Sequence record: LC727699.1
Direction: 5' to 3' (one strand)
DNA: 64,000 nt
Notes under the pieces: generated by a model
What the model was told of the DNA's origin: nothing
The model's input: only the letters and a program-made list of their open reading frames with translations
Databases searched by the model: none
Shown: positions 1 to 64,000 of the stretch, piece by piece
How positions within the stretch are numbered: position 1 is the stretch's first letter
Layout: every line of letters starts with the position of its first letter
Position numbers and translations under genes: made by a program

Positions 1-1290
1 ACTACTGAAGGTTATGCTGATATTGTTGTAGAACACGCCGATGGGGCTAAATTCACTACTAAGGTATTAGCCGATACTCCCGCTAATATTACTAGTGCTG
101 TATTTACTGGCGGTTATCCGTTAGGTCAAACAGAACTTAAAGAAGATGACCTTGTTGCAATTAAAGTTGTTACTGATGAAAATATAGTAGCATACGAAAT
201 TGCTGACTTTGGTGCACTGAAAGAAAGTAGTGGTACTGTTGCACCTACTAAAGAACTAGAGGTTACTGGTCTTTACGTAGCTGATCGTGGTAATACTACT
301 AAGGCATATGGTTTCCGTGTACGTGTTCAGAAATCAACTGGATCATGGTCAGAATGGTTTACTTCCAGTGATGCTGGTTCCGAAGATAAAATTAACACTA
401 TGCAGTTAAACGATCTTCGCCCAGTTGTTAATATTGGTCAAGTAACTTATCCGTCTGGTCAAAGTGCTATTAAAGTAGGTGAAACTGCTACTGTAGCCAA
501 TACGGTATCTAATGCTGATAGTGTGGTTTATTCCTCACCAAATGATCAGCTTACTATAACCAGTGCAAATGAAGCAGAAATTGCTAAGGTAGTTACTTAT
601 AAGTCAGGTACTTATAACGACAGCACTAATAACCTATTAATTACTGCTAAACGTGCAGCTAATGGTAGTGTAGCTACAGCTACTGCTGTTGTGGCTATTG
701 CAAATGCGGCACCTACTGCGACGGTTACCTACCCTGCTGCTCGCCTTCGTTCAGGTGGTAACTTTGGAACCCAAGTACAAAGTCATGTCATTACTTTAAC
801 CTCTACTCAGAAACTAAGTGCAGCTCCGGCCATGAATGCGCCTGGCGGTAAGTGGGCTACTGAGGATTGGAAATCTGATGCCACTGGTAAGGTATGGACA
901 CGTGCATTACTAGTACATGACGATGATCCTAAAGGAACCTACGATTTTAACAGTGTGGTTCTAAAAGGTTTAGCTGGTGTTGAAGCTAATAGTGTAAATG
1001 GTGGTACTTATGTACTAGGTGGATTTGTATTCCGCACTCTAAGTGTGGCTGCTTGGCCGAACCGTGAAACTGATATTGGTACTGAAGTAACCAATACTGG
1101 TAAACTACGTTGCAGTAACCTATCTAAAGGTTCTACTGGTAGCTTAAACTTCACTTATAAGGCGGATGATGCAAATCAAGTTGACACCTACACCATCAAG
1201 GATGGCAATAAGTGGTATAACTGTGACTCAGCAAACGCTGTGTCCAACACCACTGGACTGATGAAAATCGAACTTGAGGAAGTAGTATAA
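1..1290 (+). CDS. Virion/tail-associated beta-rich (Ig-like) protein, 5'-truncated by window edge
   Basis: Frame 1 is open from base 1 (TTEGYADIVVEH...) into the ATG at 400, so the ORF-track start is internal. Thr/Ala/Val/Gly-rich beta-strand composition; stop TAA overlaps the ATG of the collagen gene (TAATG). Confidence 0.7.
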   Translation, partial: TTEGYADIVVEHADGAKFTTKVLADTPANITSAVFTGGYPLGQTELKEDDLVAIKVVTDENIVAYEIADFGALKESSGTVAPTKELEVTGLYVADRGNTTKAYGFRVRVQKSTGSWSEWFTSSDAGSEDKINTMQLNDLRPVVNIGQVTYPSGQSAIKVGETATVANTVSNADSVVYSSPNDQLTITSANEAEIAKVVTYKSGTYNDSTNNLLITAKRAANGSVATATAVVAIANAAPTATVTYPAARLRSGGNFGTQVQSHVITLTSTQKLSAAPAMNAPGGKWATEDWKSDATGKVWTRALLVHDDDPKGTYDFNSVVLKGLAGVEANSVNGGTYVLGGFVFRTLSVAAWPNRETDIGTEVTNTGKLRCSNLSKGSTGSLNFTYKADDANQVDTYTIKDGNKWYNCDSANAVSNTTGLMKIELEEVV

Positions 1291-4200
1291 TGGCTTCTGC
1301 ATTTGAAGATTATGTAAACGGGGAACTCCCCAAACGGGTATCATCAATTGATGAGCCCACTTCTGTAGTTAATGGACACATCCCGGTTTCTACCGGGGTG
1401 GGTCTTAATACTACTTTCGTTGATCCTGTTACTATACCTGGATTAAAGGGTGAAGATGGTCAGCCGGGTAAAGATGGCGAACAAGGCCCTCCTGGCCCAG
1501 TTGGTCCGGCTATTAACATTATCGCTAATGTTGATCTAGCAACATTCGAACAAGATATTAAACCATTAGATACGCATAATGTCGGTGATGCTTGGTTCGT
1601 TGAAGATCGGCTATGGGTGTGGGAATCACCGCTAGGTAATGAAGACCCCCCTGTAAAAGGTCGTTGGGTTGAAACAGGTTCACTTCGTGGTCCAGATGGT
1701 ACTGGTCTAGTTATCCGTGGTCGTTGGCCTAATAACTTAGAATTACCTAAGACTGAAAGTAATAAACCTGGAGATGCTTATTCATGGAATAATCAACTCT
1801 GGGCGTGGATGCTTATCTCAGGTAATAATCCGCCAGAGAATCCAACTATTGATGACTATGATTGGTTCCCAGTTACACCACAGGGTGAACGTGGACCTGA
1901 GGGCCCTGAGGGTCCGCAAGGTAAAGATGGTGAAATTGGTCCTGAAGGTCCTCAGGGTGAACCAGCAATGCCGTTTACCATTAAGGATTCACTACCATCA
2001 CCAGCTGATTTACCTGATCCATCTGTAGCTAAAGAATCAGAAGCATACTTAGTTACTATGGAAGCTGGTAAACCAGAACATCTATTCATCTTTGTAAAAG
2101 GGGCATGGTCAGACCTAGGTACTTTCCAAGGCCCTGAGGGCCCACAAGGTAAACCAGGTAATACAGGTGATCCGGGTCCCGATGGTAAACAAGGTGAACC
2201 TGGTCCACAAGGTCGTAACTTAGAAGTAGTTAAAGCAGTTGAAACTGCTGATAATCTATTAACCACCACTGGTGTAGAACAATACCAAGGTGTTTCAGTA
2301 CGTTCCACCAATACGGTTTATGTACTGACTGGCCAAGATCCGACTGTTGATATCTCATGGACAGCCATGGGTTCATTCCGTGGCCCGCAGGGCCCTGAAG
2401 GTCCGCAAGGTGAAGATGGCGAACAAGGTCTACCTGGTGAACCAGGGGCACAAGGTAAATCGGCTTTCCAAGTAGCATTGGACAATGGCTTCACTGGTAC
2501 TGAGGGTGAATGGTTAATCAGTCTACATGGTAAGAACGTAGTTATTACTGGTGCTGTTGCCAATGAGGCAGCCCTGCCGGCAGATGCTCCTGATCAGGCA
2601 GCGTACTTCACACAAGACACATCTACCTTATTTGTTAAGATAGATGGTAATTGGGTAAATAGTGGTACACATCGAGGTCCTAAAGGTGAAGATGGCGCAC
2701 CTGGTAAAGACGGTGATCAGGGACCAGAAGGACCCGAGGGACCAGAAGGCCCACAAGGTCCCGCTGGTGAACCTATCCAGATCATCGCAGCGATTGACAC
2801 TCCTGAAGATACCCCACCAGAAGCACTTGCCGATAACCAATGGAAAGCATATACTGTTAAGTCCACGGGCGAAGTATTTGTTAACATGGACGGTAGTCGC
2901 TGGACTAGCATTGGTATTATGGCAGGTCCGCAAGGTAAACCGGGTGAAGGTTTAAACATTAAAGGTGTTTTAACCGATGCTTCACAACTACCAAAGAAAG
3001 ACACTGATCCTGACTTAGTAACTGGTGATTCATACTGGGTTGAAACTAACGAAGGTACAATGCTCTATACTTACCAAGGTCAGGAAATTGATGGCTATAT
3101 CGGCCCAATTAATCTAAATGGTGAGCAGGGTATCCAGGGTGTCGAAGGCCCACAAGGTCCTGAAGGTAAACAAGGTGGTGGTCTATTAATTATCTATGTT
3201 GGTGATGATGCTGGTAAACCAGTAGCATCTGCTGATAACGTAGGTAAAGGTATTGCCATTCGCACCAATACTGAAGGACAAGTAGAAGTATTTGTAAGTA
3301 TCGATACTGAAGGTACATTTACTTGGGAAAGCCTAGGTGTCTTAGCCATGGGTCCGCAGGGTCCTGAAGGTCCTGAGGGCAAACAAGGTGTTCCAGGTAT
3401 CCCTGGTAAAACCGGTCAGAAAGGTGAACGTGGATCCTCTTGGGTAATTCTACCTGAAGGTCAAACTGCACCCACTTCTATCGATGGTAATCGTGGTGAC
3501 TGGTGTATCGACAAAACTGGTACCGTTTGGTATAAAGATGCTAACTGGGTTGTATTCTACAAATTAATGTCAGTTCCAGTTAGTGAAGTCGATCCAGAAG
3601 ATGTCGATAAGAAAATGGTTCGGTACAAACTCGGTTGGACTGAACTACCTGTTGATGAGGTGGTAGATGCTGAAGTAGGTGTCTTCTATGGTCGCCGTAA
3701 AGCAACCGCTGACGGGGCTGTTGAATGGACTGCTATTGAATTACCAACACCTGCCATTGATGCTGTACCTAGTCCAGTTGTTAATGCACAATACGTTCGT
3801 AAAGGTATTGCAGGGGGTGAAACTGAATGGGCTACCATTACATTCCCAGAAATTCCTTCAGATGTAGTACGCGATACTGCACAAGCTACTAAGCCTCAAG
3901 GTCGTGTAGCTGGTAACTGGGTTGATGTAGCACCTCTGCAAACCGATGATACTCTAATGGGTATGCAAAATGGTGAATGGGTAGCTGTACCAGCCGCAGT
4001 TATTGGTGAAGTACCTAGTGAAGGTGCTAATGGCACTAACTATGTACGTGAGAAAACAGCTAGTGGTTCTAAATGGACACCTGTAACTATTATAGTTGAT
4101 CAAGCTGATGCTACTAGTGGACAACTATTCCTACGTAATGCTGCGGCTAAATCATGGACTCTATTCCAAGGTCCGAATAATGATGTAACCGCTGATGGTG

Positions 4201-4571
4201 ATTGGCTACGTAGCCGTACTGGTACTAATATTACTTGGAAGAAGCTAGATAAATCATTCGATGCATATAGCCTAAAATCAAGTACATTCACTGGTACAGC
4301 TCTGACTATAACACCTGCTAACCAGCAGTGCTATAGGGTTCAAACTGCTGCTAACCAAACCATTACACTAGAGAATGGACCTGTTGATCGCATGATCACA
4401 GCTGTTCTTGTATTGCTTGGTAAGGTAGCTATGCCAACACTGTCTAGTGCAGTGCTACAGTGGAACAATGGTACTCCAGTAATAGTAGATGACCTAGGTG
4501 ATACTAAAACAGTTCTCACCCTCTTATGGGATGGTACTAACTGGATAGTTTCCAAAGGTGCTGTTATTTAA
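1290..4571 (+). CDS. Collagen-like (Gly-X-Y) tail/head fibre protein
   Basis: About 8 Gly-X-Y runs (GPEGPQGKDG...) alternating with 50-70 aa globular spacers; AFQVALDNGFTGTEGEWLISL motif typical of phage collagen fibres; C-terminal beta domain ending LLWDGTNW. Confidence 0.85.
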   Translation: MASAFEDYVNGELPKRVSSIDEPTSVVNGHIPVSTGVGLNTTFVDPVTIPGLKGEDGQPGKDGEQGPPGPVGPAINIIANVDLATFEQDIKPLDTHNVGDAWFVEDRLWVWESPLGNEDPPVKGRWVETGSLRGPDGTGLVIRGRWPNNLELPKTESNKPGDAYSWNNQLWAWMLISGNNPPENPTIDDYDWFPVTPQGERGPEGPEGPQGKDGEIGPEGPQGEPAMPFTIKDSLPSPADLPDPSVAKESEAYLVTMEAGKPEHLFIFVKGAWSDLGTFQGPEGPQGKPGNTGDPGPDGKQGEPGPQGRNLEVVKAVETADNLLTTTGVEQYQGVSVRSTNTVYVLTGQDPTVDISWTAMGSFRGPQGPEGPQGEDGEQGLPGEPGAQGKSAFQVALDNGFTGTEGEWLISLHGKNVVITGAVANEAALPADAPDQAAYFTQDTSTLFVKIDGNWVNSGTHRGPKGEDGAPGKDGDQGPEGPEGPEGPQGPAGEPIQIIAAIDTPEDTPPEALADNQWKAYTVKSTGEVFVNMDGSRWTSIGIMAGPQGKPGEGLNIKGVLTDASQLPKKDTDPDLVTGDSYWVETNEGTMLYTYQGQEIDGYIGPINLNGEQGIQGVEGPQGPEGKQGGGLLIIYVGDDAGKPVASADNVGKGIAIRTNTEGQVEVFVSIDTEGTFTWESLGVLAMGPQGPEGPEGKQGVPGIPGKTGQKGERGSSWVILPEGQTAPTSIDGNRGDWCIDKTGTVWYKDANWVVFYKLMSVPVSEVDPEDVDKKMVRYKLGWTELPVDEVVDAEVGVFYGRRKATADGAVEWTAIELPTPAIDAVPSPVVNAQYVRKGIAGGETEWATITFPEIPSDVVRDTAQATKPQGRVAGNWVDVAPLQTDDTLMGMQNGEWVAVPAAVIGEVPSEGANGTNYVREKTASGSKWTPVTIIVDQADATSGQLFLRNAAAKSWTLFQGPNNDVTADGDWLRSRTGTNITWKKLDKSFDAYSLKSSTFTGTALTITPANQQCYRVQTAANQTITLENGPVDRMITAVLVLLGKVAMPTLSSAVLQWNNGTPVIVDDLGDTKTVLTLLWDGTNWIVSKGAVI

Positions 4572-4582
4572 AATGACATATT

Positions 4583-4610
4583 GCCCTCCCTTCGGGGAGG
4601 GCTTTATTTT
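4583..4610 (+). terminator. Intrinsic terminator, GCCCTCCC-family hairpin
   Basis: GCCCTCCC-TTCG-GGGAGGGC followed by TTTATTTT directly after the fibre gene stop. Confidence 0.85.
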
Positions 4611-4670
4611 GTCTTTTAAGATTGATTCATTATTAACCATACCATCGTACCAGTTATATCTAAAAAAAGC

Positions 4671-4697
4671 ATAGAAAGCCCTAATAGGGCTTTCTAT
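4671..4697 (-). terminator. Hairpin terminator for minus-strand operon
   Basis: ATAGAAAGCCC-TAATA-GGGCTTTCTAT inverted repeat 7 nt past the stop at 4704, with a T run downstream on the minus strand. Confidence 0.75.
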
Positions 4698-4703
4698 TGG
4701 GTA

Positions 4704-5420
4704 TCATGGCTTAAACATGGAAAAGTATTCAGCATCGATGAAATCAAAGTCGATATTAAGTTTATGCTTTAACTGGAAATCCATGATAATAAACTGTTTA
4801 TCTTCAACAGCTAATTCACTTACATCTTTCTCAAATAGTTTTGGACCAATAATAGTAAAGTCAGGCATCAACACTTGTCCTAATTCAAGAACATGGGTTT
4901 TACACCATTCTCCAAAATTATACATAATCGCCATTGAATAGATAGAGTTTAATCTAGAACAAGTAAGGTCTGTTAATGGAGTATTAATCAGGGTGATCTG
5001 AATATGATCACCAATGTACTTATGTAAGCAGTATAGTAATTCATCTTGAGCATCTGGTGTTAATTCATATGGCCAGATATTGACTTCAAGACATGTTTCA
5101 AAATTAGCATTAACTATACCATCTAATCTATTCAAATCTGATTGGGCTATTAATTGAATAATAAATGGAATGATACCAGTGAATATAGAACTATTGATAG
5201 TGTCAGCAGTATTTTCACCACCACGTTTAGAATAAGCTTCGACAAATTGTTCATTAGTTACTAAACCATCTGTTAGTTTAGTCCAATCATCCATTTCCCT
5301 ATGCCAGTAAATTTGACCATTGGTAACAAGCTTATTAGCCGCATCTTTATTTAGTAACCTAATGGTCCCTAACCGTGTATCTAATAGTGAATCAAGATCA
5401 ATTAAGATTTTACGAAACAT
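4704..5420 (-). CDS. Conserved phage protein with HAD-like N-terminal motif
   Basis: N-terminal ILIDLDSLLDT resembles HAD motif I (DxDxxL); other HAD motifs not identified. Confidence 0.5.
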   Translation of the reverse strand: MFRKILIDLDSLLDTRLGTIRLLNKDAANKLVTNGQIYWHREMDDWTKLTDGLVTNEQFVEAYSKRGGENTADTINSSIFTGIIPFIIQLIAQSDLNRLDGIVNANFETCLEVNIWPYELTPDAQDELLYCLHKYIGDHIQITLINTPLTDLTCSRLNSIYSMAIMYNFGEWCKTHVLELGQVLMPDFTIIGPKLFEKDVSELAVEDKQFIIMDFQLKHKLNIDFDFIDAEYFSMFKP

Positions 5421-5916
5421 TATTATTTACCGCCTTCTTTTTAGATGGCTTAGCTTGAACTGGGATAGATTCAACTAGATTAGTAATATAACGGATATTT
5501 AAACATTGACAAATAATCCAAACTAACCAATCATTTTGGTATAAAATGTCAGTTAATTCTTTTCGTGGAATTAATCGCGCTAACATCTCTTGGTCAACAA
5601 TAGTTGAATTAGGTTGATAAGGATAAATAGAATTAGCTAGTAATTCCACCACACCATCCCAATCAGTAACAGCCATCTTAAATCGACTAACTAAACTTAA
5701 GATGGGTTGAAGACGATTACCTTTGTTACGGAATAAATTCCAGATATCCCTAATAACTGTTTTATCAGCAATGTGATACCAATGGGTATTAGTACTCCAG
5801 TTATTTAGTAAATCCAAAATATCCGCAATGATTTCAGCACTGTATCCATTTACTAACTCAGTATTAGATACAATTAAAGCTTCACACATATCTTCGTAAA
5901 TCTGGCGATTATTCAT
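5410..5916 (-). CDS. Hypothetical protein
   Basis: 168-aa ORF tightly packed in the minus-strand operon; overlaps the next gene by 11 nt. Confidence 0.7.
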   Translation of the reverse strand: MNNRQIYEDMCEALIVSNTELVNGYSAEIIADILDLLNNWSTNTHWYHIADKTVIRDIWNLFRNKGNRLQPILSLVSRFKMAVTDWDGVVELLANSIYPYQPNSTIVDQEMLARLIPRKELTDILYQNDWLVWIICQCLNIRYITNLVESIPVQAKPSKKKAVNNNVS

Positions 5917-5918
5917 AG

Positions 5919-6593
5919 TTACACCAAGTTATTTTGTAACATCATGCCTTTTAGATAACATGCAAATGTTTTATTAGATTGCACAGTAGTATCATAAGTA
6001 GACATGATGGAATCAACAGAAGCACTACCAGTTTCGATAATAGAGCGGTTCATTGCATTATATGCTTTCTGGTCACCACCACGTAGTTTCATGAATTCAA
6101 TCATGGAATAACGGAGACCTTTTGAAGCGTTAACCTGAATCTCTGGTGCAGACATACGTGATCCTTTAGAATCACCAGTTACTTGCCCTGACCTCTGGTC
6201 AATCACATGACTAGAACCTGGAATACTTTTCTTTTTCTCAAGCATTTGTACTTGACGACGGATTGGTATTAAACCAACTAAATGTTTATTAGCAGTTCGA
6301 TATACCTGGCCAGTACCTGGATCAGTTAAAATGATGTGTTGGAATAAATTATGACCAATCGCTTTAGCAACTTTATAATTTTGCTTAATAGTTAATTTAG
6401 GCTTAGTGCATAAGTTAGGAGCATATAATGCCAACATCTCTTCACCAGAATCTAACTTATTAATCCACTCCTCAAATTCCTCATCATTCATTCGTGCAAA
6501 CATTTCTTTATAGATATCAACATTACTACTACCAGGTAGAAACATGTCAATAATCCATAGGCATTCTTTTTCTACCAATTCTCGTTTAGTCAT
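5919..6593 (-). CDS. rpoB: Virion RNA polymerase beta subunit, C-terminal part (phiKZ gp149-like)
   Basis: RRQVQMLEKK...IDQRSGQVTGDSKGSRMSAPE...EFMKLRGGD matches the switch/clamp region of the beta C-terminus in split phage RNAPs; synteny upstream of UvsX. Confidence 0.8.
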   Translation of the reverse strand: MTKRELVEKECLWIIDMFLPGSSNVDIYKEMFARMNDEEFEEWINKLDSGEEMLALYAPNLCTKPKLTIKQNYKVAKAIGHNLFQHIILTDPGTGQVYRTANKHLVGLIPIRRQVQMLEKKKSIPGSSHVIDQRSGQVTGDSKGSRMSAPEIQVNASKGLRYSMIEFMKLRGGDQKAYNAMNRSIIETGSASVDSIMSTYDTTVQSNKTFACYLKGMMLQNNLV

Positions 6594-6625
6594 GGTAATT
6601 TCCTTTAAGGTTGTTTAACATACCA

Positions 6626-6946
6626 TTAGCTTGAGCGAGATACCCCTTGATAGACAGGTATTGAATTCTGGTCAGTACATGGAGGTAACCTATACCTCTT
6701 AAGAATTGGTAATATGTTGGCTAGAAAATTAGCATACCATACTTCAAAGGTGACTGAATCATCAATGGTAGTTCTAGCTGTTAACGTCTGACTAGGATAT
6801 TGAGCTAATAGTTGCTGAAAGCAAGCTGATAAAGTGGGTACGTCTGTACACACTGGTAATCGACGTAATAGATCTTCTGATAGTTCAACATCAAACATTC
6901 GTAGACGTTGACAAAGTGTTAAACGATAATCTTCTGTAGTTTTCAT
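6626..6946 (-). CDS. Hypothetical protein
   Basis: 106-aa ORF with AGGA RBS in operon context. Confidence 0.65.
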   Translation of the reverse strand: MKTTEDYRLTLCQRLRMFDVELSEDLLRRLPVCTDVPTLSACFQQLLAQYPSQTLTARTTIDDSVTFEVWYANFLANILPILKRYRLPPCTDQNSIPVYQGVSRSS

Positions 6947-6969
6947 TATAGTTCCTTAGGGTCTTTATT

Positions 6970-7320
6970 TTACTTTGATATCTCACCACAGTAAATGACC
7001 TCTGTTTTTGTTTCAAGCCATTCTACTAATAAATGCCGGTGACAGAAATTACCAGCGCGACAATAACAACCTAATGCTACTTCCTCTAATTGGAAGAACC
7101 ATTTAAAGAATTCTGGATTATCAATCAATGATTGCTCTAACATACTGAGATATGCTTCAGTGTATTCATCACTTGATATAATTCCTTTCTTATGTCCCAT
7201 AACCATTAACCATGTAGGTGCGAGTTGATATGCACCTGATTTAACAGTTATGTCTAGCGGTTTTATTCCTTTCTCTATAACTAACTTATATTTAGCTATC
7301 TGATAAGTGTAAACATTCAT
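6970..7320 (-). CDS. DUF488-like protein
   Basis: DITVKSG...LAPTW and LGCYC...FCHRHLL pattern typical of the DUF488/YeaO-related family. Confidence 0.6.
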   Translation of the reverse strand: MNVYTYQIAKYKLVIEKGIKPLDITVKSGAYQLAPTWLMVMGHKKGIISSDEYTEAYLSMLEQSLIDNPEFFKWFFQLEEVALGCYCRAGNFCHRHLLVEWLETKTEVIYCGEISK

Positions 7321-7334
7321 ATACCGAACCTGAC

Positions 7335-7365
7335 ATAACTAGGGATCTTATTGACCCCTAGTTAT
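7335..7365 (-). terminator. Hairpin downstream of uvsX
   Basis: ATAACTAGGG...CCCTAGTTAT inverted repeat about 30 nt after the uvsX stop. Confidence 0.55.
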
Positions 7366-7396
7366 TTTGAAACTGGCGATAACATCTATACTAACA

Positions 7397-8836
7397 TTAA
7401 GCTTTTGCTTTAGCTAGTTCAAGAGGTACAATTTTAGCTTTTTCTTCGTCAGTCATCCAGTATGGTTTATATTCACTTTTACGCATACGTAGTAGGTCAT
7501 ACGTGGATAGGAATTTTTTATCACTAAACTGTTCGTCTTCTTCGAACATCCAATAGCCACGAGTATTATTAAGAATAATATCCCAATCATAACCCATTAC
7601 TTTAAGATCAGCATATAGCTCAGCTGGCGTTACTACATAATCTCCAAGATTCCAACGTTGGAATTGAATTAATTGTAGCATTTCAGATTGGATTTCAACA
7701 GCTCGTTGTAGAGCAGGGTTATCCATCAATTTCTTACGAACAGTGGTCCGACTTAGTTTGATATCAGGACATAGCTCAACGAAGTAGTTAATGTTATTAC
7801 CACCAATCCCCCAATCATTTTCACGGCAATAATGGAATTCTGATAGTGATGGAAGAATACCTTCAGTTTGTGAAACAATGAGATGGAATGGTAGACCAGT
7901 AATTCCACCTTTACCACGTAAGTTAATAACTTCTAGAATACGTAGATCTGTATCGCCTTCAATAGCAGTTGAATTGTCAATTGGATATAAAGGCATTTTT
8001 TCTTTATTGACTAACGGTTTATTAGATTCAATAGAAAACACATTATTCGGTAGAGAGTAGAAACCACCTGACACCCCTTTAAGAACCGTATCCTTCTTCA
8101 TATGCGATAGATTACGTTTATCAGTAGGGTACATCTCAATTTGAATGATATCTCCAACGTGTGCAGTGAGAATCATGTATGTACTGGTTTTAGCACAGAT
8201 CTGCGGTAGCTGGTTAAATAACTGATTCTTAGCTTTACCATTAGTCATTGCATCAGTGTTTACTTTAGAATCACCGATAGCATTTTTAGCATACATTTCA
8301 GACACAGCTGAGACAATGAACTTTGAGAAACTATCAATGAACCCGCCAGTTGGGTACAGTGCTTTCTTATTATTACCATTCACATCAAGAAATGGGGTAG
8401 TACGTAGATAATCTTTTTCAGCCTTTTCTTTTTCAGATAATGCATCGCGGAAGATTTTGAACCACTCATCCCCAGTATAACGAGATAAGTCAGTAAACAT
8501 GTATTGCTCATCATTTTCCCAATCGATAGCAGCTAGCTCAGGATAAGCTTGTGCTAAAGATGTAAATCGAGCACCTGGGTTTAATGTACCTTCTGTATCG
8601 TAAGTCATTGCATGTGCACCGGGGAAAGCACGGCGCATCATTGCCATGAGGTAGATACCTAATGCAGTTTTAAAATTGTTAGGTCGTGAAGCAATACCAG
8701 TTAGTGATCCCATACCACCATTTAGAATCATTTCACCATGCTTACCTTGTTCATACTTACCAGTTGAAATGTCCATAAGGCATCCGATGTTAAGAGCCGG
8801 TCGGAAAGCTGGACGTTCGAAATGTTTACCAAACAT
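7397..8836 (-). CDS. uvsX: UvsX/RecA-like recombinase (phiKZ gp152-like)
   Basis: LNIGCLMDI, Walker A variant GIASRPNNFKT, YDTEGT, FIDSFS Walker B and ILTAHVG strand; RecA-fold order and phiKZ-like synteny. Confidence 0.85.
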   Translation of the reverse strand: MFGKHFERPAFRPALNIGCLMDISTGKYEQGKHGEMILNGGMGSLTGIASRPNNFKTALGIYLMAMMRRAFPGAHAMTYDTEGTLNPGARFTSLAQAYPELAAIDWENDEQYMFTDLSRYTGDEWFKIFRDALSEKEKAEKDYLRTTPFLDVNGNNKKALYPTGGFIDSFSKFIVSAVSEMYAKNAIGDSKVNTDAMTNGKAKNQLFNQLPQICAKTSTYMILTAHVGDIIQIEMYPTDKRNLSHMKKDTVLKGVSGGFYSLPNNVFSIESNKPLVNKEKMPLYPIDNSTAIEGDTDLRILEVINLRGKGGITGLPFHLIVSQTEGILPSLSEFHYCRENDWGIGGNNINYFVELCPDIKLSRTTVRKKLMDNPALQRAVEIQSEMLQLIQFQRWNLGDYVVTPAELYADLKVMGYDWDIILNNTRGYWMFEEDEQFSDKKFLSTYDLLRMRKSEYKPYWMTDEEKAKIVPLELAKAKA

Positions 8837-8933
8837 GTTGACTCCATTTTTTAAGTTAAACAGTCAATTAATTGATTTGGAGAGTAATTTTATGTCTACA
8901 TATTCAACAATCCTTGCGCAAGGAAATTAAGAC

Positions 8934-9848
8934 ATGTTTAACATCCATAAATACGCTAAAAGTATTTCACTAGAAAATGATTGTCAGGATCTAATTGAAT
9001 CTGACAATATTGTTAATGATGATATTAGTTTAGTACAAGTTGATCCAAAACAACAGCTTGTAGATATTACTGAGACTATTTCTCAAGAAGCTAATTTCGC
9101 AACAAACGCTATTAACATTATCAATAAACGCGGTGCTAATTTTGCTATCGCTGCTCGTAATGCATTTACGTCGATGACTAACTGGAGTAATCAAATTATT
9201 CCTGAGTTCCATCCAGCGCAGATGCGCCATTTAGTTTCACACATTGATTATTTAGAAGTAGCAAATACAATCGTGCCACAACCAGTTGGTTTTAATGGTG
9301 AGATTCCAGACTATGTTGATTATCTATTAACAGAAGCTAAGGAAATGGCCACTATTATTCCAGCGGTATTAGACCCGGTTAAAGCACAACTTGGATATTA
9401 TCTACAACAGCGTGCTGATCGAATGGATAAGCGTGGCTTTGCTAATTCATTTGCAATGGCATCGATCAATGATCTTGCTAAAGATGCTTCTTTCTATGAC
9501 AGTGACAACCGGTCAAGTACAGCTGAGTTTGGTAAGCTTTACCCATCATTAAATTCATTTGTTGACGCAACAAAGAAAATGAACGATATTCGTAGCATTT
9601 TATCACGGGTTCGTCCAAATGATGTAAAACGTGCTTCAGAAGCGCTTAGTCAATTAATTGATAGCTTTATGGAGGATGTTAAGGATAGTAACTCTGACAC
9701 CTCTCCAGAGCTATTACAGACATTAATTGAAGGGGTTACATGGGCAGCAGACCATGTTGAACGTTATTCAACACTCTTTACTAAGATTGTTGAGACTGCG
9801 AACACAATGAAAGCCACTGAAGATATTCTTCGTGAAATCATTGGATAA
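8934..9848 (+). CDS. Internal head/virion protein (phiKZ gp153-like)
   Basis: N-terminal SISLE head-protease-type site followed by an acidic segment; helical body; divergent from uvsX as in phiKZ-like phages. Confidence 0.6.
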   Translation: MFNIHKYAKSISLENDCQDLIESDNIVNDDISLVQVDPKQQLVDITETISQEANFATNAINIINKRGANFAIAARNAFTSMTNWSNQIIPEFHPAQMRHLVSHIDYLEVANTIVPQPVGFNGEIPDYVDYLLTEAKEMATIIPAVLDPVKAQLGYYLQQRADRMDKRGFANSFAMASINDLAKDASFYDSDNRSSTAEFGKLYPSLNSFVDATKKMNDIRSILSRVRPNDVKRASEALSQLIDSFMEDVKDSNSDTSPELLQTLIEGVTWAADHVERYSTLFTKIVETANTMKATEDILREIIG

Positions 9849-9851
9849 CAG

Positions 9852-9885
9852 CATAAGCCCTCTCCCAAAAGGAGAGGGCATTATG
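9852..9885. terminator. Bidirectional hairpin, GCCCTCCC family
   Basis: CATAA-GCCCTCTCC-CAAAA-GGAGAGGGC-ATTATG between convergent genes. Confidence 0.75.
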
Positions 9886-9894
9886 TCGTACCAA

Positions 9895-10314
9895 TCAATT
9901 TGGAATACACTTCTCATGTAAACTTAATTTAAAGAGAGTTTTCAAATCCTTTAAAAAAGTTGCATCATCAGCATATTTCATCCAACACGGAGTCTTACGA
10001 ATAAGCCTCATGAAAAATTGATCAGTGGTTAGATCTGCTTTATCAATCTTATCGATTGCTATCACGCCTTTCCATACGTACGGCCCATAATGAATTGGGA
10101 GTCGTAAGGCAGCTTCATCGCGTACTAGTTTCATGTTAGAATTCAAATGAGAGATCTTTTCACACTCATTTGTCTTACACTGTACTATAACGGAGTACAG
10201 TGACGCCATGACGCACATCCGCTTTAGTTCGGGATCAGCATAGTCCCAGAGCTTAATCCAAATTGCCCTGAAACCATTCTTAACCGACTTTTTGAATCTG
10301 CTAATAAGGTTCAT
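9895..10314 (-). CDS. Hypothetical protein
   Basis: Likely start is the ATG at 10314 (MNLISRFKK), just after the RNase H stop; the longer ORF-track start overlaps RNase H. Confidence 0.65.
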   Translation of the reverse strand: MNLISRFKKSVKNGFRAIWIKLWDYADPELKRMCVMASLYSVIVQCKTNECEKISHLNSNMKLVRDEAALRLPIHYGPYVWKGVIAIDKIDKADLTTDQFFMRLIRKTPCWMKYADDATFLKDLKTLFKLSLHEKCIPN

Positions 10315-10324
10315 GGAATACCCA

Positions 10325-11773
10325 CTATTTTGGGAGAATAAATTGTGTATAGGGTGATTGATAGATAGCTGAACCATCATCCGTCACGAACACAATTGAA
10401 TATGAATAAGAATATGGGCCTTCAGCTACTACAAGAATTTCCATTTTAACTTTATTAGCTCCAATACGAGCTAATTGGTTTCTACTTGGAATATCGATAT
10501 TTAATACAAGCTTTAATTTTATCTTACGATCTTTAAATGTGATCGGAACTTCTACAAAGCCTGTATTAGATGTAATCGTCTTAAGTAGTTGATAGCCAAC
10601 TTTCTTACCCTTTGCGACTTCCTCGAAGAAGTGCTCGGTAATATCAATAATACCAACCGACTCTCCAAGTTTACCAGCCAAGTAATCTTCAAGACGACTG
10701 CGCATAACATTAAATGTAGCTACAGCATCATTTGCCATACGTGGTGGATTAAGAGTCCGACTAATGAGTTCATCTGTTGGCGTCGACAAAACATTGATAT
10801 CTTTCCATACGACTAGAGCAGGTAGCCCCATGGATTCAATTTTCTGTCGAATGGTTGCACGATATGCGTTTGCCAAATTGATGATACCCAGTTCTGGATT
10901 TTCAGTACCCAGTGCTTCTGTATGCATATTAATTAGTAACTGGAGATACTCATCTGGTTCATTTGCCTTATATACACTGAAGGTTGCTTCAGAGATACGA
11001 CGCCCTAAAATTAAATCAGCTTTAGCTAATTTATCTTTAGCAGTGTCTTTTGGTTTATGACCATAGTTATGCATACGACCTAAGTTATAGGTGTAATAGA
11101 ACCCATCTGGTTCTTCTCCAGAGTTAATGGCGAAGAGTAACCTACTTTCGAGGATAAGTGGATTAACAACTTGTTTTTTAAGTTTGTTAATTTCCTCGCC
11201 TTTAACCGAAACCATCACTGGCTTATCATTATTCTGTCCCGAACCAAGCTTAGCGTTAGCATCAGCTTTTTCATTACCAATGTCTCCGTTATGTCCACGG
11301 ACCCATTGGATGCTTAATGGTTTATTAGTTTCTTCCCATTTAGCTTTTAGTTCGACCATCTGTTTCCATAGGTCCTGGTTTGCTACCGGCGTGCCGTCTG
11401 ATTTAATCCAATTAGACTTAATCCATTTGGGTAAATATGCGGTCATACCTTTTCTAACGTATTCACTATCCATGAGCATCGTTAGTCTAGGTGCATCTGC
11501 TTCATGGGCTATTTTGAAAGCCTCAATTGCAGCGGTTAGCTCACCTGTATTATTAGTAGGGTTATTAGTTACACTACCAAATGCATCAATATAATTTAAA
11601 ACAGTGCATGTCTCATCTGCACCTACATCTAAGTATCCCTTAGCTGTTGGTTGCTGTTTGGTGGCTGCTTTAGATTTCATTGCAACATTTTCATAGGTAT
11701 AACCATGAATACCCCAACCAGCTTTACCCTGTCGGAATGATCCGTCAGTGTATAAAACCATACCGTCTGACAT
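10325..11773 (-). CDS. rnhA: Ribonuclease HI with long C-terminal extension (phiKZ gp155-like)
   Basis: LYTDGS, TNNTGEL, MDSEYV, NQDLW and WVRGHNGDIGNEKAD are all the RNase HI catalytic motifs. Confidence 0.93.
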   Translation of the reverse strand: MSDGMVLYTDGSFRQGKAGWGIHGYTYENVAMKSKAATKQQPTAKGYLDVGADETCTVLNYIDAFGSVTNNPTNNTGELTAAIEAFKIAHEADAPRLTMLMDSEYVRKGMTAYLPKWIKSNWIKSDGTPVANQDLWKQMVELKAKWEETNKPLSIQWVRGHNGDIGNEKADANAKLGSGQNNDKPVMVSVKGEEINKLKKQVVNPLILESRLLFAINSGEEPDGFYYTYNLGRMHNYGHKPKDTAKDKLAKADLILGRRISEATFSVYKANEPDEYLQLLINMHTEALGTENPELGIINLANAYRATIRQKIESMGLPALVVWKDINVLSTPTDELISRTLNPPRMANDAVATFNVMRSRLEDYLAGKLGESVGIIDITEHFFEEVAKGKKVGYQLLKTITSNTGFVEVPITFKDRKIKLKLVLNIDIPSRNQLARIGANKVKMEILVVAEGPYSYSYSIVFVTDDGSAIYQSPYTQFILPK

Positions 11774-11828
11774 TATTGTTTCCTCATGTGATCGATTACT
11801 AAACTAGATAATAATTCTAGCAAGTAAA

Positions 11829-12230
11829 TTACTCATCACACTTTGCACGCCATTCTTCATATGCTTGCTCAATTTTAGCGCGCTCAGATACAATATGTGA
11901 CTTTAATTCTTTTATATAGTCAGTCAACAAGATATCGATTTGTTCCGGAGTTTCTATAAACTCTGTAATAATCGGTGTTGGCGGTACCGGTTTCTTTCTT
12001 GGTAGTTCGAAAACCATACACTTCTTACTAGTATCCTTACTATATTTTTTAGGTGTAGGCAGAACTTTTTGTATTACCTCTTCTTTAGTTGTAACAACAG
12101 ATGTATGATCATCTGTAGAAGAGGAGTGCTCATATTGGACCACAGTCGTGTTGTGCGTGTGGTACTCATGTGGCGTATAAACACAGCCACTGATAAGTGG
12201 TAGGAGTATTAGAAAGAACTTTCTTGACAT
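11829..12230 (-). CDS. Lipoprotein, probable outer-membrane spanin
   Basis: MSRKFFLILLPLISG-C signal II lipobox (start 12230), Pro-rich linker KKPVPPTP, C-terminal helix. Confidence 0.6.
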   Translation of the reverse strand: MSRKFFLILLPLISGCVYTPHEYHTHNTTVVQYEHSSSTDDHTSVVTTKEEVIQKVLPTPKKYSKDTSKKCMVFELPRKKPVPPTPIITEFIETPEQIDILLTDYIKELKSHIVSERAKIEQAYEEWRAKCDE

Positions 12231-12250
12231 GTGATCCACCAATTTGGTAC

Positions 12251-12541
12251 TTACTTTAGCAAGTCATTTAAACGACGGCGGCGCTCAAGCATTTCAGCCT
12301 TCTCAGGCGTCATTTTCTTGAGTCGATCCATTTCGGCTTTAACGGCCCAGTTGCTTGCTTTAACTGACTTCAACTCACTAGTCACTATGAATAAGGTACC
12401 TAGTAATATTACAACTAGGATTAACATTGCCGTGACATGTTTGTTTTCCAGCAACACTTCCTTAATTGTTCTATCACCAAAGATAGCCCTCTTAAGGAAT
12501 GGCCAAACGAAGAGCAAGGCTTTAATAGTCAAACCGAGCAT
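12251..12541 (-). CDS. Membrane protein, possible inner-membrane spanin or holin
   Basis: GAGG RBS; TM helix AMLILVVILLGTLFIV followed by a charged coiled-coil-like tail; directly upstream of the lipoprotein gene. Confidence 0.5.
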   Translation of the reverse strand: MLGLTIKALLFVWPFLKRAIFGDRTIKEVLLENKHVTAMLILVVILLGTLFIVTSELKSVKASNWAVKAEMDRLKKMTPEKAEMLERRRRLNDLLK

Positions 12542-12716
12542 GATGACCTCTGTTAGTACTATGCCTACCCATAAAAGCCAGTATTGGCATTTCTATCAAT
12601 AGACTGTTACAAGGGTATTACGTAAAGCTCATAATACCAGACTTTTTATTTTAACACAACTAGAACAGACTGATTTTATAGATGGAAACCCATCGCGCTC
12701 TAATTATGAGGATTAA

Positions 12717-14057
<1,341 letters not shown>

Positions 14058-14067
14058 TGCATAAATG

Positions 14068-14089
14068 AGAGAGGGCAAAGGCCCTCTCT
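14068..14089 (+). terminator. Hairpin terminator (arm-swapped GCCCTC family)
   Basis: AGAGAGGGC-AAAG-GCCCTCTCT followed by TATATT. Confidence 0.6.
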
Positions 14090-14112
14090 TATATTAATCT
14101 AAAGGTGGCGCA

Positions 14113-15057
14113 ATGCGTAGATTCACTCTTAATCTGGCGGATAACCCGCGTGGACAAGATCCACGAATAGGTTTCTTCAAAGCAGTTACAACAGCATATC
14201 CGGATTTAGGTTTATCTGAAGATAAGTCCATTATCGTAATGGTAATGGATAGTGCAACTATCGATGAGCCTAATAGGGCATTTGTTCGTATTCAAAAAGA
14301 TGCAACTAATAGTGCTGTTTATTACGACTTTCTTTATAATCGTTTTAATGTTAATGATTATATTAAAAATCCATATTGGACAGCATCGGAAGTAACGGTT
14401 GTTCAAGGATTAAAAAATAGCGAAGCTTTAGTTGCGTATGTTGCTAATAAAGCTAAATTAAATTTTACTGCTAGTGACATATGGTTAGAAATATCTAATA
14501 TAACGTATACCGGTGGTAAGAAACAACCAAACTTTTTATTTAAAGCTATTGATTCATCACTATGGTGGAGAGGATGGTTAAATCTATGGTTACATTCAGG
14601 TGGTGATGTTGACCCTGATCCGCCGGACCCAGATCCAGATCCAGAACCAACAGATGGCTATCAGATATTCCCGCAATTGCTTGTACCATTTACAATTACA
14701 GTTGATAATGAAACAGGTAAATTTGGTAATTGGATTTGTCCGCCTTATGATCAAGCTATAGGTAGGCTATTGGTACTAATGCCTAAACCAGATGGTGCTC
14801 AAATAGCAGAGTCACCTAAAGGTGTTATACTACCTTCTGGCAATAGCGAGAAACTTAAGGCTGGTGCTGAATATCGAATACTGAATTTAACTAATGAAGA
14901 TGTTGATATAGCTACTGCTTATCAACAGAGTATCATTAGGCCAATGTATACAAGTACTGGTTTCTTACCTAATAATGGCTATACTCGATTTATCTGTTAT
15001 AATGAAACAACTAAAGCGATGTATACACTTGGTCTGTCATGGTGGATGCAATCATGA
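14113..15057 (+). CDS. Two-domain hypothetical, probably virion/fibre-associated
   Basis: Two domains joined by a DPDPPDPDPDPEP linker. Confidence 0.55.
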   Translation: MRRFTLNLADNPRGQDPRIGFFKAVTTAYPDLGLSEDKSIIVMVMDSATIDEPNRAFVRIQKDATNSAVYYDFLYNRFNVNDYIKNPYWTASEVTVVQGLKNSEALVAYVANKAKLNFTASDIWLEISNITYTGGKKQPNFLFKAIDSSLWWRGWLNLWLHSGGDVDPDPPDPDPDPEPTDGYQIFPQLLVPFTITVDNETGKFGNWICPPYDQAIGRLLVLMPKPDGAQIAESPKGVILPSGNSEKLKAGAEYRILNLTNEDVDIATAYQQSIIRPMYTSTGFLPNNGYTRFICYNETTKAMYTLGLSWWMQS

Positions 15058-15458
15058 GCGAATTCTGTTATATCTACCCACCTATGAAAGTAATTGACAC
15101 GTCTAAAGCAACTGGACGTAAGTTTGATATTGACTCAACTTATCTTAATGCGCACATTATCGTTGAAGATCCTAATTATACTGATAATGATAATTCAGAT
15201 AGTCCATTTATAGTAAATTTACCAGCTACTGCCTATGATACTAAAAAAGGTAAATATGTATTTACTATTGCTAATAAGACAAATGGATTATTGGTGATTC
15301 GTGCTTATGGTAATCGTTTAGTTGGTAACCGTGTATTCAAAGTTGACTGTCAATTAAACAAAGGTGAGGCATGTGAATATAGAACGGTTTATGATTCATT
15401 AGAAAATGAATTATACTGGTCTATCGAAGGACGTGTAATGACGGATGCACAGGAGTAA
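15054..15458 (+). CDS. Hypothetical protein
   Basis: ATGA overlap with the previous stop (start 15054, MSEFC); beta-rich. Confidence 0.6.
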   Translation: MSEFCYIYPPMKVIDTSKATGRKFDIDSTYLNAHIIVEDPNYTDNDNSDSPFIVNLPATAYDTKKGKYVFTIANKTNGLLVIRAYGNRLVGNRVFKVDCQLNKGEACEYRTVYDSLENELYWSIEGRVMTDAQE

Positions 15459-15461
15459 ATC

Positions 15462-15935
15462 ATGGCAGATACATCAAAATGTGATAATTTCATTCCTGGT
15501 GCATTTTACACAACAATAAATAAATATCCATTAAAAATGAAACACCCTCTTTATGGAGATGATGTTATTTATAATCTGTTAGATGTTAAAGATTATTTTG
15601 ATACTAACATTATCTTTAAAGAAGAAGATGGATATGTATCATCACCAACAACACCTACATTTATTGGCACTGTTATTAAATATAATACATCATTGCCAAA
15701 TGGATTTACTTTCGTATTGAGTTTCTATGAAAAAGATCCTATTAATGGCAAAGAGACTAGGGACTCATTAAGTTTTTGGGCACAAGACAAAGATGGTAAA
15801 TTAGTTATACCTAGAGGTTTTCCATTTGAAGATGCTTCTGTGCGCGGTACGGTTGGACAACGATTTATATTAGTCAGACCTAATGGCCAAACAACTGGTG
15901 ATTATATTTGGGTTTGTCCTGGTCAAGCATTTTAA
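15462..15935 (+). CDS. Hypothetical protein
   Basis: GGAG RBS; 157-aa beta-rich ORF followed by a hairpin. Confidence 0.65.
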   Translation: MADTSKCDNFIPGAFYTTINKYPLKMKHPLYGDDVIYNLLDVKDYFDTNIIFKEEDGYVSSPTTPTFIGTVIKYNTSLPNGFTFVLSFYEKDPINGKETRDSLSFWAQDKDGKLVIPRGFPFEDASVRGTVGQRFILVRPNGQTTGDYIWVCPGQAF

Positions 15936-15940
15936 TTTAA

Positions 15941-15968
15941 AGCGGATCTGCTTTAAAGTGGATCCGCT
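15941..15968 (+). terminator. Hairpin terminator
   Basis: AGCGGATC...GATCCGCT stem, then TATTATTT. Confidence 0.55.
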
Positions 15969-16009
15969 ATTATTTCGTCTTAAAGTAACTATAGTGCTCA
16001 ATTGAATGA

Positions 16010-16669
<660 letters not shown>

Positions 16670-16704
16670 CAACCTTATGAACTTTAATACTCCGGAGTTT
16701 TAAA

Positions 16705-18273
16705 ATGGCTAAGAAAAAAACAGTTCCCGCAATGGATTTCTTTGCAAGTCTTGAGCGCGTTTCTGATGCTGAAGATAAGAATGTCAATCTTGATGTTGGT
16801 AAAGAATTACCAGAACAATTAAAAGATGATGAAGATGGTAAAGTAAATCCATGTGATGAAGTTACCAATGTCGTTACCAATACCCCAATTGACGTATGCA
16901 AAGGTCCAGATGTTGATGGAACTGCTGATAAGATCAATGATAAGAAGATTCATGTTAGTCAAGGGCTAAAAGAATTCCAAGTAGCTAAAGGTGATCGTGT
17001 TGAAAACGAAATCACTGAAACAGCTGATGAAATGATCACTAAAGTAAGTGATACTAAAGATCTTAATGTTAGTACCAAAAAACCACACCAAATTGCAGAT
17101 GTCCCATCGAATGAAGACATTTCTATTATGGAAGCCAATGAGACTGAGCAGCTAGACCATGGCTATGATGCCACCGCACTACTGGAAACTACTGAAGATA
17201 TCATCACTGGTGAACTAGATGATCATCTAGAATCATTATCAGTTGAAATGTTTACAATTGTAAATGAACTGACTAAAGTAGAATCTGTTCAAACTGCATT
17301 AGAAAACTATATTGGTTTAGTTAGTAACCGCCATCATCGCGGGCATGATGTCGATCATGATCTAGCTAAAGCTATTAGCATCGCGCTAGAGTCATTTGAC
17401 TATAAATATTTTAATAACACTGTGCCATCAATGGAATCCTTTATATCACCGCTAACTCGGCCTAAAGCTTCTATTGAAGTATTAGATAATCTACAAGCTA
17501 AAGCAAAAGAAGTATCTACTGTTGCATTAGATTTCATTAAGAAGCTAATTCGCATTGTTGTAGAAACTTATCAACGTATTCGCCAGAATGTCAGTAATCA
17601 AATAGAACGCGTTAATAAGATCATGAAACGCGTTAAAGAGAATGAACTACCCGATGAAGTTCGTACTATCGCAATTCCACGCGATCTGATTCTAGGTGAC
17701 ACTGGTGAGAGTTGGGTTGGTGTAGACCCTGTTCAGGGGGTTACTGTAATCCGTAATCTATTTGACAGCATTGAAAAGAATGGACTGCGTGCTCTTAAAG
17801 CAGCCTTAGCTGGAAAAACAACTGATGATAAAGCACTGGCTTTAGCTAAAGGTATGTTTGGAACAGCTACCAAAATTAATGCTAATGGTGTCCGATATGC
17901 TAGCCCGGTTGTGCCCGGTAATCGTGTTTATACCTTTGGTAAAGACAAAGCTGCGGTAGACTTCTCCATTCTTGATGCACCGGGTAAACCCAACTATGGA
18001 ATTACTGTTGAACTATTAGTTGATAAGAATGTTGTTATGGCTCAGCTAAAAGCAGTTCATAACCTCCTAAATCATCTAAATAATATTCGCGGTATCTCTA
18101 AAGAGTCAACTGCTGAAATCATTGCACAGATGACTGATAAAGAAGCAACCAATGTTGGTAAGGCTTATCTAACTGGCACCACTGAAGCTAGTAATGATCT
18201 GTTTAAATGTGTGATGATCTGGATCACCGTACTTGAGAAACTAGTTGATAGTGAAATCAAGGAAACTGAATAG
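16705..18273 (+). CDS. Internal head protein (phiKZ gp162-like)
   Basis: Very acidic N-terminal propeptide with many S/A-x-E sites (ASLE, SVE, ALE, SME), then a helical body. Confidence 0.7.
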   Translation: MAKKKTVPAMDFFASLERVSDAEDKNVNLDVGKELPEQLKDDEDGKVNPCDEVTNVVTNTPIDVCKGPDVDGTADKINDKKIHVSQGLKEFQVAKGDRVENEITETADEMITKVSDTKDLNVSTKKPHQIADVPSNEDISIMEANETEQLDHGYDATALLETTEDIITGELDDHLESLSVEMFTIVNELTKVESVQTALENYIGLVSNRHHRGHDVDHDLAKAISIALESFDYKYFNNTVPSMESFISPLTRPKASIEVLDNLQAKAKEVSTVALDFIKKLIRIVVETYQRIRQNVSNQIERVNKIMKRVKENELPDEVRTIAIPRDLILGDTGESWVGVDPVQGVTVIRNLFDSIEKNGLRALKAALAGKTTDDKALALAKGMFGTATKINANGVRYASPVVPGNRVYTFGKDKAAVDFSILDAPGKPNYGITVELLVDKNVVMAQLKAVHNLLNHLNNIRGISKESTAEIIAQMTDKEATNVGKAYLTGTTEASNDLFKCVMIWITVLEKLVDSEIKETE

Positions 18274-18282
18274 GTAAACATA

Positions 18283-19470
18283 ATGTCCACATATGCAGAA
18301 CTATTAATTACCAATAATGAACTCAAAGAGGCTATTGTTTCTGTTGAAGCATATCGCCATCGATTAGCTCGTTATCAAGATCTGCTAGATGGACGTGACG
18401 TAGCATCTGAAGACCTGTCTAAAGCGATGTCATTTGCTTTAGAAAGTATCGATCCCGCCTTCTCCATAAAAGAAGGCGGTATAATTACACTACGTGCTTT
18501 AAAAGATGCATTAGTTCGAGCTGCTAAGGCTGCACGAGATATTGTGCGGATGGTAATCGAAACACTCACGGCATTCTACGTCAAGTTTACTGGCAGTATT
18601 TCACATGTGCGTAAAACACAGCAAAAATTATCTAGGCGACTTGCAAAACTAGGTAATCGTACGACTAATACTCGATTGACTGTTTCTGGTTTACAGCGAT
18701 TATCTATTAACGGTGAATTCATTGGTGATCGACCAGATAATCTTTTAGATATCAAAGAAGTCACTAATTATATTTTAATGACTTATCCTAAAATGACTTC
18801 TAATATTGCTCGAAATATTAGTAGACAAGCATTGAATATCTTAGATAATCAAGGCGAAGATACCACTACAGAAATCATTGATGAGTTATTACAATCTTTT
18901 GCCGATATAGTGCGTCGTGATTTTAAAGCGCCGCCAGGGGATGAGCCATTAAAGAAAGGTGAGACTACTTCTACTGGTACCCATAGAAGTTATATTTTAC
19001 CAGCTAATCGTGCATTTGTTTATACTGATGCTGACCATATAGCTACATCAGTTACTAATAAACAATCTGCACTAGAAATGGTTCGCAATACATTTACAAT
19101 GGAATTTACAGAGTTACAAATCAATGCAATTGATAGCACTGAACGAGATATAGAAGTACCTTCTGTAACTACGCTAAGTGATATTGTAACTGGTATTGCT
19201 AATATTTTAACGATCGCTGAACGTGCTAAACAAGGCGAAGTAGAATATAAAACAGTTAAGGTAGTTGTAGATGATTCAATTCGACAGCTAGCTGAACGTA
19301 GTGAGTTATTGGGAAGGGCAAATGGCGAGGCAATTAATATGCTCGCTGAGATATCCCGAAAATTAGCAGAACCTGTTGGTAACTACACCCATTGGTTAGC
19401 AGTAACTCTTAAAGTCTGGTTAACATTTGTTAGTCACTGCATTACTCATTATGAGAATGAAGGTATTTAA
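18283..19470 (+). CDS. Internal head protein (phiKZ gp163-like), paralogue-like to upstream gene
   Basis: SVE, ASE and ALE sites; same architecture as upstream gene (ALE followed by an amphipathic helix, e.g. RAAKAARDIVRMVIE). Confidence 0.65.
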   Translation: MSTYAELLITNNELKEAIVSVEAYRHRLARYQDLLDGRDVASEDLSKAMSFALESIDPAFSIKEGGIITLRALKDALVRAAKAARDIVRMVIETLTAFYVKFTGSISHVRKTQQKLSRRLAKLGNRTTNTRLTVSGLQRLSINGEFIGDRPDNLLDIKEVTNYILMTYPKMTSNIARNISRQALNILDNQGEDTTTEIIDELLQSFADIVRRDFKAPPGDEPLKKGETTSTGTHRSYILPANRAFVYTDADHIATSVTNKQSALEMVRNTFTMEFTELQINAIDSTERDIEVPSVTTLSDIVTGIANILTIAERAKQGEVEYKTVKVVVDDSIRQLAERSELLGRANGEAINMLAEISRKLAEPVGNYTHWLAVTLKVWLTFVSHCITHYENEGI

Positions 19471-19473
19471 CAG

Positions 19474-19505
19474 CATAAGCCCTCCCATAGTGGGAGGGCA
19501 TTATG
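19474..19505. terminator. Bidirectional hairpin, GCCCTCCC family
   Basis: CATAA-GCCCTCCC-ATAGT-GGGAGGGC-ATTATG between convergent genes. Confidence 0.8.
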
Positions 19506-19509
19506 TTCT

Positions 19510-20682
<1,173 letters not shown>

Positions 20683-20731
20683 TTACTAGGGTTATTAACT
20701 CTATAGAGTAAGACATTATTAAGGGTTAATC

Positions 20732-23224
20732 ATGCAGATCAAGCTACTTAAGCTAATTGGCTATACTAGGTTGATGGCCAATAATACACATTATTTTGAA
20801 TGGACTCCAAGCAAACAGATGATGGTTATACTTGGTAGTAATGGTTCTGGCAAATCATCTATTATTAGTGAACTGACACCTGTTGTATCTAGCAGTTCAA
20901 ACTTCAAGCAAGGTGGCGAGAAACATTTCCATTGTCATGCAAATGGTAAAGACTATAAATTAATTTCTAAATATAACCGTGGCACTGGACATCATTCCTT
21001 TTTATGTAATGATGAAGAATTAAATAGTGGTCATACCTTTAAAGAACAAGAAGAACTTGTAATGGCGCATTTCGGGTTAAACCGAGAACTGCATGAAATG
21101 TTGACAGGTAAGATGCGTTTTACAAAGTTAAAACCTAATGAACGTAAAGCATGGTTAACTAGAATGTCTGTAGTTAACCTTGATTATGCATTTAATGTTT
21201 ATAACAAAGTACGTAAAGAATTATCTAACCAGCAAGGTACTGTTAAAACAATTAATAAGCGATTGGTCACAGAACACCATGGGGTATTGAATGATTCAGA
21301 AATGACACAGTTGAAAGAAGTGAAACAACGGTTAGTTAGTCGTATTGATTTACTTTATAAAACACGTGATAAGAAAGGTGTCCTTCATTTTAGAGATGAA
21401 ACCACTGCACGTAAAGAATTAGATTCTATCTTAGATGAAGCTCGTTCATTGTTAATGTCATTTCCAATGTTACCTATTCAAGTTAAAGTAGATGGGTATG
21501 AATCTTTCTTAGAACTAAATAATAAGAAGATTGAAGAATATAAATCTATACAAGCAGTTATTGCACGTTTAGTTGAAGAATTAGAAGAATTAAAAAGCTC
21601 TAATCCGAATACAGCTGAACGTATGTCTCCAGAAGAAATACAAGAACTTAAGGACAGACATGAACATCATACACGCATTGCTGAAGAAGCTATTAGTAAA
21701 TATAAGAAGTATACCGGTAGATTTCCTTTGGTTGACATTTCTGTTAACGGTGATCCATCTGGTAAACTTACTGATCTCTCAGATCGTTGGATCAAACTTC
21801 TCACTACATTTCCTAATAATGAGAATGGTTACTTAAGTAAAGAAACTGCTATTAAAAATGCAGAAAGGCTAAAAGAATTAAAAAGTAAATACTCAACCAT
21901 GGAAGGCATGTATTTACAAATTAATCAACGCCTAAATTCATTTAAGGAATGCGCATCTATTACTTGCCCATCATGCACTCATTCATTTAAACCTGGTGTT
22001 AGTGAACAAGATATCACAATAGCAGAAGAGCGCAAAGCTAAGTTAGATGAAGCGATGGATAGCTGTTCAAATGAGATCAAGGTTCTTGAACAGTACATGA
22101 CTGACTTCAATGAATATGTAAGTTATGTACATGGCTACGTTCAATTAACGAAAGAGTATAACGAATTTGATACATTATGGAACTATGTAGCTGAACATGT
22201 CGTAATGTATCGCACACCAGCAAAATATATAAATGATGCATTAGACTGGCGAGATGCAATGCAGCAACTCATTGTCTCTAAGCAAGCTCATGCGGAAGCT
22301 ACTTTATTAGCTCAACGACTACGTGTTATTGCTGAGATGGATCAAGATGCATTAGGGTTCATTAAGGCACGTACAACTGCACTAGAAACTGAAATTAATA
22401 ATAAAACACATGTAGCAGCTGACTTACAAAGAAAAGCATCTCATTTCAATAAAGCTGGTAATGCTATTCGTGAATGGGAAGATAAGTATCATTCTTTTAT
22501 TGAACGATGGGAGCAGTTTATTAAAAAGATAGTGGATACAGCTGATAACTTTGTAGATAAGGCATACCAAGCAGAGATTGATGCTGTTAACTTAGAACTA
22601 TCTAGTGTGCATAGTCGTTTAAGTGAAATGGAACGTCATGAAGAACGTATTAAAGTTTTAGAATCAGAAGTTAACCATGCACAACAAATGGCTACTGATT
22701 TAGCTATTCTTGAAAAAGCATTATCACCAAAAAGTGGTATTCTTGGTCGCTATTTATTAGGTTTCTTACAAGGAGTAGTTAAACTAGTAAATGCATACAT
22801 CAATGAGATTTGGACTTATAGGTTAGAAGTATTACCTTCTAATGTTGACAAAGATGGCATGGATTATAAGTTCCCAATGCATATTGCAGGTGGTGACGTT
22901 CAGCCACCGGACATTGAATACGGGTCTGACTCACAATTAGAGATTGTTGATTTTGCTTTTAGAATGGCTATCTTGAAATTTTTACATCTAGATGACATGC
23001 CCCTTTTCTTAGATGAATTTAGCAGGACTTTTGATGAACAACATCGAGCCAATGCTATTCCATTCATTAACAGGTTAATTGAAAATGGCATTGTTAATCA
23101 AGTGTTCTTCATCAGCCACTTTGAATCAACACACGGTGCATTTAACCAAGCTGAATTTATTGTACTTGATCCAGCTAATATTAGTACTCCAGAAGTATTT
23201 AATAAAAATCTAGTATTAAAATAA
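20732..23224 (+). CDS. sbcC: SbcC/Rad50-like SMC ATPase (phiKZ gp165-like)
   Basis: Walker A GSNGSGKS, long coiled coil with CPSC zinc hook, Walker B LFLDEF, H-loop FISH. Confidence 0.9.
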   Translation: MQIKLLKLIGYTRLMANNTHYFEWTPSKQMMVILGSNGSGKSSIISELTPVVSSSSNFKQGGEKHFHCHANGKDYKLISKYNRGTGHHSFLCNDEELNSGHTFKEQEELVMAHFGLNRELHEMLTGKMRFTKLKPNERKAWLTRMSVVNLDYAFNVYNKVRKELSNQQGTVKTINKRLVTEHHGVLNDSEMTQLKEVKQRLVSRIDLLYKTRDKKGVLHFRDETTARKELDSILDEARSLLMSFPMLPIQVKVDGYESFLELNNKKIEEYKSIQAVIARLVEELEELKSSNPNTAERMSPEEIQELKDRHEHHTRIAEEAISKYKKYTGRFPLVDISVNGDPSGKLTDLSDRWIKLLTTFPNNENGYLSKETAIKNAERLKELKSKYSTMEGMYLQINQRLNSFKECASITCPSCTHSFKPGVSEQDITIAEERKAKLDEAMDSCSNEIKVLEQYMTDFNEYVSYVHGYVQLTKEYNEFDTLWNYVAEHVVMYRTPAKYINDALDWRDAMQQLIVSKQAHAEATLLAQRLRVIAEMDQDALGFIKARTTALETEINNKTHVAADLQRKASHFNKAGNAIREWEDKYHSFIERWEQFIKKIVDTADNFVDKAYQAEIDAVNLELSSVHSRLSEMERHEERIKVLESEVNHAQQMATDLAILEKALSPKSGILGRYLLGFLQGVVKLVNAYINEIWTYRLEVLPSNVDKDGMDYKFPMHIAGGDVQPPDIEYGSDSQLEIVDFAFRMAILKFLHLDDMPLFLDEFSRTFDEQHRANAIPFINRLIENGIVNQVFFISHFESTHGAFNQAEFIVLDPANISTPEVFNKNLVLK

Positions 23225-23234
23225 TTATAAGCAA

Positions 23235-23266
23235 CATAAGCCCTCCCGCAATGGGAGGGCATTATA
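23235..23266. terminator. Bidirectional hairpin, GCCCTCCC family
   Basis: CATAA-GCCCTCCC-GCAAT-GGGAGGGC-ATTATA between sbcC and a convergent 58-aa ORF. Confidence 0.8.
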
Positions 23267-23443
23267 TTAGTAACTATCTTTATAAGTGCTATTAAGTGAA
23301 ACACTTTCAAAACTCTTTTTATTTTTATCAGCCTCAACAAAGTCTTTACCAACTGATTGTGGTACACCAACTTTCTTAGCAAACTTCTTATCATTGGCTA
23401 CAGCAGCCATGAAGTTATGTTGTTTTTTACTTTTACTAGGCAT
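23267..23443 (-). CDS. Small basic protein (58 aa, not in ORF track)
   Basis: Manually translated MPSKSKKQHNFMAAVANDKKFAKKVGVPQSVGKDFVEADKNKKSFESVSLNSTYKDSY; AGAGGA RBS; stop abuts the terminator. Confidence 0.75.
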   Translation of the reverse strand: MPSKSKKQHNFMAAVANDKKFAKKVGVPQSVGKDFVEADKNKKSFESVSLNSTYKDSY

Positions 23444-23471
23444 CGTATATTCCTCTAAGTTTTCACAACTA

Positions 23472-23500
23472 CACTAAAAAATAATTAAGATATATATTAC
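23472..23500 (+). promoter_or_regulatory. Putative phage early promoter
   Basis: CACTAAAAAATAATTAAGATATATATTAC: A-tract plus TATTAC, the early-promoter core described for phiKZ; two near-identical copies elsewhere in the window. Confidence 0.7.
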
Positions 23501-23534
23501 TACTATGCATACAATATCTTAAGAGGTTAATGAC

Positions 23535-23930
23535 ATGTTTAATCAACAATATAATCCAAATAGTTCAGCTAAGGTAATGGAGACATTACATGCCTGTGCT
23601 AAACTTATTAAGGAAATGTTTTATTATAATGATCAATATGTTCAAGTAGAATCGGCTTATACAGATGATCCAATCCAAGCATCCATTGAAACAGTAAATG
23701 ATGGGTATTACAGATTAGTTATTCAAGACACCACACCAGATAGTACGTGGCCAGTGTGGGCAGTTGTTTTTATCAGACAACGTGGTGGAGATATTAAGTG
23801 TCTCCATATTATCAATCGTATTACTGGAGTATCTGCAAATATAGATACGCAATTCAACTGTGATTCTTTTTACTCTGTTATTGATTTACTATTAGATCAT
23901 TATCGAGTATTAACTTCGATGGAATACTGA
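23535..23930 (+). CDS. Hypothetical early protein
   Basis: GAGG RBS; sole gene between an early promoter and a terminator. Confidence 0.7.
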   Translation: MFNQQYNPNSSAKVMETLHACAKLIKEMFYYNDQYVQVESAYTDDPIQASIETVNDGYYRLVIQDTTPDSTWPVWAVVFIRQRGGDIKCLHIINRITGVSANIDTQFNCDSFYSVIDLLLDHYRVLTSMEY

Positions 23931-23940
23931 TATACATATT

Positions 23941-23962
23941 ACCCTCTCCTTCGGGAGGGGGT
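23941..23962 (+). terminator. Hairpin terminator
   Basis: ACCCTCTCC-TTCG-GGAGGGGGT, then TTAT. Confidence 0.7.
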
Positions 23963-23987
23963 TTATATCGCATTAATTTTTTTATTA

Positions 23988-24016
23988 CACTAAAAAAAGT
24001 TTAAGATCTATATTAC
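23988..24016 (+). promoter_or_regulatory. Putative phage early promoter
   Basis: CACTAAAAAAAGTTTAAGATCTATATTAC, a close match to the copy at 23472. Confidence 0.7.
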
Positions 24017-24071
24017 AGACATGTATCTATATTGGATACTTATTAAAACTTAATGATTAGGAAAATAGAAA

Positions 24072-24278
24072 ATGAAAGTACTAAAGATCGCAGCTGCAAT
24101 TATCTCAACTGGTGCCCTCGCTGTTGCCGCTATTAATCTATATAAGGCCGTTTCTAAATCAACCGTTATTGATGACACCGTAGCTGATGATGATACGGTA
24201 CTAGACAGTGAAGTAGATATTCTAACTGATGAGCTAGATAAAATCGATATTGATGATAGTGCTCAACAAGTCGATTAA
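24072..24278 (+). CDS. Small membrane-anchored acidic protein
   Basis: N-terminal hydrophobic helix IAAAIISTGALAVAAI plus an Asp-rich tail. Confidence 0.65.
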   Translation: MKVLKIAAAIISTGALAVAAINLYKAVSKSTVIDDTVADDDTVLDSEVDILTDELDKIDIDDSAQQVD

Positions 24279-24296
24279 ATAATAGGGTTATCGCTA

Positions 24297-24725
24297 ATGG
24301 CGGCATTCACTTTAGCAAACTTAATGGGTGAGCTAAAGAAGAGTTCCGTCATTGACTTATTCAACGATGGAAAGGTCAAGGCAGAACTCTATCCAGCTCA
24401 TATGACATATATGGGTAGTGTGGTTGACTTACATCGTGTAGGCGATACATTCAGCTTCTATGTTGCAGATGGACATGGAGGCGTCACACGCTATCCATGT
24501 AGTAATCAGATTCTTGAATCGATAACATTAGAACCAGATGTTTATTATAAGTTAACTGGTAAAAAAGTTATTGAGAAAAGAATTGAATTACCAGCTGTTA
24601 CAGTACCAATTGAAGAACCCGCTAAGCGCATGCCGCTGGAAACAATCACATCAGTTGCTGTTATTGGCGGGTTTATTTTGTACGTTGGTACACGGTTTTA
24701 TAAAGCATGTAAAAAATTAAAATAA
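24297..24725 (+). CDS. Hypothetical tail-anchored membrane protein
   Basis: C-terminal hydrophobic helix ITSVAVIGGFILYVG followed by basic residues. Confidence 0.65.
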   Translation: MAAFTLANLMGELKKSSVIDLFNDGKVKAELYPAHMTYMGSVVDLHRVGDTFSFYVADGHGGVTRYPCSNQILESITLEPDVYYKLTGKKVIEKRIELPAVTVPIEEPAKRMPLETITSVAVIGGFILYVGTRFYKACKKLK

Positions 24726-24732
24726 TACGGTC

Positions 24733-25431
24733 ATGCAGTATACTTTAGGTACAATAACCCTAGAGGAAACTGCAATGGCCGTATTAGACCGTCAATTTAA
24801 TATTCGTTTAAATGGTGCTGATTTAGATAAACAAAAGCGAATTATTAAAGAAATTTATACCAGGATTGCAAATGTGAATAACACAGTAATCAATGGTACT
24901 ACTGTAAGACTGATTTTATTTGTTAAAGCTAATGGCCAAGTGGCTACTGGAAGCGATGCTATTAAACTAATCAACGATGCAGAAACTAATCTACAGGCGT
25001 GGGTTCTTTCTAATCGCTTTATCTTTAAATGGATGTTTAGCCATGCTAGTGATTTTGGTGCAATCTCTTCCAATTTTGAAGAAGTTTCACCAGGTGTTTA
25101 TGATTGGAGTAAACGCCGTAGCTTTAATAAAGAATTTGATGATGAGCTAGCTAAAGCAAAAGAACGAAAACTAATTCGTCAAAATAAACCTACTCTATTT
25201 AAAACTATTAAGAAAGTAGGTAAAGCTGCATATGAAACTATTTCAGATAACTCAACTGCAATCGTAAGTTTAACTGCTATTGGACTATTAGCTCTTAAAG
25301 TAACATCTGATCATAATCAAGTTATTAACCAAATGAATGTTATTAAGAAATCAATTGGTAATATTGAGCTACCACCTGTTGAAGTAATCGTAAATACAGT
25401 TGGTGATGTATTAGATATCGATTTGTATTAA
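24733..25431 (+). CDS. Hypothetical protein with possible TM helix
   Basis: 232 aa; hydrophobic stretch AIVSLTAIGLLAL near the C-terminus. Confidence 0.65.
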   Translation: MQYTLGTITLEETAMAVLDRQFNIRLNGADLDKQKRIIKEIYTRIANVNNTVINGTTVRLILFVKANGQVATGSDAIKLINDAETNLQAWVLSNRFIFKWMFSHASDFGAISSNFEEVSPGVYDWSKRRSFNKEFDDELAKAKERKLIRQNKPTLFKTIKKVGKAAYETISDNSTAIVSLTAIGLLALKVTSDHNQVINQMNVIKKSIGNIELPPVEVIVNTVGDVLDIDLY

Positions 25432-25434
25432 GTG

Positions 25435-25467
25435 CATAACGCCCTCCCATTACGGGAGGGCTATATG
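25435..25467. terminator. Bidirectional hairpin, GCCCTCCC family
   Basis: CATAAC-GCCCTCCC-ATTAC-GGGAGGGC-TATATG between convergent genes. Confidence 0.8.
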
Positions 25468-25476
25468 TCGTTAATA

Positions 25477-25992
25477 TCAATCGTTTTCTAATTCTTTTTC
25501 TCGTGCAGCATCCATCCGCTCCATAAATGCATTGGATTCCTCCATGATGATACCGATTTCAGTTTCACCTTCTTCAATAGTGTAATTCTCAAATTCCTCA
25601 TCAGGAATATCTGGAATCTCACGTGGTGTTGCAGGGACATCATTCGGATCACGTATTAATGGATTACGGTTCATTTGCATCTTAACGAATTCAGCAAAGC
25701 CTTCAGCAAGTTCACGGTTAGAGCGTGCACCCTCAGAATCAACTTGAATACGACGGTTAGCAATTGTTGTCTTATCCATTGAATCTGTTAATTTAAGAAT
25801 CATATCAACTGATTCTTTATCAGTAGGTACTTTACCAGTTGTATTTTCTAATACAGCTTTTAGTACTTTCTCTTTAACTGATTGTGTATACCGTATCTGC
25901 TGCTCATATTCTAGATCAGCATATACCTTTTCTTCTGTAGTTGATGATTTCTTTTCTAAAGGCTCATCAGATAAATCTGCACCATGGAACAT
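25477..25992 (-). CDS. Hypothetical acidic protein
   Basis: 171 aa with GAGG RBS. Confidence 0.7.
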   Translation of the reverse strand: MFHGADLSDEPLEKKSSTTEEKVYADLEYEQQIRYTQSVKEKVLKAVLENTTGKVPTDKESVDMILKLTDSMDKTTIANRRIQVDSEGARSNRELAEGFAEFVKMQMNRNPLIRDPNDVPATPREIPDIPDEEFENYTIEEGETEIGIIMEESNAFMERMDAAREKELEND

Positions 25993-26071
25993 TTTATTAT
26001 CCTCTAATTAGTAATAGTAATACCTAACATACTTACCATATGCTAAGTATCTGAAAAATAGGTCCTATATC

Positions 26072-26596
26072 ATGTTTAAGAAACTTATTCAATATTTCCG
26101 GGGCTTCCAAAAGGAAGTTGGTAAAGAACAACTTCTAACTGAATTAGAACGGATAGATAAAGATATTATTTCAGGTGAAGAACGATTAAAAGCTATTAAT
26201 AATTTCTGGCAATTAATTAATCTGGATGAATTAAAAACTCTGACCATCAGGAAGATGATAGGTGTTCCTGTCTATCTAAGACATTACAGTATTGGTTATT
26301 TATTAGATGCTCTAACTAGGTTAAATGATCATATTGCAAATGAAGATGATCTAAAGATTAGTGAAATGTGTCGTACTGAGTTTATCGACAGGAAATCAAT
26401 TGACCTTGATGAATATTTTATAAACAGTAATGATAGTTTTATTGATGTATGTAAATCTATTGAAACTATGCGTGACTTAATTTGGCAACAAACTGAATAT
26501 CTTGAACAGATTAACCATCAAGCATATCAGCGCCAGATGGATAGAATGTACTATGATATTATTGAACTATCAAGAGCAATTATTAAGTTACTATGA
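26072..26596 (+). CDS. Hypothetical protein
   Basis: 174-aa helical ORF with AGG RBS. Confidence 0.7.
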   Translation: MFKKLIQYFRGFQKEVGKEQLLTELERIDKDIISGEERLKAINNFWQLINLDELKTLTIRKMIGVPVYLRHYSIGYLLDALTRLNDHIANEDDLKISEMCRTEFIDRKSIDLDEYFINSNDSFIDVCKSIETMRDLIWQQTEYLEQINHQAYQRQMDRMYYDIIELSRAIIKLL

Positions 26597-26666
26597 GGTG
26601 CAGACTATACAAGTATAAATTAATATAAAGTGTGTTTATTATCAATTCACCGTAGGTGTAAAAAAG

Positions 26667-27428
26667 ATGGAATCTGTAAAAGACTTATTAAGCGATCCTC
26701 AAAAAGGATTAAGGCAGGCAGAAGGGGTTTTGTGTTATGTTTTCCGGGAAGTACTACTGTGGCGTAATATGACACAGTTTGCTTGGGATAAACGTTTGAA
26801 TGCATACTTTCAAAAACCACATAACAAGAATAACCCAGATAAAGGTAATCTTAATAAAGCACTTAAAGCTGATACAATGAGTTGGGATGGCTTTAAGAAA
26901 GCTATTGATTTCTTATCACCTGTTAAAGCAACATTAGAGGTACGTCTGATTTGGGGTACATCAAAACCTGATTCAGTTTATACGATCAATATCGATCCAA
27001 CTGAAGATGAGGTAACTTGCTCTGCAAATGATTTCCCCTATGAAGAATGTGAAATTTTTAAGAATCAAAAACCAGCTACAACTACAATGGCCCATCTGTA
27101 TAGGCATATTCTCTGGAAAGAAGGAATTAACCAGGAGAAGTGGGATAAGCTATGGGAAGAGTTTTTAAATAATCCAGTCAACCTTGTAGGATTGGATAAA
27201 AAGAAACTTACCTCATTGGCTAATACACAAAGGCGTGGTTTACTATCGCCCAATATGTCTTGGAATACATTAAGACGTGGATTCCTACTACTACGGCCTA
27301 AAGAGGAGAGATACACTCTTTCTCTACAATGGACTGATGATCCTAATCTTCGAGATAAACTAGAGGACAGTGTGCATATTGTTCCTGTACCTGATCCTCA
27401 TTGGGTGGAGCCTAATTCAAATGAATAA
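26667..27428 (+). CDS. Hypothetical protein with internal duplication
   Basis: Two similar halves (VLCYVFREVLLWRNMTQFAWDKRLNAYF.. / TMAHLYRHILWKEGINQEKWDKLWEEFL..; MSWDGFKKAI / MSWNTLRRGF). Confidence 0.7.
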   Translation: MESVKDLLSDPQKGLRQAEGVLCYVFREVLLWRNMTQFAWDKRLNAYFQKPHNKNNPDKGNLNKALKADTMSWDGFKKAIDFLSPVKATLEVRLIWGTSKPDSVYTINIDPTEDEVTCSANDFPYEECEIFKNQKPATTTMAHLYRHILWKEGINQEKWDKLWEEFLNNPVNLVGLDKKKLTSLANTQRRGLLSPNMSWNTLRRGFLLLRPKEERYTLSLQWTDDPNLRDKLEDSVHIVPVPDPHWVEPNSNE

Positions 27429-27861
27429 TCCAGAAACCCCATGGGTACAAAATAATTATCCTGTAGATAGCATCATTGTAGATCAGAGCGGTAATACACC
27501 GCTTCCTGATCTATTTCAGTTTAATGGAAAAGAGAAGAAGACCACACTTGATAATGAGAATTTCTTTTCATTCAAAGGTCTTCGGATGTATCTCATCACT
27601 GGTAAAAAAGAAAAGGCTTTTCTTCAACCAGAGGTTAATTCCCATTATAAATTAGACTATGGTTTAAAGTATCAATACGTAGATGGACTTACCAATATCC
27701 TTCGTGATACCCTATTATTAAATCTTAATAGTCGACCATTCGTTTTATTTAAAGCAAAAAGTTTTGGTCCATTAGTTTTATCAGGAGCAAACCTAACCAT
27801 TCAAGAAAAAGAATGGTTTGAAATTGTTTGTGATGTTATTAAATCAATCAAACAGAGATAA
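27421..27861 (+). CDS. Hypothetical protein
   Basis: Likely start is the ATG at 27421 (MNNPETP), overlapping the upstream stop. Confidence 0.6.
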   Translation: MNNPETPWVQNNYPVDSIIVDQSGNTPLPDLFQFNGKEKKTTLDNENFFSFKGLRMYLITGKKEKAFLQPEVNSHYKLDYGLKYQYVDGLTNILRDTLLLNLNSRPFVLFKAKSFGPLVLSGANLTIQEKEWFEIVCDVIKSIKQR

Positions 27862-27865
27862 CTTA

Positions 27866-28792
27866 ATGCATACTGAACATAGCCTTAAAATCAGTAAAAA
27901 GATTAACTTCCTTGTGCAAGTAGAAGCACGTATTAATGAACTATATCAGCAAAGACAAAATATGTCAATTGATCAATTCTCAAAAGAATTTTTCAATGAA
28001 TCACCTGATGTAGTTAAACAAGCTATCACTGAGCTATATACAACATATCCATTCCAAGATGAAACTAATCCAAAACGGCAAAACCTTCGTTTAGCTATAT
28101 TTATCCACGATAATGATGTTAGTTGGATTAGTTCAATTCTAGGCGTAGATGAATTTAATAATGTTTTAAGGCACGCAGATATTTTTTATAATTATGTTAG
28201 TAGTTGCGAGACTGTTGTTCAGCGTAATTATTATGCGTCTTTACCAGATTACCGTGGCTACATGTATGCTATCTATGAAGAGGCATTCAACCGCGTTGCC
28301 CCACTAGTCAATAAGTATTTAGATATTGATGCACATGACAGTGTTTCATTTTTAGAAACACCCCATGTTCTACCAAAAAAGAGTGTATCTATTAAAGATA
28401 TTATTGATCCATTTGGTCCATATAAACCTAATTACTGTATTAGTGATATTTATAGTGCACAAGCTACACAAGTAACAGAAAATACATATATCGCAGTTAA
28501 TACATTTATCCGTACTGAGGTATATGAAAGACTATGTGCTGAAGGCGATACTGTAGATAAGATTGTTATTTCAGATAAACAAAGTATTATTAATGATGAG
28601 GATTATATTAAACTAGTCCAAGATAAGATTAATGCATTCCATAAAGAAATGGTAGATAATGATTTTATACTTTATGCGCCGTTTAATATGTCCAGGTTAA
28701 TTTATGTAATGAAGGCTAAATATCCGATTAAAGTTACTATTAGTTGTAAGGGATTCAAGCATATTGGAAAATTTATTGCTTATAAAAAATAG
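27866..28792 (+). CDS. Hypothetical protein
   Basis: Likely start is the ATG at 27866 (MHTEHS), 4 nt after the upstream stop. Confidence 0.65.
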   Translation: MHTEHSLKISKKINFLVQVEARINELYQQRQNMSIDQFSKEFFNESPDVVKQAITELYTTYPFQDETNPKRQNLRLAIFIHDNDVSWISSILGVDEFNNVLRHADIFYNYVSSCETVVQRNYYASLPDYRGYMYAIYEEAFNRVAPLVNKYLDIDAHDSVSFLETPHVLPKKSVSIKDIIDPFGPYKPNYCISDIYSAQATQVTENTYIAVNTFIRTEVYERLCAEGDTVDKIVISDKQSIINDEDYIKLVQDKINAFHKEMVDNDFILYAPFNMSRLIYVMKAKYPIKVTISCKGFKHIGKFIAYKK

Positions 28793-28802
28793 TAGTTTTT
28801 AA

Positions 28803-29939
<1,137 letters not shown>

Positions 29940-29942
29940 CAG

Positions 29943-29974
29943 CATAAGCCCTCCCATTACGGGAGGGCATTATG
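29943..29974. terminator. Bidirectional hairpin, GCCCTCCC family
   Basis: CATAA-GCCCTCCC-ATTAC-GGGAGGGC-ATTATG between convergent genes. Confidence 0.8.
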
Positions 29975-29988
29975 TCTTTTTTTTATTT

Positions 29989-30801
29989 TTAACGCATGAA
30001 GCCAGGGCGCCTATGTTTAACTGGTGAAATATCCCAGCCAAGACTTTTCGCTAGATCTGTCACATTGGTGATATCAGAACATTCAAAACCCATGTTAATT
30101 TGACGTTCACGTTCACGCTGTACCTGATATAGAGTATCAGGCGTGATAACCATTAATTGATCTTCATAGTTCTCTAATGCAGGGGAATTCCATTTATTAG
30201 CACCGTAAATACCACCTTCCCCAACCATATCCCAAGTTGAAATCTCACGGGTATATTTGATACCGCGCATAGGATCATCTTGAGTTATTGACCTTACCGA
30301 GCAATAAGTATTCTGAGAAGGATTGGTAATAGATGCTTCGAAGTACTTACCAAAAGGACCGTATGGTTTGCATTTGCCAAGTACTAGTTTAATAGGAAGA
30401 CCTTTCTCATCTGTAGAATCAACCAGAATAAGTTCCTTAATATGCGCACACACACGATCATCATCGATTTGACGAATGCGCATTAGGTACTCGTGTTCAT
30501 TCATCCGTGTGCCATCTTTACGATAGGGTTCAGGGTGTTTGTATTCCATGAATAGAACACCCTTTTTAACACGACGCATTAAAGGTGAGTCTGGATTAAA
30601 CATAGATACGCCGGATGCCATTTCATAGAACATACCAGCTGAATTTCGGGTACCATAAGCTCCTAGTGGAGTTAGATAGTAACCATCCGCATCAGGCACT
30701 AATACACCTTTTTTATTAGTACCGGCTAACATATCACTGCCGATAACTACTTGGTTATTAGTACGCTGTTGCAAACCAGAAAAATTAGAATATGGTTGCA
30801 T
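29989..30801 (-). CDS. Prohead (head maturation) serine protease (phiKZ gp175-like)
   Basis: EYKHP (His), CSVRS (Ser) and TWDMVGEGGI motifs; self-cleavage-type SPALE before a C-terminal tail. Confidence 0.85.
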   Translation of the reverse strand: MQPYSNFSGLQQRTNNQVVIGSDMLAGTNKKGVLVPDADGYYLTPLGAYGTRNSAGMFYEMASGVSMFNPDSPLMRRVKKGVLFMEYKHPEPYRKDGTRMNEHEYLMRIRQIDDDRVCAHIKELILVDSTDEKGLPIKLVLGKCKPYGPFGKYFEASITNPSQNTYCSVRSITQDDPMRGIKYTREISTWDMVGEGGIYGANKWNSPALENYEDQLMVITPDTLYQVQRERERQINMGFECSDITNVTDLAKSLGWDISPVKHRRPGFMR

Positions 30802-30812
30802 AACGCAACTCC

Positions 30813-31541
30813 TTAGGTCCTGAGGAGTTCTTCAATAAGCTCTACTGACTCAGATGGGTTAACAAGTGCTGATGTGATAGCTTGATCAAAATAAGCCCCA
30901 TTGAGTTTTGATGTTGTGTCTGAAGTATTCCAGATAACTGAACGGAATGGTACGTCGACTGGTGGATTATCCACGATATCACTGTGTCTAGTTAGCACAT
31001 GTCGATATAGTTGTGACATATCATCCGAGGCACGCTGAGTGGTTGAAATAATAAGTTGTAATGTAGGCCATCCACCAAGATTAACACCAGCGTGTAAATT
31101 AGCTGTCTCAAATAATTTGGCTTTGTCATAATAGTTAATATACCAAGGGAAGTTTCCTTTGTTAATTAACTCATCATAAACATAGTAAGTTAATGTATCA
31201 TTAACAACTAAGTAAGTATTCTGGAAAATCTTACTACCTTTATCAAAATGAAATTCTAGATAAACTTCACCATTGATGTGGACGCGTTCAGTAGAGATTG
31301 GATTTATCCGCATCATTGCAATGGTATTATTTACTGCGTAATATTCATCATTAAAAATAATAGGAAATATACCAATAGTGAATACTTCACTACCAATAAC
31401 AGCTAGATGTCTTCCTGTAAATCTTTCTGGAATCTGTATTTTACATGGGGCATTAGTTACTACTGAATTATCTTCTAAATCAGTTAGATGACTGTGGACC
31501 CGTTCTGGATCCCGTCGAAGAGAACGTACGTCCATTATCAT
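30813..31541 (-). CDS. Probable fifth virion RNAP subunit (phiKZ gp176-like)
   Basis: LRRDPERV, IQIPERF and KGNFPWYINY motifs; position between the protease and vRNAP beta. Confidence 0.6.
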   Translation of the reverse strand: MIMDVRSLRRDPERVHSHLTDLEDNSVVTNAPCKIQIPERFTGRHLAVIGSEVFTIGIFPIIFNDEYYAVNNTIAMMRINPISTERVHINGEVYLEFHFDKGSKIFQNTYLVVNDTLTYYVYDELINKGNFPWYINYYDKAKLFETANLHAGVNLGGWPTLQLIISTTQRASDDMSQLYRHVLTRHSDIVDNPPVDVPFRSVIWNTSDTTSKLNGAYFDQAITSALVNPSESVELIEELLRT

Positions 31542-31614
31542 GTCCTAATTGTTCATTTATGTAAAGATTAAAATACTTAATCAAAATCATGCACCTTTAA
31601 ATATTCGCTGTATT

Positions 31615-31642
31615 ACTCCGGTATCCTTCCAAATACCGGAGT
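31615..31642 (-). terminator. Hairpin
   Basis: ACTCCGGTAT...ATACCGGAGT 10-bp inverted repeat in an intergenic gap. Confidence 0.5.
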
Positions 31643-31688
31643 TTATCATCGATTGCATGTTTTAATGATTATTAACCATTAAGATAAT

Positions 31689-33248
31689 TTAATTAGAAAC
31701 TTCTTCTTCGATTTCAACATCATCTAAAGTTTCAGTGCTATCATCTTCTACAGTTTCAATAACTTCTTTTACTGGTAGTTTTGCATAAGGATCAACAACA
31801 CCAGTGAACCGCTCAACTTTAATCTGTTGAGACAGCCATGCTGCCATTAGTGAAATTAGTGATTGTGTATTGAGTTCACGTAGAGTGGCCTCAGGATACA
31901 TTTGACTAAATTCATCAACTGCTAGCAGATATTGCCAGTAAACATTTTCTGTAAAGAATGTTTTACAGATAAGTTTACCAAAGGTGATATAAGGATTCTT
32001 AAGATCTTCAGTCGTCATCGTACTCATTGCTTCTTTAATACGATATTCGAGTTCATTAACATGGCGATCTTTAAGTTCAGTATTAATGACACCATCCATA
32101 AATGATTCATGAATGTCATTGCGTAGTTTACGTAAACCTTTATCCATAGCCGATTGTTTAATCAGCGGATATACTGATAGCCAACGTTGAATAAACTGTT
32201 CTGAGTTATTAAGAATCTGTTCTAGGTAAATGTTATTACTACCTGCTACAGCTGCACCAAGGATAGCTTGGATGTCACCACCGGCTAATTCAAATTGAGG
32301 TGCAACATCACCATTAATGATTACTTTGCAACGAGAATTAGCAACTACATTATTAGCTTCTGAGGCTAGGATGAGTAGACCTGCATCACGATCAGCTTGA
32401 CGACGTTCATAAGCACGCTTGAGATAGAATCCAAACATCTCATGTAGTTTACGAATAGTTAGTGACCATGTTTCTAGGTCAACATCACTCTCGCCAATAA
32501 CTTCAACCGGGTTATCGATGTAGTGACCGCAAATCATGTAAGCCAGAGCTAGTGAATCAACAGTGAATGGGAAGGACCTACCCACAACATATTCAAGTTC
32601 ACCTGGAATGAGAAGACGACCATCATTGAAGATAGAATTCCACACACCTTCAATAACAGCGGCACTATTAGGAATAGATAGTAGCCATTCTTCAACTTCA
32701 GTTTGATCTAGATGCGGATTACCCATTGACACTAACCGAATAATTTCATTAGCATCAATTGATTCTAGAATAAAGGTACGATACTCAGGTAGCGGCTGTA
32801 AATTATTGTATCGTGTACTAACGTGTGCAGTTAAGCGGGGATCACTATGAACTGCATTATAGTGGTAGAATGTAGCGCTTACATCTGGTTGACAACTAAT
32901 GCTTTGACGCTCATTAAAAACACGTACCATATATTCAATTGCAGGGCAAATAACATTCTGCGTATTGAATTGGATCTTTTGTAATGATGAGCAGACATGT
33001 GCAATCAGAGCTTCTTGCTCTTCTTCTACACTAACAGGTTGCTCTTGGTTAGCTTCCTCGAAGAACTCTTCTACAGATGCTTCCAGCTCTTCAGAGAGGG
33101 CAACTTTATTAGAGTTGCCATCTACACTGAAACCATCTGCAAAGACCGCAAGGGGATATGTTTCATTAGGGATAACTAGAACAAGGTTATCCTCAGTTAG
33201 ACTACGTGCTGAGCCAACAATCGCAGCTTGGGTTTCTTTACAGAACAT
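31689..33248 (-). CDS. Conserved virion-associated protein (phiKZ gp177-like)
   Basis: 519-aa acidic protein between the gp176-like and gp178-like genes; GGAG RBS. Confidence 0.55.
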   Translation of the reverse strand: MFCKETQAAIVGSARSLTEDNLVLVIPNETYPLAVFADGFSVDGNSNKVALSEELEASVEEFFEEANQEQPVSVEEEQEALIAHVCSSLQKIQFNTQNVICPAIEYMVRVFNERQSISCQPDVSATFYHYNAVHSDPRLTAHVSTRYNNLQPLPEYRTFILESIDANEIIRLVSMGNPHLDQTEVEEWLLSIPNSAAVIEGVWNSIFNDGRLLIPGELEYVVGRSFPFTVDSLALAYMICGHYIDNPVEVIGESDVDLETWSLTIRKLHEMFGFYLKRAYERRQADRDAGLLILASEANNVVANSRCKVIINGDVAPQFELAGGDIQAILGAAVAGSNNIYLEQILNNSEQFIQRWLSVYPLIKQSAMDKGLRKLRNDIHESFMDGVINTELKDRHVNELEYRIKEAMSTMTTEDLKNPYITFGKLICKTFFTENVYWQYLLAVDEFSQMYPEATLRELNTQSLISLMAAWLSQQIKVERFTGVVDPYAKLPVKEVIETVEDDSTETLDDVEIEEEVSN

Positions 33249-33259
33249 TTTAACACTCC

Positions 33260-33457
33260 TTAGATATTGAGGTTCTTCATTAAGCGAGCGTTTAAAGCTG
33301 CTGCAATATCAGCCTCAGTTAAAAACTCCCCATTCAGAGATGGGGAGCTGGTGGTGCCACCAAGCGATTGTAGAATTGCTTGAGTACCTAGTTTAACAGC
33401 AGCATGAAGAACAGCAATGTTCTGACCATGTGCTACATTATTACTTAGCTTTTGCAT
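33260..33457 (-). CDS. Small hypothetical protein
   Basis: 65 aa; overlaps the vRNAP beta 3' end by 17 nt and fills the gap to the next gene. Confidence 0.55.
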   Translation of the reverse strand: MQKLSNNVAHGQNIAVLHAAVKLGTQAILQSLGGTTSSPSLNGEFLTEADIAAALNARLMKNLNI

Positions 33458-36400
33458 TAGTGTTTCCTCTATATACAGCTACAAGATGTTTTCCAGCTGC
33501 CCACAAGATACCAGTTGTTGTAGCAATGATTTTAGGAGATAGAACCATTCGTTCTTCTACCGATGTATTACCGAATAGTAGATCAATATTACGGCCATCT
33601 TCAGTTTCATTACGTCCAGTCATTACACGGGAGAATACCGTTTTCATCTGGTTAGCTACTACGCCTTTATCTCCAACACCACATGGGATATCATGATCGA
33701 TATACACTCGAATAATCATGTGGTCATATTCTAAGGCTCGTCCTTTCACTCGATAGTTAGCATCTACTTGTCCAGTGAAAGTAGGTTCTTTCAATGATTT
33801 AGCTCGTTCAGCGCGTTGTTTATCTGACGTATTAGCTAATGCTTGTAAACTTGGTGTCATATCGTCTATTTCACCATGATAGAAGCATTCAATCTTTGAT
33901 ACTGTACCTACGAGCTTAGCACGTGGCGAATATGCTGATAGTTTGCGTAATGTCTCAATAGATGCCTCGTCATATAGTGAGTGAGCAGCTGTTTCAGGAT
34001 CTTCAATTATACATAGAATTGAATTTAAGTCGACATGATCCCCAACTTTCACCATATCTCGAATAGTCTGATCAAACCTAACATCGATATTCTTGATTGC
34101 AGTTGTTTGAGTATTTAACCTTTTAGCTAGGTCTTCAGAAATAACTGAACCGTCTTCTAAAGTGTCAAGGTTATCATCAAATGCTACAACAGCCATACAA
34201 CCGGCTTTCCATAATACTTGCCCAGGCGTATACCTATCTTCAGAGAAATAACGTTTGTTATATGTGATAGTATCTCCACGTTTAAACTTATCACCTTTCT
34301 TTAATGAGGTAACAAGAATGTGTGGATAGTTAACACCAGCTGCTGTGCCATGAACTGTACCTAATTGATATCCAAATACATTACCATCGGCATATTTAAC
34401 TTGGATACCATATTCATCAATAGCTACAACCTCACCATCTTGTTCTGCTGCTACAGCAAAGATAGAACTAGTCCTTTGGGCTATGATTTGTTCATAGCCT
34501 GTACGAACTGGTGTAACTGTATACCCATCAGCATAAATACCTTGCTGCTGCTGAATTGAGATAAAGTTAATTCGCTTAGGGTCATCATGTTCGGTTGCAA
34601 CACCAAGCAGTGCACTAGTTGAGAGTAGTCTAGCTGGCCCATCTGTCTTTGGATCAAACATACGCGTAACACCACGCATGTTTACAAAGTTAGCATCAGG
34701 TACTAAGTAAGCAATAACACCAACGTCACCTGAGTCCACAGTTGATTCACTAACCACACCAACATCCGCTTCACCGTAAATACGTGTACGTGCAACCATT
34801 GAAGTTGGACCGCGTCCACCATCTCCACGATAAGTCATCGCTTCTTGTTCACGGATATTTGCAATGGGGTTAGAATCTTCAATAGTGGCTACTGTCGGAT
34901 CTTGTACAATCTTGCGCCAGATCACGTGTGGATCTAACTCGACAGTTTGCACTGACCCACCATTACGCATATTAAATACACGTACCGCTCTATTGAGTTC
35001 ATTAAAAATAGCCCCTGCCATGCGCTCATAACCACGATAGCGCATATATGCACCATCTACTTCTGCTGGACTCCAGTCGTTCGTTAATAACTCGACAGAC
35101 CGATAAAGCAATCCTTCAAAAGTAGTTGGTTCACCCATCTCCTTGAGTAGACCCTCAGTGATTGGATCGACCCATGCTGAGAAGAGTGTATCAATATCAC
35201 GTGTAAATCTATTACTTAATCCAGCTTCTTCAAGAACCCTGAAGTAAACATCTCGTTTATTGAAATCATAAACAGAATAACGCCGCAGTGATTTATGATA
35301 ACGTTTGAGTCCACTTAATACAAGCATTGCTTTATAATCAGCTCGATCAAATACTAGGATCTCATCAGCGAACGCTAATGTATAATCCGTACTATTGACA
35401 ACAATCCTGGTACCACGCTGATGACGCTGATAATTAACATTCAACTTCTTAAGTAGATTGTTTAAGCCATGGTGATATGCTAAAATGAAACCTAATGGTA
35501 GCTCTTTACCACCAATTGACATTAGAATAGCTTCTAACGGCGCTTTGGTTAGATCTAAGCCAAGTATATCTGTAATGGTACCAATAGGTTCTAGCTCATT
35601 ACCTGTTTTCATGTAAAAGATGGAATTCTTATCTAACAAGATAGCATCAGTGCCATTGAACCCCACCATTATCAAATCATCAGTTTCATAATCTTCGATA
35701 TGTAATCCTTGTTTTGCAAAGAATTCATTACGATCTTTGAAATTAAAATAGAACACATTACGGTGATTATGGAAGCCTTTAAAAGCTGTTCCTAAAGTAG
35801 TGTACACCCTTGGTAGAACATAGTTGGATTGATCTAATTCAGCATAGGTAACTGAATGTACAGACATATCACTTCCATCTAATGCACGGTTGGTAATCGC
35901 TCTGATTAACCAATTATCAAAGTTGTTTTCAGCACGTTCAGATCTGGTCACAAAGGTCTTATTATAATAAGAGGTCAATGCAACTTTACGTGGATTAACT
36001 TTACGAATTGGAATATCAGCACGTTGTAAACGTTGGCGATATGTTACCCCATTAGACATGAACCTACCGTCATTATCAATGACAGGGATACGGAACATTA
36101 CTTGTGAACTTCTACCACGAATAGGCTTTAATGTAACTTTGTGGATTTGGTAATGGTTACCAGAATCGCGTACAGTTTCAATTTTGTAATTAGTTACTGA
36201 TACGCCTTGTTTCTGAACAGATAACACACTGTTTAAAATATCTTTCTTTAATAAGACCTTGTTGTATTTGCGTTGGATGGCTTTTAACTTACTACCCAAC
36301 ATTGATTTATCAACAATGGTTGGCTTATCTTCAAAAGTGGTGTCTTCTGGAATCTTAAGATCATCTGGATGATATTCCATCGCCTCAGCGATCGTCATAG

Positions 36401-37796
36401 GTTCTACTGATTCATCATTAGGATCGGTAAATGGATCAGGTAGACGACGATACATAATCGAATCTTCTTGAGCTTGCTCGAATGTATTCGCAGAAATCAT
36501 ATTCACGCGATACATATCGTATGCTTTAGCTCTAATGGCATCGATTAGTTTATCTTCTTCATCAACTTCAGTATTGATGAATAACTCATCTTCTGGTACA
36601 TCTGTTACAATGAGTTCCTTCTCTTCTTTAATTTGGCGAGAAGGTGAAGATTCCAGTGGATCTTTTTCAATGATAAGCTTTGTTACCTCAAGATCACTTT
36701 CTGGTGGTGGGGTATATGTTACCTCAATTGCGCCAATATCAATTAAGTTAGTTAAGTTGGTTGGGTCAAATTGAACATCATCAATAACATCAACTTCAGT
36801 TACTTCTTCTTCAACGTTATTAGACTCAACATCCTCAACCTCTTCTGCTTCACCTTCTTCATAACTAACCGGAGTTTCTTCATCAACAATAATATCTTCA
36901 TTAAAGATAGGCGTATCTTCTTTAATTAATGAAGTATTACCTTGGTTATATTCAACCATCGCTGATACTAGTGAAATAAGGCGCCTAGCTATTTGCTGGG
37001 TATCATAACCTTTATCATCTTTAATTTCTGGATCACGACGCCATTGATCAAGCATCCCTAAGTTAATAACAAAGAATGAACTTTGTACACGGAATAAAAG
37101 ATTAATGTTACCGTAATACTTAGCATCGATGACATTCATGAAAGAACTTTCACGATCATCAGAAACCCAGCGAACTAAATCAAATATATTTAGAATATCA
37201 GGTGTATTGAATTGATTAGCTAGATCTTGAGTTAAACCCCCTCGTAGTTTATTAAAAGAAGAAGGAGGTGGAACTAACTCAGGTAAGTGTACATCAATGA
37301 ACTGGTTCCAACCAGGAAAACGTTCACATGCAGCCGCTACGCCACTCCAGAATGTACGCATGTCATTTGACCAACGGAACCATGTAGCTTTATAAGAAGC
37401 CATATAATTCCATTGAGGGTTAATTAAATTATAATTCATTACCAGAATGTTCTGGTTTGATAATTTAAAACCGGTATCACTGCGTAAAGGTTTAAAGAAA
37501 CGGTTCTGGCGGCGAAACTCTTGAATCATTGTTGCTGGGATATTTGAAGTCCTACGTGGATTACCTTCAAATGTAAGCATATCAGTAACATGCTCAATAT
37601 ATACTTTACCTTGATGTTTGGAGAATAATGGGTCTGTTTGACTAGGACCCATTACTGCATTATTACCATCGAAGAACTGATAAATGGATTCGAAAGGTAG
37701 ATCAAGTTTATTTAGAGCATGCAACTTAGGTGACTGAAGTTTAGCATATTCGCGTACACTATAATTTTTCAGAAACTGTGTAATATTTAAGCGCAT
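33441..37796 (-). CDS. rpoB: Virion RNA polymerase beta subunit, N-terminal part (phiKZ gp178-like)
   Basis: 1451 aa with DSNPIANI..QEAMTYRGDGGR, GVVSESTVDSG, LEDGSVIS and GVGDKGVVANQMKTVFS; beta-subunit double-psi-barrel motifs. Confidence 0.92.
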   Translation of the reverse strand: MRLNITQFLKNYSVREYAKLQSPKLHALNKLDLPFESIYQFFDGNNAVMGPSQTDPLFSKHQGKVYIEHVTDMLTFEGNPRRTSNIPATMIQEFRRQNRFFKPLRSDTGFKLSNQNILVMNYNLINPQWNYMASYKATWFRWSNDMRTFWSGVAAACERFPGWNQFIDVHLPELVPPPSSFNKLRGGLTQDLANQFNTPDILNIFDLVRWVSDDRESSFMNVIDAKYYGNINLLFRVQSSFFVINLGMLDQWRRDPEIKDDKGYDTQQIARRLISLVSAMVEYNQGNTSLIKEDTPIFNEDIIVDEETPVSYEEGEAEEVEDVESNNVEEEVTEVDVIDDVQFDPTNLTNLIDIGAIEVTYTPPPESDLEVTKLIIEKDPLESSPSRQIKEEKELIVTDVPEDELFINTEVDEEDKLIDAIRAKAYDMYRVNMISANTFEQAQEDSIMYRRLPDPFTDPNDESVEPMTIAEAMEYHPDDLKIPEDTTFEDKPTIVDKSMLGSKLKAIQRKYNKVLLKKDILNSVLSVQKQGVSVTNYKIETVRDSGNHYQIHKVTLKPIRGRSSQVMFRIPVIDNDGRFMSNGVTYRQRLQRADIPIRKVNPRKVALTSYYNKTFVTRSERAENNFDNWLIRAITNRALDGSDMSVHSVTYAELDQSNYVLPRVYTTLGTAFKGFHNHRNVFYFNFKDRNEFFAKQGLHIEDYETDDLIMVGFNGTDAILLDKNSIFYMKTGNELEPIGTITDILGLDLTKAPLEAILMSIGGKELPLGFILAYHHGLNNLLKKLNVNYQRHQRGTRIVVNSTDYTLAFADEILVFDRADYKAMLVLSGLKRYHKSLRRYSVYDFNKRDVYFRVLEEAGLSNRFTRDIDTLFSAWVDPITEGLLKEMGEPTTFEGLLYRSVELLTNDWSPAEVDGAYMRYRGYERMAGAIFNELNRAVRVFNMRNGGSVQTVELDPHVIWRKIVQDPTVATIEDSNPIANIREQEAMTYRGDGGRGPTSMVARTRIYGEADVGVVSESTVDSGDVGVIAYLVPDANFVNMRGVTRMFDPKTDGPARLLSTSALLGVATEHDDPKRINFISIQQQQGIYADGYTVTPVRTGYEQIIAQRTSSIFAVAAEQDGEVVAIDEYGIQVKYADGNVFGYQLGTVHGTAAGVNYPHILVTSLKKGDKFKRGDTITYNKRYFSEDRYTPGQVLWKAGCMAVVAFDDNLDTLEDGSVISEDLAKRLNTQTTAIKNIDVRFDQTIRDMVKVGDHVDLNSILCIIEDPETAAHSLYDEASIETLRKLSAYSPRAKLVGTVSKIECFYHGEIDDMTPSLQALANTSDKQRAERAKSLKEPTFTGQVDANYRVKGRALEYDHMIIRVYIDHDIPCGVGDKGVVANQMKTVFSRVMTGRNETEDGRNIDLLFGNTSVEERMVLSPKIIATTTGILWAAGKHLVAVYRGNTNAKAK

Positions 37797-37798
37797 GA

Positions 37799-37984
37799 TT
37801 AATCCCTTTGTTTGGGTTCCCCAGTCATGTACCGAAGAGTTAAATTGAGTGTATGGACACCAACACTAAATGCCAGTCGACCATCGGCATGTATATATGC
37901 AATACGTTTCTTAAAGAAAGCATCTGTTTCAGCGATAGCTTCCTCTGAATAAACTGCGTTAAATGATACAGTGTCCCCGTCGAA
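37799..37984 (-). CDS. rpoC: vRNAP beta' exon 2 (61 aa; not in ORF track)
   Basis: Reads FDGDTVSFNAVYSEEAIAETDAFFKKRIAYIHADGRLAFSVGVHTLNLTLRYMTGEPKQRD*, preceded by the intron terminal G at 37985. Confidence 0.9.
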   Translation of the reverse strand, partial: FDGDTVSFNAVYSEEAIAETDAFFKKRIAYIHADGRLAFSVGVHTLNLTLRYMTGEPKQRD

Positions 37985-38298
37985 CGTTATGTTCAGTATC
38001 AGTCGTTAATTGATACCCGCACCATTACGTGCAGCTCTAGCTCTCGCTAGAAGACCAGACTATATCTTCACCTACAGCATTATCTGTTTAGGTGCTCTCC
38101 ATTTCGAGTCACTTGACCCTACGGGGCGCAACCCCCTAGTCGTTGAACGTTCCACATATTACAGTTAAGTAACTTAGCGGCTTCGCTGCTGATTGTCTCT
38201 ACCTAATCATTTTCAAACATTCGCACTTACTGTTTCCAGTTATGCTGTAGTTGATTAGTTTAACGAGAGTTTCCAGCAATTAAAAGAGTAAAACATAT

Positions 38299-39372
38299 TC
38301 ATTTCGGAATATGTGGACTTATGTATTTTACTGCATAATTTCTAAAAATACAACCATGTTCAGATTTCCTTAGATGATAACCTAAGCAACCTGGTGTGAC
38401 ATTGAAAAACTCAGCAGCTTCCTTCAGTGAGTTTTTTATTAATACAGCTTCAGATTCTAATGATTCAATATGAATTCTACGATGGGTTTCCACATATACG
38501 AGATTATCATTATTCCATGGCGTATCGTCATCTTCGTATTTAAACTGTAATGACTGATTGTAAACAAGATTACTATTTTTAGTTAAACGTAATCTTAAAG
38601 TTTCACCATCTACACCAATTTCTCGGGCGCAGTGCTCTATGCTGTAATAACGAGTTATATTGGTAGTTATAAGGTCTCTGACCAAAACTGCTTTGGAATT
38701 ATGAAGTCCATTGATATGCGCATGTTCGCAATTTCTTTTACGGGTAGCCCATTCAAGGTTTGTTAAATCATTACAATCTTTAATTGTATTTAAATGATTC
38801 ACATCGAGTGAATCAACATTACCTGGATATTTTAAGAAAGCTAGACTAAGAAGACGGTGCATTCCTACAATTGTACGTTTACCTACATCCGGCTGAACAC
38901 CATACATCAGATAACCATCTTCATTCATGTATGGTGAAAGATGATTACTGTTAACAGTGCTAAGTACTTGTCCAGCGCGATTAATCATGTATCTACTATA
39001 TCCGGGAATATAACAGTATTCTTTTATTAATGGATGAGTAAGTTCGCCTTCAGGACACGCCCAAATAAAATTAGTTAGGCGATGATTACTTTTATTACCG
39101 TCTTTGTAAATAACGCGTAGTTTATGTAGTAACCGCATTGGTAATATGCAGTTTCTATACGTAACACCTAATACAACAGATAGTGACAAACCGTCAAACC
39201 ATTCACCTGTTATATGTTCAGGAAAAAGATGTTCGCCTTCATCACTAACCATTGTGGTCAGTACGCGTTTACTTATACTTTCTCTAGCGATACCACTACA
39301 GCTGATTTCATACATGCCACCAGTATGTGGTATCTTTTTAAATCCTGGATTTTCAATGAATTTTTTTAACAT
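38299..39372 (-). CDS. Intron-encoded HNH homing endonuclease (NUMOD4-HNH, C-terminal HTH/NUMOD1-like repeats)
   Basis: IPGYSRYMINRAG NUMOD4-like segment; MHRLLSLAF...VNHLNTIKDCNDLTNLEWATRKRNCEH beta-beta-alpha-Me motif. Confidence 0.88.
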   Translation of the reverse strand: MLKKFIENPGFKKIPHTGGMYEISCSGIARESISKRVLTTMVSDEGEHLFPEHITGEWFDGLSLSVVLGVTYRNCILPMRLLHKLRVIYKDGNKSNHRLTNFIWACPEGELTHPLIKEYCYIPGYSRYMINRAGQVLSTVNSNHLSPYMNEDGYLMYGVQPDVGKRTIVGMHRLLSLAFLKYPGNVDSLDVNHLNTIKDCNDLTNLEWATRKRNCEHAHINGLHNSKAVLVRDLITTNITRYYSIEHCAREIGVDGETLRLRLTKNSNLVYNQSLQFKYEDDDTPWNNDNLVYVETHRRIHIESLESEAVLIKNSLKEAAEFFNVTPGCLGYHLRKSEHGCIFRNYAVKYISPHIPK

Positions 39373-39376
39373 GGTT

Positions 39377-39405
39377 GTTATCCTATTTATTTCCTATAGG
39401 ATAAC
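39377..39405 (-). promoter_or_regulatory. Hairpin sequestering the HNH ribosome-binding site
   Basis: Perfect 10-bp stem GUUAUCCUAU/AUAGGAUAAC whose 3' arm contains AGGA, ending 4 nt before the HNH AUG. Confidence 0.6.
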
Positions 39406-39427
39406 TAGATATACAGTATTACAATTA

Positions 39428-40894
39428 ATCCGCCCCCAATGGCGCGAGAATAGAAGGAGAGATGGATACTGAGTCATGCCACTGGGCTGGTTTATTTAAT
39501 TCAAACACAGGGAATTCTAAGGCTGGTTCCAACGTATCATCACGTTCCCATTGATCATTTAACGGATAACGTAATTCACCCACTACGGTTGTTTTAACAT
39601 ACATCTTACAGGGGATAGAGCTATTGTAGTTTTCTACAGGATATCGTGTAACAAACGCTGAGTTTGTTCGCCACATACTTAATCCACTAAGGTAAACTAA
39701 TTCGGCATAAGTAATAGGTCTAACAAATTTCTTATTTAGATTAGTAGGTAACTCATCGATGTTGCGGAATATTTTAAAATTCTGTTTATCATCAACGTAA
39801 ATAAGGGCTAGATAATGATCAGCAATTTCAATTGCACGTGAACGTTTTTCAATGACATCTAACTCATTGATGATTTGTTCTTGCCCTTCAGGAGTTCCCC
39901 ATAAATCCATATCTTCGTTAGAGATATCGACCCATTCTAAACGTAGTGTTTTCTTATTGATGAGCTGTACAGTGTTAGTAACTGTATCAAACACTTCACC
40001 AACTACACCTTGCCTTAGTGCAAAGATTGTACGCGGTGCAACTGAACGAGCTGCTTGATGTAAGCCAACTACGGCATCTTTGAATGTTGGTCGATTAGGT
40101 GAATCAAGATCAGCAGCATTAGTATCTAGCGAACTAATGACGTTACGTGTACCATTGGCAATACGACGGGATGCCCATTTAGATTGAATGTATCCACGTT
40201 TACCGGATAGCAGTCGTTCATAATGTTCATAAATAGCTAATACGGTGTTTTGCATTGCTACTCGTTTGCGATCATAGATACTCAAGTCATCATTTGGTCC
40301 AAAGCTATCAGGTACACCAAACGACTGATTTAATAGATACCTATAGTGTTCATTGATCTCATCCATCTCAACACGATTATTCTCATCAATCTCTGCATCA
40401 CGATAAGCGGCTGGTGTTACAAGCATGTCTTTAAAAATACAGTTATCTTTATATTTTTCGATTAATTGTAACCTTGATAGCCGAACCCCTGACTTAGTGG
40501 ACCCAAAGTCAATTCGTTTCCAGTTATCAAAAAAGAATGTATAACCAGTTTTACCAGTTAGTTCATCGGCGCGGATAAAATCTTTAATAGATTCGTCAAA
40601 TACTGCAAATGCCTTACCAAGAATAATTTCTTCATAGAAAGCTTTTAATTTAATTAAGTTTCGATATACAGCTGGATGGATAAGTTCTAAACCTAAATGA
40701 ATATATCCAAATAAACTCTCACGATCAGTTGATCCAACTCTTCCAAAAATGGAAACAGAGAACAAACCATCTTCATGAAAGTTACCACCTAAACCTTCAA
40801 ATATCTCATGACTCTTTACTTGACCTAAGAACTTTAATTGTTCTTTAGTGGGAATAAGTAAAGAAATATTAAAAGGAACTAATGCCTTCTTCAT
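39428..40894 (-). CDS. rpoC: vRNAP beta' exon 1 (phiKZ gp180-like); spliced product about 550 aa
   Basis: EGLGGNFHEDGLFSVSIFG, LLSGKRGYIQSKWASRRI and TRYPV motifs; ends LAPLGAD just before an in-frame TAA that is the first intron codon. Confidence 0.92.
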
Positions 40895-40969
40895 TTTCTA
40901 TTTTCCTATTTTGGTAATACTAAGTTAAACAACGATATGATACTTTACTAATCGTCAATGGAGTTTAAT

Positions 40970-49733
<8,764 letters not shown>

Positions 49734-49791
49734 ATACTTGGAATAGTTATTTATTGTAACCATTCTTAAACCAATGTAATAGGTAATTAAC

Positions 49792-50097
49792 ATGTCTCTA
49801 CTTAAAAAGATCGGTCTAGCTTTAATTGGATCAGAAGGACGTAAGGAAGTTTTTGAACAAGAATTAACTAAACTATCAAATTCTAATGCAGTTATTGATC
49901 AAATGGTGATTAATTTACTGGGTAGTAAGAAGAAGTTAGATGACTTCCTAATTAAAGCTGAAGAAATTGATAATAAGAAACTAGGCTTCATTAAAAATCG
50001 AGCCGAACTTATTAAACTAGTCAAATCTAAATATTCACAAGACCCTCGGGTTGCCGATGTAGTAGTGTCACTTTACATTGGTGGTTTCATTTATTGA
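49792..50097 (+). CDS. Hypothetical protein
   Basis: 101-aa basic helical ORF. Confidence 0.65.
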   Translation: MSLLKKIGLALIGSEGRKEVFEQELTKLSNSNAVIDQMVINLLGSKKKLDDFLIKAEEIDNKKLGFIKNRAELIKLVKSKYSQDPRVADVVVSLYIGGFIY

Positions 50098-50104
50098 GGT
50101 AAGT

Positions 50105-50797
50105 ATGTCTAAACCTAATCTTGAGTGGTTAGCTTCCTTAGAAAGTAAAGAAGCTAAGAGTACAGTAGATTCTTCCGATATGGATAATGATCAAAAGGAA
50201 GGTAGCGATAAGTCTCAACAAGATGAAGCTACTGAACCTGAGAAGAAAATTACTGCAACTGATGTACAAATTGCAATTGAAGAATATGCGCGTATCCGTG
50301 CATTAACCACTACTAAAGATCTTCCAGCTGACCCTGAACCAGGCGATACTTATCATGTAAATGGGGTAGATTGGATTTATCAAGAAGATGGTGGATGGGT
50401 AACTATGCAAGGTATTTATGGCCATGAACATTTTGATGAAAATGGTCTAAATATTGAAGCAAGTGGCATTGACCAGAAATCAGGTGCAACTAAACGTTAT
50501 GTGGTAACTGGTTATAATGCTCAGACTAACCCAGCTGCTATGCCTGGTGATAACCTGACTGAATGCGTTATCCTAATGCAGAATGGACTTGTTCCAGAAG
50601 TTGGTGTAAATGGCCTAACTGCTGACTGTCTACTTAAAATCGTTAAAGATTTATTTGAAGGTTATCAAGCAGGCCCATTTGCATGTGAAGAGAATCAGGT
50701 AGTGATTAATTCAATGGACCGTGCTCTTAGTGCAATTCATCAACGCCTCGTAAGACGTAAAGAACAAGGTACTGAAGGTACCTATAGTGGTAATTGA
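50105..50797 (+). CDS. tad1: Tad1-like (Thoeris anti-defence 1) nucleotide-signal sponge with acidic N-terminal extension
   Basis: C-terminal ~118 aa: MQNGLVPEVGVNGLTADCLLKIVKDLFEGYQAGPFACEEN...ALSAIHQRLVRRKEQGTEGT follows the Tad1 pattern FQxG..LLxIVxDRL..FQAGPF..REN..AL..R...R....GT; GAGG RBS before the ATG at 50105. Confidence 0.75.
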   Translation: MSKPNLEWLASLESKEAKSTVDSSDMDNDQKEGSDKSQQDEATEPEKKITATDVQIAIEEYARIRALTTTKDLPADPEPGDTYHVNGVDWIYQEDGGWVTMQGIYGHEHFDENGLNIEASGIDQKSGATKRYVVTGYNAQTNPAAMPGDNLTECVILMQNGLVPEVGVNGLTADCLLKIVKDLFEGYQAGPFACEENQVVINSMDRALSAIHQRLVRRKEQGTEGTYSGN

Positions 50798-50804
50798 CAT
50801 AAAT

Positions 50805-50830
50805 GCCTCCCTTCGGGGAGGCTTTATTTC
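50805..50830 (+). terminator. Hairpin terminator
   Basis: GCCTCCC-TTCG-GGGAGGC, then TTTATTT. Confidence 0.8.
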
Positions 50831-50832
50831 GT

Positions 50833-50860
50833 ATTAAAAAAAATTTGAGATTTATATTAC
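50833..50860 (+). promoter_or_regulatory. Putative phage early promoter
   Basis: ATTAAAAAAAATTTGAGATTTATATTAC; third copy of the A-tract + AGAT-N-TATATTAC motif, heading the accessory region. Confidence 0.7.
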
Positions 50861-50905
50861 TAGTGTGTAATTAGGAAACCATCTATCTAGTAAAGAGGAA
50901 TCACA

Positions 50906-51460
50906 ATGAGCGTTGTAATTTTCACTGCCAGACCTATTGGTTATAAAGTTCCTGGCGCTAATTCCACTGTAAATAAGTTTGCACTAAATACAGCTAATGC
51001 ACCTAGTGTATATAGTTCTTCACCAGGATCACCAATTACTGCTCAGGAGAGTAGTTGTATCTATACACTCACTTCAAATCATGAGTTAATCGCTGGGGAC
51101 ACCGATAAAGATAACTCCCTAATGAGTTTCAAACTAGTGCTTGCGTATAATAACGATACAGCTAATTATCTAATTAGTACGCAGGTTATTGATAGTATCG
51201 ATAACCTAAAAGGAGTGGAAATTATTAGTGAACTCAGTTTCAGTGTAATTGATACTGGTGCACATATGATCCGTAGAGTGAATTCGATCGGTGTATGTGA
51301 GGCTGTCGCCGCTCGATGGTCTCCAGTTGCAATTGAACACGTGGCTAAAGCAACCGAGCGTGAGCACCCTGGTACTCCCATCGGTGATGCTCGTGAGATG
51401 ATCGACTCTGGTGAAGACCTGGGTGACGTATGTACTTCATATATCAAATCGAGTAACTAG
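50906..51460 (+). CDS. Hypothetical early protein
   Basis: GAGG RBS; first gene after the early promoter. Confidence 0.7.
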   Translation: MSVVIFTARPIGYKVPGANSTVNKFALNTANAPSVYSSSPGSPITAQESSCIYTLTSNHELIAGDTDKDNSLMSFKLVLAYNNDTANYLISTQVIDSIDNLKGVEIISELSFSVIDTGAHMIRRVNSIGVCEAVAARWSPVAIEHVAKATEREHPGTPIGDAREMIDSGEDLGDVCTSYIKSSN

Positions 51461-51461
51461 C

Positions 51462-51704
51462 ATGGTAGATAAAGACAAAACAATGGTAGATTTGATTAAG
51501 TCAGCGCAAGAACTGACTTCACATCTTGGCCCACTGAATAAAGTATTAACTACCATTAATCTAATTGGTATGCCAGATGCTTTAAAAGAAGTAGTTAAAC
51601 TCCCCGATGTAAAATGTGTTGTATATAAACGACCATTAACTGATAATCTAATTAAGGTTGTCTTTAATGATGGTAGTTGCTTTGTGATAAAAGATGTAAA
51701 TTAA
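51462..51704 (+). CDS. Hypothetical protein
   Basis: Likely start is the ATG at 51462 (MVDKDK), right after the upstream stop. Confidence 0.55.
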   Translation: MVDKDKTMVDLIKSAQELTSHLGPLNKVLTTINLIGMPDALKEVVKLPDVKCVVYKRPLTDNLIKVVFNDGSCFVIKDVN

Positions 51705-51734
51705 ACCACCACCGTAAATAGAGAGAGTACTAAA

Positions 51735-52139
51735 ATGTCCATCGAAACCACCAAGAAGTTTATCGAAACCCACAACCTAAATGAAAAAGTAAGCATGTCT
51801 GATGCCGGGGTATTTGAGATCCCTGACGGTCTATTTGAAGAAGTTGTTCTTCAACCAGCAGGCGTTACTGCCGAGCAGTATGCGCAGGTACATGAAGGTG
51901 CAGGTCAACTAGCAGCGGCTGTAAGTTATGTATTTGCTGAAAAAGCCGCACCGTACATGAAAGAAAATGAAAGCATTGCTGAGCTTGGTTATTCTTATAA
52001 TGCAAGCGGTGCAACTGTTTCTGGTATCATTGATCGCAGTGGTGCTCTTGTAACAGTTGTAGATACCAAATATAAGAGTAGCGCTATGACTGACGTTGTT
52101 GAAAGTGTAGCCAGCTTCTTTGAAGATGTCAATAGCTAA
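51735..52139 (+). CDS. Hypothetical acidic protein
   Basis: 134 aa; GAGAG RBS; followed by a terminator. Confidence 0.7.
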   Translation: MSIETTKKFIETHNLNEKVSMSDAGVFEIPDGLFEEVVLQPAGVTAEQYAQVHEGAGQLAAAVSYVFAEKAAPYMKENESIAELGYSYNASGATVSGIIDRSGALVTVVDTKYKSSAMTDVVESVASFFEDVNS

Positions 52140-52169
52140 TATATACTAGCTATTTCAATATAATAAGAT

Positions 52170-52200
52170 CAGTGGGTGCATTGCCCACTGGTCATTTTTT
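52170..52200 (+). terminator. Hairpin terminator
   Basis: CAGTGGG...CCCACTG stem, then GTCATTTTTT. Confidence 0.6.
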
Positions 52201-52259
52201 ATATTAAAAAAGTTTAATGGCTAAATAGTACATTTTAATAATTTAAGGAACTGAGTATT

Positions 52260-52589
52260 ATGGCGGATCAGAATTTATTTAAAGAAGTTCATGGTGATAA
52301 TAAAAAATCACATTCTGACAATATCAAATATAATCTAGTTATTGCAATTGTACAAACTGCCCGTCAAAAAGCCATTTCTCAAAAAGTATTGATTGATGAT
52401 GTTTTCACTAAACTAGGCATCTCTGATGAACTTAGTGAGAATATTAAAATGTTTAATTTACCAGCTTTAAGCATTGATGTATTAGTTGATGTTCTATATA
52501 GCTTAGGTTATAGAGCTTCATTAGAATTATCGCAACAAGATTTAGAAGATAATGTTGAAGCAGTAATTAAACTTAAGATGAGGGATTAG
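52260..52589 (+). CDS. XRE-like helix-turn-helix protein
   Basis: ISQKV..KLGIS..LSENIK...LSIDVLVDVLYSLGY pattern resembles XRE/HTH_37-type regulators. Confidence 0.5.
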   Translation: MADQNLFKEVHGDNKKSHSDNIKYNLVIAIVQTARQKAISQKVLIDDVFTKLGISDELSENIKMFNLPALSIDVLVDVLYSLGYRASLELSQQDLEDNVEAVIKLKMRD

Positions 52590-52591
52590 TA

Positions 52592-53650
52592 ATGAATGGT
52601 TTATTTGTATGTATCGAAGGAACTGAAGGTGTTGGTAAAACAACTGTTACAAAGATGGTTGTTGAGGAACTACGTAAGCGCAATTACGATGTAGTAGCAA
52701 TGCGTGAACCAGGTGGTACAGCTACATCGGAAAAGATTCGACAAATGTTAATTTGGCCAGAATTTAAAGATGAAGTTCGTCCGCCAGAATTCGATGTATT
52801 GATGCATAGTGCAGGTAGGATGCTTAATGTAGAAAACATTATTCGACCTGCTTTAAAAGATGATAAAATCGTTATCACTGAACGTTTCATTGCATCTACT
52901 TATGCTCTTAATGTAGTACCTTTTGAAGAAACTAATCCATACCTATCAAAACTATTTATGGATATTCTTCAAGGAACACTACATTCTATTCCAGAACCGG
53001 CTACTTTCTTTTTAACTGCTCCTGAAGAAGTTCGTAAAAAACGAATTGAAATGCGCGACCGAGGTCTTGACTATTATGAGTCTAAGGGTTCCAGTTACTT
53101 TAATAAAGTAGATGAAGGTTATGGACGCTTAATTAATCAACCTAGTTCAATTGTTGTAGATACCAATCGCGATCTAGACATCATTGTTAATGAGATTGTT
53201 GAATCAATTATTTTCCTGCGTGATAAACAGAAAAATAAACAATCATCATTTGATGAACAACTAGCTAAAACTACAACTAGTGATCAGTTTGATGATAGTG
53301 TAAGTTCTGAAATACCATGGAATGATGAACAGCAAGAAGATACTGTCGCAACAACCGATGACACTATTAATTTTGATCTAGATGCTGAAATCAGTAAGTA
53401 TCTTGATGAAAATATTATCCCTCAGTTATTCGAAGGTGATGATCGTTTCCTTGCATCTGGTAAGGTTGTGGCACAGAAGTACTGCCAACGAGTTTACGAT
53501 CAGCTACCTGATAGTGAAAAGCACAAGATGTTCTTAGGTTCAAATAAAGAACATCTAAATCAACAAATTCATAGTTTACTTTACTATGGACATCAATTAG
53601 ATGCATTCATTGCAGAAAATGATCTAATTGGTAAAACACTCTGGAAATAA
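52592..53650 (+). CDS. tmk: Thymidylate kinase with acidic C-terminal extension
   Basis: FVCIEGTEGVGKTT P-loop, REPGG, VITERF and RDRGLDYYE lid. Confidence 0.9.
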   Translation: MNGLFVCIEGTEGVGKTTVTKMVVEELRKRNYDVVAMREPGGTATSEKIRQMLIWPEFKDEVRPPEFDVLMHSAGRMLNVENIIRPALKDDKIVITERFIASTYALNVVPFEETNPYLSKLFMDILQGTLHSIPEPATFFLTAPEEVRKKRIEMRDRGLDYYESKGSSYFNKVDEGYGRLINQPSSIVVDTNRDLDIIVNEIVESIIFLRDKQKNKQSSFDEQLAKTTTSDQFDDSVSSEIPWNDEQQEDTVATTDDTINFDLDAEISKYLDENIIPQLFEGDDRFLASGKVVAQKYCQRVYDQLPDSEKHKMFLGSNKEHLNQQIHSLLYYGHQLDAFIAENDLIGKTLWK

Positions 53651-53687
53651 AATTAATTTATTATTTCGTAATTGGTGAAGAAATTAA

Positions 53688-53939
53688 ATGAGCACTACCC
53701 TGACTCTGAAAGAATCTAAATACATCCCTGCAACTAATCTAGATAACCTAGAAGATTATATTGGTCGTACTTTTCTAGTCGAACGAAATGGCGTGTCTAC
53801 AGCGCATAAGCTAATTAAACTCTCTCGCCGAGATGTTTATCTTGGTTATCCGGATGGTAGGGAAGATTCATTTACATTGTCTATTAATAAATTCCGGAAG
53901 TTTTATAAACTAGCACCATCTAATCGCGATAAAAAATAA
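53688..53939 (+). CDS. Hypothetical protein
   Basis: 83-aa ORF followed by a terminator. Confidence 0.6.
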   Translation: MSTTLTLKESKYIPATNLDNLEDYIGRTFLVERNGVSTAHKLIKLSRRDVYLGYPDGREDSFTLSINKFRKFYKLAPSNRDKK

Positions 53940-53952
53940 AATACGATATAAT

Positions 53953-53980
53953 AGAGTCCCCATTACGGGGACTCTTCTTT
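53953..53980 (+). terminator. Hairpin terminator
   Basis: AGAGTCCCC-ATTAC-GGGGACTCT, then TCTTT. Confidence 0.75.
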
Positions 53981-54008
53981 ATAATTTTTTTGTTAAAAGG
54001 TATATCAA

Positions 54009-54449
54009 ATGTTCAATAGAATTGTTAGAGCTTTTCACATTATCGATAAAGACCAATCTAAACATGGTGAACTAGATCTACCACAATGGCCAGCCTATGT
54101 ATCGGTTACTCCTAAAGTTATCGATATTAGGGATAAAGAATTTAATTATCATGGTTTTATTTCACATATCAATGCCCCTTTAAAAGTTATAAAACCAGAT
54201 GAATATATTAAAGCCAGATATACATTATCTTCACACTTTATTTATCAGCATGAAGGTGATAATGACCCAGTCGATGCACCTGGCTTTAGTATTGACATTG
54301 AATACAGACTAGTTACTCAAAATACTAAAACGTGGTATTTAGATATCAACATCATCACTGATAAATCAATTAGTTACAATATTGAAAGTATTCTAAATGC
54401 GGAATTCATGTGTCAATGTCCATTTAATCTTTATATAAACGGTAAATAA
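54009..54449 (+). CDS. Hypothetical protein
   Basis: 146 aa; AAGG RBS. Confidence 0.6.
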   Translation: MFNRIVRAFHIIDKDQSKHGELDLPQWPAYVSVTPKVIDIRDKEFNYHGFISHINAPLKVIKPDEYIKARYTLSSHFIYQHEGDNDPVDAPGFSIDIEYRLVTQNTKTWYLDINIITDKSISYNIESILNAEFMCQCPFNLYINGK

Positions 54450-54476
54450 CTAATCATTTATAATAGAGGAAAGAGT

Positions 54477-55268
54477 ATGTTTAAATCCTTGAACTTTAAC
54501 TATACTACTCAACCTTCTACAGAAGGTATCTGTTTGTATATCGGTCATGGCGATGTTGGACTACTTGAGGGTAACAAATCTTCAACTGGTATTGCTGATA
54601 AATTAGAACAATGCCCTTATTACTTACATGTTACTGTTGGTAAATCAAACACAGCTAACCAATTGACCATCACTGGTTATACTAATAATCAACCTAACCT
54701 CCGTAGTTGGCATGGTCAAGAAGCTATGGACATTCTTCTGAATAATATCAACATTGATAACAATGTGGTACAACGAGAACTCAACTTTAAAGTACTCATT
54801 GAATCAGTTGAGCGTAAAGATCCGCGTGTTATTATACTAATGGCACTAGGTGCACTTCCATCTCAAGATTATCCTGGTCATTTTAATGATTTAACATCCG
54901 ATAAGCAACTATTCAAACGGGAAGGCACTTTCATTGATTATAATGAAAAAGAATATAGTGATACATGCAATACCATTACACGCAAATTATTAAACCTGTG
55001 TGGTTGTGGCCATCCAGAAGCAGAATTGCAGTATATTGATGATGTATTGGATATATATCGCCAAGGGTGGAATATTTCTAAACGTAATGAATGTGATAAG
55101 AAATATGGATTTGGTCCGACTACATTCATGCTACATTATTTAGATAGTCTTGGATTTGCCGAGCATGGCACGGGTGCAGCTGGTTGGCTACTCGATGAAG
55201 GCGCATGGGTAAGTGTATTAGTAAAATTAGCAATTAAGGAAACCGAGGGTGGATGCACTGATGTTTAA
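54477..55268 (+). CDS. Hypothetical two-part protein
   Basis: GAGG RBS; C-terminal CGCGHPE...LDSLGFAEHG...GWL module. Confidence 0.6.
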   Translation: MFKSLNFNYTTQPSTEGICLYIGHGDVGLLEGNKSSTGIADKLEQCPYYLHVTVGKSNTANQLTITGYTNNQPNLRSWHGQEAMDILLNNINIDNNVVQRELNFKVLIESVERKDPRVIILMALGALPSQDYPGHFNDLTSDKQLFKREGTFIDYNEKEYSDTCNTITRKLLNLCGCGHPEAELQYIDDVLDIYRQGWNISKRNECDKKYGFGPTTFMLHYLDSLGFAEHGTGAAGWLLDEGAWVSVLVKLAIKETEGGCTDV

Positions 55269-55986
55269 ATTATCGATGCGTATATTCTGTGCAGTATTTC
55301 TGATTAGTATTGGCATGTATACTAAAGCTAGTGTTAATTACGAACCACTTGCTTTTTATGGAGTACCATTATTCTACTCTAATCATACTCCGCGAATTGC
55401 TCCATGTAATTTCAATAAGCAGTCCAAACTGGGTAGTTGCGGTTGGACCAGTTATCCAGAAAATTCAATAATATTGGTGGTTCACCCTAGTGATCCAACT
55501 AAACAACTACCTGTTGAATACTCGATGTATCAAGAGGTTATTTGTGAGAATGATCAGTGCTATACATCTGATTATCATGAACCATATGGGTATCTATTGG
55601 GATTTAAAGGAACTACTTATTGGTCAGTACCAACTGGATACTATTTACTAAATGGGCCTAATGGGGTACATGGTGTCAAATTTGGCAATGGTCCCTTAAA
55701 AGACACTTATCCTATTCGTGATGTATACATGGTAAATAATGATAGAGTGATTGATGGTGAGTATCTTACACTACAAAATACTAGGGGCTTTTATAATGTA
55801 GTGTGTAGTCAACTTACACAAATGTGTAAATACTTTGGTAAAGAATATACTTTACTAGAACTCAATCAAATTATCCCATTTGTAAAGACCACCACTTGCG
55901 ATGAATTCCTTTGTTACATCAATAATGATAAAGGTAAGGTTGCAGGCATCAATCCAAAACGAAAGGATATTTACGAGGGGCTGTAA
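55261..55986 (+). CDS. Secreted/periplasmic Cys-rich protein
   Basis: Signal-peptide-like MFKLSMRIFCAVFLISIGMYTKA; 8 Cys after the leader, several in close pairs (CENDQC, CSQLTQMC, CDEFLC). Confidence 0.6.
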   Translation: MFKLSMRIFCAVFLISIGMYTKASVNYEPLAFYGVPLFYSNHTPRIAPCNFNKQSKLGSCGWTSYPENSIILVVHPSDPTKQLPVEYSMYQEVICENDQCYTSDYHEPYGYLLGFKGTTYWSVPTGYYLLNGPNGVHGVKFGNGPLKDTYPIRDVYMVNNDRVIDGEYLTLQNTRGFYNVVCSQLTQMCKYFGKEYTLLELNQIIPFVKTTTCDEFLCYINNDKGKVAGINPKRKDIYEGL

Positions 55987-56348
55987 TGAACATTACCAAT
56001 ATAAAGCTCATCCAAACTATGGATGCTGTATTAGAGGAACTCACGAAATATCACGATAACCTCAAGCCTTGTGTAGGTATTAAAATAGAGGTTTCACCAT
56101 GTGACGCTAAGTGTATACTCTTATCTGAGGATATGGTTCGTAAGGTAGTTATTGAGATCAATGTAGTTAAACCACTGAATATGCGTGTAACCTATCTCTT
56201 TGATGAGAAGATGGTTACTAAGATCAACAAATATAATTCACATTACTACACTGAATTAGCCAAACAAATAAATACGTTCTTTTCGGATACAAGTATCCCA
56301 ACACGCACATTCGATTACCATGGATTCTTTGATTATCTTGGATTCTAA
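55986..56348 (+). CDS. Hypothetical protein
   Basis: TAATG overlap with the upstream gene; 120 aa. Confidence 0.65.
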   Translation: MNITNIKLIQTMDAVLEELTKYHDNLKPCVGIKIEVSPCDAKCILLSEDMVRKVVIEINVVKPLNMRVTYLFDEKMVTKINKYNSHYYTELAKQINTFFSDTSIPTRTFDYHGFFDYLGF

Positions 56349-56360
56349 AAGGAGATTATA

Positions 56361-56717
56361 ATGGGTTCTCTAACTCTTGAAACAGGGCGACAGATTGAGC
56401 ATCATTTGCTGAATGCAATTAGCATTCATATTAATGCATCCCGGATTGACGCTACATTGCGTGAAACAGTTAATGTCATCGATAACCCTGTAACAAAACG
56501 ATCTATTGCATATGTGGTTGAGAGAGGCAAGGATATCCGCATTGCAGTTTATGATACCAGCAATGATCATCTTGGCATGATATCTCATATTGAGTCTGGT
56601 GATAGTGAATTTAAAGTTCTTAATATGGCACAGGCTGTTCGGATAACCAAATTCTCATTGAATCAATTTGATGAGGCAGCAATATGTGCAGTAAGCTGGC
56701 TTGCCGGAAATCCATAA
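56361..56717 (+). CDS. Hypothetical protein
   Basis: AGGAG RBS; 118 aa. Confidence 0.7.
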   Translation: MGSLTLETGRQIEHHLLNAISIHINASRIDATLRETVNVIDNPVTKRSIAYVVERGKDIRIAVYDTSNDHLGMISHIESGDSEFKVLNMAQAVRITKFSLNQFDEAAICAVSWLAGNP

Positions 56718-56752
56718 TACATCATTGATTAAAGTACCACTACAGCTTAATA

Positions 56753-56796
56753 TTCAATCTCAGTCTAAACAATGATCCAATTAGGCTGAGATTGAA
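56753..56796. repeat. 16-bp intergenic inverted repeat
   Basis: TTCAATCTCAGTCTAA-(12 nt)-TTAGGCTGAGATTGAA, perfect except one G-U pair. Confidence 0.7.
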
Positions 56797-56872
56797 GACT
56801 ACTGGGTCAGCTCATTATTGCCTACTTCTAATTTGATATAGGTAAATTATAAATACAAAGTCAGGTAATGTC

Positions 56873-57247
56873 ATGGATTCATTAAAAATACAAAATATTC
56901 TCTTATGCAATAAAGCATTCAAGGCGATTGTTGAGCATCCACTTCAGATTAAATCTGATAGATCTACTAGTATTCAAGTATTAAATAATGAGTTGAATTA
57001 TGGGTTGACTTATATCTTTCATGATACCGACTCTACTCGTACAGTTAAATTAACAGTACGTTACGGTAATGTAGTAATCTCATTAGTGGATAGTAATAAT
57101 AGATTAGAAAAAGAATTTACCTTTGATAATGAAGCTAACTATCAATTAATGGGTAAAATAGTTTATTGTTATTTACGTAAAAATAAAGATGATTATTATC
57201 GTGGATTAAGTGATAGTGGTTATCTACAATGGTTGGGAATCACTTAA
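56873..57247 (+). CDS. Hypothetical protein
   Basis: 124 aa; AGGT RBS. Confidence 0.65.
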   Translation: MDSLKIQNILLCNKAFKAIVEHPLQIKSDRSTSIQVLNNELNYGLTYIFHDTDSTRTVKLTVRYGNVVISLVDSNNRLEKEFTFDNEANYQLMGKIVYCYLRKNKDDYYRGLSDSGYLQWLGIT

Positions 57248-57248
57248 T

Positions 57249-57611
57249 ATGATATTTAATAAAATCATTCGATATATAAAAAGAAGGCGATGTAATAAGT
57301 CTGAATTAATTGAAATTAATGAACTTATCTTAAAAGCAGCTCGTCGTCAAAACTATGATTTATGTCATCTGATTAGTTATCTTGGTGATGGTAATGATCC
57401 AGTAGTTATTGATATTTTAAAGAAAGAATATTCTGAAATATATGCCTATTATAAATCTGTATTTGACCCTGCTGATTTTGGTAAGAATTATAAAAATAAA
57501 TTACATAATGATTTATTAGAGGCTATGACCAAAATAGATAAATTTAAAGAATTATGTGAAAAACATAATATCGACTATTCACACATTGTTGAAGATGAAA
57601 TACCTTTCTAG
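57249..57611 (+). CDS. Hypothetical protein
   Basis: Likely start is the ATG at 57249 (MIFNKII), right after the upstream stop. Confidence 0.6.
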   Translation: MIFNKIIRYIKRRRCNKSELIEINELILKAARRQNYDLCHLISYLGDGNDPVVIDILKKEYSEIYAYYKSVFDPADFGKNYKNKLHNDLLEAMTKIDKFKELCEKHNIDYSHIVEDEIPF

Positions 57612-57622
57612 GCGGAAATAAA

Positions 57623-57985
57623 ATGGAATTAATCAGTGTCAACTCAATGGCATTATTCTTTGGTTTAATTGTAGCGCACTTCATCTTTGATTTTTCATTG
57701 CAAAATGATTTCATTGCAAAGGCTAAAAATCATACTACTGAACTAGGTTCACTATATTGGAAATGGGTATTACCTGCACACAGCTTCATGCATGGTGGCG
57801 CAGTTTATTTCATTACTGGTTCATTAGTTTTAGGACTTATTGAAACAATTTCTCACTGCATTATTGATTATTTAAAATGTGATAATAAAATTACATTTAA
57901 TCAAGATCAGTGGTTACACATTGGTTTTAAACTAATGTATACTTATCTAATTGTTTACGAAGTACCTTTCGTAATGTATGGATAA
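57623..57985 (+). CDS. DUF3307-like membrane protein
   Basis: AHFIFDFSLQ...AHSFMH...HCIIDYLK...DQWLHI His/Asp pattern in TM helices, typical of DUF3307. Confidence 0.75.
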   Translation: MELISVNSMALFFGLIVAHFIFDFSLQNDFIAKAKNHTTELGSLYWKWVLPAHSFMHGGAVYFITGSLVLGLIETISHCIIDYLKCDNKITFNQDQWLHIGFKLMYTYLIVYEVPFVMYG

Positions 57986-57996
57986 AGTTATATATT

Positions 57997-58024
57997 ACCC
58001 TCTCCTTCGGGAGAGGGTTTTATG
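57997..58024 (+). terminator. Hairpin terminator
   Basis: ACCCTCTCC-TTCG-GGAGAGGGT, then TTTATG. Confidence 0.8.
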
Positions 58025-58127
58025 TTTAATATTTTTTTTTGTTAAGTTTTATTACCCAATCTGATAGGACTATAATGGAGTTTAGTCTTGTGGAAGTTTA
58101 TAAAACCCTATTGGGAAGAGAACTACA

Positions 58128-58616
58128 ATGGTTATTACATATCAAACTGTAGACCAGATAGATACACAAGTGAGTTTAGGTTTACCTATTGGCTACTATG
58201 GTGCTAATGATGATTTATCTACACTAATTAGGACGATTGGTGATTGGAATATCAGACCTATTGAAGAACGTAGGACACCAGGTACAGGCTACATTGTAGC
58301 TGTCCCATCGAATACTCGTACACGAGTGATTTACACTGCTGGTCGCAAAAGATGGCTAGAAGCATTAGATTTTAGCCCCGAATTAGCCGAGAAGTATATT
58401 CGTGCTTGTAGTGCAATAAAACGATGCTGGGACCACGATGTCGCAACCTTTGTCCTGACACATAATAAAATTAGCGACGAATTACTTAAAGAATTGATGA
58501 GTGTTGAGAATCCTAAAGCTGTACTCAATCACTATAAAATTCCTGTAAAGATTTCTAGAAATAGAATAATTGCAGCTTGTCAAATAATCTTCAATATTCG
58601 TGGACTAAAAGTCTAA
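58128..58616 (+). CDS. Hypothetical protein
   Basis: 162-aa ORF followed by a terminator. Confidence 0.65.
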   Translation: MVITYQTVDQIDTQVSLGLPIGYYGANDDLSTLIRTIGDWNIRPIEERRTPGTGYIVAVPSNTRTRVIYTAGRKRWLEALDFSPELAEKYIRACSAIKRCWDHDVATFVLTHNKISDELLKELMSVENPKAVLNHYKIPVKISRNRIIAACQIIFNIRGLKV

Positions 58617-58627
58617 TACTTTTATAG

Positions 58628-58656
58628 GAGAGAACCATGATGGTTCTCTCTTTTTG
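58628..58656 (+). terminator. Hairpin terminator
   Basis: GAGAGAACCA-TGA-TGGTTCTCTC, then TTTTTG. Confidence 0.75.
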
Positions 58657-58706
58657 ACGTAAGTGCATTATTGTTATGATAAGACTTTCGTACAAGGAAA
58701 ACTACT

Positions 58707-59138
58707 ATGTTACTTTTTGTTGATACAGAATTTGATACGCCTACTGGTACTCTTATTTCACTTGGTATTGTTAGTGAAGATCGACGTTGTGAATTCTACG
58801 AAGTTCTACCATATGACAATATTGAAGATGAATGGGTTAAAGAAAACGTTATTCCTATTCTTCAAAAAGAACCAATCTCTTTAGAAGAATTCCATGATAG
58901 ACTAGCCAAGTTTCTTGGTCAGTTTGCTCGATTACATTTTATAGCTAATCATGTTAACGATATGGTTTACACTGGTAAAGCTATGGATATGGGTAAAGGT
59001 AAACAAGTTGTTGAGTTACCAACTATATTTGAATTAAATCATGAGCTAAGTGGAAAAGGTTCTAAAATGCTTCACAACGCACTATTTGATGCTCGTGCAA
59101 CTCTAGATGACTGGGAGCGTTTAAATGGTGTGAACTAA
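58707..59138 (+). CDS. DEDDh 3'-5' exonuclease (Rv2179c/DUF5051-like)
   Basis: FVDTEF (ExoI), LISLGIV...EFY and HNALFDA (ExoIII). Confidence 0.8.
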   Translation: MLLFVDTEFDTPTGTLISLGIVSEDRRCEFYEVLPYDNIEDEWVKENVIPILQKEPISLEEFHDRLAKFLGQFARLHFIANHVNDMVYTGKAMDMGKGKQVVELPTIFELNHELSGKGSKMLHNALFDARATLDDWERLNGVN

Positions 59139-59157
59139 CCTTTTTGGGATAGCCATC

Positions 59158-59817
59158 ATGACTAACACCTTTGAGAAGATGTCAGGCGACAAATATAGAA
59201 AAAGTCGTCCAGAAATCGTACTGCGTTTGCTGATCGCAACCAGTTTTCCTCAATCCGTTTTAGCCGATTTGACTTTTGATATTACTAAGCAAGTTGGTAT
59301 TACTGATAACGATGAATTAGAGAAGATTGCTAATGACATGCGTGATGTTGAACGTAAGTTTGACATGACTGATTTCGTTAGATGTATTGATCTACGTCGT
59401 AATGGTAATGACGTAAATATAACTGTTAATTGTTGGGATTTTGATCCACGTGCTAAAACTATCGAGGATCGTGCGGAGAACCATGAATTCCTGGCAAACA
59501 GTAATATTACCTTACATTCACCAGAAGCAGATTTTAATGATCCACGTGAACTGGCTAGTAAATTAGTTGGACTATTTTTTCGTAGCAAGATAGGTCAAAA
59601 GCCATCAGCTAGTAATTTTACTAAGGGATGGAAAATTCTTAGTAAACCAATTAGTAAATCTAAAAATACAGGTGATATAGAATCAATCGATCTAGTTGAT
59701 GCTATTGAACTAGTAGCTCAGAGTTTAGCTAAACGTAGGTTTAACATTAAAATTACCACAAGCGCTATTTTATTACTTGATCAGAAAAGACGGTTATTTA
59801 ATATAACGCGTGGTTAA
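59158..59817 (+). CDS. Hypothetical protein
   Basis: 219-aa ORF ending at a family hairpin. Confidence 0.65.
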   Translation: MTNTFEKMSGDKYRKSRPEIVLRLLIATSFPQSVLADLTFDITKQVGITDNDELEKIANDMRDVERKFDMTDFVRCIDLRRNGNDVNITVNCWDFDPRAKTIEDRAENHEFLANSNITLHSPEADFNDPRELASKLVGLFFRSKIGQKPSASNFTKGWKILSKPISKSKNTGDIESIDLVDAIELVAQSLAKRRFNIKITTSAILLLDQKRRLFNITRG

Positions 59818-59822
59818 AACAA

Positions 59823-59854
59823 CATAATGCCCTCCCATTGCGGGAGGGCTTATG
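59823..59854. terminator. Bidirectional hairpin, GCCCTCCC family (reverse orientation)
   Basis: Reverse complement CATAAGCCCTCCCGCAATGGGAGGGCATTATG is 31/32 identical to the copy at 23235. Confidence 0.8.
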
Positions 59855-59857
59855 CCG

Positions 59858-61807
59858 TTAAACTTTTACAAGTTTATCATTTTCTATTTTCCAATTAGCA
59901 TGGAAAGAAATTGGTTGACCAGTGGTCTCATCAAGAATGTCACCAGTCTTTAACCTATTTTTAATAGCTCGGTTATTTCCAAAGAATGGAACTAGTTTAG
60001 CTACTGTTACATCAGCTAATCCTGGATCTTTCATTACATACCAGCCAGGTGTTGAAGCCAGTTCATCATACTGGACAACTTTAGAAGTATCTGCAAAGAT
60101 AACAATATCACCATGTCGTCCGTTCTGGACACGTTGTGATAGTTTACCCCATGTGGAGTTATTATCATAAACATATACATTAGCTGTATTTAATGTCTCA
60201 CCAAGGAATGTACGGCGTAATGCAGTCAATACTATTGGTTTTATATTAATGTTATTCTTATATGCATTCGCTACACGATACATATACTTGGTCATGCTAA
60301 GATTAATATATTCATAAATTTTAGCTTTACTTATCCCTTTATAATCATCCCATGCCATTGTACCTATAAGGGATGCTTCATTATAAAGAGAAGCAGGTTT
60401 TGAACTAAGTACCACTTGATGCTGCATTGTGTAAGTATAAGGTACACGTACGTTAATACGTATCTGATCATTATCATGGATTAAAAGAGTTGATCCATGA
60501 GTTATCAGATCCCACTGAGTAATGCCCTGACTAAATAAGAATGATCCAACTAAATAGCCATTTATTTGAATATCGCCTAGATAATCCTGATGGTCAGTAC
60601 CATTTGAGTAACCTAGATTAAGATCAAAATAACGCTTAGCTGTTAGTATCTGAGTAGTATCAATAGCTTGGCCATTATCACGTGCAACAAAGATACCATC
60701 ATCTACACCAACTTGGAATCTAAATGAAATAGCATACGGTTTATTAGGATTTTCAGATGTCGTACAAAGAAAATTGTAAATGTACTCGCCAGTATGATCG
60801 AAGGTAAATTCAGGAATATCTTCTTTGTTATACGCTGGGAAAGTAACAAGCTTAATCTCACTTTCACTTGAATCACCTTTGATAACAAAGTCAGTTACTT
60901 GACCATTACCAATAGATTTATTCATACCTGTAAACAAACCAGATGATGCAGCTTTTGGTGACCAGCTTAGCATCTGATTTACAGTATATTGAACATCTGA
61001 CCTATCAACAACACCAGAGAAATAAGAACCAAAATTAAAGGCTAGTCTATTAGCGGTAAATGCAAAACTACCATTATTTTCTTTAGCATCTTCAATATTA
61101 GTGTAATCTCTTGAAGCAGAATCAGTTATAACAAAGATACCATTACCCGATTTACGCCAAGTAGCTAGATTATCAATAGTCGCCTGACTCACTCTTTCAG
61201 GAGTTAATGCACCAGTATTATGATCTTTAGTAGAGAATAGAATACATGCATAATACTTATTAAGATCTGTTAAAGTAAGGTCTACTGTGCCACCCATCAT
61301 TTCTGGGTAATAAACATCATAGGTAGAATCTTGTACACGAGCAGCCGTATCTAGTATCTTTTTAAAACCATTACCTGACGTATTGAGGACTGAATAAGGT
61401 TCACTAGGATTACTATCTGTGATTACTAAGAATTTCTTTCCAGTTGATTCGTACTTACTACCATTCCTAATAAACCCAATAGCATTATAAAAATATCTTA
61501 CCCATCCCCATAGATCTTGAGGGTTTGTTGTATTAGCCGGAATTTGGTAAGTATCATAGTTTAAATTATAGAATTTTGGAAAACTACAATCATAAAGAAC
61601 ATTACCAGTGCCATCTTGCACAACAGCAATAAATGGACTACCACCTGTTGCAGGGTCACCATCATAAGCAATGTATTCAGAGAGCACCGGAGGTAACTCC
61701 GGGCTCACTGTATAATACACCTTCTGAATATCTGAACTAAAGTTAAATTTAACTTTAGAGTTTAGTGCCACAGGACCCGGCACTTGCGACGGGACAATAG
61801 AAGGCAT
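59858..61807 (-). CDS. Probable virion/tail-associated protein
   Basis: 649 aa, multi-domain; PFIAVVQDGTGNVLYDCSFPKFYN motif recalled from jumbo-phage structural proteins; co-oriented with the helicase operon. Confidence 0.45.
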   Translation of the reverse strand: MPSIVPSQVPGPVALNSKVKFNFSSDIQKVYYTVSPELPPVLSEYIAYDGDPATGGSPFIAVVQDGTGNVLYDCSFPKFYNLNYDTYQIPANTTNPQDLWGWVRYFYNAIGFIRNGSKYESTGKKFLVITDSNPSEPYSVLNTSGNGFKKILDTAARVQDSTYDVYYPEMMGGTVDLTLTDLNKYYACILFSTKDHNTGALTPERVSQATIDNLATWRKSGNGIFVITDSASRDYTNIEDAKENNGSFAFTANRLAFNFGSYFSGVVDRSDVQYTVNQMLSWSPKAASSGLFTGMNKSIGNGQVTDFVIKGDSSESEIKLVTFPAYNKEDIPEFTFDHTGEYIYNFLCTTSENPNKPYAISFRFQVGVDDGIFVARDNGQAIDTTQILTAKRYFDLNLGYSNGTDHQDYLGDIQINGYLVGSFLFSQGITQWDLITHGSTLLIHDNDQIRINVRVPYTYTMQHQVVLSSKPASLYNEASLIGTMAWDDYKGISKAKIYEYINLSMTKYMYRVANAYKNNINIKPIVLTALRRTFLGETLNTANVYVYDNNSTWGKLSQRVQNGRHGDIVIFADTSKVVQYDELASTPGWYVMKDPGLADVTVAKLVPFFGNNRAIKNRLKTGDILDETTGQPISFHANWKIENDKLVKV

Positions 61808-61817
61808 TTCTCACTCC

Positions 61818-62288
61818 TTACGGGGTATACACGGGAATATCAGCCGTCTTAATAGGTGAGTCAACTCGAATATAATAAGTGATTGGTACAGACAGGCTAT
61901 ACCCACGGATATTTAAAATCCCTGTAGATGAATCGAGATCCCAACCAATACTAGCAGAAGCGCTAATAAGCTTACCACTAGTAGGACTAGTAGTTTCAGG
62001 GTCGATAATCTTGAGATCAACGATGGATGTAGCCAGAGTATAATCACCCATAGAAGTAATAACTTTGGAAAGATCATAAGTAACTACATCTCCTGGGTTT
62101 AATGTACCAGTTTGAAATAGAATTGGTTTTAAACCAGTACTAGGACCTGGACCAGGGCCACCACCAGATTCTAGGATGGTTGTTACTTTGTCAACCCACC
62201 TTAAAATCGCATTATACATTTCTTCACTGGTGGCTTCAGGCCCAAGAATAAGATCTTCACCAGTATTAGATGAATGTGGATCAGACAT
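61818..62288 (-). CDS. Hypothetical protein (possibly structural)
   Basis: GGAG RBS; helix, GGGPGPGP linker, then a beta domain. Confidence 0.55.
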   Translation of the reverse strand: MSDPHSSNTGEDLILGPEATSEEMYNAILRWVDKVTTILESGGGPGPGPSTGLKPILFQTGTLNPGDVVTYDLSKVITSMGDYTLATSIVDLKIIDPETTSPTSGKLISASASIGWDLDSSTGILNIRGYSLSVPITYYIRVDSPIKTADIPVYTP

Positions 62289-62299
62289 TTCTGTCTCCT

Positions 62300-64000
62300 T
62301 TAAAACCGCATATATGCGGGCTGATATGGTTTATACATACGTGTATCAAAGTCATTAAAATCAATTGCGATATCATACTTCTCAAATGATTCTTTTAGCA
62401 TCTGATAAATGATTTTATTTTCATCAAAATTATTATTTTTATCAACATAACTTTCTAATGACTCTGTGATCTCAAATGGAGATTTAATACCCATAATAGC
62501 TTCAACCATTGCCTGACTCCATTTTAGAATGTCATCTGACCTTGTTGAGATATTCGGTTCATCTTCTGTATCGAGAGTACATTGATATACGACTGTTTGT
62601 GAATCCTGACCTTTACGGTAAATTCGAGCAATAGCTTGTTCTAGAATGTAATGCCTAAACGGTGAATTAATTGTCACCATAGTATCAGCCATCGTCATAC
62701 GGACCGCTGTTGAAAGGGAAGCATATGTAGCTACCAATGGATTTAATTTAGGGTCTTTCTCAAATCTACTGATTATTTGAGGTAAATTGTCATTGGTTTT
62801 ACCATACACCACCGCCGGATGCATACCTAATTTATTGGTGTACTTATCAACAGTATCAACAACCTCAACAAACGATGTAAATGCAATCGTTTTCTTCATA
62901 GTTGATTCAGTGATACCAACCCAGTCAATATACGGTACCATGTCCACATGGCACTGAATGCGTTTAGCACCTAAAACCCTTCCCAAACATTCACCTTGTA
63001 TCTTTAGCATAACGTATTTTATAACTGATTTAATATCTCTAAAAGCAGCTATTTCATTACGAGGTAAAGTTGGCTCTATAAACATTTTTTCATATTGGTT
63101 AGATTCTTTAATTTCTTCACCAATGTATCGCGGGTCTTGATTCTTCTGAATTATTTTAATCAAATTCTTATAGCGAGCGAAACCATCTTTCTGCGCCTGG
63201 GTCTTAAGAGAGTTCTCGTGTATCGCCATTAGTTTAGCCCAATACTTCTCATCTTCTGGTCGGCGCGCAGCATAGAACTTTACACGTTCTCTAATAAAAG
63301 CTTCACAATCACGTTTAATGGCATTAAGAGTATACTGTGATCCATTTGGTATCTTGATACGATACGCTTTTATCCTCGGTGGTAAAACCTCAGTATCTTT
63401 CTTTTCAATGACGTACGCAATTAACCCAAAGCGATGTTGGACAATATCTAATCCTTTCTGTGTCTCTTTTCCAAATGCTTTCTTAAAACGTTCTTCAACC
63501 TCATTGGTGAAGAGATCGTCTAATACTCTTAATGCACTTACTAATTCAGAACCAAGTGCTTTAACAGGGGTACCTGACGCTAATAATCTGTTATTAGAGT
63601 TAGACATAAAACATATTTGCTGGAACTTAAGAGATTGTGCAGAATTAGGATCGTTCATATTGTGTGATTCATCCAGAATCACCGTAATGTTCTTACCTTT
63701 GAATATACCGCTTCTTAATAGATCAATTATTTTATCTTGCGCCTGGTAATGGGATATAAGTATTCTTTGACCGTTGTAGGCTTTATCATCAATGGTCGAC
63801 CATACTTTTTGTCTTTCCTTATACATCTCAATAATAGATGGCTTCCATATTAGATCAATAGACTTCTTTTCACAAACAACTATAATGATATCCGACTCAA
63901 CCATTTCAGCAATAGCCATCGTCATGAATGTCTTACCAGTACCAGGTTTACCTGCAACAATATCACCACGTAAACCATACTGGTCAATTCGATAATTATA
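62300..64000 (-). CDS. SF2 (SNF2/DEAD-like) helicase (phiKZ gp203-like), 5'-truncated by window edge
   Basis: Frame is open to base 64000 and includes Walker A GKPGTGKT upstream of the ORF-track start; DESH box, ASGTP motif III and QAIARIYRKGQ motif VI. Confidence 0.88.
   Translation of the reverse strand, partial: YNYRIDQYGLRGDIVAGKPGTGKTFMTMAIAEMVESDIIIVVCEKKSIDLIWKPSIIEMYKERQKVWSTIDDKAYNGQRILISHYQAQDKIIDLLRSGIFKGKNITVILDESHNMNDPNSAQSLKFQQICFMSNSNNRLLASGTPVKALGSELVSALRVLDDLFTNEVEERFKKAFGKETQKGLDIVQHRFGLIAYVIEKKDTEVLPPRIKAYRIKIPNGSQYTLNAIKRDCEAFIRERVKFYAARRPEDEKYWAKLMAIHENSLKTQAQKDGFARYKNLIKIIQKNQDPRYIGEEIKESNQYEKMFIEPTLPRNEIAAFRDIKSVIKYVMLKIQGECLGRVLGAKRIQCHVDMVPYIDWVGITESTMKKTIAFTSFVEVVDTVDKYTNKLGMHPAVVYGKTNDNLPQIISRFEKDPKLNPLVATYASLSTAVRMTMADTMVTINSPFRHYILEQAIARIYRKGQDSQTVVYQCTLDTEDEPNISTRSDDILKWSQAMVEAIMGIKSPFEITESLESYVDKNNNFDENKIIYQMLKESFEKYDIAIDFNDFDTRMYKPYQPAYMRF

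Follow-up and report, generated by a model that had tools for sequence, protein, structure and literature searches.

A probably mobile group I intron within the catalytic DFDGD motif of the virion RNA polymerase beta' gene of a phiKZ-like phage

In 2002, Mesyanzhinov et al. (as cited in PMC10914365) predicted introns linked to gp56, gp72 and gp179 of phage phiKZ, a later publication names gp55 and gp180 as sites of introns (PMC11512511), and the gp180/gp179 intron is also cited in bioRxiv 10.1101/2025.11.23.690004. The intron that we describe here, from the phage "sp. LC" (LC727699.1), is the phiKZ gp180/gp179 element at the same site, with an HNH protein that is 100% identical, carried in a different backbone (exon 1 of LC is SL2-like, and that of phiKZ has one extra codon); it is already known and new neither in kind nor as an instance. 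A sequence-only reading of the locus had pointed to HNH-bearing group I introns in RNA polymerase (RNAP) genes of phiKZ-related phages and had concluded that the class was not new, which is right, this very intron being known in phiKZ (99.9% identical). Junction coordinates were not found in the accessible literature on the phiKZ gp180/gp179 intron, and what we add is the explicit junction, the annotation of exon 2, the architecture of P1 and its loop (L1), RNA contig evidence and homing mosaics; the value is mainly one of annotation, and a specialist will find no surprise in it.

Several described systems can be set beside this locus. The gp210 intron of PhiPA3, a jumbo nucleus-forming Pseudomonas phage, is of group I too, encodes an HNH nicking endonuclease (PMC11620839) and adjoins conserved Asp codons in the catalytic region of a virion RNAP subunit, but it interrupts the beta gene (gp211/209, the homologue of phiKZ gp178), at a different site from that in LC, and the gp179 and gp210 endonucleases are 31% identical over 58% of their length. 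gp210 is a proven nicking homing enzyme, and the demonstration of a competitive role concerns gp210, not gp179 (Birkholz et al. 2024, PMC11620839). The I-HmuI system, residing in the DNA polymerase intron of SPO1/SP82, has a homologous endonuclease and is again a phage group I intron in an essential polymerase gene; I-HmuI has 174 aa compared with 357 aa here, the host gene and the target sequence differ, and, unlike in the I-HmuI system, the ORF here is located within the P1 loop and runs into the guide sequence and P2.

The T4 introns td, nrdB and sunY (IA2) share with the LC intron the P7.1/P7.2 hairpins, a U.G pair at the 5' splice site, a terminal G and, probably in LC as well, a restraint of intron ORF translation by RNA structure, but the ORFs of the T4 introns, which specify enzymes of the GIY-YIG or HNH type, are located in P6 or P9 loops, whereas the LC ORF lies in L1. 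The td intron begins with UAAUUG, as the LC intron does. Finally, the sibling introns that these genomes carry in the nvRNAP beta' gene (phiKZ gp55/gp56) have the same core, with ~90% identity over the last ~130 nt, and are inserted 6 nt away in homologous coordinates (APN/ADFDGD) with an equally placed HNH ORF, but they reside in a paralogous gene and in a different guide and exon context; no similarity between the HNH ORFs of the sibling introns and that of the virion RNAP intron was detected at the DNA level. As set out below, the LC element is very probably a group I intron of the IA type that is mobile, interrupts the catalytic motif of beta'-N, is spliced out to give a 550-aa subunit and spreads by HNH-driven homing.

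The interrupted gene and the splice junction

Phage "sp. LC" is a Phikzvirus from waste water in Japan, and the window analysed is the first 64 kb (64,000 nucleotides) of its sequence record; over positions 37700-40900, phiKZ is 97.9% identical (megablast). The intron, its ORF and both exons all lie on the minus strand:

39428..40894, minus strand: exon 1, virion RNAP beta'-N gene (PHIKZ180 homologue), 489 codons, ending L G A D (GGG GCG GAT)
39425-40894, minus strand: open reading frame of 489 aa in the ORF list, ending LAPLGAD plus stop
37985..39427, minus strand: group I intron of 1443 nt, in phase 0, separating the D codon of ADFDGD from the F codon
37799..37984, minus strand: exon 2, 61 codons plus stop, starting F D G D T V S F
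33441-37796, minus strand: next gene, PHIKZ178 homologue (beta subunit), an uninterrupted ORF

In phiKZ, the interrupted gene corresponds to PHIKZ180, which carries the annotation RNA polymerase beta subunit and structural head protein; the counterparts of the intron ORF and of the next gene are PHIKZ179 and PHIKZ178. Exon 1, the terminal D of which is the first Asp of DFDGD, corresponds in the LC record to the CDS RVBP18_0400, whose annotation takes in the TAA of the intron. Exon 2 ends with a TAA at 37801-37799, two bases ahead of the ATG of the next gene, and has no usable start codon, its first in-frame ATG/GTG/TTG being near its end. The sequence-only reading had remarked that exon 2 was missing from the ORF track, and this was borne out: no ORF of at least 40 aa in the ORF list covers 37799-37984, and no CDS is found over exon 2 in the GenBank records of LC, phiKZ, Koomba and fMGyn-Pae01. 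In LC727699.1, phiKZ and most relatives, beta'-N is annotated as a protein of 489 or 490 aa without two catalytic aspartates and with exon 2 missing; the corrected annotation for LC reads join(complement 39428..40894, 37799..37984), 550 aa.

On the minus strand, the 5' boundary reads CCA TTG GGG GCG GAT / TAA TTG TAA at 39428/39427 and the 3' boundary reads GAA CAT AAC G / TTC GAC GGG GAC ACT at 37985/37984, the first base of the intron being U and the last (37985) G. A T comes after 39428 and after 37985 alike, which leaves an ambiguity of 1 nt in the insertion point; the junction that had been read from the sequence (GGG GCG GAU / UUC GAC GGG GAC, with a terminal G on the intron) was chosen because only this one leaves a U before the 5' splice site together with a terminal G. 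SL2 carries an uninterrupted gene of 1653 nt (550 codons) at the same locus, and exons 1 and 2 of LC, when joined, show 0/1653 mismatches to it; across the junction 39428/37984, the joined exon sequence reads LAPLGADFDGDTVSFNAVYSEE. The boundary codons and the terminal G were all found where they had been placed, and the exact junction agrees both with the intron-less allele of SL2 and with spliced contigs in 4/4 RNA runs (see below), so that the original observation is confirmed in every detail and its interpretation is supported.

The same reading had put the insertion inside the Mg-binding DFDGD motif of beta'. In PHROG 2986 ("RNA polymerase beta subunit"), exon 1 falls on profile positions 1-484 of 539 (E 1e-205) and exon 2 on positions 485-538 (E 2e-15), adjoining ranges that identify the two exons as consecutive parts of one family. 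A PDB search with the spliced 550-aa protein as a single sequence found nothing, and the only BLASTP match to the nvRNAP paralogue was a local one of 20 aa at the motif (E 0.029). A profile built from 18 full-length homologues matches the nvRNAP beta' of the Bacillus phage AR9 (7S00/7S01, E 1e-17) as well as bacterial beta' chains, and its positions 476-546 align with residues 447-517 of E. coli beta'. By this alignment, D489, D491 and D493, the columns of which are invariant among the homologues, correspond to D460, D462 and D464 of E. coli beta', which places the intron within DFDGD, as claimed; by homology, the interrupted gene is confirmed to encode beta'-N of the virion RNAP. According to the literature, the virion RNAP subunit Gp180 contains the DFDGD motif and is packaged in virions (PMC10612078). 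An unspliced message stops at the first codon of the intron (UAA), after 489 aa, and, in the DFDGD register set by the profile, its product would indeed lack two of the three catalytic Asp residues, as had been proposed, together with 57 further residues. It can soundly be inferred that splicing is essential for making infectious progeny.

Fold of the ribozyme and placement of the intron ORF

The elements of the intron, again all on the minus strand, are as follows:

38035..38356, minus strand: ribozyme core, P3-P9, Rfam Intron_gpI (RF00028), 92.2 bits, E 2.3e-22
38123-38136, minus strand: P7.1, a peripheral hairpin typical of subgroup IA phage introns
38106-38119, minus strand: P7.2, a second peripheral hairpin typical of subgroup IA phage introns
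38293..38314, minus strand: P2 hairpin, 8 bp (RNAalifold columns 52-75, with compensatory changes), the ORF stop codon in its loop
38017-38034, minus strand: P9.1 (RNAalifold)
37996-38016, minus strand: P9.2 (RNAalifold)
to 37985, minus strand: intron tail of 11 nt, ending in the terminal G at 37985
39406..39431, minus strand: 5' strand of P1, exon GGAU (39431-39428) plus intron nt 1-22 (P1 extension)
38315..38344, minus strand: 3' strand of the P1 extension plus the internal guide sequence, GUCC at 38315-38318
39377..39405, minus strand: 10-bp hairpin, MFE -11.3 kcal/mol, its 3' strand holding the Shine-Dalgarno sequence (AGGA) of the ORF
38299..39372, minus strand: intron ORF, predicted HNH homing endonuclease (= phiKZ gp179), 357 aa

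A covariance-model search had been proposed as a check, and it returned a full-length match to RF00028 (model positions 1-253 of 253) that lies far above the gathering threshold of 50 bits, with no other Rfam match in the 64-kb window. In the Rfam alignment, P7.1 and P7.2 make up a 33-nt insert between the 5' strand of P7 and the 3' strand of P3, and it is by the presence of these two hairpins that the intron is assigned to the subgroup IA type. For a comparison of folds, we took ORF-less introns at the AD/FDGD site from three metagenomic phages (L022, L024 and L025), whose beta' proteins are just 51-61% identical, and added the ORF-deleted derivative of fMGyn-Pae01 and the sibling introns from the LC genome. 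Across eight of these introns, 41 of the 68 pairs predicted by RNAalifold keep pairing through changes on both sides, such two-sided changes being found in P2, P3, P6, P7.1, P7.2, P8, P9, P9.1 and P9.2. Both P7.1 and P7.2 show compensatory variation; within P7.2 of fMGyn-Pae01, a G-C pair is replaced by A-U and a G.U pair by G-C. The alignment and these compensatory changes agree with the core elements and the P7.1/P7.2 hairpins that had been read from the sequence. RNAalifold also recovers P4; P4 and P7 are invariant and hence uninformative on covariation, and P7, a pseudoknot that RNAalifold does not predict, is for this reason without covariation support. Two metagenome loci (L023 and L026) have no Rfam match because their sequences end before the ribozyme core.

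Some predicted pairings were set aside. The first helix of the Rfam alignment (38356-38330) contains four non-canonical pairs and was taken to be a misaligned strand of the P1 extension, the hairpin that RNAalifold puts in place of the P7 pseudoknot is spurious and was discarded, and its pairing of two guide bases with the 3' tail was discarded as well.

At the 5' splice site, the guide GUCC pairs with exon GGAU so as to form a U.G wobble, and intron nt 1-22 pair with nt 1084-1109 as the P1 extension; the P1 duplex has a free energy of -18.0 kcal/mol compared with -6.8 +/- 2.3 for shuffled sequences, 0/500 of which were as good. In each of the four orthologous introns, GUCC immediately precedes P2, the ORF-less ones share the P1 arrangement, and sibling introns have guides that match the exons next to them (GAAAU/GUUUC for LC, GGAGAU/GUCUCC for record G001). 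P1 proper is short, 3-4 bp, and P10 is weak, 2 bp. Two guide candidates read by eye, AUCU (nt 18-21) and AUCC (nt 26-29), were rejected because with them the splice-site pair would be U-A instead of U.G, and because AUCC falls within the stronger 10-bp hairpin. A scan gives many chance 4-bp matches to GU-initiated guides, and the ORF itself contains, at ~nt 425, a partner that would form a duplex of equal stability; these were rejected because they are neither conserved nor adjoining P2.

With the guide located directly 5' of P2, the 357-codon ORF falls within the P1 loop, and its last ~15 codons cross the P1 extension, the guide and the 5' strand of P2 before the stop codon in the P2 loop. 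On one and the same molecule, translation of the ORF and folding of the ribozyme would be mutually exclusive. The hairpin that holds the Shine-Dalgarno sequence is conserved in fMGyn-Pae01 and in metagenome locus L023, and it probably limits translation of the endonuclease. The protein itself, which is 100% identical in amino acid sequence to PHIKZ179, matches Pfam HNH_3 (E 7e-9, 35.6 bits against a cut-off of 24.8), the HNH families PHROG 59/959 and, over query residues 121-229, which include the HNH core, I-HmuI (PDB 1U3E, E 5.5e-8).

In the mechanism that we propose, exon GGAU would pair with the guide GUCC ~1.1 kb downstream in the pre-mRNA, and the ~18-bp P1 extension would both aid this pairing and close off the ORF-containing loop. 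A guanosine cofactor would then attack after U39428, and the freed exon end would attack behind the terminal G (37985), so that GAU is linked to UUC, giving a message for the 550-aa subunit with all three catalytic aspartates. Given that P1 and P10 are weak and that the 5' splice site and the guide are 1.1 kb apart, chaperoning could be required, and splicing in vivo might depend on a phage or host protein instead of being autocatalytic; the elements of the catalytic core, however, are all canonical and score well above the Rfam threshold, and phage subgroup IA introns generally self-splice in vitro, for which reasons we regard a need for a protein cofactor as improbable and autocatalysis as the likely course.

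Joined exons in RNA libraries

RNA-seq across 39428/37984 had been suggested as a further check of the junction. We compared Logan contigs of four RNA-seq runs, each from a different study, with positions 37400-41000, and found the exact junction in 4/4 runs: contigs of 1.7-9.2 kb join 37983/4 to 39427/8, one base fitting either side, and skip the 1443 nt between, with flanks of 30 nt or more, in some cases several hundred nt, on each side. In exon 1, these contigs have about 60 phiKZ-type differences from LC, which shows that they come from phiKZ-type infections and not from LC itself. The evidence consists of assembled contigs, not raw reads, and speaks to the presence of spliced RNA, not to proportions. 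The intron is covered by separate contigs in the RNA runs. In one run (X5), an 18-nt Illumina adapter tail is joined directly to 37985, pointing to an RNA end at the terminal G and to an abundance of such fragments, and in another (X10), a 1420-nt contig passes from the 3' end of the intron straight into its first base. A full-length intron circle would produce such a contig; the contig occurs in one run only and is possibly an artefact of reverse transcription.

The joined sequence could in principle have another source, namely DNA of intron-less phage variants, brought in as contamination or through mixed stocks, in which case the intron would be an insertion that is tolerated or in decay. 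RNA libraries may contain DNA, intron-less alleles form the majority among phiKZ-like phages (35/47 records), and a nanopore study using ONT-cappable-seq reported that, under its conditions, there was no evidence that the phiKZ introns are spliced (PMC10914365). Yet the same junction appears in four independent studies, and it does so on contigs with phiKZ-type exon-1 variants, and the phiKZ reference genome itself has the intron. Moreover, neither the RNA end at the terminal G nor the intron circle junction exists in DNA, the unspliced gene is without two catalytic Asp residues and still the phages are viable, and the ribozyme core has been kept under compensatory evolution. A DNA origin is, on this evidence, extremely improbable; the exons are ligated in vivo at the junction given above, and the RNA contigs settle an inconsistency in the literature, in which one long-read study detected no splicing of these introns in phiKZ.

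Distribution and probable mobility of the intron

Among 47 related phage records, 12 have the intron, 10 of them in full and two (OMKO1 and fMGyn-Pae01) as ORF-less derivatives; the other 35 show no intron-specific match at the site, exon-only coverage being established for 18 of them. The flanking exons of LC are 100% identical to those of the intron-less SL2. Between LC and phiKZ, the intron differs at 2/1443 positions and exon 1 at 63/1467 (~5%), and the exon difference closest to the junction lies 31 nt away from it. Divergence in fMGyn-Pae01 is concentrated in the intron (11-13%) and in the final ~470 nt of exon 1 (13-15%), compared with 0.2-1.6% across the remainder of the gene. Judged from these allele comparisons, both mosaics indicate recent homing with co-conversion, and the set formed by LC, SL2 and phiKZ would be a clean natural case of recent intron homing among Pseudomonas jumbo phages that are therapeutic candidates. 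The I-HmuI-like gp179 most likely nicks intron-less alleles of co-infecting phiKZ-like phages and would in this way drive homing.

The presence/absence pattern could also have arisen by precise losses of an intron that is spliced but immobile, with an HNH ORF that has been domesticated or is decaying. Such a history would accommodate the ORF-less derivatives in OMKO1 and fMGyn-Pae01 and the viability of phiKZ orf179 deletion mutants (bioRxiv 10.1101/2025.11.23.690004), but it is difficult to square with an ORF that is intact and 98-100% conserved in 10 records and whose HNH core aligns to I-HmuI, with a recombination boundary between LC, SL2 and phiKZ that lies no more than 31 nt from the insertion site, and with the co-converted exon tract of fMGyn-Pae01, the boundary and the tract both being hallmarks of homing. 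We consider immobility unlikely and retain recent homing as the preferred reading. In the same phiKZ study, transposon insertions in orf179 were not recovered and clean deletions were viable (bioRxiv 10.1101/2025.11.23.690004), a combination that fits a need for an intact, spliceable intron and not for the enzyme.

The insertion site is not the only one in this part of the gene family: at least four insertion positions fall within ~20 nt (N/ADFDGD, AD/FDGD, ADF/ and ADFDGD/), metagenome locus L026 having a putative GADF-type insertion. A joint reading that we offer tentatively, and that is more doubtful than probable, is that the ADFDGD stretch of jumbo-phage beta' genes may be a hot spot for group I introns shared between the two paralogous polymerases and that splicing of the ORF-overlapping introns may be shielded by the phage nucleus. 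Transcription in a ribosome-free phage nucleus would mean that the introns could fold and splice before ribosomes disrupt them, and, if true, this may explain the success here of architectures in which the ORF overlaps P1, the guide and P2. The target sites of the virion RNAP and nvRNAP genes are identical at 15/21 bases (hand count), and similar targets, together with the near-identical 3' ends of the introns, could permit ectopic movement or recombination between the paralogues.

Group I introns in the paralogous polymerase gene

Sibling group I introns interrupt the gene for the beta' subunit of the non-virion RNA polymerase (nvRNAP beta'; homologue of phiKZ gp55). They occupy three sites around its catalytic motif, all of them polymorphic.

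Sibling introns in nvRNAP beta'
LC727699.1, about 182.9-184.7 kb, outside the window: sibling introns of phage LC (loci L019 and L021)
Locus L013: the phiKZ counterpart

At the site between HRN and PTL, LC has a 305-nt ORF-less intron that is absent from phiKZ, while a 1372-nt HNH intron between APN and ADFDGD is common to LC and phiKZ; at another nvRNAP beta' locus (L016), the intron lies immediately 3' of ADFDGD. The number of Rfam matches per genome is four in LC, three in phiKZ, four in SL2, and five in fMGyn-Pae01.

The window intron and the sibling nvRNAP intron are 89-90% identical over ∼130 nt of their 3' ends, and because the stretch 37990-38072 is common to both introns, its RNA-seq contig depth is 2-5 times higher and it falls into separate contigs. 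The similarity suggests that introns within one genome have undergone recombination or gene conversion.

Junctions pointing to circular intron RNAs

In one of the four RNA-seq runs of phiKZ-type infections (X10), the last base of the window intron is joined to its first base (37985/39427) within a 1420-nt contig, as expected if a full-length circular intron RNA were present. In a contig from another run (X9), the sibling gp56 intron (phiKZ; locus L013) has its terminal G joined to an internal site at intron position 1005, directly after CCUUAU, a sequence that resembles the 5' exon end of that intron (CCUAAU); a circle formed by this joint would comprise the ribozyme core and measure 368 nt.

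Interruption of the motif among beta' homologues

Among the 120 homologue clusters that best match the spliced 550-aa beta', 34 (within P0038-P0115) are without the catalytic motif, since their predicted protein ends at G[AG]D, the site of the window intron, or at GADF, a second interruption position seen in six or seven clusters. Metagenomic jumbo phages thus commonly have this motif interrupted.

Features of two homologous loci
L024:4904-7206: 534-aa ORF, then a second group I match, 3' of exon 2
L026:4464-6010: interruption of the GADF type, carrying an HNH-like ORF of 439 aa

Locus L026 ends early, and its DGD frame downstream of the interruption is just 13 aa long. In the metagenomic phage L024, the 534-aa ORF has no Pfam match, and the second match to the Rfam group I model, which spans 6680-7069 and scores 58 bits, precedes the next polymerase gene.

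Exon 1 length and gene names

At 40200-40205, the phiKZ-type RNA contigs have three additional nucleotides (TAC) compared with LC, which accounts for an exon 1 of 490 aa in phiKZ but of 489 aa in both LC and SL2. The LC GenBank record gives the name "hypothetical protein" to both polymerase genes, to the HNH ORF, and to a 2241-aa neighbour, all within 33441-47683; the neighbour is a homologue of PHIKZ181, the tail-associated endolysin.

Follow-up and report, generated by a model that had tools for sequence, protein, structure and literature searches.

The gp184 locus

The window, by which we mean the whole stretch of 64,000 nt analysed here (from sequence record LC727699.1), belongs to a phiKZ-type phage genome. 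A 3-kb stretch around the gene of interest matches Pseudomonas phage 'sp. LC' (LC727699) at 100% and phiKZ at 99.8%. The open reading frame at 50105-50797, which had been singled out from the raw sequence, is as it was described: it starts with ATG at 50105, has GAGG 5 bases upstream, encodes 230 amino acids and stops at 50795-50797. Its product is identical at 229 of 230 positions to chain I of PDB entry 8Y6V, the gp184 protein in the near-atomic structure of the phiKZ capsid. It is thus the same protein as phiKZ gp184 (NP_803750), encoded at the same genomic place after gp181-gp183, and the sole substitution with respect to the phiKZ reference is at residue 75, which is alanine in the window and threonine in the reference (codon 75, positions 50327-50329). 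PHIKZ184 is annotated in NC_004629 as 'structural protein'. The features of the locus, together with two other genes of the window that enter the argument, are as follows.

40958..50097, + strand: upstream genes gp181, gp182 and gp183 (ORF lists, annotation)
50096..50099, + strand: ribosome-binding site GAGG, 5 nt before the ATG (read from the sequence)
50105..50797, + strand: gp184 (PHIKZ184) coding sequence, Tad1 precursor, 230 aa plus stop (ORF list, translation)
50805..50832, + strand: intrinsic terminator closing the gp181-gp184 string (hairpin and T-rich tail)
16705..18273, + strand: gp162 (PHIKZ162), internal head protein, used as comparator; its FFASLE17 is a published gp175 site
29989..30801, - strand: gp175, head maturation protease (270-aa ORF, annotated so in phiKZ)

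The genes upstream of gp184 encode gp181 (the tail-associated lysin, 2241 aa), gp182 (664 aa) and gp183 (101 aa). All four genes are co-oriented and closely packed, with only 7 nt between the gp183 stop and the ATG of gp184. The string is closed by a hairpin (50805-50822) with a 7-bp stem containing 6 GC pairs and a 4-nt loop, followed by a T-tract; the tail of this terminator fits the conserved phiKZ terminator motif (Putzeys 2024). The next gene starts at 50906, behind an AT-rich spacer. The same arrangement is seen twice in this part of the window: the intergenic hairpins at 50805-50832 and 52173-52200 each run into a T-rich tail, which is followed by AT-rich sequence ahead of the next gene. 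The sequence-only reading had placed an early promoter at 50833 and considered gp184 to be expressed late. The region around 50833 is indeed AT-rich and is compatible with published descriptions of phiKZ early promoters, which give no more than an AT-rich element. A sigma-70 scan near 50833 found no match, the sigma-70 model being irrelevant to a phiKZ-type phage, and exact 9-mers from 50826-50905 showed no patterned recurrence. Since gp184 is found in the head, it must have been synthesised by the time of head assembly.

The C-terminal Tad1 domain

The gp184 precursor is divided here into four parts, each of which is taken up below.

50105..50143, + strand: leader, residues 1-13, ending at SLE13 (site 1; motif conservation)
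50144..50281, + strand: acidic spacer, residues 14-59, ending at AIE59 (site 2; composition, predicted disorder)
50282..50428, + strand: beta-strand capsid-anchor segment, residues 60-108, ending at GHE108 (site 3; model, 8Y6V, conservation)
50429..50794, + strand: Tad1 (Thoeris anti-defence 1) sponge domain, residues 109-230 (profile, Foldseek, pocket residues)

A likeness of the C-terminal part to Tad1 had been suspected from a few short strings, and these are present in the translation: YQAGPFACEEN at residues 187-197 and a tail of the form R..R..GT (R214, R218 and G222-T226), in addition to WLASLE at residues 8-13 of the leader. The likeness extends far beyond chance. A phmmer search of the PDB with the single gp184 sequence returned six Tad1 sequences, with E values from 2e-6 to 4e-6 over residues 117-226, and a profile made from gp184 and 20 homologues matched the Tad1 chains in the PDB with E values from 9e-13 to 1e-10. 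An AlphaFold2 model was computed from the 21-sequence alignment and has a mean pLDDT of 64; across the Tad1 domain the values per block of ten residues are about 67-95, with one block at 58. The modelled domain has strands at residues 116-122, 129-135 and 153-158 and helices at 173-189 and 195-220, and agrees with the published Tad1 fold, in which two long helices at the C-terminus come after an antiparallel beta-sheet at the N-terminus (Li 2023). Among the best 20 Foldseek matches to the PDB, all are CbTad1 or CmTad1, with a probability of 1.00 and TM scores (target) of 0.61-0.73, at 18-26% identity between gp184 and the solved Tad1 proteins. Close relatives of gp184 carry a precomputed match to Pfam family PF24729, which is named Acb2_Tad1_hairpin; scans of gp184 and the 20 homologues with our local copies of the Pfam and NCBIfam libraries gave nothing useful, and no match to PF24729. 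We conclude that residues 109-230 are a true Tad1 domain.

Ligand sites of the Tad1 domain

Residues of the characterised Tad1 proteins were mapped onto gp184 with two independent HMMER alignments, with numbering offsets fixed on the residues that Li et al. identify. Mutation of F82, N92, R109 or R113 of CbTad1 abolishes binding of both gcADPR and 2',3'-cGAMP (Li et al.). These four positions correspond to Y187, N197, R214 and R218 of gp184 in both alignments, and the last three are invariant among the 21 homologues. The C-terminal lid is also kept: G222 is invariant, while T223, E224, G225 and T226 are each conserved in at least 90% of the 21 homologues, and in the alignments they fall on the C-termini of CbTad1 and CmTad1, where the lid closes over the ligand. 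The pocket for gcADPR and cyclic dinucleotides thus appears intact, and binding of such ligands by gp184 is to be expected from its sequence.

The second ligand site is different. In CbTad1 the pair R90/T97, equivalent to R88/T95 of CmTad1, coordinates cyclic trinucleotides and contributes to the hexamer (Li et al.). The pair is E195/N202 in gp184, and CmTad1 residues K96, Q98, E99, M102, W103 and K106 align with S203, D205, R206, S209, A210 and Q213, so that none of the eight CmTad1 residues of the cyclic-trinucleotide site and hexamer interface is identical in the alignment. Because the pocket residues are kept, and the R/T pair and the interface are replaced, gp184 would be expected to bind gcADPR and dinucleotides but not canonical cA3; it is unlikely that cA3-type signals are bound as they are by CmTad1 and CbTad1. 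This does not affect its membership of the family, as the trinucleotide site is not family-defining and is found only in some of the characterised Tad1 proteins.

The residue that replaces the trinucleotide arginine of CmTad1 and CbTad1 is a glutamate in gp184 (E195, positions 50687-50689) and is acidic in nearly all 21 homologues. N202 is encoded at 50708-50710, and R206, at 50720-50722, is the counterpart of the interface partner E99 of CmTad1. One speculative possibility is that E195 and R206 represent a charge swap that would keep the interface contact while removing phosphate binding.

The N-terminal region and its candidate gp175 sites

The N-terminal region had been described as an acidic propeptide of the kind removed from internal head proteins by the head protease. 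Its composition is in accord with this description: residues 1-59 contain 15 D+E and 7 K+R (pI 4.3), and residues 14-59, the spacer proper, contain 13 D+E and 6 K+R (also pI 4.3). Residues 1-64 have pLDDT values below 50 in the AlphaFold2 model, and the spacer is predicted to be disordered. The echoes of the leader that had been pointed out elsewhere in the window also exist, namely FFASLE17 near the start of the ORF at 16705 (PHIKZ162) and SISLE in the ORF at 8934, which is PHIKZ153, annotated as a structural head protein.

The gp175 recognition motif [S/A/G]-x-E was taken from three published cuts placed on the fetched sequences: gp162 Glu17/Arg18 (SLE|R), gp162 Glu137/Asp138 (SNE|D) and gp120 Glu163/Asn164 (GLE|N). 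There are seven such triplets in gp184, five of them within the N-terminal 112 residues. We rejected this count as evidence, as shuffled sequences contain 2.7 +/- 1.4 (P = 0.10). The sites in gp184 are instead credible because they are conserved among homologues. At site 1 (SLE13), which lies behind a conserved W, [S/G]-x-E is aligned in 17 of 21 homologues, and the SLE context is the same as that of the published gp162 cut Glu17|Arg18. Site 2 (AIE59) is present as [S/A]-x-E in all 6 of the sequences that have the anchor segment. The best conserved of the three is site 3 (GHE108), between the anchor and the Tad1 domain, which the sequence-only reading had overlooked: [S/A/G]-x-E is found there in 21/21 homologues, as ten different tripeptides in an otherwise variable linker, and also in homologues that have no anchor segment at all. 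Conservation of the SxE-type sites, which had been named as a check on the proposal, thus speaks in its favour. It has also been reported that gp184 is cleaved by gp175 and that verified sites exist (Yang 2024, citing Thomas 2012 for the cleavage).

The capsid anchor and location in the head

The anchor segment (residues 60-108) is predicted by AlphaFold2 to contain strands at 64-67, 82-85, 88-92 and 98-100. Only 34 residues are modelled in chain I of 8Y6V, and these superimpose on the gp184 model with an rmsd of 1.6 A at 97% identity (Foldseek). As 97% corresponds to 33 of 34 residues, the modelled piece must include residue 75 and therefore lies within about residue 42 to 108. The Tad1 domain is consequently not the part of gp184 that is seen in the shell. 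Yang 2024 described gp184 as a minor capsid protein, composed mainly of beta-strands, that fills the gap between gp86 and hexamer 1. Large parts of the protein are unresolved in that structure; the resolved stretch has one of its ends close to a known gp175 site, and what could be modelled falls short of the cleavage product in length, 'likely due to flexibility'. There are five vertex-binding complexes per vertex, each with ~1 copy of gp184 (Yang 2024), from which we estimate roughly 55-60 copies per virion.

These data place gp184 in the head, as had been proposed, and the part of the proposal that concerned a removable propeptide stands in so far as gp175 does cleave the protein. It is, however, more than a free internal head protein with a propeptide, since a 34-residue beta segment located between E59 and E108 is fixed in the inner vertex-binding complex.

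Packaging, cleavage and injection

The identity of gp184 as a virion-packaged, injected Tad1 protein is already known. Fossati 2023 reported that gp184 interacts with inner-body proteins, detected FLAG-tagged gp184 in cells in which translation was blocked with gentamicin, and considered it validated as an injected protein; delivery at injection, as deduced earlier from the sequence, is therefore borne out. A transposon-mutagenesis preprint from 2025 calls the gene tad1, finds it non-essential, and says of the same gene that the N-terminus of gp184 is wedged in the capsid, whereas cleavage by the head protease releases the C-terminal end, which is injected. The predicted action against Thoeris and CBASS is likewise reported in secondary sources: according to a review citing Li 2024, phiKZ injects Tad1, which blocks CBASS and Thoeris, and other secondary citations of Li 2024 attribute anti-CBASS and anti-Thoeris activity of phiKZ Tad1 to sequestration of nucleotide signals. 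PhiKZ does not figure in the preprint that Li et al. issued in 2023. Tad1 is the sole known anti-defence gene reported in phiKZ by AntiDefenseFinder. Packaging, cleavage and injection of the sponge, as first inferred from the sequence, are thus supported and already in the literature. What is added here is small, and consists of the 21/21 conservation of the site 3 motif, the restriction of the anchor to one clade and a few relatives, the loss of the trinucleotide site, and the fusions to I-domain-like and cyclophilin modules described below.

The explanation that we favour is the following. The gp184 precursor, with its leader (1-13), spacer (14-59), anchor (60-108) and Tad1 domain (109-230), would enter the prohead and be cut by gp175 after E13, E59 and E108. 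The piece 60-108 would stay between gp86 and hexamer 1, and the cut after E108 would free a 13-kDa Tad1 domain within the head. The freed domain would then accompany the DNA out of the head and, ahead of phage gene expression, take up gcADPR or cyclic dinucleotides. Taken as a whole, that is, a four-part precursor that is packaged, trimmed by gp175 and supplies an injected Tad1 domain acting as a sponge for gcADPR and dinucleotides, we hold this explanation to be very likely. For the particular step in which the Tad1 domain is released by a cut after E108 the chances appear about even: the remark of Yang 2024 on flexibility would also fit a mature species of residues 60-230 that is not cut at E108 and remains tethered to the shell.

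Such a tethered species is the core of the principal alternative, according to which gp184 is mainly a structural cement of the vertex, with the Tad1 domain held as 60-230, active if at all only as newly made late protein, and packaged incidentally. The fact that Yang 2024 ascribes the missing density to flexibility rather than to cleavage is in favour of it, as is the low number of copies per virion, about 55-60, which would be a small dose for a sponge. But the phage can do without gp184, whereas the core vertex proteins gp28, gp91 and gp119 are essential (transposon preprint), and Goslar builds its vertex-binding complex without a gp184 homologue. The tagged gp184 found after infection in translation-blocked cells (Fossati 2023) also speaks against it, as does a site 3 motif kept in all 21 homologues, anchorless ones included. 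We therefore regard a mainly structural role as improbable. Still more improbable, in our estimate, is a Tad1 fold that jumbo phages have turned to a different ligand or role, such as binding of some other nucleotide or of DNA or a protein within the head, in which case the Thoeris/CBASS label would over-read homology; the E195/N202 replacement of CbTad1 R90/T97, the differences at all eight CmTad1 hexamer-interface residues, the identity of only 18-26% to solved Tad1 proteins and the interaction with inner-body proteins (Fossati 2023) could be so explained, but the four CbTad1 binding residues are kept or conservatively changed, with three invariant in the family, the C-terminal lid motif is kept, and secondary sources report anti-CBASS and anti-Thoeris activity for phiKZ Tad1.

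Distribution and modular fusions

Full-length gp184 is found in 47 phiKZ-like Pseudomonas phages of the phage collection, with at least 95.7% identity. Phages 201phi2-1, phiPA3, PA1C, Phabio and their relatives share only the Tad1 domain with gp184, at 46-59% identity, and short Tad1 genes occur in Bacillus Bastille-like phages and others of the collection. The anchor segment, among the 21 homologues, is confined to the phiKZ clade and three metagenomic relatives. Seven viral contigs of 267-325 kb encode forms in which the Tad1 domain is preceded by 72-112 residues that are acidic and contain sites 1 and 3, while standalone Tad1 forms of 106-146 residues are mostly on smaller viral contigs, three being on jumbo contigs. 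The gene order gp181-gp182-Tad1 is seen at nine jumbo-phage loci. An exhaustive profile search yielded 4,462 representatives of the Tad1 domain at E <= 0.001, many with Tad1 as the C-terminal part of a longer protein.

Two of these nine loci, on jumbo contigs of 284 and 269 kb, encode a 134-residue Tad1 protein after homologues of gp181 and gp182 (L009:9941-10345 and L014:9920-10324, respectively). These proteins are without an acidic spacer, anchor or S/A/G-x-E site, and their first dozen residues resemble the phiKZ leader (L-x-W-L-acidic). From this form it looks as if insertion of the spacer and anchor had separated the Tad1 core from an ancestral N-terminal helix. Another variant, P0021 (300 aa), has the same leader and acidic spacer, and is matched twice by the family profile, best at residues 163-300; its N-terminal region appears partly duplicated. 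Two separate matches to the gp184 Tad1 domain are also present in each of NC_028999 (phiPA3), MK599315 (PA1C), PP968062, NC_070882 and LC765218, and these phiPA3-like phages may on this account have two Tad1-domain genes each.

In several longer proteins Tad1 is fused to an N-terminal module resembling part of the phiKZ major capsid protein. These I-domain-like/Tad1 fusions include P0100 (L037:165-1940), P0042 (L039:1067-2107) and P0091 (L040:130-1296), and also P0085, P0088 and P0078. The fused module matches residues about 247-471 of gp120, the phiKZ major capsid protein, with BLASTP E values of 4e-14 and 7e-12, and the Pfam family PhiKZ_MCP with E about 1e-20; Yang 2024 assigns residues 248-472 of gp120 to the I (insertion) domain. 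The fusions are on non-jumbo or short contigs (95.6, 8.1 and 1.7 kb). Such a fusion could be another way to attach the sponge to a capsid, or could just be a borrowed oligomerisation domain. A second type of fusion has a cyclophilin-type prolyl isomerase (PF00160, E about 1e-45) followed by a C-terminal Tad1 domain, and is found at L011:7451-8551, L016:9329-10333 and on L012, L015 and L017; two of these fusions are on viral contigs of about 310 kb. Directly upstream of the I-domain-like/Tad1 gene of L039 is a gene, L039:2-1063, with cyclophilin-like and I-domain-like parts, an arrangement which suggests that the three modules have been shuffled among neighbouring genes.

These architectures may be arranged in three types. 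In the first, a Tad1 core would be preceded by an acidic leader bounded by protease sites, as in 201phi2-1, phiPA3, Phabio and relatives; in the second, represented by the phiKZ clade and by a few jumbo phages from metagenomes, the acidic leader would be joined by the shell-anchoring beta segment; and in the third, a copy of the phiKZ-type major-capsid I-domain would be placed on the Tad1 core in unrelated smaller phages. Virion delivery of Tad1 might then be a modular trait that has evolved repeatedly, with site 3 as the release switch and loss of the trinucleotide pair as a specialisation for gcADPR and dinucleotides. We offer this generalisation tentatively, and consider it possible but doubtful.

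Relation to other sponges and injected proteins

Short Tad1 proteins, such as CbTad1 (7UAV, 7UAW, 8SMD, 8KBE), CmTad1 (8KBB-8KBD) and those of Bacillus Bastille-like phages, have the fold, the gcADPR/dinucleotide pocket and the lid in common with gp184. They differ in being only 120-140 aa, without a propeptide or capsid anchor, and are produced inside the cell, not brought in by the virion; they also retain the R/T cyclic-trinucleotide pair, where gp184 has E195/N202. Acb2 (anti-CBASS 2) is a sponge that shares with gp184 the hairpin module of PF24729 (Acb2_Tad1_hairpin) and sequesters cyclic nucleotides as a hexamer (Li et al.). It belongs to a different family from Tad1 and is expressed in the cell, and Acb2 structures are absent from both the sequence and the Foldseek matches of gp184 in the PDB. 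In their mode of packaging, the closest parallels within phiKZ itself are the inner-body or minor capsid proteins gp93 and gp162. Like gp184, they have an N-terminal segment interlaced with the inner face of the capsid and [S/G]-x-E sites at which gp175 cuts them, and their C-terminal parts are injected. The injected parts of these two proteins are helix-rich inner-body domains and not a nucleotide sponge, and their copy number is higher than that of gp184.

The same logic as that of gp184 is found in the internal protein I* (IPI*) of T4, an anti-defence protein whose leader targets it to the capsid. The prohead protease trims it within the head, and it is injected along with the DNA, so as to block a host defence ahead of phage gene expression. 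Its fold is unrelated to that of Tad1, and it acts as an inhibitor of a restriction enzyme by direct binding; moreover it is a free internal protein, unlike gp184, which is partly built into the shell. There are few known cases of such pre-packaged counter-defence, and phiKZ Tad1 stands alongside T4 IPI* among them.

The raw sequence of this locus was by itself sufficient to yield a mechanism that has otherwise been established by virion proteomics, cryo-EM, injection assays and biochemistry. For the phage, the significance of the mechanism lies in timing: Thoeris and CBASS can fire before any phage protein has been made, and a sponge that travels in the capsid and enters together with the DNA closes this gap.
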